A stretch of 64,000 nt of DNA from Candidatus Eiseniibacteriota bacterium (lineage in GTDB: Bacteria; Eisenbacteria; RBG-16-71-46). The translations under genes and the position numbers were made by a program. This document shows, in pieces, positions 1 through 64,000 of the stretch; the first letter of the stretch is position 1, and the number at the start of each line of letters is the position of its first letter. Location of the stretch: positions 2,880,001 through 2,944,000 of the forward strand of contig OY970178.1 of the NCBI GenBank assembly GCA_963707915.1. Direction: 5' to 3'. A model generated the notes under the pieces. That model worked only from the letters and a program-made list of their open reading frames with translations. It searched no databases and had not been told where the DNA came from.

Positions 1-1137
1 CGCCTCGACGACCAGGAAGTCGTCGCACAGCCGGCCGTCCGGGGCGAGCGCCTGCGCCCGCACCCCGGCGCCCGCGCGGCGCACGTCGGCGCGGACGATC
101 TCCGGGACCAGGCGCCGCAGCGCCGCGACGAACGCCCGGGTGCGGGTCGAGCGCCACGATTCGTGGAGCCCCATGCGCCAGTGGCGCAGTCCCATGCGCC
201 AGAACCCCGGGTACGCGAGCAGTTCGGCGGTGTCGCGCAGCGAGATGTCCGCCCGGCCGTAGGCCTCGCGCCCGAGCGCCAGCACCGCGTTGGGCCCGGC
301 CTCGACCCCGCCGTGCACCATGCGGGTGAAGTGGACGCCGAGGAAGGGGAAGGCGGGGTCGGGCACCGGGTAGAGGAGGTTGCGCACGAGCGTGCGCCGC
401 TCCGGCACGAGGTCGTAGTACTCGCCGCGGAAGGGGACGATGCACACCCCGGGCTCGACCCCGCACCGGCGCGCCACGCGGTCGGAGTGGAGCCCCGCGC
501 AGTTGACCAGCGCACCGCAGCGAAGCGCGCCTCGCGGGGTCTCGAGCACCAGGCCGGCCGCCGCGCCGCCGGGTGAAGCGTCGCGCCGGCAGGCGGTGAC
601 GCGCGCGCCGGTGACGACGGCGCCGCCCGCGGCGCGCACCCGGCCGGCGTAGGCCTCGCTGACGGCGGTGTAGTCCACGATGCCGGTGTCGGGCACGAAC
701 AGGCCGGCGACGCCGCGGGCGTGCGGCTCGCGCTCGCGGATCTCCGCGGGGCCGAGCCGGCGCAGGCCCAGGAGGCCGTTGGCCCGGCCGCGGCGCTCCA
801 GTTCGTCGAGGCGCGGCTGCTCGCGCTCGTCCACCGCGACGACCACCTTGCCGCAGCGCTCGTGGGCGATGCCGTGTTCCGCGCAGAAGCGGTAGAGCGC
901 CTCGCGGCCCGCGACGCAGTTCTGCGCCTTGAGCGAGCCGGGGCGGTAGTAGAGGCCCGAGTGGATGACGCCGCTGTTGTGCCCGGTCTGGTGCGCGGCG
1001 AGGCGGTCCTCGGCCTCGAGCACCACGACCGTCGCGCGGGTGCGCGCGGTGAGCGCCATCGCGGTGGCCAGGCCGACGATGCCGCCGCCGATCACGGCCA
1101 CGTCGCAGCGGGCGGGCAGGGCGGCGGGCGGCTCCAT
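1..1137 (-). CDS. lhgO: L-2-hydroxyglutarate oxidase (FAD-dependent), 3' end beyond the window
   Basis: Manual translation from ATG 1137: MEPPAALPARCDVAVIGGGIVGLATA...HQTGHNSGVIHSGLYYRPGSLKAQNC, and later YPVPDPAFPFLGVHFTR. The frame stays open to the window edge. Confidence 0.9.
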   Translation of the reverse strand, partial: MEPPAALPARCDVAVIGGGIVGLATAMALTARTRATVVVLEAEDRLAAHQTGHNSGVIHSGLYYRPGSLKAQNCVAGREALYRFCAEHGIAHERCGKVVVAVDEREQPRLDELERRGRANGLLGLRRLGPAEIREREPHARGVAGLFVPDTGIVDYTAVSEAYAGRVRAAGGAVVTGARVTACRRDASPGGAAAGLVLETPRGALRCGALVNCAGLHSDRVARRCGVEPGVCIVPFRGEYYDLVPERRTLVRNLLYPVPDPAFPFLGVHFTRMVHGGVEAGPNAVLALGREAYGRADISLRDTAELLAYPGFWRMGLRHWRMGLHESWRSTRTRAFVAALRRLVPEIVRADVRRAGAGVRAQALAPDGRLCDDFLVVEA

Positions 1138-1269
1138 GCCGCGGAGAATCCGCCGAACCGGACGCGGAGGCAAGGGGGGCGCGGTGGCGCCGCTCGGCTC
1201 GCGTGTTCACGCGCGACGCGCTAGGCTCCGTGCCGGAGCGGCGCCCGGCCCGGCGCGCGCGGAGGAGCC

Positions 1270-1926
1270 ATGAAGGACAAGCTGCACGTCTTCGAGGGTC
1301 CTGCGATCACCGTGACCTGGAGCAAGCGGCGCTGCATCCACGTCGCCGAGTGCGTGCGTGGCCAGCCGTACGTGTTCGAGCCCGGGCGCGTCCCGTGGGT
1401 GGACCCGACGCAGGCCTCGGCCGACCGCGTTGCCGAGGTCGTGCGCCGCTGCCCCACCGGGGCGCTCCACTTCGAGCGCCACGACGGCGGCGCGCCCGAG
1501 CCGGTGCCCGGCGCCAACGTCGTGGTGCCCGATCCCGACGGCCCGCTCTACCTGACCGGGGACATCGAGGTGGTGGCGGAGGACGGTGCGCCGGTCGTCC
1601 GCGACACGCGCGTCGCGCTGTGCCGCTGCGGCGCCACGAAGAACCGGCCGTTCTGCGACGGCAGCCACTGGGACGAGGGCTTCGACGACGCGGGCCGCCT
1701 GGCGGCGGGGGGCACGGCCGCCGCGGGCGAGGCCGGTCCGGGGCCGCTCCGCGTCGCCTTCGGCGCGGGCGGCCCGCTCTACCTCGAGGGCCGCTTCACG
1801 CTGGCGAGCGGGCGCGGCGAGGAGCGCCGCGAGCTGGCCGGGGCCGAGTTGTGCCGCTGCGGAGCCGCGCGCACCAAGCCGTTCTGCGACGGCAGCCACA
1901 CCGGGACGGACCTGCGGCAGGGGTGA
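1270..1926 (+). CDS. Divergent 4Fe-4S domain plus two CDGSH iron-sulfur domains
   Basis: CIHVAEC...CPTGAL at the N-terminus, two CRCG-x-KxxPFCDGSH motifs, GGAGG RBS. Confidence 0.9.
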   Translation: MKDKLHVFEGPAITVTWSKRRCIHVAECVRGQPYVFEPGRVPWVDPTQASADRVAEVVRRCPTGALHFERHDGGAPEPVPGANVVVPDPDGPLYLTGDIEVVAEDGAPVVRDTRVALCRCGATKNRPFCDGSHWDEGFDDAGRLAAGGTAAAGEAGPGPLRVAFGAGGPLYLEGRFTLASGRGEERRELAGAELCRCGAARTKPFCDGSHTGTDLRQG

Positions 1927-2079
1927 GGGCGGTGGCTGCCCGTCGCCGCGACGGGCAGCCCACGCGACTCCCTCGCGGCCGGCCCGGACCCCCTGCAGCC
2001 GTCGAACTTCCAGCGCCACCGGCTTGCGGCTCGTGAATCACCCGGGCTAGTGTGTCGTGCCAGGCCCGGAGGAGATCCC

Positions 2080-2805
2080 ATGAACGAGAATTCCGTCGTC
2101 CGCTCCGTGCTGGTCGCCGCCGCCATCATCCTGGCCGGCTGGCTGATGGCCCGCGGGCTGGTGCAGTTCCGCGTCGGCGACCGCACCGTCAGCGTCAAGG
2201 GTGTCGCCGAGCGCACGGTCAAGGCGGATGTCGCCCTCTGGCCGCTTCGCCTGGTCGTCGCCGACAACGACCTGGGACTGGCGCAGCGCCGCGTCCAGGC
2301 CGACCGGCGCACCGTCATGCAGTTCCTGTCGCGCTACGGCATCGACTCCGCCCACGTCGAGCTGCAGGGTCTCTCGGCCACCGACACGCGGGCCAACCCC
2401 TACGGCCCCGAGCGCCCCGCGGCGACCCGGTACGTCGTCAACCTGACGCTCATGGTGCGCACCGGCGACGTCGACCGGCTCTCCACCGCCGCGCAGGGGG
2501 TCAGCGAGTTGCTGGCGGCGGGCGTGGTGTTCTCGAGCGGCGAATACGGCGCGAGCGGTCCCATCTACCTGTTCACGCGGCTCAACGACCTCAAGCCCGA
2601 GATGCTCGCCGAGGCCAATGCCAACGCCATGAAGGCCGCCGAGGAGTTCGCCCGTTCGTCCCGCGCGCGGGTGGGCGAGATCCGCCGGGCCAGCCAGGGC
2701 GTGTTCGAGATCCTCGCGCGGGACCCGGCCCCCGGCATTCAGCAGGAGAGCCAGGTCCAGAAGACGCTGCGCGTGGTGACCACCGTGGAGTACGGCCTGC
2801 GCTGA
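2080..2805 (+). CDS. SIMPL (DUF541) domain protein
   Basis: N-terminal TM, RTVSVKGVAER..ADVALWP, LKPEML, IRRASQG, KTLRVVTTVEY; GGAGG RBS before ATG 2080. Confidence 0.85.
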   Translation: MNENSVVRSVLVAAAIILAGWLMARGLVQFRVGDRTVSVKGVAERTVKADVALWPLRLVVADNDLGLAQRRVQADRRTVMQFLSRYGIDSAHVELQGLSATDTRANPYGPERPAATRYVVNLTLMVRTGDVDRLSTAAQGVSELLAAGVVFSSGEYGASGPIYLFTRLNDLKPEMLAEANANAMKAAEEFARSSRARVGEIRRASQGVFEILARDPAPGIQQESQVQKTLRVVTTVEYGLR

Positions 2806-2875
2806 CCGGGCGGGCGGCGGGGCGGGGCCGCCCGCAGGCGCTCCCCGGGAGCGCGCGCGGGCGCCCGGGCCGCCT

Positions 2876-4414
2876 TCAGCGCGGGCACACGTCGCCCTGG
2901 ATGAGCGTGCGCTCGCACGTGATGTCGTGCCCGTACGGGATGCAGAACTCGCTGCAGGCGGTGCCGACACATCGCCTCTCCCCCAGACCCACGCACCGGT
3001 AGGCGTCCGACGAGTCGTCCCGCTCGTCGTAGCGACAGTCCGTGATCCACGTGCAGGTCGTCCGGTCGTACCGGATCAGGTCCACGTTCAGGCACCGGGT
3101 CGTCGTTCCGTCGATCGTGGTCATGTACCCGGCGTACCCGGAGCCGCACAGGCCCAGCTCCTCGTACACGGGATGGCAGTTGTCCGGGGTGATCGCGCAT
3201 GGCTGCCGGGTGCCGTTGGGCACCGGCCCCTCCCGGATCAGCAACAGGTCGGTCAGGGACGAGAAGATGACGGACGTGCGAACCACCGATGGATTGCCGT
3301 TCTCCCAGGCACTGTTCGGATCGATGGACTCCCACTTGTCCGGGTAGCTCCCGGCCTGGTCGCCGGTCAGTTGGTGCTGGAAGAGGAACTGCAGAGTCCG
3401 GGTCGCGGCATCGTCCTTCCCGATCGCATGAAGCGCGCTGGCGAACCCGGGGGGATCCGACATCCAGCCCCGCGAGCTCGGCCCGCCGGGATTGCTGTCG
3501 TACACGCCGTTCTCGTCCTCGTAGCTGATGCTGCCGTCCGCGGAGATGCGCCGTTCGAGGAAGTCCGTCGCCGGGATGATGGCCGGTTCGATGTCCGGGT
3601 TCGCGGGGTCGGCGCGCCGGCAGACGATCATCTCGTTCACCAGCCAGGCGGTGTAGCTCGCGTTCTCCCCGAACTCCTTGCCGCCCTGATGCGGAAAGGC
3701 GCCGTCCGGGAACTGCAGGTTGCTCGTGTTCCGGGTGATCGATCTCGCCTTCGCGAGGTAGGCGGGGTTCCCGGTGAGCGCGTAGGCCGCTCCCAGCGCC
3801 ATCGCGGCCATGTACCCGGTGTTCATGTTGTCCTGGTAGTCCAGGCAGGCGTCGGCGATCTTCATCCCCCACGCCCGGTACGACTCGTCCCCCGTCTCCG
3901 CGAACGCGCGAAGCATGGTCCAGCCGACGTGGCCGTCGTAGCTCGCGTGTCGCAATGTCGCCTCGCCCTGGGCGATGATGTGGTCGAGCCGCAATCGCGC
4001 CTCCTGGAGGAAGAGCGGGTCGTTCGTCAACTGGTGCAGGTTCAGGTAGCCGATCGCCTGGCTGTTGATCAGGAGCCTCACCAGCTCCGGGTAGGGCGTC
4101 AGGGACGCCTCGCGCGGATCCGGCGTGTACGGCATGCCGAGCCGGTGGTTCCGAAGATAGGCCTCGGTCTTCATGATCTCGTCCAGCACCGTGCATCGGT
4201 AGTAGCCTTCGTCGCAATCGGCAGGCTGGACCGGTTGCGGCCGCAGCGGCGGCCGGACGGGGACGGGTGCTCCGTCCGCCGCCGGTGCGGTGGGGGTGAG
4301 CCGCGCGGGCCGCGCAGCGGCGGCGGCGATCCCCGTCCCGGCAAGCCACGCGACGAGTGTCAGTACGACGACGCGTGCGGATCGACCGAGCAGGACCCCA
4401 GACGACCGGAACAC
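2876..4414 (-). CDS. Secreted alpha/alpha-barrel-like protein with a Cys-rich C-terminal domain
   Basis: Signal peptide, TG(D/N)xxYL helical repeats, QxxDGxF-like repeats, 12 Cys in the last ~107 aa. Confidence 0.6.
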   Translation of the reverse strand: MFRSSGVLLGRSARVVVLTLVAWLAGTGIAAAAARPARLTPTAPAADGAPVPVRPPLRPQPVQPADCDEGYYRCTVLDEIMKTEAYLRNHRLGMPYTPDPREASLTPYPELVRLLINSQAIGYLNLHQLTNDPLFLQEARLRLDHIIAQGEATLRHASYDGHVGWTMLRAFAETGDESYRAWGMKIADACLDYQDNMNTGYMAAMALGAAYALTGNPAYLAKARSITRNTSNLQFPDGAFPHQGGKEFGENASYTAWLVNEMIVCRRADPANPDIEPAIIPATDFLERRISADGSISYEDENGVYDSNPGGPSSRGWMSDPPGFASALHAIGKDDAATRTLQFLFQHQLTGDQAGSYPDKWESIDPNSAWENGNPSVVRTSVIFSSLTDLLLIREGPVPNGTRQPCAITPDNCHPVYEELGLCGSGYAGYMTTIDGTTTRCLNVDLIRYDRTTCTWITDCRYDERDDSSDAYRCVGLGERRCVGTACSEFCIPYGHDITCERTLIQGDVCPR

Positions 4415-4427
4415 GCTCGCGGCTCCC

Positions 4428-7400
4428 TCAGTTCCGCTCGCGGCCCGGGGGCTCGGGGGGCTCGAGGAAGGTCTCCACGCGCCAGCCGGCGGTCTCGGCG
4501 GCGCGGAGGCGCTCGCCGAGCGAGCGCTCGAGCGTGCGCGCGGCCTCGAGGTCGGGCCTGGGGGCCGCGGCGATCGCGAGCAGTGCGCGCAGGGCCATCC
4601 ACCAGACCATGCGCTCGAAGGGCTCCTTGCGGAAGTAGTGCGCGCCCTCGTGCTCGTGCTTGTCGATCAGCCAGGCGACGTCCGGGTCGGCGAGCCAGGC
4701 GTACGCGGCCGCCGGCCGTGCGGCCGGCGCGGTGGCCCCCGGCGCCCACACGGCGTGCGCGAACGCCGCACGTACGCGCGCGGCGGCGCGCCAGCGCTGC
4801 TCACCCTCGAGGCCCAGCACGGCGAACGCGTCGGCCATCGGCTCGCGCAGGCGCAGCGACTCGAACAACCGCGCCGCGGCGGGCTCGGGGGCGGCCGGGT
4901 CGCAGGCGCGTCCCAGCGCCTCGAGCCCGCACCAGGCCAGCAGCGTGCCCCAGATTCCGGCCGCGTGGGCGCGGTCGCCGCCCGCCGTGGGGAGCACCGC
5001 GCACGCCTCGTCCGGCCAGGGCGCGGCGAAACGGGCCTCGAGCGCGGGCAGGCGGAGGGCCGCCTCGAGCCGCCGTCGCAGCAGACCCGACGCCGCGTGC
5101 GTGTCGCCCGCCCAGGGGTGCGGGGGCGCCGGGCCGGGGCCGGCCTCGCCGGCGGCGTAGCGTCGCGCCGCTTCGACGAGCGTGGTCGCGTGCCGCTCGG
5201 CCTGGTCGAGCAGGGCGCTGCAGCGCGTGGCGCGCTCGGGCGTGTCGGCGGCCGGCGCCGCCTCGGCGAGCGCGGCGACGGCGACCGGGTCGAGCAGCGC
5301 GCGCAGCGCCTCGTGCACCGGCCGCAACTCCAGCTCGTGCAGGGCCTCGTCGAGGCTGGGCACGCCGCGCCCGGCCAGCTCGCCGCAGAGCCGCGCCCAG
5401 GGCCGCGCGCCGTCGTCGCGCACGTCCTGCCAGTCGAGCAGGACGTGGCACTGGTAGCCGCCCAGCTCCGCGTAGAAGCCCTTCTCGACCAGCTCCTGCT
5501 GGCTGCGCAGGTACTCGAGCCCGGTCGAGGCCTCGCGGTAGCGCGCGAACCACGCCGGGTCGGCGTGGAAGCCGAAGGCCTCGCCGAGCGAGCGCCGGTG
5601 CAGCGCGGGGCCGGAGCCGTCCTTCACCGCGTAGCCGCACGACAGCCGGATCCAGCCGCGGGCGCCGGCGTGGCGGTTGCAGTAGAGCACCAGTGCGCGC
5701 TCGGGTCCGTGGCGGTTCGAGTACGCGAACACGTCCTCGTTGACCCAGCCCTCGTCGGTGAAGAAGTCGTAGAGCAGGAAGTCGCGCACCTCGGCGAACA
5801 GCGCGCGCCGGTGGAGCAGCGGGCTGATCTCGCGCTCGTGGCGCGCCACCAGCCACGGGTCGGGAGTCTCGTCGTGGTAGGCGCGGCGGTACTCCATGCC
5901 GTACTTCTCGGCGTAGCCCTCGACCTGCCCGTGGCCGAACATCGGCAGCCCGGGCAGCGTGGCCATCAGCGTGCAGATGCCGAAGTACTTGTCGCCCTTG
6001 CCGAACTGCTCGACCGCGGTGCGCTCGTCGGGGTTGTTCATGAAGTTGACGTAGCGCTTGAGCACGTCGGGGTCGAACTCGAGCGTGTTCTTGATCACGC
6101 TGCGGTAGTTCGCGTTCTCCTCGTCGCGCAGCATGTTCATGAAGGCGCTGTTGTAGACGCGGTGCATGCCCAGGGTGCGGACGAAGTAGCCCTCCATGAG
6201 CCAGAAGGCCTCGGCCAGCAGCAGCGTGTCCGGGGCCTCGGCGGCCACGCGGTCCACCACCTCGCGCCAGAACTCCTGCGGGATGGCCTCGTCGAACTCC
6301 GCCTGGGTGAGCCCCCGGCCGGCGCGCGAGGGGATGGCCCCGCCGGTGCCCGGCTCGGGGAACCAGAGGCGCTGGTAGTGGCGCTTGGCCAGCGTCATGG
6401 CCGCGTCGAAGCGGATGACGGGGAAGCGGCGCGCCACCGCCAGGATGGTCCGGATGACGGCCTCGCGCACGTCGGCGCGGCGGTAGTCGAGCTGGGCGGT
6501 GTCGTTCCACGGCATCGAGGTGCCGTCGTTGCCGTGGTAGATGTAGCGCGCGTCGCCGCTCCAGCGGTCGATGCGCTTGAAGACCACCGCCGCGTCGCTG
6601 CGGTCGTAGTAGTGGTCCTCGATGAAGATGCCGACCCGGCCGTCGTTCGACAGGTCCGGGCCGTCGAAGCGGTAGGCCGGGTAGGGACTGTGGTCGAGCT
6701 GGACGAACCAGTCGGGGTGCTCGATCACCCAGCGCGAGTCGATCCCCATGTGGTTCGGCACCATGTCGCTGGCCAGCCGCAGCCCGCGCGCCCGCGCCCG
6801 CTCGCGCAGGGTCTCGAGCGCGGCCTCGCCGCCGAGGTCGTCGGCGATGACGTAGTCGAGCAGCGAGTAGGCCGAGGCCACCGCCTCGGGGTTGCCGCAC
6901 GCCTGCTTGATGCGCTGCGAGGCCCGGCTCCGCTCCCACACGCCGATGAGCCACAGCGACGTGAAGCCGCGGCGCGCGATGCGTGTCCAGCTCCTCGTCG
7001 GGGATCTGGTCGAGCCGCGTGATCGCCCGGCCGTGACGGCGCGAGAGCTGGTCGAGCCAGACGTAGACGGTCTTGGCGAGCAGCACCACGCGCGGCATCC
7101 AGTCGAGGTCGCGGCTGAAGCGCTCGTACTCGTGCTCGTGCCCGCGGAAGCTCGGGATGGCGCCGGCGCTCGAGTCGCCGAGCGGGGGCGGCCACGCCCC
7201 GGCCGGCACGGGCGGGTGGAAGCGCAGCCACACCGCCCGCTCTTCCTCCTTGAGCAGGTCGAGCCCGGTGAGCAGCCGGAGCAGCGCGTCGCCGAGCAAC
7301 GGGCCCCAGCGCTCGCGGATGAACGCGAGCTGGCCCTCGAGCGAGTCGGGCGACGCCAGCGCGGGCGCGCGCAGCATGTCCACCAGGTTCTGCTCCTCGG

Positions 7401-8001
7401 GGCCGAAGCGCGGGCGCGTCTCGAAGTAGTCGCGCAGCGCCCCGGTGATGCCGGGGTAGGCGGTCGCGGCCGCGAGGGCGGTGTCGTCGAACAGCTCGCG
7501 AAACGGCTTGAAGGCCAGGTTCAGGTTCGCGAGCCACAGCATCATCAATTCCTCGAGCGCCACGGCGCGGTGCGGCACGTTGCCGCTCAGGCCGTTCAGC
7601 CAGGAGGCCGCGGAGAGGACGCCGCGGTAGACGGTCACGGTGGGGAAGCGGTCGGCGAACTCGAGCAGGGCGCGGTCCAGCGCCGCACGCCCGAGCCGGG
7701 CCTCGAACCACGCGAGCGCGTCGGTCATGGCGCGCGGGTCGCGCTGCTCGCGGTAGGCGGCCACCACGAGGTGCAGCACCTCGTCGATGAGCCCCATGGC
7801 GTTGAGTGCGCCGGGGACCACCGCGCGTTCCGGGTGCGTCCCGGTCTCGCGCACGGCGTTCATGCGGTGGGCGAACGCGCGGCTCGCCTCGAGGTCGGCG
7901 AAGACGACGTTGCCGGTGACGCTGAAGAGCGTGTCGTCGAACCCGTAGAGGTCGCGCGCGGCGCGCGACACGTGAAACTCGAAGGTGGGCCGGTCGCTCA
8001 T
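4428..8001 (-). pseudogene. GH13 alpha-amylase-family protein with a +1 frameshift near 6982 (possibly an assembly error)
   Basis: MSDRPTFEFHV...IPDEELDT then a shift to IARRGFTSLWLIGVWERS. GH13 motifs DMVPNH, IRFDAAM, LLAEAFW and FMNNPDE are intact. Confidence 0.85.
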
Positions 8002-8069
8002 GAGGCCCGCAGCATAGCAGGGTGGGGGCCGTGACGCAGGCGGTCCCGCCGCCGCTGCCCGGACGCCGC

Positions 8070-9005
8070 TCAGGCGGAATGCGTGCGCAGCCAGTCGACG
8101 GTGCGGCGGAGGCCCTCCTCGAGCCCGATCTTCGGTTCGTAGCCCAGCAAGCGGGCGGCCTTCGAGATGTCGGCGAGCGAATGCTTCACGTCGCCCGTCC
8201 GCGTCGTCTCGTAGACCGGCGTGACCTCGTGTCCCACCAGCCGGCCGATCTGCTTCGCCAGCTGGTTGAGCGTCACGCGCTGCCCGCACGCGATGTTGAT
8301 CGTCTCGCCCGAGGCGCCCGGGGCGGTGCACGCGAGCAGGTTCGCCGAGACGACGTTCTCGACATAGGTGAAGTCGCGCGACTGTTCGCCGTCACCGTAG
8401 ATCACCGGGGTCTTGCCGGCGAGCATCGCGCCGATGAACTTCGGGATCACCGCGGAGTACTGCGACATCGGGTCCTGCCGCGGGCCGAACACGTTGAAGT
8501 AGCGCAGCGACACGGTCTCGAGGTGGTAGACCTGGTGGAACACGCGGCAGTACAGCTCGCCGGCGAACTTGTTCACCGCGTACGGCGACAGGGGCAGGGC
8601 GACCATGGTCTCGACCTTGGGCAGCACCTCGGTGTTGCCATAGGCCGAGGACGACGCGCTGTAGACCACGCGTTTCACCCCGGCGTCGCGCGCGGCGATC
8701 AGCACGTTCAGGGTGCCGCTGACGTTGACGTCGTTGCTCTCGATCGGCGTGCGGATCGAACGCGGGACCGACGGCAGCGCGGCGAGGTGGATGACGTAGT
8801 CGGCCCCCTTCACCGCCTCCTGCACGACGTTCAGGTAGCGGATGTCGCCCTCGATCAACTCGACGCCCTGGTCCAGCGGAAAGAGATGGTGACGCTTGCC
8901 GGTCGAGAAGTTGTCGAGCACGCGCACGGTCTCGCCCCGTTCGAGCAGGCGCGCGACGGTGTTCGAACCGATGAAGCCGGCCCCACCCGTGACGAGGTAG
9001 ATCAT
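8070..9005 (-). CDS. NAD-dependent nucleotide-sugar epimerase/dehydratase (extended SDR)
   Basis: TGGAGFIGS, SSSAYG, YAVNK, LRYFNVFGPRQ, GDGEQSRDF. Confidence 0.93.
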   Translation of the reverse strand: MIYLVTGGAGFIGSNTVARLLERGETVRVLDNFSTGKRHHLFPLDQGVELIEGDIRYLNVVQEAVKGADYVIHLAALPSVPRSIRTPIESNDVNVSGTLNVLIAARDAGVKRVVYSASSSAYGNTEVLPKVETMVALPLSPYAVNKFAGELYCRVFHQVYHLETVSLRYFNVFGPRQDPMSQYSAVIPKFIGAMLAGKTPVIYGDGEQSRDFTYVENVVSANLLACTAPGASGETINIACGQRVTLNQLAKQIGRLVGHEVTPVYETTRTGDVKHSLADISKAARLLGYEPKIGLEEGLRRTVDWLRTHSA

Positions 9006-9132
9006 CGTAGTGTCATCCCCTGAGGTTCGGTGCCCCTGCGTTCAGCGGTCCGGCGCATCCGCGCGGGCCGCGCATCCTTGAGTCTTCGGCAGCCGGCCGG
9101 CCTCCCTTGACCGGCTCGTGTCCGGCGGCGAT

Positions 9133-10287
9133 TCAGCCCGCCGGCCGGTGCCCCGCGCTCCGCAACGCGGATCGGTAGAGCGCTTCGGTCTCCCGCACCA
9201 TGTGGTCGGCCGTGAACATCGTCTCCCAGCGCCGCCGCGCCGCCGCGCCCCAGGCCTCGAGTCGGCCGCGGTCCGACAGCGCCGCGACCAGCGCCGCCCC
9301 GAGGGCGTCCGGATCCGAGGCCGGCACGACCAGGCCATTGACGCCTTCGGCGACCGCCTCGGCGTTGCCGCCGACGTCGGTGACCACGCAGGCACGCGCG
9401 GCGCGCATCGCCTCGAGGATCGACATCGACAGGCCCTCGCGCACGGACGACAGCGTGTAGAGGTCCGCGGCCGCGAGCAGGTCGCGCACGTCGTCGCGCA
9501 CGCCCAGGAAGCGCACGCGCGGCGCGAGCCCGAGCTCGCGCACCTGCGCTTCGAGCGCGCCGCGCAGGGGCCCGTCGCCCGCGATCAGCAGCCGCGCGCC
9601 GGGCGCCTGGCGCGCGGTCAGGGCGAACGCCTGCACCAGCACGTGCTGCGCCTTGGCCGGGGTCAGGCTGGCGACGGTGAGGATCGCGAGCTCGCCCGCG
9701 GCGAGCCCGAGCGCGGTCCTGGTGGCGTCACGCGTGGCGGCGGGGTCGGCGCCGGCGATGCCGTTCAGCACGGTGACGCAGCGGCCCGAGGCCCATGGCA
9801 GGCGCGCGACCTGGCTCCGGCGGACGGCCTCGCACACCCCGATGACCCGGTGCGTCATCGCGGTGAGCACGGGCTCCAGCAACGCGTCGTACAGCCCCGC
9901 GTGCCGGCCCGGGTGGCGGACGCTGTGTTCGGTGCGCACCACCAGCGGCACGCCCGCGAGCCGGCCGCCGAGCGCCGCATAGAACCCGCCCGAGGGGTTG
10001 TGACCGTTGACCACGTCGATGCGCACCCGCCGCAGGTAGTCCGCGAGCCGGCGGACCGCGCCGGCGCGCCCGCCCTGCTTGCCGAGCACCAGCGGGCGCG
10101 CGCCGAGCCGTTCGGCCTCCTGCATCGCCCAGCCGCCCAGGTTCACCGCGCACAGGTGCGTCTCGACGTCCGGCCCGGCCTGGCGCACGTGCTCCAGCAC
10201 CACCATCTCGGCGCCGCCCAGGTTCATGGCGTTGATGACGTGCATCACGCGCAGGCGCCGCCCGGTGGGGACGGGGGACCCGCTCAT
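9133..10287 (-). CDS. GT4 glycosyltransferase
   Basis: GGAE near the N-terminus, AGDGPLR, FLG-R-DV, EGLSMSILEAM. Confidence 0.9.
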   Translation of the reverse strand: MSGSPVPTGRRLRVMHVINAMNLGGAEMVVLEHVRQAGPDVETHLCAVNLGGWAMQEAERLGARPLVLGKQGGRAGAVRRLADYLRRVRIDVVNGHNPSGGFYAALGGRLAGVPLVVRTEHSVRHPGRHAGLYDALLEPVLTAMTHRVIGVCEAVRRSQVARLPWASGRCVTVLNGIAGADPAATRDATRTALGLAAGELAILTVASLTPAKAQHVLVQAFALTARQAPGARLLIAGDGPLRGALEAQVRELGLAPRVRFLGVRDDVRDLLAAADLYTLSSVREGLSMSILEAMRAARACVVTDVGGNAEAVAEGVNGLVVPASDPDALGAALVAALSDRGRLEAWGAAARRRWETMFTADHMVRETEALYRSALRSAGHRPAG

Positions 10288-11294
10288 CGCCGCCCCGCCA
10301 CGCGCGCATAGACCTCGACGATGCGCTCGGCCACGCGCCGGGTGGTGATGTCGGCGACCGCCGCCCGGCCGTTCGAGCGCACCGGATCGCGCAGGATGGC
10401 GGCGATCGCGGCGCCGAGCCGCTCCGGGTCGCGCGCGACGATCGCCCCCGGGCTCACGCCCGCGACCCGTTCGCGCACGTCGCCCACGTCGACCGAGACG
10501 ACCGGCAGGTCGCACGCGAGCGCTTCCTTGATCACGTTGGGCGAGCCCTCGGCGTCGCTGGTGAGCAGCAGGCAGTCCGCGGCGTTCATGTAGGTCGCGA
10601 TCCGCTCCGGATCGACGCCGCCGTGGAGCACCTCCATCCGCGAGCCGGGCACCAGCCGTTCCGCGACGGCGGCCGCGGCCAGGGCGAGGTCGAGGCGCTT
10701 GACCTTCGCGCGGCCGCCGCTGTTGAACAGCACGACCCGGTCCTCCGTCGGCCAGCCCAGCGCCGCGCGGGCGTCGGCCCGGGGCACGGGGTGGAAGACC
10801 GCCGTGTCGACCCCGCTCGGGATCACGACGGCCTCGCCGCGGCGCCGCCACAACACCTCGCGCAGCCGCCGGCTGACGCAGATGATCCCTGCCGCGCGCA
10901 GCGCCGCGACCTGGGACAGCAACACGCCGGTGCGCGACCGCGACCCGGAGACCCCGGCGGAGCCGTTCAGGTCGCTGCCGCGGAACGTGACCACCAGCGG
11001 CGGGCCGCCGGCGAGCGCCGCCACCAGCGCCGTCACCGTACCGTAGTGGGCGTGGACGATGTCGGGGGCCAGCTCCGCGATCGCCCGCCGCAGCCGGCCG
11101 AGCTCGCCGACGATGCCCCGTGGCGAGGTGCGCTCGCCGAGCCAGAAGGTGCGGACGTCGACGCCGAGCTCGGCCACCATCGACATCTGGCGCCGGGCGA
11201 AGATGAAGGACGACCGCTCCTCGGACCCGGGGATGACCGCGAGCACGCGCAGCGGGCGGCTCGCGCCCGGTCGGACGGGGGACGGATGCGTCAT
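10284..11294 (-). CDS. GT4 glycosyltransferase
   Basis: DIVHAHYG, RGSDL, EGSPNVIKEALAC, DVGDV; 4-nt overlap with the next gene. Confidence 0.88.
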   Translation of the reverse strand: MTHPSPVRPGASRPLRVLAVIPGSEERSSFIFARRQMSMVAELGVDVRTFWLGERTSPRGIVGELGRLRRAIAELAPDIVHAHYGTVTALVAALAGGPPLVVTFRGSDLNGSAGVSGSRSRTGVLLSQVAALRAAGIICVSRRLREVLWRRRGEAVVIPSGVDTAVFHPVPRADARAALGWPTEDRVVLFNSGGRAKVKRLDLALAAAAVAERLVPGSRMEVLHGGVDPERIATYMNAADCLLLTSDAEGSPNVIKEALACDLPVVSVDVGDVRERVAGVSPGAIVARDPERLGAAIAAILRDPVRSNGRAAVADITTRRVAERIVEVYARVAGRR

Positions 11295-11573
11295 CGGAGC
11301 GGCGACCCGGCTGGGCGGAACGTGACCATCCGGGCGAGGGTAGCATCCCCGGGGCGGAACCGGGAATGCTCCCCGCGGCGCGTGGGGCCGCGACACCATC
11401 CCGTCCGCCCCCGGTGCGACGTGGAGGTGTCCTCCCCGTGGGATCCCTCACGATGCGCCGGAAGGAAGCCCCGCGGGCCGGACCGGCCCGGGCGGTGGCT
11501 TGCCCGCCGGCGCGCCGAAGTGCTACACGGAGGCGTCCGCGAGACCCGTCCTTCCGTCCCGGTGGCCGACCTC

Positions 11574-12860
11574 ATGTCCGAAGCCCGACCCAGCACCCGC
11601 AGTCCCTGGGCGTGGATCCCCTCGCTCTACGTGGCCGAGGGGCTCCCCTACGTGGTGGCGATGACGGTCTCGGTCATCATGTACAAGCGCTTCGGGATCT
11701 CGAACACCGACATCGCCCTCTACACCAGCTGGCTCTATCTCCCGTGGGTGATCAAGCCGCTCTGGTCGCCGGTCGTGGACCTGCTGGGCACGCGCCGCCG
11801 CTGGATCTGGGCGATGCAGCTGCTGATCGGCGCGGCCCTCGCGGGCGTGGCCCTGGCCGTCCCCGTGCCGCAGATGTTCCGCTGGACGCTCGCGCTGTTC
11901 TGGCTGCTGGCGTTCGACTCCGCCACGCACGACATCGCGGCGGACGGTTTCTACATGCTGGCGACGACCGAGAAGGAGCAGGCCTTCTTCGTCGGCATCC
12001 GCAGCATGTTCTACCGGGTGGCCACGATCGCGGGGCAGGGACTGCTGGTGATGCTGGCGGGCACGATCGAGAGCCGCACCGGGAACCTGCGGCTGGCCTG
12101 GTCGGCGGCGATGGGCGGACTGGCGGTCCTGTTCCTGCTGTTCGGGCTGTGGCACCGCCTGGTCCTGCCGCGCCCGGCGGTGGACCGGCCGGGCGACGCG
12201 CGCCGCATCCCCGAGTTCGTGAAGGAGTTCCTGGCCACCTTTGGCGCGTTCTTCCGCAAGCCGCGCATCGGGGTGCTGATGCTGTTCCTGCTGCTCTACC
12301 GGTTCGGCGAGGCGCAGCTCGTGAAGATGGTGTCGCCGTTCCTGCTCGACGCGCGCGCCGAGGGCGGGCTGGGACTGACCACCACGCAGGTCGGCTTCGT
12401 CTACGGCACGGTGGGCATCATCGCGCTGACCGCGGGCGGGATCCTCGGCGGCTGGGCGGTGTCGAAGCACGGGCTGAGATCGTGGCTGTGGCCGATGTTG
12501 CTGGCGATCCACCTGCCGGACGCGATGTTCATCTACCTCTCCTACGCCCAGCCGACCAGCCTCCCGGTCATCCAGCTCTGCGTGGCGGTCGAGCAGTTCG
12601 GCTACGGTTTCGGCTTCGCGGCCTACCTGCTCTACATGATCCACATCGCCCGCGGCGAGCACTCGACCGCGCACTACGCCATCTGCACCGGCTTCATGGC
12701 GCTGGGCATGATGGTCCCCGGCATGTGGAGCGGCTGGCTCCAGGAGCTCGTCGGCTACCGGCACTTCTTCGTGTGGGTGATCCTGGCGACCGTGCCGAGC
12801 TTCCTGGTGGTGCTGTGGATCCCGCTCGAGGCCGACTTCGGGAGGAAGGCGGCCGCGTGA
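11574..12860 (+). CDS. ampG: AmpG-family MFS permease
   Basis: LY-AEGLPY, PWVIKPLWSP, SATHDIAADG, multiple TM segments. Confidence 0.8.
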   Translation: MSEARPSTRSPWAWIPSLYVAEGLPYVVAMTVSVIMYKRFGISNTDIALYTSWLYLPWVIKPLWSPVVDLLGTRRRWIWAMQLLIGAALAGVALAVPVPQMFRWTLALFWLLAFDSATHDIAADGFYMLATTEKEQAFFVGIRSMFYRVATIAGQGLLVMLAGTIESRTGNLRLAWSAAMGGLAVLFLLFGLWHRLVLPRPAVDRPGDARRIPEFVKEFLATFGAFFRKPRIGVLMLFLLLYRFGEAQLVKMVSPFLLDARAEGGLGLTTTQVGFVYGTVGIIALTAGGILGGWAVSKHGLRSWLWPMLLAIHLPDAMFIYLSYAQPTSLPVIQLCVAVEQFGYGFGFAAYLLYMIHIARGEHSTAHYAICTGFMALGMMVPGMWSGWLQELVGYRHFFVWVILATVPSFLVVLWIPLEADFGRKAAA

Positions 12861-12882
12861 GCGCGGCGCGTGCCGGGCCCGG

Positions 12883-13686
12883 CTACCGCCCGGCCGCCGC
12901 GGTCCGGCCCGGCCGCGGCTCGAAGAGCGGGGAGCGTGCCAGCCCGAGCCGGTGCAGCGTCCACTGCGCCAGCACGCCCAGCGTCCCCAGCCCGTAGGTC
13001 ACGCTGCGGGCGAAGCTGATGCTGCTCGCCTCCTTCATGTAGCGCACCGGGACGGGGATGTCCCCGATGCGGAACCCGAAGTGGACGGCCTGCACCAGGA
13101 ACTGGCTGTCGAACACGAAGTCGTCGCTGTTGCCCTGCCACGGGATGGTCTCCAGCACCTGCCGGCGGTACGCGCGCATCCCGGAGTGGCACTCGCCCAG
13201 GTTCTGTCCCATCCACAGGTTCTCGACGATCGTCAGGATGCGGTTGGCGAAGTACTTGTACGCCGGCATCCCGCCGGCGCGTGCCTCGCGCCGCGTGCGG
13301 ATGCGGTTGCCGAGCACGACGTCGCAGTGCCCGTTGCGCAGCAGCCCCACGAGGTGCGGCACCAGCCGGGAATCGTACTGGTAGTCGGGGTGGATCATGA
13401 CGACGACGTCGGCGTCCCGCGCCAGCGCCTCGCGGTAGCAGGTCTTCTGGTTGCCGCCGTAGCCGAGGTTGCGCTCGTGCTGGATCACCGTGAGCCCGAG
13501 GCGGCGCGCCGTGGCCACGGTGTCGTCCCGGCTGCAGTCGTCGACCAGGATGATCTCGTCGATGCAGCCCGGGGGGATGTCCATCACGGTCCGCTCGAGC
13601 GTGGTCTGGGCGTTGTAGGCGGGCATGACGACGATCGCCCGCCCGGAGGCGCCCCTGCCAGCATCCGCTTCGTGTGCCGTCGCCAT
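12883..13686 (-). CDS. GT2 glycosyltransferase (polyprenol-phosphate type)
   Basis: [34 protein letters not shown]. Confidence 0.9.
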
Positions 13687-13862
13687 CGCACGACTGTACC
13701 CCATCGTCCTCGTGACGCTCTACCCCGGCGGCCCGTCCGCGCGGGCCCGGTGACGGGCCGTGCCCTGCGCGGTGGCCGCGCGCGGGGCTTCCGGCGGGCG
13801 CCTGCGCAGGAGTACAATCGTCGCGCGAACCCCGCATCCGCCACCCCGCCTGGAGGCAACCC

Positions 13863-14807
13863 ATGTCGATCCGCCACCTGGCCGGCGCGTCGCTCGTCCT
13901 CGGCCTGCTGCTCCCGTACGCGGCGCGGTCCGCGACGATCCCCATCGACGGCGCGCTGGACCCGGACTACGGCGCGGCGCTCGCCACGCAGAGCACGCAG
14001 ACCAGCCTGGGCGACGCCGGCCAGGGCCTGGTGGACCTCGCGGCGGGATCGGAGCTGGACGCGGCCTACGGCACCATCACCGGCGGCGTGCTCTACCTGT
14101 TCCTGCCCGGCAACCTGATGCTCCAGCCGCGCGGCATGGAGCCGGGGCTCCGCTCCGACGAGATCGACATCTACATCGACTCCGAGGCGGGGGGGCAGAA
14201 CGTCCTGCGCGCCGACAACCCGGCGGTGGGCGGCGTCTATCACCCGCTGAGCGCCCGCGCCGGCCTGCGCTTCGATGCGGGCTTCGAGCCCGACCACTGG
14301 TTCAACGGCTGGCTGTACAGCGCCGGCTCGAACCTGTCGGCGCCGTACGCGTTCCGGCTCTATTCCGCGGAGCTGGCGACCGGCGGAGGCGGGGCGGGCG
14401 GCTTCCTCGGCCAGTCGAATCCCGGCGGGCCCGGCACGCTCGCCGGTGGCACGAACCCCGACGGCGTGGAGGCGGCCATGGACAACCGCAACGTCGCGGG
14501 CGTGACGGCGGGCTGTGCCGCCGCGTCGGGCGGGGGCGTCACGACCGGCTTCGAGCTGGCGATCCCGCTCGCGGCGATCGGCGATCCGGCCGGCTGCGTG
14601 CGGGTGTGCGTATTCGGCGTGTCCTACTGGGACGGCAGCGCGTCGAACCAGGTGCTCGGGCCGGTGCCGCCTGGGTCCTGCGGACTCGGCGCCGCCGCCG
14701 GCGTGGACTTCGCGGGCATCGCGGGCGACCAGTACTTCACGGTCTGCGGAGCGGATGTGCCCGTCCGCACTCCGAGCTGGGGAAGCCTGAAGACTTTGTA
14801 CCGTTGA
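13863..14807 (+). CDS. Secreted Gly-rich protein with a C-terminal SWGSLKTLYR motif
   Basis: Signal peptide ending ARSA, IDGALD and GFELAIP segments (DOMON/CBM9-like by eye), GGAGG RBS, TACAAT upstream. Confidence 0.75.
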   Translation: MSIRHLAGASLVLGLLLPYAARSATIPIDGALDPDYGAALATQSTQTSLGDAGQGLVDLAAGSELDAAYGTITGGVLYLFLPGNLMLQPRGMEPGLRSDEIDIYIDSEAGGQNVLRADNPAVGGVYHPLSARAGLRFDAGFEPDHWFNGWLYSAGSNLSAPYAFRLYSAELATGGGGAGGFLGQSNPGGPGTLAGGTNPDGVEAAMDNRNVAGVTAGCAAASGGGVTTGFELAIPLAAIGDPAGCVRVCVFGVSYWDGSASNQVLGPVPPGSCGLGAAAGVDFAGIAGDQYFTVCGADVPVRTPSWGSLKTLYR

Positions 14808-15055
14808 GCCCGCTCGATGTCGCGGCACGCACGGCAGTGCGCGGAGGGTGGTCCGGCTGCCGCGCGCCGGCGATCTCGAGGAGCGATTTCCCCCGAGCGC
14901 GCGGCATGGGGTAGAATCAATGCGCTCGGACGGTGATCATTTCCCGTGCGGGCCAAGCGCCGCCCGGCGAGGGATCCGTCGGGCGGTTGTTCATTCCGGG
15001 CGGATCGCCGGCCCCGTGGCCCGCTGCCCGGCCCCGGCCCGGCGGCCGCGGCCCG

Positions 15056-15442
15056 TCACGGCTCGGGCGCCCAGTTGTCGGCGGCGTAGCCCTCGAGCGC
15101 GGCCCGCTCGTCCTCGAACACGGCGATGAAGCGGAGCAACTGGACCACCTCCAGGATCATCTCGTTCCTCCGCGACAGGCCGGCGAGGGCGAGCGCGAGG
15201 TTCGCGTTCGCCGCCGTCTTGTAGAGGGCGGCGACGATGCCCACGCCCGTGCTCGTGAGGTGTTCCACGCCTCCCAGGTCGAGCAGCAGGGGCCGGGGGT
15301 CCGCGTTCATCTCGCTGCGCGCGCTGGCCAGGAACGAGTAGCACTCCTCGGAGTCCGTGAGCGCTCCGTCCAGGCGATAGACGCGCACGCCGGTCCCGGC
15401 CGCCGTGCGGGTCCGCCACTGCAACGTGCTCGTATTCGCCAT
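15056..15442 (-). CDS. STAS-domain anti-sigma-factor antagonist
   Basis: LLLDLGGVEHLTSTGVG, ILEVVQL, FEDERAAL; 128 aa. Confidence 0.8.
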   Translation of the reverse strand: MANTSTLQWRTRTAAGTGVRVYRLDGALTDSEECYSFLASARSEMNADPRPLLLDLGGVEHLTSTGVGIVAALYKTAANANLALALAGLSRRNEMILEVVQLLRFIAVFEDERAALEGYAADNWAPEP

Positions 15443-15678
15443 CGCAACCCTCCCCTTCCGGGCCGGGCCGGCCGGGTGGCCGGAGTCCCTGGGGTTAGGA
15501 TGCGCGAAGGTCGGCAGGAGTGTGGCAGCGAATCGACAAATCGCGGCGTCGTCTCCCGCAGGCCTCGCGGCCGGGGCGCACCGGCCGCCGGGGGCGCCGC
15601 GCACGGCGGCGGCCGGCACCCCGCGGCCGGGGCCGCTCGCCCGGGACGTCCCCGGCCCGCCGGCCCGCCGCGACCGGG

Positions 15679-16794
15679 TCAGCGCACCGTCTTGTGGAAG
15701 CGCGTCGTCGCGAAGCCCAGCAGCCCGGCGCCCATCACCAGCAGCGCCAGGAACTGGGGCCACAGCGCCCCGAGCCCGGCGCCCTTGAGGAACACGGCGC
15801 GCACGATCTCGAGGAAGTGCCGCATCGGGTTCAGCAGCGTGAGCCACTGGAACGTCTCCGGCATGCTGGACACCGGGAACATGAACCCCGAGAGCAGCAT
15901 GACCGGCATGATCACCAGGAAGCTCGTGAGCATCGCCTCCTGCTGGGTGTTCGAGACCGTGGAGATCAGCAGCCCCACGCCGAGCATGCACAGGATGAAG
16001 AGCAGTCCGGCGGCGAGCAGCAGCAGGAAGCTGCCCTCGAACGGGACGTGGAACCAGAACAGCGACACCGTGGTGATGAGCACCATCTCCACGACCGCCA
16101 GCATCGCGAAGGGCACCGTCTTCCCGATGATCAGCTCGCCCGGCGTGAGCGGGCTCACCATGAGCTGCTCGAGGGTGCCGGCCTCGCGCTCGCGCACCAC
16201 CGCCAGCGACGTCAGGATGAGGCTGAGGAGCAGCAGCAGCTGGCCCATCACGGCGGGCACGTTGTAGTCGAGGCTCCGCAGGCTCGGGTTGAACCAGGCC
16301 CGGGCGCGAAGCTCCACCGGGAGCGCGAGGCCGGCCGCCCCGCCCTGCAGGGCGTAGGCCGTGATGATGCGCTCGGCGTAGCCGCTGCCCACCGTCGCGG
16401 TGTTCGAGTTCGTGCCGTCGAAGAGCACCTGGACGGTGGCGTCCCCGCGCGCGAAGGCCCGGGCGAACCCGCGCGGGATGTCCACGCCCGCGATGGCGCG
16501 GCCGTGGTCCAGGGCCTCGACCAGGTCACGGGGGCGGTCCGAGCGGCCGGTGACGCGGAAGTAGCCCGAGGCGCCCAGCGTCCGCACCAGGTCGCGCGAG
16601 GCCTGCGTGTGGTCCTGGTCCACGACGAAGGTCGGCATGCGCCGGACGTCGGTGGTGACCACGTAGCCGAACACCAGCAACTGCAGCACCGGGGCGACGA
16701 GCACGAGCCGCGCCAGCCGCGGGTCCCGGAAGACCTGGATCAGCTCCTTGCGGACGAACTCGCCCAGGCGGTCGAAGCGCTCCGGGAGTCTCAT
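15679..16794 (-). CDS. ABC-2 permease (YbhR-like)
   Basis: RKELIQVFRD, VREREAGTLEQL, LSGFMFP. Confidence 0.9.
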   Translation of the reverse strand: MRLPERFDRLGEFVRKELIQVFRDPRLARLVLVAPVLQLLVFGYVVTTDVRRMPTFVVDQDHTQASRDLVRTLGASGYFRVTGRSDRPRDLVEALDHGRAIAGVDIPRGFARAFARGDATVQVLFDGTNSNTATVGSGYAERIITAYALQGGAAGLALPVELRARAWFNPSLRSLDYNVPAVMGQLLLLLSLILTSLAVVREREAGTLEQLMVSPLTPGELIIGKTVPFAMLAVVEMVLITTVSLFWFHVPFEGSFLLLLAAGLLFILCMLGVGLLISTVSNTQQEAMLTSFLVIMPVMLLSGFMFPVSSMPETFQWLTLLNPMRHFLEIVRAVFLKGAGLGALWPQFLALLVMGAGLLGFATTRFHKTVR

Positions 16795-17906
16795 GCCAGC
16801 TCCTTGCGGAACGCGCGCACCGCGAGGCCCAGGCCGACGACGGCGTAGGCGAGCATGAGCAGGCCCTGGCTCCACAGCACGTCGGGGCCGACGCCCTTGA
16901 GGAAGATCCCGCGCGTCACGACCAGGAAGTAGCGCGCCGGCACCAGGTAGGTGAGGAGGCGGAGCGGCAGCGGCATGTTGTCGATCGGGAACATGAAGCC
17001 GGAGAGCAGGAAGCCCGGCAGGAAGGTGGCGATCATCCCGATCTGGGTGGCCAGCATCTGGGTGCGCGCGACCGCCGAGATCAGCAGCCCCAGCCCGAGC
17101 GTCCCGACCAGGAAGGCGAACGAGGCGCCCATCAGGAAGACCACGTTCCCGCGGAACGGCACGTGGAAGACCAGCACGCCGAGCAGCGAGCAGAGCGCGA
17201 CGTCGACGAGCCCGATGACGAGGTAGGGGAGGAGCTTGCCGAGCACCACCTCGAGGCGCGTGACCGGCGTGGCCGCGAGCTGCTCCATGGTGCCCCGCTC
17301 CCACTCGCGCGCGATGGTGAGCGAGGTCAGCAGGCCGGCGATGATCATCATGATGACCGCCACCAGCCCGGGCACGATCATGTTGCGGCTCGACAGTTCC
17401 TCGTTGTACCAGATGCGGGTGTCCACCGTGATCGGCAGTCGCGCGCCGCGCGCCTGGAACAGGACCCGCGTCGAGAACCGCTGGACCACGGCCTGGGCGT
17501 AGCCCAGCGAGATGGTCGCGGTGTTGGCGTCGCTCCCGTCCACGATGGCCTGCACGACCGCCGTGCGCCCGGCGCCGAGGTCGGAGCCGAAGCGCGGGGG
17601 GATCACCAGCACGATCCTCGCCTGGCCGCGGTCCAGGAGCGCGTCGATGTCGGCGGTGCGCTCGAGCCGGGCCGCGATCACGAAACGGCCCGAGGCCCGG
17701 AAGCCGTCGAGCAGCTCGCGCGCCCTGGCGCCGTGGTCCTGGTCCACGACCGCCAGGCGGATGTCCTCCACGTCCCAGCTGATCGCGTAGCCGAAGAACA
17801 CCAGCAGCGCGACCGGCAGCAGGAAGGCGAGGATCAGGCTGCGCGGGTCGCGCCGCAGCTGCAGCGCCTCCTTGCGGGCGACGGCGAAGAGCCGCATCCG
17901 GTCCAT
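16791..17906 (-). CDS. ABC-2 permease (YbhS-like)
   Basis: RKEALQLRRD, AREWERGTMEQL, LSGFMFPI. Confidence 0.9.
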   Translation of the reverse strand: MDRMRLFAVARKEALQLRRDPRSLILAFLLPVALLVFFGYAISWDVEDIRLAVVDQDHGARARELLDGFRASGRFVIAARLERTADIDALLDRGQARIVLVIPPRFGSDLGAGRTAVVQAIVDGSDANTATISLGYAQAVVQRFSTRVLFQARGARLPITVDTRIWYNEELSSRNMIVPGLVAVIMMIIAGLLTSLTIAREWERGTMEQLAATPVTRLEVVLGKLLPYLVIGLVDVALCSLLGVLVFHVPFRGNVVFLMGASFAFLVGTLGLGLLISAVARTQMLATQIGMIATFLPGFLLSGFMFPIDNMPLPLRLLTYLVPARYFLVVTRGIFLKGVGPDVLWSQGLLMLAYAVVGLGLAVRAFRKELA

Positions 17907-17913
17907 GGCCCCC

Positions 17914-18855
17914 TCAGTCCGCCAGCGCGCCGCCCGCGGCGTGCACCAGCGCCACGAACACGTCCTCGAGCGAGGGCTCGACCACCTCGAGCCCGTGGAC
18001 CGCGATGCCCCGGGCGGCGAGCAGCGCCGGCAGCGCCGTGCGCGCCCGGTCCGCGTCGCGCACCGTGACGTGCACGGCGCGGCCGAAGAGCCCGACGTCG
18101 ACCACGCCCTCGGCGCCCTCCAGCGCCTCCACCGCCCGCGGGCTCTCGTCGGTCGCGATCTCGACCAGCGGCGTGGGCATCGCGGCGCGCAGCGCGGCGG
18201 GCCGGTCGAGGGCGATGATGCGCCCGCGGTTCATGAGCGCCAGCCGGTGGCAGTACTCGGCCTCCTCCATGTAGTGCGTGCTCACGAACACCGTGGTGCC
18301 GCGCTCCGCCAGCCCGCCGATCAGGTCCCAGAAGTCGCGCCGCGAGATCGGGTCCACGCCGGAGGTGGGCTCGTCGAGGAAGAGCACCGGCGGCTCGTGG
18401 AGCATGGCGGTGCCGAGCGCGAGCCGCTGCTTCCAGCCCAGCGAGAGCTCCTGCGTCAGCCGGCCGCGGTGGCCCTCCAGGCCCGCCATCCCGAGCACCC
18501 AGTCGCGGCGCTCCGCGCGGCGCGCGCGGGGCACGCCGTAGAGCCCGGCGAAGAAGGCGATGTTCTCCTCCACCGTGAGGTCGCCGTAGAGCGAGAACGA
18601 CTGCGACATGTAGCCGATGCTGCGCTTCACCGACTCGGTCTGGCGCGCGAGGTCGAAGCCGGCGACCGTGCCGCGGCCCGACGTGGGCTGGAGCAGGCCG
18701 GTGAGCATCTTGATGGTCGTGGTCTTGCCCGCGCCGTTGGGGCCGAGGAAGCCGAACACCTCGCCGCGGGCGACCTCGAAGGAGACCTCGTCCACGGCGG
18801 TGAACGCGCCGAAGCGGCGCGTCAGGCGCTCGACCGCGACCGCCGCGCCGCTCAC
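17914..18855 (-). CDS. ABC transporter ATP-binding protein
   Basis: GPNGAGKT, LSLGWKQR, LDEPTSGVDP, STHY. Confidence 0.92.
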   Translation of the reverse strand: MSGAAVAVERLTRRFGAFTAVDEVSFEVARGEVFGFLGPNGAGKTTTIKMLTGLLQPTSGRGTVAGFDLARQTESVKRSIGYMSQSFSLYGDLTVEENIAFFAGLYGVPRARRAERRDWVLGMAGLEGHRGRLTQELSLGWKQRLALGTAMLHEPPVLFLDEPTSGVDPISRRDFWDLIGGLAERGTTVFVSTHYMEEAEYCHRLALMNRGRIIALDRPAALRAAMPTPLVEIATDESPRAVEALEGAEGVVDVGLFGRAVHVTVRDADRARTALPALLAARGIAVHGLEVVEPSLEDVFVALVHAAGGALAD

Positions 18856-19835
18856 GACGGCCCCGCGCGGGCGATGCGCTCGATGAAGACGTCCTCGAGC
18901 GACGGCGCGACCGGGCTCACCTCGCCCACGGTGAAGCCCGCCGCGCGCAGGCCGGCCGCGACGCGCGGTCCGTCCGCGGCGGCGTCGGCCACCACGACGT
19001 GCAGCCGGTCGCCGAAGACCGCGGCGCCGCGCACGCCGGGCAGGGCGCAGGCCGCGGCGCGCGCCGCGTGCACGCGGTCCACCGGGACGGCGAGCAGTCC
19101 GAGCCCGAAGCCGCGTTGCAGCCGCTCGGCCGAGTCGAGCGCCACCAGCCGGCCGCGGTCGAGCATGGCCAGCCGGTCGAAGCGCTCGGCCTCGTCCATG
19201 TAGGCGGTGCTCACCACCACGGTGGTGCCGTTCGCCACCATCTCGTGCACGATGAGCCAGAGGTCGCGCCGCGAGATCGGGTCCACGCCGAAGGTGGGCT
19301 CGTCGAGCAGCAGGATCGCCGGCTCGTGGACCAGGCAGCAGGAGAGGGCGAGCTTCTGCTTCATGCCGCCGGAGAGCTGCCCCGCGAGCCGCGACCGGAA
19401 GGGGCCGAGCGCGGAGAAGCGGTAGAGCCGCTCGAGCCGCGCCGGCCGCTCCGCGCGGGGCACATGGTAGAGGTCGGCGTAGAACTCGAGGTTCTCGGCC
19501 ACGGTGAGGTCGCCGTAGAGGCCGAAGCGCTGCGCCATGTAGGCGATCGAGCGCTTCACCCGCTCGGGGTCGCGCGCGACGCTCACGCCCTCGAGCCGCG
19601 CGTCGCCCGCGCTGGGGCGCATCACGCCGGCGAGCATGCGGAGCGTCGTGGTCTTGCCCGCGCCGTCGGGACCGACCAGGCCGAACAACTCGCCGCGCGC
19701 GACGGTGAACGACAGCCCGTCCACCGCGGTGAGCGCGCCGAAGCGGCGCGTGAGGCCGTCCAGTTCGACCGCCGCCGGGCGGTCCGCGGCCGGCGCGCCC
19801 GCGTCCGGCACCGCTGCGGGACCCGCGTCCGTCAC
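18852..19835 (-). CDS. ABC transporter ATP-binding protein
   Basis: GTG start at 19835 overlapping the HlyD stop; GPDGAGKT, LSGGMKQK, LDEPTFGVDP, STAY (as in the first YbhF domain). Confidence 0.88.
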   Translation of the reverse strand: MTDAGPAAVPDAGAPAADRPAAVELDGLTRRFGALTAVDGLSFTVARGELFGLVGPDGAGKTTTLRMLAGVMRPSAGDARLEGVSVARDPERVKRSIAYMAQRFGLYGDLTVAENLEFYADLYHVPRAERPARLERLYRFSALGPFRSRLAGQLSGGMKQKLALSCCLVHEPAILLLDEPTFGVDPISRRDLWLIVHEMVANGTTVVVSTAYMDEAERFDRLAMLDRGRLVALDSAERLQRGFGLGLLAVPVDRVHAARAAACALPGVRGAAVFGDRLHVVVADAAADGPRVAAGLRAAGFTVGEVSPVAPSLEDVFIERIARAGPS

Positions 19836-20825
19836 TTCGCGAGCGCCAGGCGGACGTCGGCGGGCATGCCGGGCTTGAGCTCGAAGGCCGCGTCGCCGGT
19901 GATGCGCACCTTGACCGCGTAGACCAGCTTCACGCGTTCCTCGCTGGTCTGGACGTTCTTGGGAGTGAACTCCGCCTCGCTGCTGATGTAGACCACCTCG
20001 CCGGGATAGCTGCGGCCCCGGAAGGTGTCCGAGGTGATCGTCGCCGCCTGCTCCGGTCCGGACCGCGCCGATGCGCGCCTCGCTGACGTAGATGCGCACC
20101 CAGCGGTCGGTCCGGTCCATCAGCGAGAGCACCGCGGAGCCCGCGGGCACGATCTCCCCGGGCTCGCGGTGCCGCACGGTGACCACGCCGTCGAAGGGCG
20201 CGCGGATCACCATGTTCGCCAGGACCGCGTCCGCGGCGCGCAGGGCGGCCGCGGCCTGCGCCACCTGGGCGCGCGCGGCCGCGATGCGTTCCCGGCGGGG
20301 CCCGGTCACGACCAGCCGGTGCTGCTCGTCGGCCTGCTCGGCCTGCGCCCGCGCCACGTCGAGCGCGGTCCGGGCCTTGTCGAAGGTCTGCTGGCTGACC
20401 ACGTTGTTGCGGACCAGCTCCTGCGCGCGGTCGAAGTCGCGTTGCGCGTCCGCGAGGCGCTGCCGGGCCGCGTCGTTCCCCGAGCGGGCCTGCGCCACCT
20501 CCTCCGGGCGGGCCCCGCGCAGCAGCTCGTCGAGCTGGGCGCGCGCGGCGTCGAGCAGCGCGGCCGCCTGCTGGCGGCGCGCCGCGGCCTCGGCCCGGTC
20601 GAGCGCGGCCAGCGGCTCGCCGGCCCGCGCCGCGTCACCCTCGCGCACGCGGATCGAGTCGATCCGCCCGGGGACCTGGAAGCCCAGCTGCGCCTCGGTC
20701 GCCTCCACCGTGCCCGAGGCCGTGAGCCGGCCGCGCTCGCCGGCGCGGCGCAGGATCGGCACGACGACCAGCGCGGCGATCACGAGGAGCAGCAGCGGGA
20801 CGATGACGCGTGGGTTGGGTCTCAT
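19832..20825 (-). pseudogene. HlyD/YbhG-like membrane fusion protein with a +1 frameshift near 20051 (possibly an assembly error)
   Basis: ASGTVEA, IRAPFDG, WVRIYV; removing one base continues QAATITSDTF...EAEFTPKNVQT..ERVKLVY..LKPGMPADV to TGA at 19832. Confidence 0.85.
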
Positions 20826-21475
20826 GAAGCGGTCCTCCGGGGATGGGGGGCGCGGGCGGCGCGTGCGCGGGGCGGGGCGGGCGCGCGGATGGCCTGCTCG
20901 AACACCGGCCAGGCGGCGCGGGCCTGGCCGGTGACGTCGAACCGTCCGTCGCTCAGGGTCCAGAGCACGCCGGCCGGCTGGATCAGGCCCAGGAACAGGA
21001 TGGCGAGTGCGCGGGCGTTCACGTCGGTGCGGACCCGGCCGAGGCGCTGGCCCTGCCGGATGACGGCGGCCACCCCGTCGAGGTAGCCCGAGAACACGCC
21101 GAGCAGCCGCTGGCGGCGTTCGGGGTGGCCGATGTGGTAGTCGTCGGACAGCACGATGCGGGGCAGCGCGCGGTTGAGGCGGATGAGCTGGGTGTGGCGC
21201 TTGAGCAGCTGGTGCAGGGCGTCCACCGGGTCGTCGGTCTCGGCGCGGGCGGCCGCGATCGCGCCGTGCAGGCGCTCGCGCATGCGGTCCAGCACCGCGT
21301 CGAGCAGCGCGTCCTTGCTGGCGAAGTGACGGTAGATCGCCGAGGGCGTGAGCCCCACGCGGCGGGCGACGGCCGCCAGGCTCAGCCCGCGCAGCCCGTG
21401 ATCGGCCACCACCGCCAGCGTGGCGTCGGCCAGCTGGTCCCGGCGGACCCCGGTGTGGAGCTTCTCGCGCGACAT
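20822..21475 (-). CDS. TetR/AcrR family regulator
   Basis: RRDQLADA...SLAAVARRVGLTPSAIYRHFASKDALL helix-turn-helix. Confidence 0.92.
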   Translation of the reverse strand: MSREKLHTGVRRDQLADATLAVVADHGLRGLSLAAVARRVGLTPSAIYRHFASKDALLDAVLDRMRERLHGAIAAARAETDDPVDALHQLLKRHTQLIRLNRALPRIVLSDDYHIGHPERRQRLLGVFSGYLDGVAAVIRQGQRLGRVRTDVNARALAILFLGLIQPAGVLWTLSDGRFDVTGQARAAWPVFEQAIRAPAPPRARAARAPHPRRTAS

Positions 21476-21486
21476 CGCGCCTCCGG

Positions 21487-21532
21487 TTGTGAACGCTCGT
21501 TCACAATAGGCCCGGGCGGCCGGGCCGGTCAA
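21487..21532 (-). promoter_or_regulatory. Sigma70-type promoter of the TetR-efflux operon overlapped by a palindromic operator
   Basis: TTGACC-18-TATTGT on the minus strand; perfect inverted repeat TTGTGAACG-CT-CGTTCACAA at 21487-21506. Confidence 0.75.
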
Positions 21533-21592
21533 GGTTCGGTGTTCCGCGGACCCGGCGGACGTGGTAGCGTCCCGGCGTCCTGGGAGGTCACG

Positions 21593-22555
21593 ATGAACGG
21601 GAACCCGCCCGCCGCGCCCGAACCGCCGGTCCACGAGACGCTGCGCGAACTGCTGCAGGACCACGATGTCCGCGAGCAGCTGGTCGGGATCCTGGCGGAG
21701 GAGATCGAGGCCCGCCGCGAGCCGTCCCCGTGGCGGCGCGCCCAGCCCTGGCTCGCCGGGGCCGCCAGCGCCTTCGTCACCGTGCTGGCCTTCTTCCTGC
21801 CCTCGCTGCAGGACCAGTGGGACCGCTGGCAGGCGCGCCAGGTGATCCAGCGCTACGTCGAGCTGGGGCGCGACTTCATGCACGAGGGGCGCTTCCAGAT
21901 CGCCGAGGAGACCTTCGCCAAGGCGTTCGAGCTCTCCGAGAGCCGCCGCCTCGACATCGAGGAGGAACGCCTCGCGGCGAAGGTCGCGCGCGTCAACGAG
22001 GACCCCGCCTGGGGCGTGACCAACCCCGAGGGGCTCGAGGAGAGCGACTTCCTCTACCTGCTGCACCTGCAGGAGGGGAAGACCGCCGGGCAGCGCCACG
22101 CGCAGGCGCTCACGCTCAATTCCTACGGCGTCTTCCTCACCTCCGAGAAGCGTTTCGCCGAGGCCGAGAGCACCTTCCACCGGTCGATCGTGCTCGATCC
22201 GACGAACGCCTCGGCCCGGGTCCGCCTGGGCAACCTGCTCTCGGACAGCGGACGCCCGCGGGAGGCCGAGGCGGCGTACCGCCTGGCGCTGCGGCTGGAC
22301 CCGGGCAGCCTGAGCGGGCACTACAACCTCGGGCTGCTGCTCGAACAGACCGGTCGCCCGGCCGAGGCGGAGACCCTGCTGCGCCGCGCGGTGCGGCTCG
22401 GTCCGGGCGACGCGGACGCCCTGCGCCTGCTGGCGGACGTCCTCGAGAAGAACGGGCGGGCGGCCGAGGCGGCCGCCACGCGCGAGCGGCTGGCGAAGCT
22501 CCCGCCGCGCCCCCCGCTGCCCCGTCCGAAGCCGGCGGACGGGAGTGGCGGGTAG
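21593..22555 (+). CDS. Membrane-anchored TPR protein
   Basis: One hydrophobic segment, then TPR units (LDPTNASARVRLGN, LDPGSLSGHYNLG); GGAGG RBS. Confidence 0.8.
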   Translation: MNGNPPAAPEPPVHETLRELLQDHDVREQLVGILAEEIEARREPSPWRRAQPWLAGAASAFVTVLAFFLPSLQDQWDRWQARQVIQRYVELGRDFMHEGRFQIAEETFAKAFELSESRRLDIEEERLAAKVARVNEDPAWGVTNPEGLEESDFLYLLHLQEGKTAGQRHAQALTLNSYGVFLTSEKRFAEAESTFHRSIVLDPTNASARVRLGNLLSDSGRPREAEAAYRLALRLDPGSLSGHYNLGLLLEQTGRPAEAETLLRRAVRLGPGDADALRLLADVLEKNGRAAEAAATRERLAKLPPRPPLPRPKPADGSGG

Positions 22556-22573
22556 CGGGCCGGGAGGACGGGC

Positions 22574-24496
22574 GTGGCGCAGGCGAAGGAACGAAGCAGC
22601 ACCATCGGGACGGTGAAGCGCACCCTGGCGCTCGGCCGCGGCCAGGGCCGCGGCTTCCTGACGGTCGCCCTGCTGGTCTCGCTGGGCACCGCGGCGAGCC
22701 TGTTCGAGCCCTGGATCTACCGCGCCATCGTGGACGACGTCGCCGGCGTCTTCGTGACCCCGGGACCGGTGGTCAAGGCCGAGCACGCGCTGCAGGAGCT
22801 GGGGGCCGCGTTCCGGCACGTGCCGCACAGCAGCGCGCGGATCTTCAGGGCCCCGCTGCGCAAGATGCGCGCCGAGGAGACCGGGCGGCGGGCGCTGCCG
22901 GCGCGCTCGCCGCACCAGGCGATGGCGACGGTGTTCATCGGCGCCGTGCTGCTGCTGGTCACGCGGCTGCTCTCGGAGCTGTTCCGCTACCACGGCGACA
23001 ATCGCTCGACCACGCTCGCCAGCCGGATCGAGCGGGACTTCATCCTGCGCACGTTCCGCCACGTGCTGCGCCTGCCGCTCGACTTCTTCGGCCGGCGCGC
23101 GAGCGGCGCGGTGGCGCGGCAGATCGACCAGTCGGACCACGTCGCGCCGGTGTTCACGGCGTTCGCCCAGGAGGTCTGGCCCGACGTGTTCACGCTGCTC
23201 GCCATCCTGGCCATCATCACCAGCCTGAACGCCGCCCTGGCGCTCATCACCTTCATCGCCGTGCCGGTGTACGCCCTGGTCACCTGGCAGATGACGCGCC
23301 GCCTCGAGACCCGGCTCGAGGAGTACTACTCGCTGTGGGACGACGTCTCGAGCCGCATCCAGCAGGCCGTCGCCGGGATCAAGACGGTGCTCACCCACGG
23401 CGCCGCCGAGCACGAGGCGAAGGCGCTCGAGGAGGTGAGCGGGCGCGCGTTCGACACCTACGTCGCGCGCAACCGCCTGCAGAACCGCTACGCGTTCGCG
23501 CAGGAGGCGATCGTCACCGTCTCGAAGGCCGCCGCGCTGCTGCTGGGCGGCATCAAGGCCCTCCAGCACCAGCTCACGCCGGGCGACGTGGTGCTCTTCC
23601 TGGCCTACCTCGACCAGGTCTACTCGCCGATCGGCAGCCTGACCGAGCTCTACACCTCGCTGCAGGAGCACGCCAGCTCGATGCGGCGCGCCCACCGGCT
23701 GCTCGACGAGCCCGCGGCGCCGGGCGAGGACCGGCCGCCGCTCGCGGCGGGCGGTGGCGCCATCGAGTTCGCCGGCGTGCGCTTCGGCTACCGCCCGCAG
23801 CGCCCGGTGCTCGACGACGTGACCTTCCGCGTGAAGCCGGGCGAGCGCGTGGGCCTGGTCGGCCCCTCGGGCGCCGGCAAGACCACGCTCACCGACCTGC
23901 TGATCGGGCTCTACCAGCCGCAGGCCGGGGCCATCCTGGTGGACGGGCAGCGCGTCACGGACGTCGCGCCCTCGTCGCTGCGCGGAGCGATCCGCGGCGT
24001 GGCGGCCGACGGGATGCTGTTCCGCATGACCATCGCCGAGAACATCCGCTACGGCCGCTTCGAAGCCACCGACGCCGAGGTCGTGGACACGGCCCGCCTG
24101 GCCGGACTGGCGCCGCTGCTCGAACGCCTGCCCGAGGGCCTCGCGACCCCGATCGGCGAACGGGGGGTGGAGCTCTCGATGGGCGAGCGGCAGCGCGTCC
24201 TGCTGGCGCGTGCGTTCATCGGGCGCCCGCTGATCCTGCTGCTGGACGAGGCCACCGCGAACCTCGACTTCAAGACGGAGGCGGCGGTGAAGGAGGCCAT
24301 CGACGTCATCTCGCAGGGTCGCACCACGCTGGTGGTCGCCCACCGGCGCTCGATGCTGAGCGACGTGGACCGCATCCTGGTCCTGCGCGGGGGACGCGTC
24401 GAGCAGGACGGCAGCCCGGCGGAGCTGATGGGTGTGGACGGCTACTACCGCCAGATGATGACCGCCGAGGACCGGGGGGCGAAGGGGACGGACTGA
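22574..24496 (+). CDS. ABC exporter (TMD+NBD, MsbA-like)
   Basis: GPSGAGKT, LSMGERQR, LLDEATANLD, VAHR; N-terminal TM domain. Confidence 0.88.
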   Translation: MAQAKERSSTIGTVKRTLALGRGQGRGFLTVALLVSLGTAASLFEPWIYRAIVDDVAGVFVTPGPVVKAEHALQELGAAFRHVPHSSARIFRAPLRKMRAEETGRRALPARSPHQAMATVFIGAVLLLVTRLLSELFRYHGDNRSTTLASRIERDFILRTFRHVLRLPLDFFGRRASGAVARQIDQSDHVAPVFTAFAQEVWPDVFTLLAILAIITSLNAALALITFIAVPVYALVTWQMTRRLETRLEEYYSLWDDVSSRIQQAVAGIKTVLTHGAAEHEAKALEEVSGRAFDTYVARNRLQNRYAFAQEAIVTVSKAAALLLGGIKALQHQLTPGDVVLFLAYLDQVYSPIGSLTELYTSLQEHASSMRRAHRLLDEPAAPGEDRPPLAAGGGAIEFAGVRFGYRPQRPVLDDVTFRVKPGERVGLVGPSGAGKTTLTDLLIGLYQPQAGAILVDGQRVTDVAPSSLRGAIRGVAADGMLFRMTIAENIRYGRFEATDAEVVDTARLAGLAPLLERLPEGLATPIGERGVELSMGERQRVLLARAFIGRPLILLLDEATANLDFKTEAAVKEAIDVISQGRTTLVVAHRRSMLSDVDRILVLRGGRVEQDGSPAELMGVDGYYRQMMTAEDRGAKGTD

Positions 24497-24575
24497 GGCA
24501 CGCGGCCGCTTCCGCCGTGGAACGCGGTCGGGAACGGCTGCACGATCCCCGCCCCGGACGGCGGCCGGTCCGGCC

Positions 24576-25628
24576 TCAACCCCGCTTCAGGCTCGCCAGG
24601 TCGATCACGAAGCGGTAGCGCACGTCGCCCTTCACCACCCGCGGGTAGGCCTCGTTGACGCGCTCGATCGGGATGACCTCGACGTCCGAGACCACGCCGT
24701 GCCGGCCGCAGAAGTCGAGCATCTCCTGGGTCTCGGCGATGCCGCCGATGAGCGAGCCCGCGAGGCGCCGGGCGCCGCTGATGAGCGAGAAGGCGTGCAG
24801 CGCGGTGGGCTCGGGCGGCACGCCGACCACGGCCATCGCGCCGTAGGGCCGCAGCAGCCGCAGCAGCGCGTTGTAGTCGTGCGGCGCGGAGACCGTGTCC
24901 ACGATCAGGTCCACGCGGCCGGCCAGCCGCCTGGCCGCCGCCTCGTCGCCGTGCAGCTCGAAGCCCGTGGCCCCGAGCCGCGCGGCGTCGGCCTGCTTGG
25001 CCCGCGAGGTGCTCAGCACGGTGACCTCCGCGCCCATCGCGGCGGCCAGCTTCACCGCCATGTGGCCCAGCCCGCCGAGGCCGGAGACCACGACGCGGTC
25101 GCCGGGTTTGCAGCCCCACTGGCGCAGCGGCGAGTAGGTGGTGATGCCGGCGCAGAGCAGGGGCGCGGCGGCCGCGGGGTCGAGGCCGTCCGGCACGCGC
25201 AGCACGAAGCGCTCGGCGACCACCACGTGGGTCGAGTAGCCGCCGTAGGTCGGGGTGCGCCGGTCCATCTCGGTGCTGTTGTAGGTGTACGCCGCGCCGC
25301 GCTCGCAGAACTGCTCGGTGTCGTGACGGCACGGTCCGCACTCCCGGCAGGAGTCGACCATGCAGCCCACGCCCACCAGGTCGCCGACCGCGAAGCGCGT
25401 CACCCGCGGGCCCACCGCGCTCACCCGCCCGACGATCTCGTGGCCGGGGACCATGGGGAAGACCTCGCCGCCCCACTCCCCGCGCGCCTGGTGGATGTCG
25501 GAGTGGCAGATGCCGCAGAACAGCACGTCGATGGCGACGTCGAGCGGGCCCGGCGCTCGGCGCTCCACGGCGAAGGGGGCGAGCGGGCTTCCGGTGGTGA
25601 GGGCCGCGTAGGCGGCGGCGTGTGGCAT
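24576..25628 (-). CDS. Zn-dependent NAD(P) alcohol dehydrogenase (cinnamyl-ADH type)
   Basis: CGICHSD, GHEIVG, CxxCxxC-x7-C, PLLCAGIT, GLGGLGH, YRFVID. Confidence 0.93.
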   Translation of the reverse strand: MPHAAAYAALTTGSPLAPFAVERRAPGPLDVAIDVLFCGICHSDIHQARGEWGGEVFPMVPGHEIVGRVSAVGPRVTRFAVGDLVGVGCMVDSCRECGPCRHDTEQFCERGAAYTYNSTEMDRRTPTYGGYSTHVVVAERFVLRVPDGLDPAAAAPLLCAGITTYSPLRQWGCKPGDRVVVSGLGGLGHMAVKLAAAMGAEVTVLSTSRAKQADAARLGATGFELHGDEAAARRLAGRVDLIVDTVSAPHDYNALLRLLRPYGAMAVVGVPPEPTALHAFSLISGARRLAGSLIGGIAETQEMLDFCGRHGVVSDVEVIPIERVNEAYPRVVKGDVRYRFVIDLASLKRG

Positions 25629-25932
25629 GGTCGGCTCCTGGGTCGGGGGCGTGGCGTCCTGCACGGCGGGCCGAAACTCGCGTCGCCGCAGCATATGCGT
25701 TCGGCGCGATCCTCGCACGCGCGGGGGAGCCCGCGGGGCGGCCCGGCCCGGCCCCCGGGCGACGGGCGCGGGGGCGTTCCCGATGGTATGCTTTCCGCTG
25801 CTTTGCCCCCTCAGGACAACTGCATCAGGACTCGCTTCTACACTCGCGTGCAGGGGTATTCCCCGGGCGATCACGGCGGAGGCCGGGATCGGGCCTGCGG
25901 TCGGAAGGCGCGCCTAACCGAGAGGTTGCGTC

Positions 25933-27285
25933 ATGGGTGATTCCAGCAAGACCCGCGTCATCATCATGGGAGCCGCCGGCCGGGACTTCCACAATTTCAA
26001 CGTCTACTGGAAGCAGCGTACGGACGTGGAAGTCGTGTGCTTCACCGCGGCGCAGATCCCCGACATCGCCGGCCGCGTCTACCCGCCGGTGCTGGCCGGC
26101 CCGCGGTACCCGCAGGGCATCCCGATCCACGCCGAGGACCAACTCGACGACCTGATCCGCGAGCACCGCGTCGACCTGGTGACCTTCTCCTACTCCGACG
26201 TGTCGCACGAGAATCTCATGCACCAGGCCTGCCGGGTGAACGCGGCGGGGGCGCAGTTCTCGCTGCTGGGCGCCGCCCAGACCATGATCGAGAGCACCCG
26301 GCCGGTCATCGCGGTGGGCGCCGTGCGCACCGGCTGCGGCAAGAGCCAGACCTCTCGACGTGTCGCCGAGATCCTCAAGGGCATGGGCAAGAAGGTGGCG
26401 GTGGTGCGGCACCCGATGCCCTACGGCGACCTCGCCCGGCAGGCGGTGCAGTGTTTCGCCAGCGTCGCCGACATGGACGCGGCCGAGTGCACCATCGAGG
26501 AGCGCGAGGAGTACGAGCCGCACACCGCGATGGGCAACCTGGTCTTCGCGGGGGTGGACTACGAGGCCATCCTGCGCCGCGCCGAGCAGGAGGCCGACGT
26601 GATCCTGTGGGACGGCGGCAACAACGACACGCCGTTCTACCGCCCCGACCTCAACATCGTGGTGGCCGACCCGCACCGCCCCGGCCACGAGCTGCGGTAC
26701 TACCCGGGCGAGACCAACGTGCGCATGGCCGACATCGTCGTGATCAACAAGGTGGACACCGCGGACCCGGAGGCCATCCAGACGGTCGAGGCGAACGTGC
26801 GCGCGCTGAATCCGAAGGCGATCGTCCTGCGGGCCAACTCCCCGGTCACGGTGGAACAGCCCGAGTCGGTCAAGGGCAAGCGCGTGCTGGTGATCGAGGA
26901 CGGGCCGACGCTCACCCACGGCGAGATGCGTTACGGCGCCGGCCTGGTCGCCGCGCACAAGCTGCAGGCCGGCGAGATCGTGGACCCGCGGCCGTACGCG
27001 CAGGGCTCCATCCGGCAGGTGTTCGAGAAGTACTCGCACCTCACCCAGATCCTGCCGGCCATGGGCTACGGCGAGCGGCAGATCGCCGAGCTCTCGGCCA
27101 CCATCGCCGCGGTCCCGTGCGACCTGGTGCTGATCGCCACGCCCATCGACCTGCGGCACGTCCTCACCATCGACAAGCCCTCGACGCGCGTGATGTACGA
27201 GCTCGAGGAACACGACCGGACCGTCCTGCCGCGCGCCATCGCGAAGGTCCTGGCGGTGCAGAAGGGAGCCACGCCCCATGCCTAA
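25933..27285 (+). CDS. arcE: COG2403 P-loop protein (cDPG-synthetase-like), probable arginine synthetase ArcE
   Basis: GAAGRDFHNFN, FTAAQIP, AVRTGCGKSQT, RHPMPYG, WDGGNND, EDGPTLTHG, PAMGY; overlaps the OTC gene. Confidence 0.75.
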   Translation: MGDSSKTRVIIMGAAGRDFHNFNVYWKQRTDVEVVCFTAAQIPDIAGRVYPPVLAGPRYPQGIPIHAEDQLDDLIREHRVDLVTFSYSDVSHENLMHQACRVNAAGAQFSLLGAAQTMIESTRPVIAVGAVRTGCGKSQTSRRVAEILKGMGKKVAVVRHPMPYGDLARQAVQCFASVADMDAAECTIEEREEYEPHTAMGNLVFAGVDYEAILRRAEQEADVILWDGGNNDTPFYRPDLNIVVADPHRPGHELRYYPGETNVRMADIVVINKVDTADPEAIQTVEANVRALNPKAIVLRANSPVTVEQPESVKGKRVLVIEDGPTLTHGEMRYGAGLVAAHKLQAGEIVDPRPYAQGSIRQVFEKYSHLTQILPAMGYGERQIAELSATIAAVPCDLVLIATPIDLRHVLTIDKPSTRVMYELEEHDRTVLPRAIAKVLAVQKGATPHA

Positions 27286-28204
27286 CCCGAGCTATCTCTC
27301 GGTCAAGGACCTCACGGCGGCCCGGACGCTGGAGGTCCTGGAGCTCGCCGCCCGTCTCAAGCGGGAGGTCAAGGCCGGCATTCCGCACCCGCGGCTCGCC
27401 GGCAAGACCCTGGCGATGATCTTCCAGAAGCCCTCGCTGCGGACGCGCGTCTCGTTCGAGGTCGGGATGACGCAGCTCGGGGGGCACGCCATCTACCTCG
27501 GGCCCTCCGACATCAAGCTGGGCGAGCGCGAGACGGTGGAGGACATCGCCCTGACGATCTCGCGCATGTGCGACGTGATCATGGCGCGCGTGTTCGGGCA
27601 CGACAGCGTGGCGGGGCTGGCCCGGCACGCCACGGTGCCGGTCATCAACGCGCTCTCGGACCGCGAGCACCCGTGCCAGATCCTCGCCGACCTGCAGACC
27701 ATCCAGGAGCGCAAGGGCCGCTTCGAGGGGATCAAGGCCGTGTTCGTGGGGGACGGCAACAACGTGGCCCAGTCGTTCCTCTACGGCGGCGCCCTGCTGG
27801 GGATGAGCGTCACGGTGGCCTGCCCGGCGGGCTACGAGCCGCTGGCGGAGATCGTGGCGGACGCGAAGGCCATGGGGGCGCGGACCGGGGCGGCGATCGC
27901 CGTCTCGAACGACCTGGCGGGCGCCTGCCGCGGCGCCGACGTGCTCTACACCGACGTCTGGGCCAGCATGGGACAGGAGGCGGAGGCCGCGAAGCGGAAG
28001 CACGACTTCAGCGGCTGGCAGATCGACGCCGCGCTCCTGGCGGTGGCGAAGCCCGACGCGACCATCCTGCATTGTCTCCCCGCGCACTACGGCGAGGAGA
28101 TCGACTACGCCGCCTCGCGCACGGCCCACTCGGCCATCTTCGACCAGGCCGAGAACCGGCTGCACGCGCAGAAGGCGCTGATGCTGTACCTGATGGGTGC
28201 CTGA
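27278..28204 (+). CDS. argF: Ornithine carbamoyltransferase
   Basis: KPSLRTRVSF, HPCQ, GDGNN, DVWASMG, HCLP, QAENR. Confidence 0.93.
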   Translation: MPNPSYLSVKDLTAARTLEVLELAARLKREVKAGIPHPRLAGKTLAMIFQKPSLRTRVSFEVGMTQLGGHAIYLGPSDIKLGERETVEDIALTISRMCDVIMARVFGHDSVAGLARHATVPVINALSDREHPCQILADLQTIQERKGRFEGIKAVFVGDGNNVAQSFLYGGALLGMSVTVACPAGYEPLAEIVADAKAMGARTGAAIAVSNDLAGACRGADVLYTDVWASMGQEAEAAKRKHDFSGWQIDAALLAVAKPDATILHCLPAHYGEEIDYAASRTAHSAIFDQAENRLHAQKALMLYLMGA

Positions 28205-28226
28205 GGCCGGGGCGAAGGAGGCAGCC

Positions 28227-29081
28227 ATGAATGATCGGACGGGACCGGACGGGACGGCGGCGACGCTGCGCGGCGTCGCGGCGATCGTGATCGTGGGCGT
28301 GGCGCTGGGCCTGGCGTTCAACGCGCTGGGCCTGGCGAGCAAGCCGCCGCGCGGGCTGTCGTGGATCACGCAGCCGGAGAGGATGCCGAGCCTCGAGGAG
28401 CTGCAGCCCGGCTCCCTGCTGGCGCCGCCGCCCGCGGCCCGGCCGCCGTCGGCGCCCGGGCTCTCGCTGGTGGGGACCGCCTGGGCGGGCGGGGTCGCGC
28501 CGCCCGCCGCCGCGCGCGACACGGTCCGCGCCGCGCCGGGCAAGCCGGCCGGGTCCGTGGCGAAGAAGCCGGCGGCGAGGAAGGCGCCGGCGCGGAGGGT
28601 CCCCGTCACGGCGGTGAAGAAGCCGGTGCCGGTGCCGGCGTCCGTGACGAAGGTCCCTGCGACGGTGCCCGGCGCCGTCGTCGCGCCGGTCGTGACGAAG
28701 GCGGACCTGCCGGTGGTCCCGGACCTGGACCAGCCAATCGAAGTGAAGCTCGCGAACGTGAAGAAGTTCTTCGACGCCGGCGCGGCGGTCTTCGTGGATG
28801 CGCGCGAGGCCCCGGAGTACGCCGAGGGGCACATCGCCGGCGCCCTGAGCGTGCCCTTCGACGACGCGGTGAGGAACCCGGCCCTGCTCGAGCCGTTCAA
28901 GCGGGCGGGCAAGCCGCTCATCCTCTACTGCAGCGGCGGCGACTGCGAGCTCTCGAAGGACCTGGCCAGGAACATGCTGGCGGACGGCATCCGCAAGGTG
29001 CTGGTCTTCACCGACGGCATGCCCGCCTGGAAGGCGGCCGGCTACCCGACGGAGACGGGGCCGGCGAAGGTGGCGCGGTGA
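28227..29081 (+). CDS. Membrane-anchored rhodanese-domain protein
   Basis: N-terminal TM, Pro/Ala/Lys linker, VDAR..EYAEGHIAGA, LYCSGGDC, GMPAW. Confidence 0.85.
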   Translation: MNDRTGPDGTAATLRGVAAIVIVGVALGLAFNALGLASKPPRGLSWITQPERMPSLEELQPGSLLAPPPAARPPSAPGLSLVGTAWAGGVAPPAAARDTVRAAPGKPAGSVAKKPAARKAPARRVPVTAVKKPVPVPASVTKVPATVPGAVVAPVVTKADLPVVPDLDQPIEVKLANVKKFFDAGAAVFVDAREAPEYAEGHIAGALSVPFDDAVRNPALLEPFKRAGKPLILYCSGGDCELSKDLARNMLADGIRKVLVFTDGMPAWKAAGYPTETGPAKVAR

Positions 29082-29497
29082 GCGGCGTGCTGACCGGCAC
29101 CCCGGTGCGCCGCGGCGCGCAGATCGTGCTGGGGGCGCTGTTCCTGGTGGCGGCGCTCGCCAAGATCGTGGACGTCGCGAGCCTGGCGCGGGAGGTCCAC
29201 AACTTCCGCATCGTGCCGTTCTGGTCCGAGCACCTGGTGGCGATGACCCTGCCGTGGGTCGAGTTGGTGGCCGGTCTCGCGCTGGTGCTGGGCATCCGGC
29301 CCCGCGCGGGCGCCTGGGTGGCCGGGGTGCTGCTCGCGGGCTTCACGGTCGGCGTCGCCCTGGCCATGGCGCGCGGCCTCAACTTCCACTGCGGATGCTT
29401 CGGCACCGCGGACGCCACGCGTATCGGCTGGTCCAAGCTGGGCGAGAACCTCGGGATGCTCGCGCTGGCGGTGGTGGGGTCGCTCGGGCGGAAGTAG
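29078..29497 (+). CDS. MauE/DoxX membrane protein
   Basis: LPWVEL, RGLNFHCGCFG, four TM segments; GTGA overlap with the rhodanese gene. Confidence 0.85.
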   Translation: MSGVLTGTPVRRGAQIVLGALFLVAALAKIVDVASLAREVHNFRIVPFWSEHLVAMTLPWVELVAGLALVLGIRPRAGAWVAGVLLAGFTVGVALAMARGLNFHCGCFGTADATRIGWSKLGENLGMLALAVVGSLGRK

Positions 29498-29632
29498 CCG
29501 GGGGGGCTGGTCGGCGCGGGGCCTGGTTGGCGTAGGGGCCGGGACGCCGGGGGGCGAGCGCATGGTGCCTCTGCTCGCCCACCGGCGTCCCGGCCCCCGC
29601 GCGATTGCCTCCGAGCGTCCGGGCCCGGCCTG

Positions 29633-30631
29633 TCAGTACGTCTTCGCGCCCGCCTTCACCACCCGGGCCAGAGCCCCCGCCAGCCCCTCGTGCAGCGCCT
29701 TGACCTCCTCGGGCTGCCAGTCCTTGCGGTCCTTGCGCACGAACGTGGTCTTGTCGACGCGGTTGTCGAAGCGGCCCACCGGCAGGTACCAGGAGCGGCC
29801 GTGGGCCTCGATCTTCACCGTGTCGGGGCGGTCCGAGTGCTGGAGCAACCACTCCATGTCGTCGCAGCCGTAGTCGCCGAGCATCACCGCCATCGGCACG
29901 CCGTGGTGCAGGATCGAGCCCGGGTCGTTGGGGTCGGTGCGTTCGATGTTCTTGCGGCGCGACTCCTCCGGCGCGACCCAGACGTAGAGCACCGAGGCGC
30001 GCGCGAGGATCTCCTCGGAGAGCACGGCGAACGAGTACCGGTAGCCGAGCGGCGCCGGCAGGGGCATCGCGGACTTGTCCGGGCCGCCGCGCGCGAACTC
30101 GATCACCACGGTGCGGCCCTGGAGCGAGTCGGGGATGCCGGCGTTCTTCTCGCGCAGCAACTCGGCGCACTCGGCTTCGAGCGCCTCGACCAGCTCGCCG
30201 CGCACGGCGGGATCGAGCTGGCCGAGCGCCGGACGCGCGCCGACCTTGCGGCGCGCGGCGTCGAAGCGGTCCAGCAGCCACTCGGCGGCCGGGCACCCGC
30301 TGGAGGCGGGGCGCGGGGCCGGGCGGTGCCGCTGGACGAGGTCGTCGAAGTCCTCGTTCAGCAGCTCCATCAGCGTCCCCCAGTCGCGCTGCTCCTTCAT
30401 CGGCAGCTCGTCGGAGTCGAAGAACAGCCCGTCCTGGCCGCGCTTGCGCAGCTCCTGGCTGATGCGCCGCATCATGTGGACGTAGGGGTAGTCGTCGAGC
30501 TGGACGGTGGGTCCCACGTGCATCTCGTCGCGACACTGCTCGGGGGTGAGGCCCGCGAGGTAGCGACGGACTTCCGACTTGCCCGAGGCGGGCAGGGCCG
30601 TGAGCAGCAGGACGTCGATCAGGCTGGACAT
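29633..30631 (-). CDS. Uncharacterised P-loop NTPase-like protein
   Basis: LLLTALPASGKSE (Walker A-like), VVIEFARGG; codon pattern fits a real gene. Confidence 0.7.
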   Translation of the reverse strand: MSSLIDVLLLTALPASGKSEVRRYLAGLTPEQCRDEMHVGPTVQLDDYPYVHMMRRISQELRKRGQDGLFFDSDELPMKEQRDWGTLMELLNEDFDDLVQRHRPAPRPASSGCPAAEWLLDRFDAARRKVGARPALGQLDPAVRGELVEALEAECAELLREKNAGIPDSLQGRTVVIEFARGGPDKSAMPLPAPLGYRYSFAVLSEEILARASVLYVWVAPEESRRKNIERTDPNDPGSILHHGVPMAVMLGDYGCDDMEWLLQHSDRPDTVKIEAHGRSWYLPVGRFDNRVDKTTFVRKDRKDWQPEEVKALHEGLAGALARVVKAGAKTY

Positions 30632-30684
30632 GAGCGGACTCGCTGGGTGGAAGTTGTGAAGGATGCCGCTTCGAGGGTCGCGGG

Positions 30685-30713
30685 AATATAGCCGGGGCCT
30701 CGCCGGTTGACAA
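30685..30713 (-). promoter_or_regulatory. Sigma70-type promoter of the P-loop gene
   Basis: TTGTCA-17-TATATT on the minus strand. Confidence 0.65.
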
Positions 30714-30774
30714 TCGGCGGGGCCCGCGGAGCCCCGGGTGGCGGAGCGCGAATCGCGCGGGATACACTGCCCGC

Positions 30775-32337
30775 GTGATGTCTCCCCCCCGGCCGGAGTC
30801 CGTCGCCCGCCCGCCCCGCTTCCTCTCGCGGAGCGAAGGGCTTGCGCTCCTCGCGGTGCTCGCGCTCGGGCTCATCAACCTGCCGCATCCCTTCGACTGG
30901 GACCAGTCGCTGTTCACGCTGGGCGCCGAGCGCCTCGCGTCCGGAAGCGTGCTCTACCGTGACTTCTGGGACGTGAAGCAGCCGGGCATCTACTGGTTCT
31001 ACGCCGTGGCCGGGCGGCTGTTCGGCTTCGACGAACCGGGCATCCATCTCTTCGAGTTGCTGTGGATGACGGGGTTCGCCGTCACGCTGCTCGTGACCCT
31101 GCGCCGCCGCTGGGGGCGGGGGCCGGCGGCCACGCTCGCGCCGCTGTTCGTCGTCGGGGGCTACTACGCCGCCGCGGGGACCCAGCAACTCACCCAGGTC
31201 GAGGGGTTGGTGGGCTTCCCGCTCTACCTGGCGCTGTGGTTCGCCACCGACGGCCCGGACGAGAGGCCCCGCGCGGCCCGCGCCTTCCTCTCGGGCGCGT
31301 GCGGCGCGGTCGTGATGATCTTCAAGCTCGCCTTCCTGCCCCTGGTCGGCCTGTTCTGGCTGATGGCGATGCGGGACGCCGTGCGACGCGGGGGCGGGCG
31401 CCGCGCGCTCGGGAGCCTGGTGCTGCCCGTGAGCCTCGGCGTGGCGCTCCCGCTCGCCCTCGTCCTCGCGTACTTCGCCCGGCACGGACTGCTCGCGACG
31501 CTGGCGTGGACGACCTTCACCGTTCCCGCCGTCCTGCTGTCGCAGGTCCGGGGCCTCCACGCGGACCGGCTGTTCGCCGGGCTGGAGTGGTTCCTGCTGC
31601 GCTTCGCGCCCCTGCTCGGCCTGGCCACGCTCGGGGCGGGCGTGGCACGCGCGCGCCGCGACCCGCTCGGCGCGGGGCTGCTGGCCTGGTTCCTGGCCGG
31701 GCTCCTGATCGTCCTCGCGCAGCGCTGGTCGTGGTGGTCCTACCACTACCTGCTGGTCCTGCCGCCGCTGGGGGTGCTGGGCGCGGCGGGCGCGGGCGCG
31801 CTGTGGACGCGCCTGGACGCGCTCGGCGCGGGCTCGCGGCGCGCGCGCCGGTGGGCCGGCGCCGGGCTCGGCGCGCTCTTCGCCGGTCTGGTCGGCCTCG
31901 CCGCGATGAAGGCCGCGATGCTCGCGCGCCACCGGTTCGCGGTGGCGCCGGCCGACCGGGTCGCCTACATGGAGTTCGTGAACCGGTCCTACCGGGACTT
32001 CGCGCGGGACGTGGCGCGGATCGCCGGGCCCGCCGGCCGGCCGGGCCCGCTGTTCGTGCTCGACAACCCGCTGGTCTACCGGCTCGCGGGCCGCCCGGTG
32101 TCGGCCGCCGCGTTCCACGGTGAGCTCTTCGCCCCGGAGATGGGCGCGGCGGAGTGGTCGGGGCTCGCGGCGCGGCTCGAGCGCGAACCGCCCGAGTACG
32201 TCCTGGTCGAGCGGCACTACCTGCCGCTCGTGACCGGGGGAGCGCCCCGGGTGAGGCGCTTCGCCGCCTTCCTCGCCGGCGGCTACCGCGTGGCCTTCAC
32301 CTCGACCTGCGGCGCCTGGTACGAGCGCGCGCGCTGA
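30775..32337 (+). CDS. GT-C fold (ArnT/PMT-like) polytopic glycosyltransferase
   Basis: DQSLF...LYRDFWDVKQPG loop, many TM segments, WSYHY motif. Confidence 0.7.
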   Translation: MMSPPRPESVARPPRFLSRSEGLALLAVLALGLINLPHPFDWDQSLFTLGAERLASGSVLYRDFWDVKQPGIYWFYAVAGRLFGFDEPGIHLFELLWMTGFAVTLLVTLRRRWGRGPAATLAPLFVVGGYYAAAGTQQLTQVEGLVGFPLYLALWFATDGPDERPRAARAFLSGACGAVVMIFKLAFLPLVGLFWLMAMRDAVRRGGGRRALGSLVLPVSLGVALPLALVLAYFARHGLLATLAWTTFTVPAVLLSQVRGLHADRLFAGLEWFLLRFAPLLGLATLGAGVARARRDPLGAGLLAWFLAGLLIVLAQRWSWWSYHYLLVLPPLGVLGAAGAGALWTRLDALGAGSRRARRWAGAGLGALFAGLVGLAAMKAAMLARHRFAVAPADRVAYMEFVNRSYRDFARDVARIAGPAGRPGPLFVLDNPLVYRLAGRPVSAAAFHGELFAPEMGAAEWSGLAARLEREPPEYVLVERHYLPLVTGGAPRVRRFAAFLAGGYRVAFTSTCGAWYERAR

Positions 32338-32389
32338 GGCGGATGCGGGTAGACTCCGCCCGCGCCGCAGGGAACCCCGGGAGGACGAC

Positions 32390-32725
32390 GTGACCGAGAT
32401 GTTGCTCGTCTTCAGCAGCTTCGCCACCGAGGACGATGCCGTGCGCGTGGTGCGCGCACTGCTCGAGGAGCGCCTGGTCGCCTGCGCCAGCCTGTCGCCC
32501 GGCGCCCGCTCGCTCTACCGCTGGCGGGGCGAGGTGGCGGACGAGCGCGAGGTGCTGGCCCTCCTCAAGACCCGCAGGCGGGACTGGCCGGCGCTGCTCG
32601 CGCGCCTGCACGAGCTGCACCCCTACGAGGTCCCCGAGTGCGTCGCGGTGGAGGTCGCCGCGGTCGCGCCGAAGTACCTGGCGTGGCTCGAAGCGGCGCT
32701 CGCCCCGCCGGCGGAGGGCGCGTGA
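32390..32725 (+). CDS. cutA: Divalent-cation tolerance protein CutA
   Basis: LVACA, SLYRWRGEV, HPYEVPE, YLAWL. Confidence 0.93.
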   Translation: MTEMLLVFSSFATEDDAVRVVRALLEERLVACASLSPGARSLYRWRGEVADEREVLALLKTRRRDWPALLARLHELHPYEVPECVAVEVAAVAPKYLAWLEAALAPPAEGA

Positions 32726-33759
32726 GCGCCGCCCGCCTGGTGCTCGGCATCGAGACCTCGTGCGACGACACCTCGGTCGCCGTGCTGGAGGAAGGGCGCA
32801 CGCTGCGCGCGCACCTGATCGCCGCGCAGGACGTGCACCGGCTCTACGGCGGCGTGGTTCCCGAGCTGGCCTCACGCGCGCACCTCGAGTGGTTGCCGCG
32901 GCTGGTCGCGCGCTGTCTCGCGGAGGCCCGGGTGGGCGCCGGCGAGCTCACCGGCATCGCGGTCACGCGCGCGCCGGGGCTGGTCGGCTCGCTGGTGGTG
33001 GGCGTGGCCTTCGCGCGCGCCTACGGCGCGGCCCTCGGCATCCCGGTGGTGGGGGTCAACCACATCGAGGCGCACCTGCACGCCGCGACGCTGGAGCACG
33101 GCGCGAGCCCGCTGCCCGCGGTGTCCCTGGTGGTCTCGGGAGGGCACACGGAGCTGGTGGAGGTGCGGGGCTTCGGCCGCTACCGCTGGCTCGGCAGCAC
33201 GCGCGACGACGCGGCGGGCGAGGCCTACGACAAGGTGGCGAAGCTCCTCGGGCTGGGCTTCCCGGGCGGACCGGCGATCGACCGCCTGGCCGCGCGGGGC
33301 AACCGGGCGGCGTTCGCGTTCCCGCGCCCGATGCTCGACCGCGCGGACCTCGACTTCTCCTTCTCGGGCCTCAAGACCGCGGTGGCGCTCGCGGTCGGCC
33401 GGCTCGGTCCGCCGCCGCACGGCGAGACGCTCCTCGCGGACCTCGCCGCCTCGTTCCAGGCCGCGGTGGTGGACACGCTGACCGGCAAGACGCTCCGCGC
33501 GGTGGACCAGGTGGGGGCCCGTGCGCTCGGCGTGGGCGGCGGCGTGGCGGCGAACCGGGAGTTGCGCGCGCGGCTCGCCGCGGGCTGCGACGAACGGGGC
33601 ATCCCGCTGCGGCTGCCTTCGTCGCGGCTCTGCGCGGACAACGCCGCGATGATCGCGCTGGTCGGTTCCTGGATGCTGGAGCAGGGCGCCGAGCCGGACG
33701 CGGACCTCGACGTGGTGGCCTCGCTCGAGGAGTCCGGCCTGCGGATGGACGGGAGCTGA
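32722..33759 (+). CDS. tsaD: tRNA t6A threonylcarbamoyltransferase TsaD
   Basis: LGIETSCDDT, GGVVPELASRAH, NHIEAH, VSGGHT, DDAAGEAYDK, FSFSGLKT, DNAAMI. Confidence 0.96.
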   Translation: MSAARLVLGIETSCDDTSVAVLEEGRTLRAHLIAAQDVHRLYGGVVPELASRAHLEWLPRLVARCLAEARVGAGELTGIAVTRAPGLVGSLVVGVAFARAYGAALGIPVVGVNHIEAHLHAATLEHGASPLPAVSLVVSGGHTELVEVRGFGRYRWLGSTRDDAAGEAYDKVAKLLGLGFPGGPAIDRLAARGNRAAFAFPRPMLDRADLDFSFSGLKTAVALAVGRLGPPPHGETLLADLAASFQAAVVDTLTGKTLRAVDQVGARALGVGGGVAANRELRARLAAGCDERGIPLRLPSSRLCADNAAMIALVGSWMLEQGAEPDADLDVVASLEESGLRMDGS

Positions 33760-34022
33760 GCTAACCCCCTCGTGGATGGCGACCTGCCCGGCGCGGCGGG
33801 GTCCCGGCGCGCCCGCGCCAGGCCGCCGCACCCCCCACGGCGTGCCGTGGCGGGCCGTGCCCCCCTCCAAAAGGCTGCAGCCCCGTCCATCGTCAGCCGA
33901 TACTCCTGGTGGTGCCGACCGTCGTGCCGGGATGCGCCGGTGGACGACGTGGGGCCGCAGATGGGAGCGCTCTCGTGCCCGCAGGGTGCGTGGTCGTTGC
34001 AGCGGCCCGCTGGAAGCGAACC

Positions 34023-35018
34023 GTGACCAGCCCTAGCCAGGAGTTCGTCGCAGTGGCCAAACTCAGGATCCTGATCGCGGAAGACGAGCCGAACCTGCGC
34101 GAGGTCCTGCGCATGCAACTCGAGCTGGAGGAATTCGAGGTGGTGGAGGCCTGCGACGGCGAGGCGGCCCTCGAGCTGGCCCAGCAGGTGCGTCCGGACG
34201 TCATCCTGCTCGACGTGATGATGCCCCGCATGGATGGCTACGAGGCCCTGCGACGGCTGCGCGCCTCGTACGCGACCCGCTTCATCCCGATCATCATGCT
34301 CACCGCCAAGCACGTGAAGCGGGACGTGATGACCGGCTTCGAGGGCGGGGCGAACGACTACATCACCAAGCCCTACGACCGCGGCGAGCTGCTGCTGCGG
34401 ATCAAGAACCAGCTGGGCTGGAGCCGCCAGCAGCGCGAGGCCAACCCGCTCACCGGGCTGCCCGGGAACCTCTCGATCAACGGCGAGACCGAGCGGCGCC
34501 TCGCCTCCCGCGAGCCGTTCGCCCTGCTCCAGGTGGACATCGACTTCTTCAAGGCCTACAACGACCACTACGGGTACCCGCGCGGCGACGAGGCCATCCA
34601 GACCCTGTCGCGCATCCTGGTCGAGGCCGCGGGCCGCCACGGCGAAGGGACCTTCGTCGGGCACATCGGCGGCGACGACTTCGTGCTGCTCACCGCCCCC
34701 GGGCACGCGGAGGCCATCGGCCGCGAGATCATCGACGCCTTCAACCGTGCCGTCCCGTCGCTCTACGACGCCGAGGATCGCGAGCGCGGCCACGTCGAGG
34801 TCAAGAACCGCCGCGGCGAGCTCGAGGACTTCCCGCTCATGAGCGTGACCATCGCCATGGTCAGCACGGACCGGGCCCAGGTCTCGCACCTGGCGCAGCT
34901 CACCGACATCGCGCAGGAATTGAAGGCCCACGGCAAGGGCATCCCCGGCAGCGTCCTGGTCGGGGAACGCCGACATGTCGACCCCGACGCGGCCGACGTG
35001 GAACGTCACGCAGCCTAG
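34023..35018 (+). CDS. Response regulator with a GGDEF domain (start could be 34054)
   Basis: REC: AEDE, LDVMMP, LTAK, KPY; GGDEF: NPLTGLPGN, DIDFFKAYND, HIGGDDF. Confidence 0.9.
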   Translation: MTSPSQEFVAVAKLRILIAEDEPNLREVLRMQLELEEFEVVEACDGEAALELAQQVRPDVILLDVMMPRMDGYEALRRLRASYATRFIPIIMLTAKHVKRDVMTGFEGGANDYITKPYDRGELLLRIKNQLGWSRQQREANPLTGLPGNLSINGETERRLASREPFALLQVDIDFFKAYNDHYGYPRGDEAIQTLSRILVEAAGRHGEGTFVGHIGGDDFVLLTAPGHAEAIGREIIDAFNRAVPSLYDAEDRERGHVEVKNRRGELEDFPLMSVTIAMVSTDRAQVSHLAQLTDIAQELKAHGKGIPGSVLVGERRHVDPDAADVERHAA

Positions 35019-35027
35019 GACGAACGC

Positions 35028-37751
35028 ATGAGCCGCAGCAGCGCGAAGTCGGGACCGTCCCAGAGCGAACTCCACATGAAGGGGGAGCTCGACCGGACGC
35101 GGCGCGAGCTGGCCAAGCTCAAGAAGGGTGCGGTCGCGGCCGCAGCGGCCGCCGCCGAGGCCGAATCGAGGACCGGGGTCCCCGCCGCCGAGGCCGGACC
35201 CGGAGCCGCGGTCCCCGCCATCGCCGCCGCCGGCGACGGTCCGCGCGAGCCGGCGCCCGGCCCGTCCGCGGAGACCGACGCGCTGCGCCAGCAGGTGACG
35301 GAGCTCACCGCCACCCGCCAGCGCCTGAGCCGTCTCTACTTCAGCCAGATCGAGGAGAACCGGCGGCGCGGCAAGCGGCTGCACCAGATCCTCGAGAGCA
35401 TCGGGCAGATCAACTCCGAGCTGGACCTCGACACCCTGCTGCCGCGCATCGCGGAGGTCGTCAGCGCGACCCTCGGGTTCCGCATCGTCCTGATCTACAT
35501 CCTCGACCCGGAGTCCGGCCGGTTCCGGGCCAGCGCCTTCGCCGGGATCGACGACGCCGGCCGCGCGCGGCTCGAGGCCGCCGACGTCACGGTCGAGGAG
35601 TTCGGCGAGTGGCTCCGCGAGGAGTGCCGGGTCAGCCGCTCGTACTACATCAACCACCGGCACGAGCCCGGCCGGCGGCCCTCGCAGGACTACCGGCCCG
35701 GCCTCGGGCCGCGCGAGGAGTGGGAGTGGCACGACGGGGACGTGCTGCTGGTGCCGCTGCAGAACCGCAACGGGGACCTGGCGGGCTACTTCTCGGTGGA
35801 TGACCCCGTGGACCGGCTGGTGCCCTCGACCGAGACGATCGAGCTGCTGGAGATCTTCGCCGGGCACGCCGTCGTCGCGATCGAGAACGCCCGGCTCTAC
35901 CACGAGCGCGAGGTGCAGGCCTGCCGGCTCCGGGAGGCCGGGCAGCGCGCCCAGGAACTGCACTCGCTCCGGACCAACTTCGTCTCGGCCGTCTCCCACG
36001 AGCTGCGCACGCCGCTCACCGCCATCCGGGCGTACCTGGACACCATGCTCGCCGCGCCGGAGGAGGGCCTCACCCACGAGCGCCTGCGCCACTTCCTGGG
36101 CATCATGAGCGAGGAGGCGCGGCGCCTGGCGCGGCTGGTCGAGTCGGTGCTCGACATCAACCGCTTCGACACGGAGGACATGCCCTCGCAGCACGTGCCC
36201 GTGGACCTCGGGGGGGTCGTCGCGGACACGGTGCGCCAGCTCGCTCCGTCCGCCGAGGCCGGGCAGGTATCCCTCAAGCTGGTGAACGATTGCGCCGATA
36301 CTTGGGCGGAAGCCGACCTGGAACAGATGCGGCAGCTGGTGCTGCACCTGGGGAGCAACGCGGTCAAGTTCACCCCGCCGGGGGGAACCGTGACCGTGTT
36401 CCTTTCGGGTTCGGCCGAGGAGATCGCCCTGCGGGTGGAAGACACCGGCATCGGGATCCCCGAGGCGGCGCTCGGGAACGTGTTCGAGCGCTTCTACCAG
36501 GTGGATTCGTCGCTGGCCCGCCGCTTCGGCGGAGCGGGACTGGGGCTGGCGGTGTGCAAGTCCATCGTCGAGTGGCACGGGGGGCGCATCACCGCCGAGA
36601 GCGCTCCCGGCCGCGGTTCGTGTTTCACCGTGGTGTTGCCGCGGCGGAGCGGACCGCGGGTGGCGTTGCAGTCGGAGCCTTCGGCGGCATCGGGGCCGGA
36701 GAGTCTCCTGAGGCTTGCGATCGAGATGGTGGCCGAGGTCATGGATGCGCGCGTGGTCTCCCTGCTGGTCCCCGGACCGGACGGGGACTTCGGCGTGCGC
36801 GCGGCCGTCGGTCTCGACGCGCGCGTGATGCGCGAGACGCGCATCCGTTCGGGGGAGGGCGTGGTCGGCTGGGTGGTCGAGAACCGGCGCCCGCTGTGCG
36901 TCTCGAACGCCCAGGTGCCGGGCGAGGCCGCCGGCTCGGATCACGGGCACTACCAGACCCGCACGTTCCTGTCGGTGCCGGTCGAGGGGGACGAGGGCCT
37001 GCTCGGCGTGCTCAACGTGACCGATCCCCGCTCCGGGAAGCCGTTCGAAGCGGAGGAATGCGCGTTGCTGCTCCACCTGGCCGAGCGGGTGGGCGACGCG
37101 TGGGCCGCGCTGCAGCGCGCGGACGAGCGCGTCTCCGGCCTGGACGGCACCGTGCGCGCGCTGCGCCAGATGCAGAGCCAGCCGGGCCGCGACGGCTCCG
37201 AGGCCGGCGCCGGCGTGCGGCTCGCCCGCGCGCTGGCGCAGGAACTGGGCCTGGACGAGGCCGAGGTCGCGAACGTCGCCTTCGCGGCCAGCGTGCACGA
37301 CATCGGCATGACCGGCCTGCCGGGCAGCCTGCGCGAGTGCGCCGCCTCCTTCTCCTCGGACGAGCGCGTCCTGATGGAGCGGCACGTCGAGATCGGGGCG
37401 GACCTGCTGAAGCCGCTCGACGTGGTCGGCGCGGTCCGCGAGATCGTGCTCTCGCACCACGAGTGGTGGGACGGCACCGGCTATCCGTGCGGGTTGCGCG
37501 CGGACGAGATCCCCATCGGGGCCCGCATCCTGGCCGTGGTGGACGCGTGGGAGAGCATGACGGTGGGCAGGCCCCACCGGCCCGCGCGCGCGGAAGACGA
37601 CGCCCGGCTCGAGCTGGGGCGTCTCGCGGGGCGGCAGTTCGAACCCCGTGTCGTCGAGGCCTTCGAGCGCGTGCTGGACGCTTCGCGTCCGGCGTCCGCG
37701 CCCGCGGGATCGAACACGAAGGACGACGCGAACGCCATCGCAGGGAGGTGA
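35028..37751 (+). CDS. Hybrid GAF-histidine kinase-GAF-HD-GYP protein
   Basis: SHELRTPL, NAVKF, DTGIGI, GAGLGL; second GAF; HDIG, HHEWWDGTGYP, ARILAVVD. Confidence 0.88.
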   Translation: MSRSSAKSGPSQSELHMKGELDRTRRELAKLKKGAVAAAAAAAEAESRTGVPAAEAGPGAAVPAIAAAGDGPREPAPGPSAETDALRQQVTELTATRQRLSRLYFSQIEENRRRGKRLHQILESIGQINSELDLDTLLPRIAEVVSATLGFRIVLIYILDPESGRFRASAFAGIDDAGRARLEAADVTVEEFGEWLREECRVSRSYYINHRHEPGRRPSQDYRPGLGPREEWEWHDGDVLLVPLQNRNGDLAGYFSVDDPVDRLVPSTETIELLEIFAGHAVVAIENARLYHEREVQACRLREAGQRAQELHSLRTNFVSAVSHELRTPLTAIRAYLDTMLAAPEEGLTHERLRHFLGIMSEEARRLARLVESVLDINRFDTEDMPSQHVPVDLGGVVADTVRQLAPSAEAGQVSLKLVNDCADTWAEADLEQMRQLVLHLGSNAVKFTPPGGTVTVFLSGSAEEIALRVEDTGIGIPEAALGNVFERFYQVDSSLARRFGGAGLGLAVCKSIVEWHGGRITAESAPGRGSCFTVVLPRRSGPRVALQSEPSAASGPESLLRLAIEMVAEVMDARVVSLLVPGPDGDFGVRAAVGLDARVMRETRIRSGEGVVGWVVENRRPLCVSNAQVPGEAAGSDHGHYQTRTFLSVPVEGDEGLLGVLNVTDPRSGKPFEAEECALLLHLAERVGDAWAALQRADERVSGLDGTVRALRQMQSQPGRDGSEAGAGVRLARALAQELGLDEAEVANVAFAASVHDIGMTGLPGSLRECAASFSSDERVLMERHVEIGADLLKPLDVVGAVREIVLSHHEWWDGTGYPCGLRADEIPIGARILAVVDAWESMTVGRPHRPARAEDDARLELGRLAGRQFEPRVVEAFERVLDASRPASAPAGSNTKDDANAIAGR

Positions 37752-37756
37752 GTGAC

Positions 37757-38152
37757 ATGGCGAAGGGCAAGATCCTGGTCGTGGATGACGAGATCTACAT
37801 CGTGCACATCCTGGACTTCAGTCTGGGCATGGAAGGCTACGAGGTGCTGACCGCGCTGGACGGCGAACAGGCGCTGGAACGGGCGCGCGCCGAGCATCCG
37901 GACCTCATCGTGCTGGACATCATGATGCCCAAGCTGGACGGCTACGAGACCTGCAAGCTGCTCAAGGCCGATCCCGCCACGAGGGAGATCCCGGTGATCC
38001 TGCTGTCGGCCAAGGGCCGCAACGTGGATCAGAAGGTCGGCTTCGAAGTCGGGGCCAACGACTACATCACCAAGCCGTTCAGTCCGCGCAAGCTGGTCGA
38101 GCGCATCAACGCGCTGCTCGGCCAGGCCAGCCCTCACCGCATGCAGGCCTGA
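37757..38152 (+). CDS. Single-domain response regulator
   Basis: VVDDE, LDIMMP, LSAK, KPFSP; GGAGG RBS. Confidence 0.93.
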   Translation: MAKGKILVVDDEIYIVHILDFSLGMEGYEVLTALDGEQALERARAEHPDLIVLDIMMPKLDGYETCKLLKADPATREIPVILLSAKGRNVDQKVGFEVGANDYITKPFSPRKLVERINALLGQASPHRMQA

Positions 38153-38238
38153 ACCCCGGTCGGGAGTCTTCACCCCTCCTTCGACCGGGGGCAGGCCGCA
38201 GGCGTGGGCTGCCTCCCGGCGCCGCGCGCGCCGCGCGC

Positions 38239-38267
38239 TTGCCGCGCGCCCCCTGGCACGTCATGCT
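38239..38267 (+). promoter_or_regulatory. Putative priA promoter
   Basis: TTGCCG-17-CATGCT. Confidence 0.4.
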
Positions 38268-38314
38268 GACCCCGACGTCCACCAGCGCCACGCGCCCCCC
38301 ATCCCGATCCGGAC

Positions 38315-40312
38315 ATGCCCTTCGCCCACGTCGCCTTGCCGCTGCCCGTGCGGCAGACCTTTCTCTACCGCGTCCCCGACGCCCTCGTGGCGCGCGCCGT
38401 GCCCGGCGCCCAGGTCTCGGTGCCCTTCCACGGGCGCGCCCGGCGTGGCTTCGTCGTCGGCCTTTCGGCCACCTGTGACCTCGGGAAGGTGAACGAGTTG
38501 ACCGGCGTCCTGCCGGTGCCGCCGCTCTCGAGACACCAGCTCGAGCTGGCGCGCTGGATCGCGGAGTACTACCTCGCTCCGCTGGGCGAGGTGCTGGCGG
38601 CGGGCCTGCCGGGCGGGCTCGAGGGCTTCGCCCGCAGCCGCGCGCGACGCGGCGCCGAGGAGGAGCCGGTGATGACACTGCCGCTGCCGGAACGCGTGCG
38701 GCTCACCGGCGGGCAGGCCGCGGCGGTGCGCGAGGTGGTCGGCGCGGTCGCCCGGGGCGGGTTCGCGCCGCTGCTGCTGCACGGCGTCACGGCCAGCGGC
38801 AAGACCGAGGTGTACCTACGCGCCGCGCACGCCGCCCGCGAGGCCGGCGGCCAGACCTTGGTGCTGGTGCCCGAGGTGGCGCTGGGCTCGCAGGTGGTGG
38901 CGGCCTTCCGCAAGCGCTTCTCGTCGCGGATCGGGGTGCTGCACTCCTACCTCACGGTGGGGGAGCGGCGCCGCAACTGGGAGCTGGCGAGCCGCGGCGC
39001 GCTCGACGTGGTGGTGGGAGCGCGCTCGGCGGTCTTCGCGCCGCTGCCGGACCTCCGCCTGATCGTGGTGGACGAGGAACACGAGCCCGCCTACAAGCAG
39101 AGCGAGATGCTGCGCTACCACGGGCGCGACGTCGCCGTGCGGCGCGCCCAGCTGCTCGGCATCCCGGTGGTGCTGGGGTCGGCCACGCCGAGCCTGGAGT
39201 CGCTGGCCAACGCCGCGCGCGGCAAGTACCGCCTGCTGCGGCTGCCCGGGCGCGTGGACGCGCGTCCCCTGCCGGTGGTGCGCGTGGTGGACCTGAGACG
39301 CGACGGCGCGGACGGGGGGCTGCTCTCGCCCCCGCTGCGGAAGGCCATCGCCGAGCGGCTCGAGCGCCGCGAGCAGGTCGTGCTGTTCCTGAACCGCCGC
39401 GGGCACTCGCACTACACGCAGTGCCGCGCCTGCGGCTTCACGCCCGAGTGCCCGGACTGCGACATCACGCTCACGTTGCACCTCGCGCCCGACGAGTGGC
39501 GCTGCCACTACTGCGACCACCACCAGCCGGCCTCGCCGCGCTGCCCGTCCTGCCACGCCCCGATGCTGCGCTTCGCCGGCGCGGGCACCCAGCGCGCCGA
39601 GCGCGAGATCGCCGCGGCCTTCCCGGCGGCGCGCCTCCTGCGCCTCGACACCGACGTGGCGCGCGCGCAGGGCGGCACGCACCCGGTGCTGGCGGCCTTC
39701 GCGCGCGGCGCGGCCGACGTGCTGCTGGGCACCCAGATGATCGCCAAGGGGCTCGACTTCCCGCGCGTGACCCTGGTGGGCGTGCTCGACGCGGACGTGG
39801 CGCTCCACCTGCCCGACTTCCGCGCCGCCGAGCGCACCTTCCAGCTGCTGGTGCAGGTCTCGGGGCGCGCCGGCCGCGGGCCGGTCGCGGGCGAGGTGTT
39901 CGTGCAGACCTGCACGCCCGAACACCACGCGATCGCGGCGGCGGCGCTGAACGACGAGCGGCTGTTCCTCGACCGCGAGCTCGGGCAGCGCCGCGAGGCG
40001 GGCTACCCGCCGTTCCGCCGGCTCGCGACCGTCCTGTTCTCGGGAGCCGACGAGGGCCGGGTCGAGGCCGCCGCGACGCGCATCCGCGAGCGGATCGAGG
40101 CGCCGGCCGAGGCGGCGGGCGTCGAGGTGCTGGGCCCGGCGCCGCAGGCGCTGGCGCGGCTCAAGCGACGCTATCGCTGGCACCTGCTGCTCAAGGGCAC
40201 GAACGCCGCCCGCCTGCACGAGACGGTGGCGCTGGCGCTCGAGCAGGCGGACGCGGCCCGGCTTCAGGGGGTGAAGGTCATGGCGGACGTGGACCCGGTG
40301 GAGGTGCTGTGA
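38315..40312 (+). CDS. priA: Primosomal protein N' (PriA)
   Basis: GVTASGKTEVY, DEEH, SATPS, four CxxC, GTQMIAKGLDFP, GRAGR, DVDP. Confidence 0.96.
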   Translation: MPFAHVALPLPVRQTFLYRVPDALVARAVPGAQVSVPFHGRARRGFVVGLSATCDLGKVNELTGVLPVPPLSRHQLELARWIAEYYLAPLGEVLAAGLPGGLEGFARSRARRGAEEEPVMTLPLPERVRLTGGQAAAVREVVGAVARGGFAPLLLHGVTASGKTEVYLRAAHAAREAGGQTLVLVPEVALGSQVVAAFRKRFSSRIGVLHSYLTVGERRRNWELASRGALDVVVGARSAVFAPLPDLRLIVVDEEHEPAYKQSEMLRYHGRDVAVRRAQLLGIPVVLGSATPSLESLANAARGKYRLLRLPGRVDARPLPVVRVVDLRRDGADGGLLSPPLRKAIAERLERREQVVLFLNRRGHSHYTQCRACGFTPECPDCDITLTLHLAPDEWRCHYCDHHQPASPRCPSCHAPMLRFAGAGTQRAEREIAAAFPAARLLRLDTDVARAQGGTHPVLAAFARGAADVLLGTQMIAKGLDFPRVTLVGVLDADVALHLPDFRAAERTFQLLVQVSGRAGRGPVAGEVFVQTCTPEHHAIAAAALNDERLFLDRELGQRREAGYPPFRRLATVLFSGADEGRVEAAATRIRERIEAPAEAAGVEVLGPAPQALARLKRRYRWHLLLKGTNAARLHETVALALEQADAARLQGVKVMADVDPVEVL

Positions 40313-40458
40313 GCCGGACCTCCCGCCGGGTCCCGACCCCTCCGACCTGGTTCCGGAATGCAACACCCTGTGGCGCGTAGGAGACTGGAGGGCGGGAACC
40401 TCGGGGAGGGGGCTCCCCGCAGGCCGGTCGGACCGGCCCGCCCGGATGGGCTTCCGCC

Positions 40459-40488
40459 TTGACGGGGTTGCGTTTGCGCCCCTAGAGT
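40459..40488 (+). promoter_or_regulatory. Sigma70-type promoter
   Basis: TTGACG-18-TAGAGT upstream of the HD gene. Confidence 0.55.
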
Positions 40489-40539
40489 CGGTTTGCTCGT
40501 CTGTCCGTTCCAGTCCGTCAGGGCTGGCACACAACCCGC

Positions 40540-41301
40540 ATGTCAGGGTCCTTCATGAACCATCGAAACGCCAGCAGCCGGCTGGCCGCCCCGGGGGCCC
40601 GGGGCGACCAGGCCCCCACCGACGGCACGCCCGGAAGCGCCCTCGTCACCTTCGAGATGGTCCGCGACAATCCCCGGGTCAAGGCCTTCATCCGGAGCGC
40701 CGACAGCGCCCTGGAAGTGATCGGCTACACCGAGCACGGCGAGCGGCATGTCGGCCTGGTGGCGCACATCGCCTACAACACGCTCAAGCGCCTGGGGCAC
40801 CCCGAGCGGGAGGCGGAGCTGGCGGCCATCGCGGGCTACCTGCACGACATCGGCAACGCGGTGAACCGGGAGGTCCACGCCCAGACCGGGGCGGTCATGG
40901 CCATGCGCATCCTCACCGACATGGGCATGCCGGACGACGAGATCGTCAAGGTGATGGGGGCGATCGGCAACCACCACGAGACCGACGGGTCGGCCATCAG
41001 CCCGGTGGCGGCCGCGGTCATCCTGGGCGACAAGAGCGACGTGCACCGCACCCGGGTGCGCAACCCGGACATGATCAAGTTCGACGTGCACGACCGCGTG
41101 AACTACGCGGTGGAGAAGAGTTTCCTGAACGTGGACGAGTCCAGGAAGGAGATCACCCTGGAGCTCACCATCGACACCAAGATCTCGCAGGTCATGGAGT
41201 ATTTCGAGATCTTCCTGACCCGGATGCTCGCCTGCCGCAAGGCCGCCATCTTCCTGGGGATGTCCTTCGGACTGACGGTGAACGGGAATCGTCTGACGTG
41301 A
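40540..41301 (+). CDS. HD-domain phosphohydrolase
   Basis: GYTEHGERH, LHDIGN, GNHHE, DKSDVHRTRV; start uncertain. Confidence 0.85.
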   Translation: MSGSFMNHRNASSRLAAPGARGDQAPTDGTPGSALVTFEMVRDNPRVKAFIRSADSALEVIGYTEHGERHVGLVAHIAYNTLKRLGHPEREAELAAIAGYLHDIGNAVNREVHAQTGAVMAMRILTDMGMPDDEIVKVMGAIGNHHETDGSAISPVAAAVILGDKSDVHRTRVRNPDMIKFDVHDRVNYAVEKSFLNVDESRKEITLELTIDTKISQVMEYFEIFLTRMLACRKAAIFLGMSFGLTVNGNRLT

Positions 41302-41371
41302 GAACGCGCCGGGGATCCGGCCCGTCGGGAGCCGCGTCCGCGGTCCCCGGTGGCGAATGGAGGAGGGACCA

Positions 41372-42865
41372 GTGAGGCATCGTGCGATCACTCTCGGCGC
41401 CGGCCTGGCAACGCTGGCATTGGCGCTGGCGCTCGCCGGGACGGCCGAGGCGCGCAACCCCAACTGCGCGGGCGGGATCCAGTACGTCGTGCAGGCCATG
41501 CGTGACAAGGAGAAGGGCAACCTCGAGGACTACCAGCGCGAGATGCTCAAGGCGGTCGACCGGCTCACCATGTGCTCGAACGAGGACCCCGAGGACTTCG
41601 AGGCCCTGGCCTACCTGGGTTGGGCCTGCGCCGAGATCGACAGCGCCTGCCCGGCCGGACAGGCCTTCCAGAAGGCCATCGCGGGCCTGAAGGCCAGGAA
41701 CGACAAGAAGGTCGACTGGGCGATCAGCAACCGCGAGTCCTACTGGGCCAAGAACTTCAACCAGGGCGTGGCCGACATCCAGGCCGGCCAGGCCGCATAC
41801 GCCGAGTTCACCAAGGAGCCCGCGGACGACGGGGAGCGGGCGCTCAAGGCGGAGGCCGCCAACAAGTACGCCTCGGCCATCGCCGCCCTCGACCGCGCCG
41901 CCTGCCTGCGACCCGGCGATGGGCGCACCGCGCGCAACCTCGGGACGGTCTACGCGCTGATGGGCGACATGATGAAGGCCGACGCGGTCCTGCGCGAGGG
42001 GCTGGTGGCCGCCCCCGGAGACACCGACCTCGTCAACTCCCTGTCGCTGGTACGCCGCGGCCACGCGGGCAAGTTGCTGGACGAGAAGAAGTACGCCGAG
42101 GCCATCGGCTTCTACGTCGAACTGCTCAAGAGCAGCCCGGACGACGCGGGCCTGCACAGCGGCCTCGCGGACGCCTACTTCAAGCGTGCATTCACGCTCG
42201 ACGGCGACGCCCGAAAGCCGGACTTCAAGAGCGCCGGGGACGAGTATTCGAAGGCCGCCGCGCTCAAGGGTGGCGAGCCCGATCTGCTGTTCAACGCGGC
42301 ACTGGCCTACCAGAACGGCGGGGAATACGTGCTGGCCGAGGGCCAGTGGCGGGAGTTCGTGAAGGTCAAGCCCGACGAGACCGAGGCGCTCTCGGCGTTC
42401 GGCTCGACGCTGGCCGAGTTGAAGAAGTACGACGAGGCCGCCGCCGCGCTGCACCGGGCGGTGAACCTCAAGCCGATGGACAAGAACCTCCACCGCCAGC
42501 TGGGCGGCGTGTACTCGAAGGCCGGCAACAACGACGCGTCCAGCGGCGAGATCATGCTCTACCTGGCGCTCAGCGGCGGTGTCGCGGCGGAGAACCCCGC
42601 CGAGGCGGCGAAGAAGGCGCCGGCCAAGTCGGCGGCGGCCGCCACGCTGGCGTCGATGGGAGCGCCGGAGGAGCTGCGCTACTGGGAGAGCGAGGGCCAG
42701 AAGTTCGAGACCTGGGCCTACTGGCAGAAGAAGATCGCCTACTCCTTCACGGGCGGGGTCGAGGTCGCCAAGGCCAACTGGGGAGTGCCGCCGCCGAAGC
42801 TCGAGAAGCCCGCTCCGGCAACGCCGGCCAAGCCCACGTCCAGGGTCGTCGGGAAGAAGAAGTAG
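41372..42865 (+). CDS. Secreted TPR protein
   Basis: Signal peptide ending AEA, multiple TPR-like helices, C-terminal MGAPEE...ETWAYW (BamE-like) motif. Confidence 0.8.
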   Translation: MRHRAITLGAGLATLALALALAGTAEARNPNCAGGIQYVVQAMRDKEKGNLEDYQREMLKAVDRLTMCSNEDPEDFEALAYLGWACAEIDSACPAGQAFQKAIAGLKARNDKKVDWAISNRESYWAKNFNQGVADIQAGQAAYAEFTKEPADDGERALKAEAANKYASAIAALDRAACLRPGDGRTARNLGTVYALMGDMMKADAVLREGLVAAPGDTDLVNSLSLVRRGHAGKLLDEKKYAEAIGFYVELLKSSPDDAGLHSGLADAYFKRAFTLDGDARKPDFKSAGDEYSKAAALKGGEPDLLFNAALAYQNGGEYVLAEGQWREFVKVKPDETEALSAFGSTLAELKKYDEAAAALHRAVNLKPMDKNLHRQLGGVYSKAGNNDASSGEIMLYLALSGGVAAENPAEAAKKAPAKSAAAATLASMGAPEELRYWESEGQKFETWAYWQKKIAYSFTGGVEVAKANWGVPPPKLEKPAPATPAKPTSRVVGKKK

Positions 42866-42960
42866 GCGGGATCCACCGCGGGAGCGCCCGCGGGACCCGC
42901 ACGTCCATGAGCCGAGGCCACGGCCGGCCCGAGGGAAGCTCCTCCCGGGCCGGCCGTGGT
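42866..42960. terminator. Tandem GC hairpins between the TPR gene and ilvC
   Basis: 14-bp IR CCACGGCCGGCCCG (42918-31) / CGGGCCGGCCGTGG (42946-59) plus a hairpin at 42866-42900; no U-tract. Confidence 0.4.
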
Positions 42961-42982
42961 GGCAGGTGGAGGGCATGAAGCG

Positions 42983-43942
42983 ATGACGACGCGGATGGCC
43001 GAGCGGACGATCGCCGTGCTGGGGTTCGGCAACCAGGGCGAGGCGCACGCGTTGAACCTGCGGGACGCCGGGCTCGAGGTCGTGGTCGGCGCGCGGGCCG
43101 GAGGCGCGGCCGAGGCCCGCTCCCGCCTGCTCGGCTTCCCCACGCTCGACCTGTCCGGAGCGGCCAGCCGCGCGGCCGTCGTCGCGGTGCTCCTGCCCGA
43201 CGAGGCGCTGCCCGGAACCTGGCCCGCGGTGGCGCCCGCGCTCGCGCCGGGCACGGCCCTGGTCTTCGCCCACGGCTACAACCTGGTCTACTCGGCGCTC
43301 GACTTCCCCGAGCGCGGCGACGTGGTGCTGGTGTCGCCGACCGCCCCGGGGCGCGTGCTGCGCGCGATGGCCGAGCGGGGCGAGACCCTGCCGGGCTACC
43401 TGGCGGTCCACCTCGACCGCAGCGGCACGGCCTGGGACCTCGCCGCGGAGTACGCCGAACGGCTGGGCTGCGCCCCGGTCTGGCGCACCACCGTGCGCGA
43501 GGAGACCGAGGTGGACCTCTTCGGCGAGCAGGCGGTGCTGTGCGGCGGCCTCCATTCCCTGCTGACCGCGGCCTTCGAGACCCTGGTCGAGAAGGGCTAC
43601 GCGCCGGAGATGGCCTACCTCGAGTGCATCCACCAGCTCCGCTACCTTGCCGAGTTGCTGCACGAGCGCGGCCTGGCGGGCGCGCGGCGCTCCATCAGCG
43701 CCACGGCGCTCTACGGCGATCTCACCCGCGGCCCCCGGGTGGTGGGCGAAGCCGCGCGCGCCGAGATGCGGGCCATGCTCGAAGAGATCCGCGATGGATC
43801 GTTCGCCCGCGAATGGGCCGCGGAGGTGGCGAAGGGGAAGCCCTGGCTGCGGGATCGGGTCGCGAAGGCGGAGACGCATCCGCTCGAAGAGGCACGACGG
43901 CGGGCGCTCGAGGCGGGAGAGGAGCACCCCGAGGCGGGATGA
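42983..43942 (+). CDS. ilvC: Ketol-acid reductoisomerase-like protein (class I, divergent)
   Basis: GFGNQGEAHALNLRD, LLPDE, FAHG, EETEVDLFGEQAVLCGG, EMAYLEC. Confidence 0.85.
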   Translation: MTTRMAERTIAVLGFGNQGEAHALNLRDAGLEVVVGARAGGAAEARSRLLGFPTLDLSGAASRAAVVAVLLPDEALPGTWPAVAPALAPGTALVFAHGYNLVYSALDFPERGDVVLVSPTAPGRVLRAMAERGETLPGYLAVHLDRSGTAWDLAAEYAERLGCAPVWRTTVREETEVDLFGEQAVLCGGLHSLLTAAFETLVEKGYAPEMAYLECIHQLRYLAELLHERGLAGARRSISATALYGDLTRGPRVVGEAARAEMRAMLEEIRDGSFAREWAAEVAKGKPWLRDRVAKAETHPLEEARRRALEAGEEHPEAG

Positions 43943-43961
43943 ATCGCGCAACGCCTTGCGC

Positions 43962-44000
43962 AAAAACCGATTGACAGGCTTTGCCCCGGGTTGCTAGCCT
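43962..44000 (+). promoter_or_regulatory. Sigma70-type promoter of hup
   Basis: AAAAACCGA-TTGACA-18-TAGCCT. Confidence 0.7.
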
Positions 44001-44063
44001 GCGCATCGGAAGTGGCTGCCGGCCCCGAAGGTGTTGGCCCGGATGGCGTTGAGGAGGATGGAG

Positions 44064-44342
44064 ATGACCAAGGCGGATATCGTCGACCAGATCGCGGAGC
44101 GCACCGGGCTCACCAAGAAGGACGTGGCGGAGACCGTGGATCATTTCCTCAATGCGGTGGCGCGTGCTCTCGCCACCGGCAATCACATCGAGATCCGGGG
44201 CTTCGGCACGTTCCGGGTGAAGGACCGCAAGCAGCGGATCGCCCGGAACCCGCGCACCGGAGAGGCCGTCCCGGTCCCTCCGCGCAAGGTGCCGGTGTTC
44301 AAGGTGTCGAAGGAACTCAAGGACATGGTCGCCCAGAGCTGA
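44064..44342 (+). CDS. hup: HU/IHF family DNA-binding protein
   Basis: MTKADIV, IRGFGTF, ARNPRTGE, PVFK. Confidence 0.93.
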   Translation: MTKADIVDQIAERTGLTKKDVAETVDHFLNAVARALATGNHIEIRGFGTFRVKDRKQRIARNPRTGEAVPVPPRKVPVFKVSKELKDMVAQS

Positions 44343-44399
44343 CGGTCGTCCGACCGGTCCCGCGCCGCGAATGCCGCGGCGAGGGGCGAGCGAGACCGG

Positions 44400-44435
44400 G
44401 ACGGCGGGCAGGAGCCGAGGCTCCCGCCCGCCGTC
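44400..44435. terminator. Hairpin between the convergent hup and peptidase genes
   Basis: GACGGCGGGC-A-GGAGCC-GA-GGCTCC-C-GCCCGCCGTC. Confidence 0.55.
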
Positions 44436-44454
44436 TTCGTGTCCGCTCGGGACG

Positions 44455-45150
44455 CTATCGCCGGCTGTTGCGGAGCAGCACCAGTCGCAGCAGCTGCAGC
44501 GCCGCCATGGCAGCGGCCGCGACGTAGGTGAGCGCGGCGGCGTCCAGCACCTTCTTCGCGCCCGCCACCTCCTGGGGGGCGATCGCCCCGGTCTCGGTCA
44601 GCTGGGCGAGCGCGCGCCGGGAGGCGTTGAACTCCACGGGCAGCGTGACGAACTGGAACAGCACCGCGCCCGAGAAGAAGAGGATGCCCAGGTCCATGAA
44701 GAACAGCGACATCCCCGAGCGGAAGAACATGCCGACCAGGAACAGCGGGAACGCCAGCGTGCTGGCGAAGCCCGCCACCGGCGCGATGGCCGAGCGGATC
44801 GCCAGCGGCGCGTAGCCGTTCGCGTGCTGGAGCGCGTGGCCCACCTCGTGTGCGGCCACCGCGATCGAGGCCAGCGAGTCGCCCTCGTAGTTGTTGACGG
44901 AGAGCCGCACCTTCCGCGCCCGCGGGTCGTAGTGGTCGGTGAGGACCCCGTCCACCTCCTCGATGCCCACGTCGGAGAGGCCGTTGCGGACCATGATCGA
45001 GCGCGCCATGTCCCGGCCGGTCATGCCGTTGGTCGCACGGACCTGGGACATCTTCTTGTAGGTGCTCTGCACCTTCCACTGCGCCCAGAAGGCGAAGATC
45101 ATCGCGGGGATGAGCAGGATGAATGTCGGGTCGAAGCCCATGAAGAACAT
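44455..45150 (-). CDS. YugP-like membrane zinc metallopeptidase
   Basis: LTDHYDP, AAHEVGHALQH, TLPVEFNASRRA, AAALTYVA. Confidence 0.92.
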   Translation of the reverse strand: MFFMGFDPTFILLIPAMIFAFWAQWKVQSTYKKMSQVRATNGMTGRDMARSIMVRNGLSDVGIEEVDGVLTDHYDPRARKVRLSVNNYEGDSLASIAVAAHEVGHALQHANGYAPLAIRSAIAPVAGFASTLAFPLFLVGMFFRSGMSLFFMDLGILFFSGAVLFQFVTLPVEFNASRRALAQLTETGAIAPQEVAGAKKVLDAAALTYVAAAAMAALQLLRLVLLRNSRR

Positions 45151-45453
45151 GACGTGGATGACTCCTCTGCGTGGCCGCGCAGCGACGGCGGGTGCCGGCG
45201 CGCTCGGCCAGTCGATCGTTCGGTCGGATAGGGTCCGCTCCGCCGCGGCGCGCGAATGGTATCGTGCGGGGCGCGGAGCTCTCGCCGCTCTCGAAGGGAA
45301 CGGTAGCAGCCCTGGCGGGTCGAAGCTACCGGGTCTGGTGCTCGTGTCAGGGAACGGTCACGCCCACGCTGCGGGGCGCCATGATCCAGGGGTGGCGGAG
45401 CGGAAACGGCACGGCGACCGCCGCCCCGTGCCCGGTGTCGACCGGAGGGAACC

Positions 45454-47268
45454 ATGAGAACGTCCGTCGTCCTGATCGTCCTGGTCCTGCTGCTGGGCGC
45501 GTCCGCGGCACCGGGCCGGGCGTCGCAATACCTTTCCCTCCGCGGCCTCCACGGTGGCCTGGCCGGGATCGCCGCCGACCGGCCGACGGACGTGAGCCTC
45601 AGGATCTACGACGCCCGCACGGGTGGGCGCCTCCTCGCGGGTCCGTTCCAGCCGCTCGAGCTCACCTCGTCGGGCGGCGAGATCTCCGCGGTCTTCGGTC
45701 CCGTTCCGGACGAGGTCCTCGCCGCCGCCACCCAGTGGCTGGAGGTGAGCCTGGGCGGGGCCCCGCAGCCGCGCGAAGAGTTGGAGACGGTCTACTACGA
45801 CGAGGCGGACGAGCAGGGTCGACTGACCGGCGGCCGGACCCTGGAACTGCGCCCGTCGGCGGGTCGCGCGCTCGCCCCGGCGGCATCCTCCGTCACCACG
45901 ATCCTCGAGAACGGCCCGGTGTCCCGCCGGATCGACCTGGTCTTCGTGGGGGACGGCTACCGGTCGACGGATCTCCCGGCCTACGCGGTGCACGTCCAGA
46001 ACGCGCTCGACGCCCTGCTCGCGCAGGAGCCGTACGCGACCTACCGGACGTTCTTCAACGCCCACCGGGTCGACGTGATCTCGACCGATTCGGGGGTGGA
46101 CAACGATCCGACGCAGGGGATTTACCGCAACACCGCGATGGACATGGCCTTCTGGTGCGGGGGCACCGAGCGGCTGCTGTGCGTGAACGTGGGCAAGGCT
46201 CAGGCCTTCGCGGCCGAAGCCCCGCAGGCCGACCACGTGCTGGCGGTGGCGAACTCCACGAAGTACGGCGGAGCGGGGTACACGGCCTCGGACCTGGCGA
46301 CCTTCTCCGGCGGGAACAGCTCCTCGGCGGGAGTGGCCATCCACGAGCTGGGCCACAGCCTGGGCAACCTGGCCGACGAGTACGACTACGGCGGCAGCAC
46401 CTACTACACGGGCGGCGAGCCCGCCGCGCCGAACGTGTCCGTCCTCGACGCGACCGCCATGGCCGCGGCCGGCACGAAGTGGGCGCCCTGGCTCGGCGCC
46501 GCGGGCGTCGGCTTCGACGGGCCGGTGTCCGCGTTCGAAGGCGCGAACTACAGCCTGTATGGCATCTACCGGCCGACCTGGAACTCCGTGATGCGTTCGC
46601 TCTTCCGGCCGTTCAACCCGCCGTCGGTCGAGAACCTGATCCTCGAGTTCTACGCCCTGGTCTGCCCGATCGACACCTCGGGCGTGGTCGGAGGGGGCCC
46701 GGTCGGCCAGTCGTCGGTCGTCTACGTCGATCCCGTGGACCCGATCGGCCACCCGCTGGACATCCAGTGGTCGGTGGACGGGATCCCCGTCCCCGCCGCG
46801 AACCAGGAGAGCCTTCGCATCGCGCCGCTGCTCGGGTCGCTGGGTCTGTCCCCCGGGGAGCACTCGTTGTCGGTGCGCGTGACGGACAACACCGCCCTGG
46901 TCCGGAGCGAGACCGCGCGCGCGGCCCGGATGACGGCGACCCGCTCCTGGGCCTGGTCCGTCGCGCCCTGGGCGGCGGTGGAGGATCCCGGCGGCCGCGG
47001 AGGCTCGAACTCCCTGCGACTCTCGATCGCGCCCTCCCCGTTCACGCACGCGACCGTGCTCCACTACCGGATCCCCGCGGCGTCACGGGTGAGGGTCGCG
47101 GTGTACGATCCCTTCGGACGCGAGGTCGAGACGCTCTGCGACCGCGTGCAGGCGGCCGGCCCGCACCAGGTCACGTTCGACGGACGCGGCCGGCCAGCCG
47201 GCATCTACGTCGTCCGCCTGGCCACGGAGCATGGCAGCGTCACCCGCAAGGCGCTGCTGCTGCGCTAG
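45454..47268 (+). CDS. Secreted M64 metallopeptidase with a C-terminal FlgD/T9SS-like domain
   Basis: IDLVFVGDGY, YGGAG, HELGHSLGNLADEY, FEGA, YRPT..SVM; C-terminus PSPF...VYD..GREV...GIYVVRL...RKALLLR. Confidence 0.88.
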   Translation: MRTSVVLIVLVLLLGASAAPGRASQYLSLRGLHGGLAGIAADRPTDVSLRIYDARTGGRLLAGPFQPLELTSSGGEISAVFGPVPDEVLAAATQWLEVSLGGAPQPREELETVYYDEADEQGRLTGGRTLELRPSAGRALAPAASSVTTILENGPVSRRIDLVFVGDGYRSTDLPAYAVHVQNALDALLAQEPYATYRTFFNAHRVDVISTDSGVDNDPTQGIYRNTAMDMAFWCGGTERLLCVNVGKAQAFAAEAPQADHVLAVANSTKYGGAGYTASDLATFSGGNSSSAGVAIHELGHSLGNLADEYDYGGSTYYTGGEPAAPNVSVLDATAMAAAGTKWAPWLGAAGVGFDGPVSAFEGANYSLYGIYRPTWNSVMRSLFRPFNPPSVENLILEFYALVCPIDTSGVVGGGPVGQSSVVYVDPVDPIGHPLDIQWSVDGIPVPAANQESLRIAPLLGSLGLSPGEHSLSVRVTDNTALVRSETARAARMTATRSWAWSVAPWAAVEDPGGRGGSNSLRLSIAPSPFTHATVLHYRIPAASRVRVAVYDPFGREVETLCDRVQAAGPHQVTFDGRGRPAGIYVVRLATEHGSVTRKALLLR

Positions 47269-47289
47269 TACCGCCAGCTCCCGGCCGGA

Positions 47290-47323
47290 TCCCGTTCCCC
47301 GATCGCCCGACCGGGGAACGGGA
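47290..47323 (+). terminator. Hairpin downstream of the M64 gene
   Basis: 12-bp IR TCCCGTTCCCCG / CGGGGAACGGGA. Confidence 0.45.
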
Positions 47324-47463
47324 CCGGGCCGGACGCCCGGTGGCGCCCGCACGGCTTCGCGCCCGGGCCCCCGGGTCCCTTCCCGCGCCGCGGGGGTTCC
47401 CCTACACTGCCGCGAGCGGCACCCGTCTACGTTGTCTTCCACCCACCCGAGCGAAAGCCCGCC

Positions 47464-48525
47464 ATGAGTCCCGCCGACCCCGCCGTCGACCTGCGCAGCG
47501 ACACCGTCACCCGTCCGACCCCGGCCATGCGGCGGGCCATCATGGACGCCGAGGTCGGCGACGACGTCTTCGGCGATGACCCCACCGTGCAGGCACTCGA
47601 GCGCCGGGTCGCGGAGCTGGCGGGCAAGGAGGCGGCGCTCTTCGTGACCAGCGGCACGATGGGCAACCAGCTGGCCATCAAGTGCCACACCGAGCCCGGG
47701 GACGAGGTGTTGCTCGAGCCGGAGTCGCACATCTTCCTCTACGAGCAGGGCGGGCTGGGGGCGAACTCCGGCTGCCTCGCGCACCTGGTCCCCGCGGAAC
47801 GCGGGCTGATCGCGCCCGGGCAGGTCGCTGCCGCGGTGCGCGACCCGGCGGACGACCACGCGGCGCGGGTGCGCCTGCTGTGCCTGGAGAACACGCACAA
47901 CCGCCAGGGCGGCGTGGTCGTGCCGCTCGCGGGCCTGCAGGCCGTGGCCGTGACGGCCCGCGCACACGGCGTCGCGGTGCACCTCGACGGCGCGCGGCTG
48001 TGGAACGCCAGCGTGGCCAGCGGTGTGCCGGTGCGCGACTGGGCGGCCGCGGCCGACAGCGTGATGATGTGCTTCTCGAAGGGCCTCGGCGCGCCGGTGG
48101 GCTCCATCCTCACCGGGCCCGGCGACTTCATCCGCCGGGCCCGGCGCGTGCGCAAGCGCTGGGGCGGCGGCATGCGCCAGGTCGGCATCCTCGCGGCGGC
48201 CTGCCTGCACGCGCTCGACCACCACGTCGAACGGCTGGCGGAGGACCACCGCCGCGCCCGGACGCTCGCGGCCGGCTTCGCCGCGGCACCGGGGGTGCGG
48301 GTCCCCGAGCCGGAGACCAACATCGTCATCGTCACGCTGGAGCACCCGGCGCTCGACCCGGCCGCGGTGCTGCGCGCGCTCGAGGCGCGCGGCGTGCGCA
48401 TGGTGTCCTTCGGGGCGCGCCGGCTGCGCGCGATCACGCACCTCGACGTGGACGACGCGGGCGTGGCGCGGGCGGTGGCGGGCTTCGGCGAGGCGGTGCG
48501 GGGTGCGATCGGCAAGGGCGCTTGA
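47464..48525 (+). CDS. ltaE: Low-specificity L-threonine aldolase
   Basis: [51 protein letters not shown]. Confidence 0.95.
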
Positions 48526-48567
48526 GCGGGGGCGGCCCGGGGCTCGACCGCCGTCCGGCGCGTCCGG

Positions 48568-48597
48568 TGGACGCTCGAATCGGGCGCGTGCTACTTT
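48568..48597 (+). promoter_or_regulatory. Putative promoter of rsmI-PIP synthase-ino1-tmk
   Basis: TGGACG-18-TACTTT with an extended TG. Confidence 0.45.
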
Positions 48598-48660
48598 GCG
48601 ACGGTTTCAGCAGGTGGGCCCGTGCCCGGGAACGAACGATTGACTGAAGCGACCGCCCCG

Positions 48661-49356
48661 ATGGGGACGCTGTACCTCGTGGCCACGCCGATCGGCAACC
48701 TCGAGGACATCACGCACCGCGCCCTGCGCATCCTCTCCGAGGCGGATCTCGTGGCGGCCGAAGACACGCGCCACACGCGGCGGCTGCTCCAGCATTTCGG
48801 CATCTCCGTCCCGGTGACGAGCCTGTTCGAGCACAACGAGCGCACCCGGGTGCCGGGGCTCGTCCGCAAGCTGAAGGAAGGTCTCGCGGTCGCCCTGGTG
48901 ACCGACGCCGGCTCGCCGGGGGTGGCCGATCCGGGCTTCCCGCTGGTGCGCGCGGCGGTGGCGGAGGGGGTGCGGGTGGAGAGCATCCCGGGGCCGAGCG
49001 CGGCGATCGCGGCACTGCAGGTGAGCGGGTTGCCGACCGACGCGTTCACCTTCGTGGGGTTTCTGCCGGTCAAGCCGGGGGCGCGGCGCCGCCGGCTGGA
49101 GGAGTTGCACGAGCGGCGCGAGACGGTGGTGGCGTTCGAGTCGCCCCACCGCATCGATGCCTGCCTCGCGGAGCTCGAGGCGATCTGGGGCGAGCGCCCC
49201 GTCGCGCTGGCCCGCGAGCTGACCAAGGCGTTCGAAGAGGTGCTGCGGGGCACGGCGCGCGAGGTGCGGGCGGCGCTCACGCCGGAGAGGAGACGGGGCG
49301 AGATGGTGCTGGTGCTGGGTGGGCGTCTGCGCGGCGAGGGCGGGGCGCAGCCGTGA
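48661..49356 (+). CDS. rsmI: 16S rRNA C1402 2'-O-methyltransferase RsmI (start could be 48622)
   Basis: LYLVATPIGNLEDIT, AEDTR, DAGSPGVADPG, FESPHR, RELTK. Confidence 0.95.
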   Translation: MGTLYLVATPIGNLEDITHRALRILSEADLVAAEDTRHTRRLLQHFGISVPVTSLFEHNERTRVPGLVRKLKEGLAVALVTDAGSPGVADPGFPLVRAAVAEGVRVESIPGPSAAIAALQVSGLPTDAFTFVGFLPVKPGARRRRLEELHERRETVVAFESPHRIDACLAELEAIWGERPVALARELTKAFEEVLRGTAREVRAALTPERRRGEMVLVLGGRLRGEGGAQP

Positions 49357-50084
49357 GCGCGACGCCGGAGACCGGCGCAGCGGGCGCGGCGTCCGGGCGT
49401 GTCGCCCGGATCAAGCGCCGGGTGCAGGACGGCGCGCACGCGGCGGTGGAGCCGCTCGTGACGCTGCTCGCCAGGCTGGGCGTGCACGCCGACCACCTCA
49501 CGATCGCCGGGCTGGTGCTGAGCGCGCTCTCGGGGCTGGCGCTGTTCGAGGGCCACACGCGCTCCGGGGCGCTCGCACTGCTGCTCGCAGGCCTGTGCGA
49601 CATCCTCGACGGCGAGCTGGCGCGCCGCTCCGGCCAGGAGTCGCGCTTCGGCGCGTTCCTCGACTCGACCCTCGACCGGCTCTCCGAGGCCCTCGTGCTG
49701 CTGGGCATCCTCGGGTTCTACCTGCGCAACCTGTACGCGCTGGTGATGCACCCGGAACGGGCGCTGCAGCAGATCAGCACCGGGCTCGATCCGCTCACCT
49801 GGGCGGTGATGGCCTTCACGGCCGCGCTGGCGATGGTCGGCTCGTTCATGGTCTCGTACACGCGGGCGCGGGCCGAAGGGCTCGGGCTCGACTGCAAGGT
49901 CGGATGGTTCGAACGTCCCGAGCGCCTGCTGTTGCTCGTGGTGGCGGGACTGCTCCGGGTATTCTGGGCGATGTCGGCGGCCCTGTTGCTGCTCGCCATC
50001 CTTTCGTTCGCCACCGCGGCGCAGCGCGTGGCGCATGTGCACAGGAACACCCGCCGCGCGGGCGTGGATCAGCTAGGAGGCTAG
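49353..50084 (+). CDS. CDP-alcohol phosphatidyltransferase, probable phosphatidylinositol-phosphate synthase
   Basis: DILDGELAR...[24 protein letters not shown]; directly upstream of ino1. Confidence 0.85.
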
Positions 50085-50088
50085 GCTC

Positions 50089-51342
50089 ATGGGCAAGGTT
50101 CGGGTGGCGATCATCGGCGTGGGGAACTGCGCATCGTCCTTCGTGCAGGGGCTGCACTATTACCGCAACGCGAAGGAGAGCGAGCGGGTCCCGGGGATCA
50201 TGCACGTCAACCTCGGCGGGTACCACATCAAGGACGTGGAGATCGTCGCGGCCATCGACATCGACAAGAACAAGGTGGGCAAGGACCTCTCCGAGGCCAT
50301 CGTCACCTGGCCGAACAACACCTTCGTCTTCGCCAAGGTGCCGAAGACCGGCGTCGTGGTGCAGCGCGGCATGACCCACGACGGGCTCGGCAAGTACCTC
50401 TCGAAGATCATCCAGAAGGCGCCCGGCTCCACGGTGGACATCGTCAAGCTGCTCAGGGACACGAAGACCGACGTGGTGGTGAACTACCTGCCGGTGGGCT
50501 CCGAGGAGGCCACCAAGTGGTACGTCGAGCAGGTCCTCGAGGCCGGTTGCGCGTTCGTCAACTGCATCCCGGTGTTCATCGCGCGCGAGCGCTACTGGCA
50601 GGAGCGCTTCGAGAAGCGCGGGCTGCCGGTGATCGGTGACGACATCAAGTCGCAGGTCGGCGCCACCATCACGCACCGCATCCTGTCGCGGTTGTTCGTC
50701 GAGCGCGGCGTGCGCATCGACCGCACCTACCAGCTCAACTTCGGCGGCAACACCGACTTCCTCAACATGCTCGAGCGCGAGCGGCTGGAGTCCAAGAAGA
50801 TCTCCAAGACCTCGGCGGTGACCAGCATCATCCCGTACCCGATCGCCGAGGAGGACATCCACGTCGGCCCGAGCGACTACATCCCGTGGCTCAAGGACCG
50901 CAAGTGGTGTCACATCCGCATGGAGGGCACGACCTTCGGTGACGTGCCTCTCAACCTGGAGATGAAGCTCGAGGTCTGGGACTCGCCCAACTCCGCCGGC
51001 GTGGTGATCGATTCGGTGCGCTGCGCCAAGCTCGGTCTCGACCACGGCCTCAAGGGCGCCCTGGTGGGCCCGTCGTCCTATTTCAAGAAGTCCCCGCCCT
51101 GGCAGTTCCCCGACGAGCAGGCGCACGCCTACACCGAGGAGTTCATTCGCGACCCGAAGTCGGACGCGCTGCTCAAGGAGCGCCTGCGGAAGGCCGGGGT
51201 CGAGCCCGCGCGGTACGTCGCCGGGGCCGGGGCGAAGGCGGTCCGGGCGTCGAAGATGGTCGAGGCCGCCAAGCCCGCCGCGAAGCGCGCGAAGGCCGCA
51301 CCCGTGGCGAAGCCGAAGGCCCGACGGGCGAAGAAGAAGTAG
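50089..51342 (+). CDS. ino1: myo-inositol-1-phosphate synthase
   Basis: [62 protein letters not shown]. Confidence 0.95.
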
Positions 51343-51362
51343 CGCGCGCAGCGAGGGTCCGG

Positions 51363-51995
51363 ATGACCGGCCTGTTCGTGACGTTCGAGGGGGGCGAGGG
51401 CTCGGGCAAGTCCACGCAGCTCGCCCGCCTCGCCGCCCGCCTGCGCGCACGCGGCATCGAGCCGGTCGTCGCGCGCGAGCCCGGCGGCACGCCGCTCGCG
51501 GAGCGCATCCGCGAGTTGCTGCTCGATCCCGCCCGTCGTCCCGGCGCGGTCTCCGAGGTCCTGCTCATGGAGGCCGCGCGCGCCGACCTGGTCGCGAACC
51601 TCGTGCGCCCGGCGCTGGCGGCCGGCCGCGTCGTCCTCTGCGACCGTTACGACGACTCGACGCTCGCCTACCAGGGCGCCGGCCGCGGGCTCGACCCCGG
51701 CCTGCTCGCGACCTTGAACGAGGTGGCCACGGACGGGCTGGTGCCCGCCCTCACGCTGCTCTACGACGTGCCGACGGGAGTGGGGCTCGCGCGCCGGGAG
51801 AACGCGGCGGGCGGGACCAACCGGCTGGACCGCGAGCCCGAGGACTTCCACCACCGCGTGCGCCGCCGCTTCCTCGAGCTGGCGGCGGCGGAGCCGGAGC
51901 GCTGGGTGGTGCTCGACGCCACGGCCACGCCCGAGGAGTTGGAACGGCTCGGCTGGGCGGCGCTCGAGGAGCGGCTGACCGCGGCGGGCCGCTGA
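51363..51995 (+). CDS. tmk: Thymidylate kinase
   Basis: FEGGEGSGKSTQ, REPGGT, CDRY-DS-AYQG. Confidence 0.95.
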   Translation: MTGLFVTFEGGEGSGKSTQLARLAARLRARGIEPVVAREPGGTPLAERIRELLLDPARRPGAVSEVLLMEAARADLVANLVRPALAAGRVVLCDRYDDSTLAYQGAGRGLDPGLLATLNEVATDGLVPALTLLYDVPTGVGLARRENAAGGTNRLDREPEDFHHRVRRRFLELAAAEPERWVVLDATATPEELERLGWAALEERLTAAGR

Positions 51996-51999
51996 GGTC

Positions 52000-52046
52000 G
52001 CCGGGCGTGGCCGGGCGTGGCCGGGCGGGGATCGCGATGCTATATT
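52000..52046 (+). promoter_or_regulatory. 10-bp tandem repeat followed by an extended -10 upstream of ctpA
   Basis: GCCGGGCGTG repeated about 3 times, then TGCTATATT at 52038-46. Confidence 0.45.
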
Positions 52047-52131
52047 CGGTCGTTCGCAGGCCGTTCCTGAACATCCCCTGCGCCATCCCGGCCCGCTCGA
52101 GACACCGGCCGGCGCACTCGAAGGACGTGCC

Positions 52132-53754
52132 GTGATCCGACGCCGCCTCGTCATCGCCATCCTCCTCGTTGTCCTCTTCGCCATCGGCTGGTGGAGCGGA
52201 CGGGTCGCTTCGCGCGACCTGTACGCGGACCTCGACCTGTTCGTCGAGGTGCTGCACAAGGTCGAGGCGAACTACGTGGACCCGGTGGACCCGCGGTCCC
52301 TGATGGATGGCGCCATCAAGGGGATGCTGCGGCAGCTCGACCCGCACTCGCAGTACCTCGACGAGAAGGCCTACGCCGAACTGCTGAGCATGACCGAGGG
52401 CACGTTCGGGGGCATCGGCGTCGAGGTGAACGTGCGCGACGGGTATCCCACCGTGATCGCCCCGATCGAGGGCACACCCGCCTGGGAGGCCGGCCTGCGC
52501 TCGGGCGACGTCATCGTCCAGATCGACGGCAAGTCCACCTACGGGCTGACCGTCACGGACGCCGCCGACCGGCTGCGCGGCCCCGACGGGAGCGAGGTCC
52601 GCGTCAAGGTGAGCCGGGAGGGCGAGGAGGAGGAGCCCGAGGTCACGCTCGTCCGCCGCGTCATCGAGCGCAAGGCGGTCCCCTACGCCTTCGTGGCGCC
52701 GGACAGCATCGGCTACCTGAGGATCACGGCCTTCTCGGAGCGCACCGCCGAGGAGACGCGCACCATGATCGCCCGCCTGGAGACCGAGGGGGCGAAGAGC
52801 CTGGTGCTGGACCTGCGGATGAACCCCGGCGGCCTGCTCGACCAGGCGGTGGGGGTGTCCGAGGCGCTGCTGCCGCGCGGGACGATGGTGGTCTACACGC
52901 ACGGCCGCACCCGCAGCGAAGACAGCCGCTACTACGCGGACGAGCCGCGGCCGAACCTGCGCTGGCCGGTGGTCGTGCTGGTGGATGGCGGCAGTGCCTC
53001 GGCCTCCGAGATCGTGGCCGGGGCGCTCCAGGACCTGGACCGGGCGCTGCTGGTGGGCAGCACGACCTTCGGCAAGGGATCGGTGCAGCGGCTCTTCCCG
53101 CTGCCCGACGAGAAGGCCGCGCTCAAGCTCACCACCGCGCTCTACTACACGCCGAGCGGCCGCTCGATCGACCGCGCCGTCCGCGATTCGTCCCTGGACG
53201 AGGAGGACGCGGGGGACGGCCCGGCCCCGCCGTCCGCGCCCGACACCACGCCCCCACCGCGGTTCCGCACGCGGTCCGGCCGCATCGTGTACGGCGGCGG
53301 CGGCATCGCGCCCGACGTGGTCGTCGCGCCGGACACGCTCGCCGGTCTGCCGCGCCGGGTCGAGGCGCGCAACCTCGCCTTCCGCTTCGCCAACCGCTGG
53401 CTCAACCTGCACCCCCAGCCGCAGCCCGACGCGAGCGCGCCGGTACCCTGGACGGAATTCCTCGACTGGCTGCGCGAGGAGAAGGTGGAGTTCACGGCGG
53501 CCGAGGCGGCGTCCGGGCGCGCCGTGCTGGAGCGCGCGGTGCGCCGCGAGATGGCGCGCCGGATGCTGGGCGCCGGTGCTGCGGCGCGCGTGGCGCTCGA
53601 GGGCGACCCGGTGTGGGCGCGGGCCTGCGCGGTGCTGGCCCGGGCGCGCGAGCCGCGCGACGTGTTCGCCGCGGCGGCGCCGGCGGCGCCGAAGGCGGCG
53701 GCTTCGCGCCGGGCGCCGGCGAAGCCGGCGGCGCACCGGGCCGTGGCGCGCTGA
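52132..53754 (+). CDS. ctpA: S41 C-terminal processing protease (PDZ)
   Basis: LDPHS, FGGIG, DLRMNPGG, SASASEIVAG, TFGKG, YYTPSGR. Confidence 0.92.
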   Translation: MIRRRLVIAILLVVLFAIGWWSGRVASRDLYADLDLFVEVLHKVEANYVDPVDPRSLMDGAIKGMLRQLDPHSQYLDEKAYAELLSMTEGTFGGIGVEVNVRDGYPTVIAPIEGTPAWEAGLRSGDVIVQIDGKSTYGLTVTDAADRLRGPDGSEVRVKVSREGEEEEPEVTLVRRVIERKAVPYAFVAPDSIGYLRITAFSERTAEETRTMIARLETEGAKSLVLDLRMNPGGLLDQAVGVSEALLPRGTMVVYTHGRTRSEDSRYYADEPRPNLRWPVVVLVDGGSASASEIVAGALQDLDRALLVGSTTFGKGSVQRLFPLPDEKAALKLTTALYYTPSGRSIDRAVRDSSLDEEDAGDGPAPPSAPDTTPPPRFRTRSGRIVYGGGGIAPDVVVAPDTLAGLPRRVEARNLAFRFANRWLNLHPQPQPDASAPVPWTEFLDWLREEKVEFTAAEAASGRAVLERAVRREMARRMLGAGAAARVALEGDPVWARACAVLARAREPRDVFAAAAPAAPKAAASRRAPAKPAAHRAVAR

Positions 53755-53755
53755 G

Positions 53756-54409
53756 ATGGCGCGTGCCTTCCTCTGCGACTTCGACGGCACCATCTCCCCG
53801 ACCGACATCGGCGCGGCCTTCGCCCGCGCCTTCTCGCCGGGGGGCGCGGCCGAGCACGACGACCTCATCGGCCCCTGGGCGAGCGGCGAGATCGGGCACC
53901 GCGAGCTGACCGCGCTGCAGTGCCGGCTGATCCGGGCGACGGCCGCGGAGGCGCTGGCCTACACGCGCGGCTTCGCGCTGGACCCGCACTTCGCGCCCTT
54001 CGTGGACGAGGCACGGGCGCGCGGCGATCAGGTGATGGTGGTGAGCGAGGGCTTCGACTTCTACCTCGCCGACCAGTTGGCGCGCGCCGGGCTGCAGGAC
54101 GTGCCCTTCGCCGCGAACCGCCTGCGCTTCGAGCCGGACCGCGTGGTCCCGGAGTTCCCGTGGAGTGCCGACGGCTGCGGGCGCTGTGGCAACTGCAAGG
54201 GGCAGCACGTGCGCGCCTGGCGCGCCCGGGGCTTCGAGACGGTGCTGGTGGGGGACGGGTTCTCGGACCGCTGCGGGGCCCGCGAGGCGGACCGGGTGGT
54301 CGCGCGCGGCGACCTGCTCGAGTGGTGCGCCCGCGAGGGCATCGCCGCCGTCCCGTTCCGCGACTTCGCCGACGTGGCCACGATCGCCCGGGAATGGGCG
54401 CGACCGTGA
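53756..54409 (+). CDS. MtnX-like HAD-IB phosphatase
   Basis: CDFDGTI, VSEG, CGRCGNCK, GDGFSD. Confidence 0.88.
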   Translation: MARAFLCDFDGTISPTDIGAAFARAFSPGGAAEHDDLIGPWASGEIGHRELTALQCRLIRATAAEALAYTRGFALDPHFAPFVDEARARGDQVMVVSEGFDFYLADQLARAGLQDVPFAANRLRFEPDRVVPEFPWSADGCGRCGNCKGQHVRAWRARGFETVLVGDGFSDRCGAREADRVVARGDLLEWCAREGIAAVPFRDFADVATIAREWARP

Positions 54410-54416
54410 TCGCGTG

Positions 54417-54600
54417 CCGGGCGAGGCAGGGGACCCAGGGCCCTCCGCGAGGACGCTGCGCGCCGCCACCGCCCGCCCCGCGCCGCGGGTCGGGCTTTCC
54501 GTGGCGGTGCTCGCTCCCCGGCAATTCCCCGCCCGCCACATCCTGTGGCGGCCGGGGCCGGGACCCTCGCTGTGGGCCCTGGGTCCCCTGCCCCGCCCGG
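54417..54600. repeat. 184-nt element bounded by 27-bp inverted repeats (MITE-like or structured RNA)
   Basis: 54417-54443 against 54574-54600, one mismatch; two internal hairpin arms. Confidence 0.7.
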
Positions 54601-54659
54601 CCGCCGTTCCACCCGGCACCGGGCAGCGCGGGCTGACGGCAAGCGTTACACTGGGCCCC

Positions 54660-55727
54660 ATGCGCATCGGCGACATCCTCTTCGACTCCCCGTTCCTGCT
54701 GGCCCCGCTCGCCGGGGTGAGCGACTCGCCGTTCCGCCGGCTGGTGCGCGAGCAGGGCGCCTCCGGGGTCGTGAGCGAGATGGTCTCGGCCGACGGGCTG
54801 GTCCGCGGGCAGCGGGCCACGCTCGAGTACCTGCGCTTCGAGGCGGTGGAGCGTCCCATCGGCCTGCAGATCTTCGGCGCGGACCCCGCCGTGATGGCGG
54901 ACGCGGCGCGCGTGGTGTGCGCGCTGCCCACCGCCGAGCGCCCCGACTGGATCGACGTCAACATGGGCTGCCCGGTGCGCAAGGTGGTGAACCGCCGGGC
55001 CGGCGCCGCCCTGCTCACCGACCTGCCGCTGCTCTCGGAGATCGTGCGGCGCATGGCGGAGGCGAGCACGCTGCCGGTCACCGCCAAGACCCGCCTCGGC
55101 TGGGACGGGAGCTCGTCGAACGTGGCCGAGGTGACGCGGGCGCTCGAGGGCGCCGGTGCGCAGGCCGTGGCGATCCACGCCCGCACCCGCGCCGAGAAGT
55201 TCGGGGGCGAGGCGCGCTGGGAGCTGATCGGCGAGGCGAAGCGGGCGGTGGGCATCCCGGTCATCGGCAACGGCGACGTGCGCACGCCGGACGACGCGAT
55301 GCGGATGCTCGAGACCACCGGCTGCGACGGCGTGATGATCGGGCGCGCGGCGTTCGGGGACCCATGGCTCTTCCGGCGGGTGCGCGCGTTCTGGGAGAAC
55401 GGGGAGCGGCTGCCGCCGGCCACCGCCGCCGAGCGGATCGGGGTGGGCCTGCGGCACCTGCGCCTGCTGGTCGAGTGGGCCGGCCCCGACGCCGCCACCC
55501 GCGAGATGCGCAAGCACGTGGCCTGGTACGTCAAGGGGCTGCCGCACAGCTCGCGCGTGCGCGAGCAGGTCAACCGCACCCGCACGGCGGACGAGCTGGC
55601 GGCGCTGCTGCGCGCCTATCTCGACGAACTCGAGTGCGGCGGAGCGAAGGCGCTCCCCGCGAGCGCGCCGCCCGCCGCCGCCGCGGACGATGCCATCCGT
55701 CCGGAGGCCCCGCATGCGGCCCGCTGA
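54660..55727 (+). CDS. dusB: tRNA-dihydrouridine synthase B
   Basis: LAPLAGVSD, DVNMGCP, IHART, GNGDV, GVMIGR, MRKH. Confidence 0.93.
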   Translation: MRIGDILFDSPFLLAPLAGVSDSPFRRLVREQGASGVVSEMVSADGLVRGQRATLEYLRFEAVERPIGLQIFGADPAVMADAARVVCALPTAERPDWIDVNMGCPVRKVVNRRAGAALLTDLPLLSEIVRRMAEASTLPVTAKTRLGWDGSSSNVAEVTRALEGAGAQAVAIHARTRAEKFGGEARWELIGEAKRAVGIPVIGNGDVRTPDDAMRMLETTGCDGVMIGRAAFGDPWLFRRVRAFWENGERLPPATAAERIGVGLRHLRLLVEWAGPDAATREMRKHVAWYVKGLPHSSRVREQVNRTRTADELAALLRAYLDELECGGAKALPASAPPAAAADDAIRPEAPHAAR

Positions 55728-56487
55728 GCTGAAGCGCCTGCTCGAGGGCGTGCGGCGCGGGCGCGTGAGCCCCGCGGAAGCGGCCCGGCGGATCGACGAG
55801 GCGCCGCTCGAGCAGCTCGCCTTCGCCACGATCGACCACCAGCGCGCGCAGCGGAGCGGCTTCCCCGAGGTCGTCTTCGGCCAGGGCAAGACGCCGGCGC
55901 AACTGGTGGCGATCGCCGGCCGCCTGCTCGCCCGGGGCGGCCCGGTGCTGGCCACCCGCGTGGACGAGGCGGGCCGGGCCGCGCTCGCCCGGGCCTTTCC
56001 GCGGGCGGTGCTGCACGAGCTGGCGCGCTGCGTGGTGCTGCCGCGCGCCGGCGCGCGGGGCGCGCGCCGGCCCCGGGCCGCCGGATCGGTACTGGTGGTC
56101 TGCGCGGGCACCGCCGACCTGCCGGTGGCCGAAGAGGCGCTGGTCACCGCCCGGGTGATGGGCAGCCGCGCCGAGTTGATCGCCGACGTGGGGGTGGCGG
56201 GACTGCACCGCCTGCTGGCGCACCGGCAGCGCCTGCGGGACGCCCGGGTGATCGTGGTGGTGGCGGGGCTCGAGGGCGCGCTGGCGAGCGTGGTGGGCGG
56301 GCTCGTGGACCGCCCAGTCATCGCGGTCCCCACCAGCGTGGGCTACGGTGCGCACTTCCGGGGCCTCGCGCCGCTGCTGGCCATGCTCAACTCCTGCGCG
56401 GCGGGGGTCACGGTGGTGAACGTGGACAACGGCTTCGGAGCGGGCTACGCGGCCCACCTGGTGAACGTGGCGGCCCGGCGGCGCTAG
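55714..56487 (+). CDS. larB: Nickel-pincer cofactor biosynthesis protein LarB
   Basis: GFPEVVFGQGKT, AGTAD, DVGVAG, AGLEGAL, PTSVGYG, SCA, VNVDNG. Confidence 0.95.
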   Translation: MRPAELKRLLEGVRRGRVSPAEAARRIDEAPLEQLAFATIDHQRAQRSGFPEVVFGQGKTPAQLVAIAGRLLARGGPVLATRVDEAGRAALARAFPRAVLHELARCVVLPRAGARGARRPRAAGSVLVVCAGTADLPVAEEALVTARVMGSRAELIADVGVAGLHRLLAHRQRLRDARVIVVVAGLEGALASVVGGLVDRPVIAVPTSVGYGAHFRGLAPLLAMLNSCAAGVTVVNVDNGFGAGYAAHLVNVAARRR

Positions 56488-56512
56488 TCCGGGCCAAGGG
56501 GAGACGGAGAGC

Positions 56513-57712
56513 ATGCGCATCGCCTGGTTCGACTGCTTCTCGGGCATCAGCGGCGACATGACGCTGGGAGCCCTGGTCTCGGCGGGCTGGCCGGCCGGGG
56601 AGCTCCAGTCGCTGCCGGCGCGGCTCGGCCTCGAAGGCGTGCGGATCGGCGTGAAGGACGTGCGCCGCGGCCCGCTGGCCGCCCTCCAGGTCGAGGTCGC
56701 GGTCGGGTCGGCGCGGCAGCCGCATCGCCACCTGCGCCACGTCGAGGAAGTGCTCGCCCGCGCGGACCTGCCGGGGGCGGTGCGCGAACGCTCGCTCGCG
56801 GTCTTCCGCCGCCTGGCTGCGGCGGAGGCCGAGGTGCACGGCACCAGCGTCGAGCAGGTCCACTTCCACGAAGTGGGCGCGGTCGACGCGTTGGTGGACG
56901 TGACCGGCGCCCTGCTCGGGCTCGACCGCCTGGGGGTCGCGCGGGTCCACGCCTCGCCCCCCCGGCTGGGGCGGGGCAGCGTGCGCTCCGAGCACGGCCT
57001 GATCCCGGTCCCGGCCCCGGCGACCGCGCTGCTGCTGCGGGGCGCGCCCGTGGAGATCGGCGAGGTGGAGGCCGAGCTCACCACCCCCACCGGCGCGGCC
57101 CTGCTCGCCACGCTGGTCGAGGACTGGGCGCCGCCGCCCGCGTTCCGGCTCGAGCGGGTGGGCACCGGCGCCGGCGCGCGCGAGCTGGCCGGCCAGCCCA
57201 ACGTGCTGCGGCTGTTCCTCGGCGAGTCCGGGGAGACGGCCGGCGCGGGGCCGTTGCGGCACCGCCGGGTGGCCGTGCTCGAGACCGCGCTGGACGACGA
57301 GAACCCCCAGTACGTGGGGGCCCTGGTCCCGCGCCTGCTGGCGGCGGGCGCGCTGGACGCTATGGTGGTGCCGAGCGTGATGAAGAAGGGCCGGCCCGGG
57401 ATGTGGCTGGTCGTCATCGCCGAGCCGGAGGGCGCGGGCGCGCTGGCGCAGCTGCTCCTGACCGAGACCACCAGCCTGGGCGTGCGGGTGCGCCACGAGG
57501 AGCGCGTGGAGCTGGAGCGCAGGGCGGAGCCGGTCGCGACCCCGTTCGGGAGCGTCCTGCTCAAGGTGGCGTCGCTGCCCGGCGGGGGCGAGCGGGCCGT
57601 GCCCGAGTTCGAGTCGGTGCGTGAAGCGGCCGAGCGCGCCGGCCGGCCGCTGCGCGAAGTGGCCGAGGCGGCGCTGGCCGCCTGGCGCGAGCAGGGCGGA
57701 GCCGGGCGGTGA
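56513..57712 (+). CDS. larC: Nickel-pincer cofactor nickel insertase LarC (single continuous ORF)
   Basis: FSGISGDM, VHFHEVGAVD, PAPAT, ELTTPTG, MKKGRP, ETTSLGVR, PEFE. Confidence 0.95.
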   Translation: MRIAWFDCFSGISGDMTLGALVSAGWPAGELQSLPARLGLEGVRIGVKDVRRGPLAALQVEVAVGSARQPHRHLRHVEEVLARADLPGAVRERSLAVFRRLAAAEAEVHGTSVEQVHFHEVGAVDALVDVTGALLGLDRLGVARVHASPPRLGRGSVRSEHGLIPVPAPATALLLRGAPVEIGEVEAELTTPTGAALLATLVEDWAPPPAFRLERVGTGAGARELAGQPNVLRLFLGESGETAGAGPLRHRRVAVLETALDDENPQYVGALVPRLLAAGALDAMVVPSVMKKGRPGMWLVVIAEPEGAGALAQLLLTETTSLGVRVRHEERVELERRAEPVATPFGSVLLKVASLPGGGERAVPEFESVREAAERAGRPLREVAEAALAAWREQGGAGR

Positions 57713-59103
57713 GCCTGCTCTCGGCCCGGGACCTGTGGGTGGCCCCGCCCGCCGAGGGAACGCAGCGCGGGGGGGTCGCCGAGGCGGTCATCCGGGGGCT
57801 CTCGCTCGAGCTGGGGGCCGGCGAATGGCTGGCCGTGCGCGGGGCGAACGGCTGCGGCAAGACCAGCCTGCTCCTCGCGCTCGCGGGCCTCTGGCCGGTG
57901 CGCTCGGGCGAGGTGCGGTTCGAGGGCCGGACCTTCGGCCCCGGAACGCCGGCGGAACGGCGTGCCCGCATGGCGGTGATCCTGCAGGACCCCTCGAGCC
58001 AGCTGCTGCAGCCGACGGTGCGGGAGGAGCTGGCCTTCTCGGCCCTGAACCTGGGACACGCGCCGGACGAAGTGTCCGGCGAGGTCGCGCGCTGGAGCGA
58101 TCGGCTGGGGCTGGCCGACGACCTGGCCAGGGACCCGCAGCAGCTCTCGGCGGGGCGGCAGCAGTTGGTGCTCGTCGGGGCGGCGCTCGTCGCGCAACCG
58201 ACTTTGTTGCTGGCGGATGAGCCCGCCGCGCACTTCGACCGCGAGACCCGGCGCCGGGTGCTCGAGCTGGTGCGCGGAGAGGTGGATCGCGGGCTCTCGG
58301 TGGTCTGGGTGACGCAGGACGACGACGAACTGGCGAGTTCCGATCGCAGCCTGGACCTGGGCGCCGGCGAAACGGTGGAGATAGCTCGCAACGCGCCATT
58401 CCCGAAGACCTTGGAAGGTCCGACCGAGACGCTCCTCACGCTGCGCGTATCCCCGTGGGACGGCCGCGGCGGCCCCGCCGTGAGGACCTCCGTCGCGCTG
58501 GCGATCCCGGTATGGAAGACCGGTGTGACGGCGATCGAAGGGCCCAACGCCGTCGGCAAGAGCGTGCTGCTCGGAGCCGCGGCGGGCATCCTGGCGCTGG
58601 AGCAGGTCCGGGTGGACGGCGGGCCGGACCCAGCGTCCCCACCGATTCTCTGCTCCCAGTACCCGGAACTCGAGATCTTCGAGGAAAGGGCCAGGGACGA
58701 AGTGATTTACGCCGCTGTCAGCCGTGGGGTCGCGCCGGCGCGCGCCCTGGGGGAAGCGACCCAACTCCTCGAGCGGCTCGGGCCCGGGTCGGGCGCGATG
58801 CTCGAGCGCCACACCTGGGGACTCTCGGGCGGCGAGAAACGCCTGCTTTCGCTGGTCGCCGCGCTCGTCGCCCCGGCCTCGATGTACGTGCTGGACGAAC
58901 CTACCGCCGGGCTCGATTCCCGCCGCCGCCTCGCCCTGGCGGGGATCGTCGCGGAATGGTCCCGGCGGGCCGCCGTGCTGCTCGCCAGCCAGGACGGCGC
59001 CTGGCTGGATGGGCTCGCCGCCGGCCGTAACCGCCTGGGGGCCCGACCCGGTCAACCGCTGGAAGTCACGGCGAAAAAACGGATTGACAAGACCCTGTCG
59101 TAA
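57709..59103 (+). CDS. Tandem ECF-type (CbiO/EcfA-like) ATPase, degenerate
   Basis: GANGCGKT/QDP/TVREE/LSAG/ADEP in the first domain; GPNAVGKS/QYP/LSGGE/LDEP in the second. Confidence 0.75.
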   Translation: MSLLSARDLWVAPPAEGTQRGGVAEAVIRGLSLELGAGEWLAVRGANGCGKTSLLLALAGLWPVRSGEVRFEGRTFGPGTPAERRARMAVILQDPSSQLLQPTVREELAFSALNLGHAPDEVSGEVARWSDRLGLADDLARDPQQLSAGRQQLVLVGAALVAQPTLLLADEPAAHFDRETRRRVLELVRGEVDRGLSVVWVTQDDDELASSDRSLDLGAGETVEIARNAPFPKTLEGPTETLLTLRVSPWDGRGGPAVRTSVALAIPVWKTGVTAIEGPNAVGKSVLLGAAAGILALEQVRVDGGPDPASPPILCSQYPELEIFEERARDEVIYAAVSRGVAPARALGEATQLLERLGPGSGAMLERHTWGLSGGEKRLLSLVAALVAPASMYVLDEPTAGLDSRRRLALAGIVAEWSRRAAVLLASQDGAWLDGLAAGRNRLGARPGQPLEVTAKKRIDKTLS

Positions 59104-59112
59104 GCCTAGCCT
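59074..59112 (+). promoter_or_regulatory. Sigma70-type promoter of the 1464-aa gene, inside the 3' end of the ECF ATPase gene
   Basis: AAAAAACGGA-TTGACA-17-TAGCCT. Confidence 0.7.
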
Positions 59113-59118
59113 TTCCTT

Positions 59119-59465
59119 TGGCTGGGGAGGATGGTGCGTCCTTTTTGAAACCCCCAGGAGCACCTCAAGTTCCGCGGTCATGGGTGGCGCAGGAGCTGGC
59201 AGCGGTTCCGGCGCGGCCTTATGGCTCACGACGAGATCACACATAAGAATGTGCCGTACGTCACCTGAACTGCCTAAGGGCGACGTCGGCAGCGGGAAGG
59301 GGGGATTCGCACTCGACTGGCGCTGTAATCAGCCGTCGGAGCCCGGACCCATGGTCCGTGGGCGTTCCGTCGGCCGATTCGTTTCTGGCGACACCTCGCT
59401 CGCAATCCGTTCCGGAAGACTTCGCATTGCCCAAGCACTAGCATTGCGACGACGGAGGTAGTCAA
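59119..59465 (+). promoter_or_regulatory. Long structured 5' leader
   Basis: Successive stems CTGGGG/CCCCAG, GGAGCTG/CGGTTCC, CACAT/ATGTG, CTGCC/GGCAG, CGAC/GTCG, GGACC/GGTCC, TCGCAAT/ATTGCGA before the GGAGG RBS. Confidence 0.5.
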
Positions 59466-62400
59466 ATGAGAAAGTCGTTTGTCGCGCTCGCCCTTCTCGT
59501 GGGGGCAGCGACGATGTTGACGACCCTGGCTTTTGCCCAGGAAGGAAGCACCCAGGATCAGGGCGCGATTCTCAAGATCAGGTCGAGCCTTGTCACCAAG
59601 GCCGCCCGTCTTGGGACGTCGGCAGCCACGGATACCCTGTGGGTCGGCCACACCACGGCCGCGACTCACAGCCATCCGTGGAACGTCGGCGTCGGCCCGA
59701 ACCGCCCTGGCGCGGGCGGGTCGTACAACGGCACGTGGGACTTCGACACCTTCGACAATGGCGCCGCGAGCGACTCGGCTCAGGGCTGGGTTCCGATGAA
59801 CTCGCCCAATCCCCGTACGAGCGGCACCATCTCTGACGACCTGCGTTCGTGGAACTGCCTCGACTGGGGCAACCGAATGAACGCCGCGGAGCGTCAGGGC
59901 CGTACGCCTGGCATCATCAGCGCGTGGCATGCGGACAACGGCGCGTACCCCGCGTACGTTGCCCCGATCTGCCCCACGTGCCCGCCGAACTCGTGGACCC
60001 CGCTCGCCGGCGCGAAGTCGGCGTGGTGCGGCCTGCGCGCCGGTGACGACTTCTCCGTCGTCGATGCGATTGCCTACGGCGGCACCGGCAACCACATCAA
60101 CGGCAACGCCCTGATCGGCCGCTTCGGAACGAACCTGAACTCGCAGGGCGGCAAGCAGACGCAGAAGAACTTCCCGGGCTACGCCAATCAGTGGGACCAG
60201 ATGATGTACCGGGACATCCGCGTCGCTTCCAGCACGCCGGTCACCGTCAGCTTCCTCTACGAGACCCAGATGGACACGCGGGCTGACGTTGCTCCGGCCA
60301 CGACGTCCGGCTGGTTCGACAAGGATCCGCTGAGCCTCCAGCAGGGCGGGTTCGGTGTCGCCGCGAACAACTTCATCAGCGCCTCGGCGGCCGGTGCCGC
60401 CAACGCGCCCGTCGATTCGTTCATGGTCTACGTGGGCGTGCCCACCGACCCGGCGGACTGCCGTTACACCGACTGGCTCTCGGGCGACCCGGCGCGGCCG
60501 ATCTTCGACCTGAAGCGCCGCTGGTTCTCGGAAGTCATCGCCGTCGACAAGCCGTATCACGAGATCCTCAGCACGTTCGGTCGTGACTCGGCGTTTGCGG
60601 CCTTGCCCTACTCGGCGACCGTGACCGCAGGGCAGATCGACGCCATGATCGCCGCCCAGGGCGGCGTTGGCGGCGGCGTGATCCGCGTCGTCTTCCGCGT
60701 CAAGACCAACGCGAACTACGCCGACGAGCAGAACACCGGCGGTTCGTTCAACTCGACCAACAAGGGCGCCGCCCGCATCGACCAGGTGGCGATCACGGGT
60801 GCCACGCCCGCCTTCACCACCAGCGGCTTCGAAACCGACGGCGAGATCGACAACACGATCGAAGGGGCCAACTCGGCCTCGCCCGGTCCGGCCGTCGGCG
60901 CGGGCTACGCGTTCGCGGCCTGGCACACGACCGGCAAGTCGCCGAAGATCATGCCTCACCTCCACCCGATCGCGGGCGGCGACATCGGCCCGGGCAACTC
61001 CTACACCGCGCTGGCCTACGCTGACCTGTGCGGCGTCTGGAATTCGCCCATCCGCGGGTGCAACATCAACGGCATCGTCGTCTCGATGACCGACCACGAC
61101 CTCCTCGAGGCCGCGGGCGGCGCGGACGGCACTCCGTTCAAGGAGGTCCGTCAGGGCTTCATCTCGCCGACCATCAACCTGGTCACGCCGGCGATGCCCG
61201 GGACCAACGACGTCGGCCTCGACGCGCAGCACGTCGCGACGAACCAGCCCTGGCTGCTCTTCAACGACCTGTACACCGGCATCTACGCCGACGTGTACGC
61301 CCAGGGCAACCTGTACGCGCTCACGCTGATCAGCTACCCGACGTTGCAGAAGAACGGTGCGACGATCTGGGGCGACCTCGGCGTCATCAGCTCCGTGTCC
61401 TGGTGGGGCGATTACTACTGCCTCCAGGATCAGAATACGGTGTCGGAGTTCATCAACACGTCGAACCCCACCGGTATCCCCGATTCGGTCAAGGTCGTGT
61501 TCTACCGCGAGCAGCGCTGCATCAGCTTCGGTGCGACGAACTGCTCTTCGACGGACGGTCACTACGTCGACAACATCGCGCTGGGGTTCCCCCCGCCGAC
61601 GACCGGTAGCTCCGACAACATCTCCATCGATATCTGGGATTGGTACACGGATGCCTTCCCGCGCAACGAGACGGTGGCGCTTCCTGGCACCGCCGGCTTC
61701 GACACCTGCGCGGCGAACATCTACAGCGCGTTCCAGCGCGCGACCGCTTCCACCGACGGCGTCCGGAGCAACATCGCCTCCGATACCATGTTCATCAAGG
61801 GGACGAACAGCACCGGCACCCCGGCGCGGATGGATGCCGTCTTCCGTGTCTACCCTGGTCCTGGCAACTACGTGATCCCCGGCAACCGGTCGTCGGGTCT
61901 GCGTCAGGTGCCGACCAGCACGACGCCCGCCGTCTCGGGTGATGCCTCGTTCTGGGGCCAGTACATGGCGGACCCGGGCACGTTCAGCAAGGGCGTGCAC
62001 ACGGGCGCTCCGTCGGGCTGGAACGTGGACACGTGGAACAGCGTCCGCGTCGACACGGTCGAGAACAACATCTTCCCGGCGATGGCGAACAACGCGAATC
62101 TTCCCGCCATCACGGCAGAGAACTGGGCAAGCATGATCTATGACGGTTCCGAGGGCGGAGTGGAGCCGAAGTTCGCCACCCTGGGAATCCTCAAGAACCG
62201 CTGCTTCCTGATCGATCCTTCTGCCGGCGCCGTGGTGAACCACACCAACATCGACTGCGCCACCGTGCCCGCCTGGGTGCTTCTGCCCGGGACCGGGTAT
62301 GACGGCAACCAGCAGACCCGGGAGTACACCTCGATCTTCCCGAGCGGGTTGCTGACGCCCGGATCGAGCATCGAGTACTTCTACCGCTTCTCCAAGCTCG

Positions 62401-63860
62401 CGAGCCCGGGCGTCATCGCCACGATGAACCCGGACACGGACGTGGTCTTCGTCCAGAAGGGCGGCCACTGGAACTACGACGGTCTGCGCTGGGCGAGCAT
62501 CTTCGTCCTGCCGGACAAGTGGAAGTCCATCGAGTACGGCGGCCTCGGCTCGGCCTGCATGCTGGTCGTGAACCAGCAGGCGCGTCGTGGAAACCTCAGA
62601 GGCTGGGCGGGCATCGCGGACTCCATCGGCGCCACCAGAGCCGCCAAGTACGGCGCGGGCAATGGCTGGCACTGCCAGGGTGGCTACATCGCGAGCGATG
62701 GTTCCGGCAACTACACGTCGGAGAAGAACTGCGGCACCGATCCCAACATCGCCGTGTGGCCGAACCGTGGCCAGATGGGCTCCACGTGGGATCGCTACAA
62801 CGTGACGTCGGCGGAGTCGCCGAGCGGCAACGCGGCTCACCTCGGCGGTCGTCTGGCGATCCTGGCCAGCGGCTACCAGCTGGGCAAGGACGCGAAGATC
62901 GGTCCGACGCCCGAAATGCTGAGCACCTACTACAACATGCTGTTCTTCCTCGCTGGCGACATGTCGGGTGTCTGGCTTGGCCCGAACACGAACCAGGGTT
63001 CGCAGGAAATGCTGATCATCGACGACTTCCTGAATGCCAGTGGCCAGAGAGGTGTCTGGATCATGGGTAACGGGTTCGTCGAGGGTCACGACGGTGCTTC
63101 CGCTGCGCACGACATCTTCCTGAACACGACGCTGGGCGTCGCGCTTCGGAGCCCGTCGTACTTCGCGCTGTCGGGCAGCAACGTCCTCTATCCGGACCTG
63201 ATTCCCCAGGGCACGATCATCAACTCGACGGGAGTCCGGTACTCGGTGGTGAATTCCTGCACGTGGACGAACGACGTCCTGACCGAGCAGTCGCCGGTCG
63301 GCGCCGTGCCCGCGACGATGTACCAGAATCTGGGTGCTTGCGTGAGTTGCGTCGCCGGCGTCTACACGCCCTACAACGCGACCCTGCATCCGTACACGAC
63401 GCTCGTGGACGGCTGGGACCTGGCGAACCTGACGAACAAGGGCGGTGGCAGCAGCCTGGGCCGCCTGGGTTACGTCATGGACGTCCTGGTGAACACGTTC
63501 GCTTCGGTCTGTGCGTTCACTGCCGCTCCGACCGTCGACGTGTTCCAGCCGAACGAGACCAGCGCCAGCTACATCAACCTGCTCGGCAACGTGGTGAACA
63601 ACCCGTTGTCGGTGGGCATGGCGACGGTCAACTTCACTCTCGCGAAGAACGATCTGGTGGACGTCAGGGTGTATGACGTCACGGGTCGTCTGGTGAAGAC
63701 GCTGGCGAACCGCCAGGCGTTCAAGGCCGGTCCGAGCAAGCTCGCTTGGGACGGACGGAACGACCAGGGTCAGGTGGTCGCGCGCGGTGTGTACTTCACC
63801 CAGGTGAAGTTCATCAACAGCGGCTTCGTGGACGCCAAGAAGGTCACGGTCCTGAAGTAA
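59466..63860 (+). CDS. Large secreted protein (1464 aa) with a C-terminal FlgD-Ig/T9SS-like domain
   Basis: Signal peptide ending AFA; Asn/Thr/Gly/Trp/Cys-rich; NP...VYDVTGRLVKTL...WDGRNDQG..VARGVYF..KKVTVLK. Confidence 0.85.
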   Translation: MRKSFVALALLVGAATMLTTLAFAQEGSTQDQGAILKIRSSLVTKAARLGTSAATDTLWVGHTTAATHSHPWNVGVGPNRPGAGGSYNGTWDFDTFDNGAASDSAQGWVPMNSPNPRTSGTISDDLRSWNCLDWGNRMNAAERQGRTPGIISAWHADNGAYPAYVAPICPTCPPNSWTPLAGAKSAWCGLRAGDDFSVVDAIAYGGTGNHINGNALIGRFGTNLNSQGGKQTQKNFPGYANQWDQMMYRDIRVASSTPVTVSFLYETQMDTRADVAPATTSGWFDKDPLSLQQGGFGVAANNFISASAAGAANAPVDSFMVYVGVPTDPADCRYTDWLSGDPARPIFDLKRRWFSEVIAVDKPYHEILSTFGRDSAFAALPYSATVTAGQIDAMIAAQGGVGGGVIRVVFRVKTNANYADEQNTGGSFNSTNKGAARIDQVAITGATPAFTTSGFETDGEIDNTIEGANSASPGPAVGAGYAFAAWHTTGKSPKIMPHLHPIAGGDIGPGNSYTALAYADLCGVWNSPIRGCNINGIVVSMTDHDLLEAAGGADGTPFKEVRQGFISPTINLVTPAMPGTNDVGLDAQHVATNQPWLLFNDLYTGIYADVYAQGNLYALTLISYPTLQKNGATIWGDLGVISSVSWWGDYYCLQDQNTVSEFINTSNPTGIPDSVKVVFYREQRCISFGATNCSSTDGHYVDNIALGFPPPTTGSSDNISIDIWDWYTDAFPRNETVALPGTAGFDTCAANIYSAFQRATASTDGVRSNIASDTMFIKGTNSTGTPARMDAVFRVYPGPGNYVIPGNRSSGLRQVPTSTTPAVSGDASFWGQYMADPGTFSKGVHTGAPSGWNVDTWNSVRVDTVENNIFPAMANNANLPAITAENWASMIYDGSEGGVEPKFATLGILKNRCFLIDPSAGAVVNHTNIDCATVPAWVLLPGTGYDGNQQTREYTSIFPSGLLTPGSSIEYFYRFSKLASPGVIATMNPDTDVVFVQKGGHWNYDGLRWASIFVLPDKWKSIEYGGLGSACMLVVNQQARRGNLRGWAGIADSIGATRAAKYGAGNGWHCQGGYIASDGSGNYTSEKNCGTDPNIAVWPNRGQMGSTWDRYNVTSAESPSGNAAHLGGRLAILASGYQLGKDAKIGPTPEMLSTYYNMLFFLAGDMSGVWLGPNTNQGSQEMLIIDDFLNASGQRGVWIMGNGFVEGHDGASAAHDIFLNTTLGVALRSPSYFALSGSNVLYPDLIPQGTIINSTGVRYSVVNSCTWTNDVLTEQSPVGAVPATMYQNLGACVSCVAGVYTPYNATLHPYTTLVDGWDLANLTNKGGGSSLGRLGYVMDVLVNTFASVCAFTAAPTVDVFQPNETSASYINLLGNVVNNPLSVGMATVNFTLAKNDLVDVRVYDVTGRLVKTLANRQAFKAGPSKLAWDGRNDQGQVVARGVYFTQVKFINSGFVDAKKVTVLK

Positions 63861-63872
63861 GCTGATCAGTAC

Positions 63873-63956
63873 GGTGGCCGTCCCGCCTTCGGGCGGGCCG
63901 GCCGCCCAGTCGACAAGCCGGCGGGCGGGGGTCCAACCCCCGCCCGCCGGCGTTTG
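63873..63956 (+). terminator. Tandem hairpins / terminator after the large gene
   Basis: CCCGCC-TTCG-GGCGGG (63882-97) and a perfect 15-bp stem at 63917-63951 followed by GTTT. Confidence 0.7.
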
Positions 63957-64000
63957 GCCGGGCGATCCAGGACCCGGACCGGCGCGCGGCGCCATCGGTC

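Follow-up and report, generated by a model that had tools for sequence, protein, structure and literature searches.

The window analysed here is a stretch of 64,000 nt (positions 2,880,001-2,944,000) in a genome that consists of one contig (94.8% complete, 73% GC). On its forward strand it carries a compact gene series headed by arcE and preceded by a conserved leader, with the following features:

25767-25932, + strand: conserved, probably structured 5' leader of arcE (alignment, RNAalifold, covariance model R1)
25933-27285, + strand: arcE, stop-free reading frame for an arginine synthetase-family P-loop enzyme of 450 aa, P0001 (open frame, motifs, homologs)
27278-28204, + strand: arcB/argF, ornithine carbamoyltransferase (OTC) of 308 aa, P0002 (NCBIfam OTC models, Pfam, tree)
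28197-29081, + strand: membrane-anchored rhodanese-domain protein of 294 aa, P0004 (Pfam Rhodanese, 51.9 bits, residues 188-281)

The arcE gene has a GC3 of 0.96 and is present in a single copy in the genome. Its translation contains the four motifs that an earlier note on this DNA had quoted, GAAGRDFHNFN (residues 13-23), TGCGKSQT (133-140), WDGGNND (226-232), and EDGPTLTHG (322-330), and the COG2403 label of the product comes from that note, as none of the searches made here returned a COG. P0001 keeps every invariant column of an alignment with 14 diverse homologs, including G13, G16-R17-D18, T133-G134..G136-K137-S138, R159-H160-P161-M162, W226-D232 (W226-DGGNND-232 in P0001), and D323..H329-G330. 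At least 8000 homologs were retrieved by a protein homolog search, the nearest of them 70%-95% identical, and homologs encoded at 80 loci from many bacterial and archaeal phyla share 59%-70% identity with P0001 (59%-65% for the loci of Bathyarchaeia, Thermoplasmata, and Aciduliprofundum). An archaeal protein named "GTPase [Thermoproteota archaeon]" (P0140) matched with 394 bits and 47% identity.

Relatives of P0001 are publicly named "predicted GTPase" or "cyclic 2,3-diphosphoglycerate synthase", and these names would fit a cyclic 2,3-diphosphoglycerate (cDPG) synthetase, or a P-loop kinase or GTPase with another substrate, that adjoins an OTC gene incidentally. The only Pfam match, a weak one to cobW (23.2 bits), is compatible with such an enzyme, as is the fact that a single family member has been assayed so far. 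No true cDPG synthetase was close enough to figure among the 150 listed homolog representatives, and kinship was gauged by PDB searches instead. With phmmer, the best cDPG synthetase reached 27 bits (E 2e-5) over about residues 213-325 only (~110 residues). In a Foldseek search with the AlphaFold model of P0001 (pLDDT 92.7), the best solved fold was the cDPG synthetase 8ORU (E 1.3e-17, 15% identity, TM 0.47), followed by LpxK. The Methanothermus fervidus cDPG synthetase (PDB 8ORU/8ORK) is thus the best full-length structural match and, like P0001, a P-loop enzyme, but sequence searches align just residues 213-368 and the context of arcE is arginine and carbamoyl phosphate metabolism rather than glycolysis. 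The available parts of PMC11032458 likewise describe ArcE as only distantly similar to cDPG synthetases, which served as outgroup, and define ArcE homologs by a length >380 aa and BLASTP E<1e-100 (Fig. S10 legend in the SI).

Gene context also argues against an enzyme unrelated to arginine. At 27 of the 80 cross-phylum loci, a gene for carbamate kinase (CK), OTC, or both lies within 6 kb of arcE (CK, n = 25; OTC, n = 13; both, n = 11), the usual order with both present being arcE-arcC-arcB, and one homolog (P0130, 51% identical to P0001) is a natural CK-ArcE fusion whose kinase part matches NF009007 with 313.8 bits (cut-off 266). In our survey of 201 genomes of the phylum, CK was found in 124 of the 128 ArcE-positive genomes, while four genomes encode ArcE only, 15 CK only, and 58 neither. 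We therefore give the non-arginine reading hardly any credence. Family-level similarity and gene context instead support P0001 as a probable enzyme of the ArcE type and not a true cDPG synthetase, the assignment already favoured by the earlier note. It would then be a bacterial version of a recently described enzyme that makes ATP while converting arginine to citrulline, with an activity predicted from the T. kodakarensis enzyme. For the latter, the available text of PMC11032458 gives the reaction arginine + ADP + Pi = citrulline + NH3 + ATP, which the note had quoted correctly.

The gene downstream of arcE encodes an OTC that exceeds the cut-offs of two NCBIfam models (NF001986, 413.7 bits, cut-off 306; TIGR00658, 381.3 bits, cut-off 280.85) and matches both the OTCace_N and the OTCace domain of Pfam. 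The letters SLRTR, HPCQ, WASMGQE, and HCLPAH in its translation correspond to what we take to be the OTC motifs SxRTR, HPxQ, SMG, and HCLP, the last two of which had been noticed before. No other protein of the genome scores above the OTC cut-off. In a tree made with a quick method (SH-aLRT support only, gene strands set by similarity to P0002), P0002 falls inside a clade of 23 ArcE-linked OTCs (SH-aLRT 100), and 16 OTCs from arg clusters form a separate clade (SH-aLRT 100). The two genes overlap by 8 nt, as had been described from the letters; the overlap is real because the OTC gene starts with an ATG at 27278 whereas arcE, stop codon included, runs to 27285. OTC directly follows arcE in all seven genomes of the genus, and in 26 of the 30 ArcE-positive genomes of the family the two genes share a contig and are separated by less than 3 kb, a recurrence which shows that their adjacency is not due to chance.

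The GTG start of the P0004 gene overlaps the OTC stop by another 8 nt, so that this gene may be the third of the operon; tblastn placed a P0004 homolog immediately 3' of OTC in all six congeners (L012, L013, L014, L015, L016, L028). Elsewhere in the family, a class-III aminotransferase gene lies between arcE and OTC at 19 of the 22 loci from outside the genus, and this arcE-aminotransferase-OTC order appears to be a catabolic arrangement. A scan of 25400-29800 for promoters and terminators found nothing.

Upstream of arcE, the sequences of six genomes of the genus can be aligned only from ~170 nt before the ATG. RNAalifold predicted 37 pairs for this leader, five of them with compensatory changes, and 94.1% of the cells are paired, compared to 36%-50% in slid controls. 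The covariance model R1 matches 25767-25935 and the six congeners behind the model; beyond these it hits L023 (E 0.0024) and L019 (E 0.4), in both cases upstream of arcE. The genome contains a single copy of the motif, and an Rfam search gave no match at E<=10. We regard the leader as probably structured and as confined to the genus, apart from a faint trace in a single neighbouring genus.

The earlier note had observed that the window holds no arcA, arcC, argG, or argH. This was correct, and the whole genome allows a finer picture: matches for the latter three lie outside the window, at 2.64 Mb and 1.66 Mb of the genome, whereas arginine deiminase (ADI, TIGR01078) has no match at E<=0.001 anywhere in the genome. 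An argC-argB-argD-argG-argH cluster is located 240 kb from the arcE operon. Both argG (430 bits) and argH (399.6 bits) are intact, the latter as an argH-acetyltransferase fusion, argH(A). The note's statement that CK is not adjacent holds for the window, but the genome does encode the kinase elsewhere, within a YgeW/YgeY-type cluster. The arcC match there is split over two frames (262.7 + 90.7 bits, cut-off 358.25) by a break in a five-base homopolymer at 1655878-1655882 of the genome. Five congeners have an intact CK (366-370 bits), and in contigs of related populations this homopolymer is shorter by one base. The frameshift is possibly an assembly error; among public sequencing runs, none contained at least half of the stretch's words (best 0.29).

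Two roles had been proposed for the pair in the earlier note, energy conservation from arginine or replacement of ArgG/ArgH in biosynthesis. In the latter case, ArcE would convert citrulline + NH3 + ATP to arginine in one step. Coupling to the genome's only OTC would suit such a citrulline-to-arginine route, and ArcE works in the arginine direction in vivo in T. kodakarensis (PMC11032458, available parts). ArgG/ArgH likewise link citrulline with arginine and consume ATP, but their route is unrelated, takes two steps, and requires aspartate, and as both are separately present in the genome, ArcE is not needed as their substitute. The note had suggested a genome search for argG and argH, and its outcome weakens the biosynthetic role.

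The distribution of arginine genes in the phylum points the same way. ArgG and ArgB come and go as a pair (both, n = 94; ArgG only, n = 8; ArgB only, n = 4; neither, n = 95). In family f7, ArcE and CK are each found in 40 of 41 genomes and OTC in 39, and in family f13 all three are found in 14 of 14; ArgG and ArgB are absent from both families (0/41 and 0/14). In these ArcE-bearing lineages ArgB is missing along with ArgG, which leaves no ornithine pathway awaiting a one-step citrulline-to-arginine enzyme; they resemble auxotrophs more than organisms that rely on such an enzyme. ArcE, moreover, tracks CK, a catabolic enzyme. We thus consider a replacement of ArgG/ArgH to be very improbable in this genome, while the energy-conserving role fits the evidence. 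As candidates for a replacement anywhere in the phylum, only the four genomes with ArgB and without ArgG came into question, and they were rejected, all being only 58%-87% complete.

A further result, which the earlier note had not noticed, changes the probable purpose of the operon. Neither subunit of carbamoyl phosphate synthetase (CPS) was found in the genome, the best matches reaching 52 bits for carB (cut-off 1027) and 50 bits for carA (cut-off 307), while the same searches were positive in 14 of 14 named control genomes. Likewise, carB was not found in five of the six congeners. Nevertheless, pyrC-like, pyrE, pyrF, pyrB, pyrD, and pyrK genes form one cluster in the genome. Above the cut-off are pyrB (354-357 bits) and pyrD (297.9 bits); pyrK (217.7 bits, cut-off 224), pyrE (101 bits, cut-off 106.8), pyrF, and the pyrC-like gene are below it, yet clustered. 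Because the genome has a pyr operon and no carA/carB, the arcE-OTC operon is a likely source of carbamoyl phosphate. An enrichment of ArcE in CPS-negative genomes of the phylum (25/32, compared to 128/201 overall) was dropped as an argument, as it is mild and related genomes are not independent.

We propose, with a probability of roughly two in three, that arcE and OTC form a translationally coupled catabolic module for steps 1 and 2 of the arginine synthetase pathway, and that this module likely also feeds carbamoyl phosphate into pyrimidine synthesis. ArcE would convert arginine + ADP + Pi to citrulline + NH3 + ATP, and OTC, acting as ArcB, would split citrulline by phosphorolysis into ornithine and carbamoyl phosphate. 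The latter could then yield a second ATP through the CK encoded elsewhere, or enter pyrimidine synthesis through aspartate carbamoyltransferase and the pyr operon, a use that is likely since CPS is lacking. If the CK frameshift is real, the second ATP is lost in this organism. The co-occurrence of ArcE with CK, the CK-ArcE fusion, the missing ADI (ADI-like matches in the phylum, found in 19 of 201 genomes, are all below the cut-off), and the ArcE-linked OTC clade support a catabolic direction. Families f7 and f13 and most congeners also appear to have kept ArcE, OTC, and CK after losing arginine synthesis: all six other genomes of the genus encode ArcE, CK, and OTC, and only two of them encode ArgG and ArgB. 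Against the catabolic and carbamoyl phosphate-source reading, carB is present in one congener (G106), and this genus lacks the aminotransferase of the family's catabolic operon, argD (35% identity) being the closest match in the genome. Carbamoyl phosphate could alternatively come from reverse CK or from the adjoining YgeW-type carbamoyltransferase cluster.

The pair might also work in both directions, toward arginine when it is scarce, with carbamoyl phosphate from reverse CK and ArgG/ArgH or ArcE finishing the synthesis, and toward citrulline, ornithine, and carbamoyl phosphate when it is plentiful. The argC, argB, argD, argG, and argH-acetyltransferase fusion genes are intact and P0002 is the only OTC; if arginine is made, the same OTC must therefore also run anabolically. 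The ArcE reaction is near equilibrium, with a Keq of about 10 at 80 °C, and T. kodakarensis grows on citrulline via ArcE, so that the arginine-forming direction is possible in vivo (PMC11032458, available parts); owing to this equilibrium, the direction cannot be fixed from sequence alone. Without CPS, however, the anabolic direction depends on CK making carbamoyl phosphate, and the CK gene is frameshifted in the assembly. In T. kodakarensis, carbamoyl phosphate from reverse CK did not support growth, according to the accessible part of PMC13260591, and four of the six congeners have kept the operon although neither argB nor argG was found in them. Such a two-way use is therefore unlikely in our view, and the catabolic module is preferred.

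This catabolic module closely resembles the T. kodakarensis system (ArcE TK2200, ArcB TK0871, ArcC TK2158), in which an ArcE-family protein, OTC, and CK also occur without ADI, and CPS is absent while pyrimidine synthesis genes are present. Genetic work in PMC13260591 shows that this CPS-less archaeon obtains its carbamoyl phosphate through ArcE and ArcB. In contrast, the host studied here is a mesophile-type bacterium with 73% GC, its arcE and arcB are translationally coupled whereas the three archaeal genes have distant locus numbers, and its CK gene, which is part of a YgeW/YgeY-type cluster, has a frameshift in the assembly. The argC-B-D-G-H genes are absent in T. kodakarensis and present here, and arginine auxotrophy is thus not indicated for this genome. 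Compared to the ADI pathway (arcABC), which by way of OTC and CK has the same net outcome, ornithine, NH3, CO2, and ATP from arginine, a P-loop ATP-forming enzyme would take the place of the hydrolytic ArcA; two ATP per arginine are given for the arginine synthetase pathway and one for the ADI pathway (PMC13260591, same part).

A more far-reaching scenario, which we offer as a possibility with less than even odds, is that the genus lost CPS and came to depend on arcE-arcB alone for carbamoyl phosphate. Its members would then require arginine as a nutrient for both pyrimidines and ATP, the leader would act as a flux sensor, and the loss of arginine biosynthesis, whose genes are present in three of the seven genomes of the genus and were not found in four, would be in transition.

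To our knowledge, all arginine synthetase experiments to date come from one hyperthermophilic archaeon. The enzyme was described only in 2024, and ArcE homologs widespread in bacteria, some of them near arcB/arcC, were already reported then (PMC11032458, available parts). New here is a one-contig bacterial genome that combines an arcE-OTC operon and a pyr operon with the absence of carA/carB, offering a concrete test case for bacteria that use arginine as carbamoyl phosphate donor. The family's common mis-annotation as "cyclic 2,3-diphosphoglycerate synthase" or "GTPase" would be corrected, and the two OTC lineages, linked to arg clusters or to ArcE, may serve as a simple marker of anabolic and catabolic OTCs in the phylum. 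Genomes of this kind would otherwise count as pyrimidine-deficient when the metabolism of uncultured bacteria is reconstructed. If the sole-route scenario is true, it would be the first bacterial instance of a Thermococcus-type carbamoyl phosphate economy.

The arcE-like gene and the OTC gene described in the earlier note, with their overlap of 8 nt, were both borne out by our analysis of the window, which has a G+C content of 73%. Every motif quoted for the ArcE-like protein P0001 is found in its 450-aa translation. The locus in the window is composed of:

25933–27285, plus strand: arcE, encoding the ArcE-like protein P0001 (450 aa)
27278–28204, plus strand: OTC gene encoding P0002 (308 aa), with its ATG 8 nt inside the end of arcE
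28197–29081, plus strand: gene for the membrane-anchored rhodanese-domain protein P0004, sharing its first 8 nt with the end of the OTC gene, stop included

P0002 contains both Pfam OTC domains and scores above the NCBIfam OTC cut-offs (NF001986, 413.7 bits, cut-off 306; TIGR00658, 381.3 bits, cut-off 280.85). Upstream of arcE lies a zinc alcohol dehydrogenase gene on the opposite strand. The P0004 gene directly follows the OTC gene in all six other genomes of the genus (congeners, 6/6). In the window it precedes a gene for a MauE/DoxX-family membrane protein (28197–29497 for both genes), and neither has an obvious tie to arginine metabolism.

P0001 matches no NCBIfam model, and its only Pfam match is a weak one to the cobW P-loop (23.2 bits). 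At least 8000 proteins match P0001; the closest (70–95% identical) are labelled only “predicted GTPase” or “cyclic 2,3-diphosphoglycerate synthase”, and the named close homologs derive from Candidatus Eisenbacteria and Planctomycetes MAGs. Among 1.84 billion cluster representatives, 3529 matched, 655 of them at E ≤ 1e-30, and 80 loci with 59%–70% identity to P0001 are spread over many bacterial phyla as well as Bathyarchaeia, Thermoplasmata, and Aciduliprofundum. The closest connection to a named archaeal protein is P0140, a “GTPase [Thermoproteota archaeon]” with 47% identity (394 bits). One cluster representative from outside the window, P0249, is an 806-aa ArcE homolog with an inserted intein carrying a LAGLIDADG domain. 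Solved cyclic 2,3-diphosphoglycerate synthetases (cDPGS) are remote by sequence (27 bits, residues 213–325 only), and the confident AlphaFold model of P0001 (pLDDT 92.7) finds its best fold match in cDPGS 8ORU at just 15% identity and a TM score of 0.47, with LpxK in second place. In this distance from cDPGS and its broad bacterial spread, P0001 resembles the ArcE family as characterized in the passages of Michimori et al. (PMC11032458) on its distribution, where the family is described as having low similarity to cDPGS and being widespread in bacteria, with some of the genes lying close to arcB and/or arcC.

The genomic context points in the same direction. P0130, a 766-aa cluster representative from outside the window, is a natural fusion of carbamate kinase (CK) and ArcE; its N-terminal part reaches 313.8 bits with NF009007 (cut-off 266), and the ArcE portion shares 51% identity with P0001. 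Within 6 kb of arcE, CK is encoded at 25 of the 80 cross-phylum loci and OTC at 13; 11 loci have both, usually arranged as arcE-arcC-arcB on a single strand. Our survey of the phylum comprised 201 sampled genomes, many of them related and thus non-independent, so that its counts should be read as a pattern rather than as a statistical test. ArcE is encoded in 128 of these genomes and CK in 139; 124 have both, 4 only ArcE, 15 only CK, and 58 neither, and the four with ArcE only are 70%–88% complete. Matches resembling arginine deiminase (ADI) occur in 19/201 genomes, every one below the cut-off. The fusion, linkage, and co-occurrence with CK, together with the scarcity of ADI, speak for an arginine-related function of P0001. 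Given this context and the remoteness of cDPGS, P0001 is very probably a member of the ArcE family, as the earlier note had proposed.

The OTC is of a kind linked to ArcE. In the family to which the genus belongs, ArcE-positive genomes mostly encode two OTCs, one near arcE (~380–400 bits) and one near argG/argB (~340 bits), and ArcE-negative genomes have only the latter kind. Of the 30 ArcE-positive family genomes, 26 carry an OTC gene on the arcE contig at a distance of no more than 3 kb. In a tree of 56 OTCs, rooted with the PyrB of the studied genome, 16 arg-cluster copies form one clade and 23 ArcE-linked copies a separate one (SH-aLRT support 100 each), the latter placing P0002 and the OTCs of all six congeners with the ArcE-linked kind. 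This is the only kind in the genus, and a genome-wide search revealed no second OTC above the cut-off in the studied genome. In the rest of the family, a class-III aminotransferase gene separates arcE from OTC at 19 of 22 loci (e.g. L017:2855–4081), an arrangement that looks like an operon for converting arginine via ornithine to glutamate semialdehyde. The genus has lost this gene, the closest match to which in the studied genome is argD (35% identity).

Two roles had been considered for the pair, energy-conserving arginine breakdown and replacement of ArgG/ArgH in biosynthesis. A genome-wide search for the genes missing from the window recovered argG and argH, recovered arcC split over two frames, and did not find arcA, which encodes ADI. 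argG (430 bits) and argH (399.6 bits) adjoin at 2.64 Mb in an argC-argB-argD-argG-argH cluster without OTC. Its terminal argH (L122:5882–7846, genome 2639882–2641846, minus strand) is an ArgH-ArgA-type fusion, the C-terminal residues 503–651 of which match an N-acetyltransferase domain (NF005840, 169.3 bits). Many ArcE carriers in the phylum do lack ArgG (both in 43 genomes, only ArcE in 85, only ArgG in 59, neither in 14). ArgG and ArgB go together, however (both in 94, only ArgG in 8, only ArgB in 4, neither in 95), and the four genomes with ArgB only are 58%–87% complete. In family f7, ArcE, CK, and OTC are found in 40/41, 40/41, and 39/41 genomes, and ArgG and ArgB in 0/41; in family f13, the former three are each found in 14/14 genomes, and ArgG and ArgB in 0/14. 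In these families, the arginine pathway has been lost in its entirety and ArcE, OTC, and CK have been retained, which is the pattern of T. kodakarensis, an arginine-degrading auxotroph. Since the studied genome has both argG and argH, and the ArgG-less ArcE families also lack ArgB, a replacement of ArgG/ArgH is not supported. A catabolic, energy-conserving role of arcE-OTC is favoured instead by the co-occurrence with CK, the missing ADI, and the retention of ArcE, OTC, and CK in arg-less families. Searches for argB and argG both came back negative for four of the six congeners (G106, G109, G120, and G166; 81%–93% complete, G120 in 5 contigs), all of which retain arcE-OTC and CK. Arginine biosynthesis seems to be in the process of being lost in the genus.

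The CK gene and its surroundings lie outside the window:

L121:9253–10183 (genome 1655253–1656183), minus strand: split CK gene
L121:6985–14838 (genome 1652985–1660838): CK cluster, with CK, a 711-aa frame, and YgeW-like and YgeY-like genes

The arcC match changes frame within a homopolymer of five bases (1655878–1655882), explained by an error of the assembly or, alternatively, by a strain-specific pseudogene. Five congeners encode CK in a single frame (366–370 bits), and contigs from related populations, not the strain itself (3 DNA runs, 1 RNA run), have one base fewer exactly at this homopolymer, making an assembly error plausible; a search of public sequencing runs for the strain itself at this position found none. 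In the same cluster, the 711-aa open frame combines threonine-synthase-like and aspartate carbamoyltransferase (ATCase)-like parts (224.7 bits, just below the pyrB cut-off). The YgeY-like hydrolase is accompanied by a knotted, YgeW-like carbamoyltransferase, which at 380.5 bits stays under its cut-off.

Although carA and carB models (carbamoyl phosphate synthetase) were both positive in 14/14 control genomes, neither gene was found in the studied genome (one contig, 3.62 Mb, 94.8% complete), the best matches being 50 bits for carA (cut-off 307) and 52 bits for carB (cut-off 1027). carB occurs in 169/201 phylum genomes but in only one of six congeners (G106, beside a pyrB). The pyrimidine genes are nevertheless present:

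L123:4509–11698 (genome 2216509–2223698), minus strand: pyr cluster without carA/carB, with pyrC-like, pyrE, pyrF, pyrB (354 bits), pyrD type 1B (297.9 bits), and pyrK

This operon may have been replaced or acquired, because its pyrB shares only 36%–40% identity with the congeners' ATCases. With an ATCase but no carbamoyl phosphate synthetase, another source of carbamoyl phosphate is needed, and ArcE and OTC acting on arginine could provide it, as has been published for T. kodakarensis. In that organism, deletion of arcE or arcB causes a pyrimidine requirement and deletion of arcC has little effect, according to PMC13260591, a paper that deals with Thermococcales alone. The principal caveats to such a supply role are the arg genes of the studied genome, its frameshifted CK, and other possible carbamoyl phosphate sources. 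Literature searches on arginine synthetase with ArcE/citrulline and on Eisenbacteria with arginine yielded no bacterial study and nothing relevant, respectively.

Finally, the ~170 nt upstream of arcE (25767–25932) are conserved in the six congeners, and sequences farther upstream cannot be aligned. The predicted multi-helix fold, with a variable inserted hairpin, has 37 pairs, five of them with compensatory changes, and 94% of cells are paired vs. 36%–50% with slid partners; as the structure was derived from the same six related sequences on which it is judged, these values only hint at a conserved structured leader. It matches no Rfam family, and its covariance model gave weak matches upstream of arcE in two genomes (E = 0.0024 and 0.4), both of one neighbouring genus. 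The leader, which is otherwise genus-specific, may be a regulatory RNA.

Judged by its sequence, the locus represents a further bacterial member of the arginine synthetase pathway published in 2024. Specific to this case are the tight coupling of arcE to the sole OTC of the genome, an apparent loss of carbamoyl phosphate synthetase in the genus with the pyr pathway kept, and a set of arginine biosynthesis genes that seems to be disappearing.
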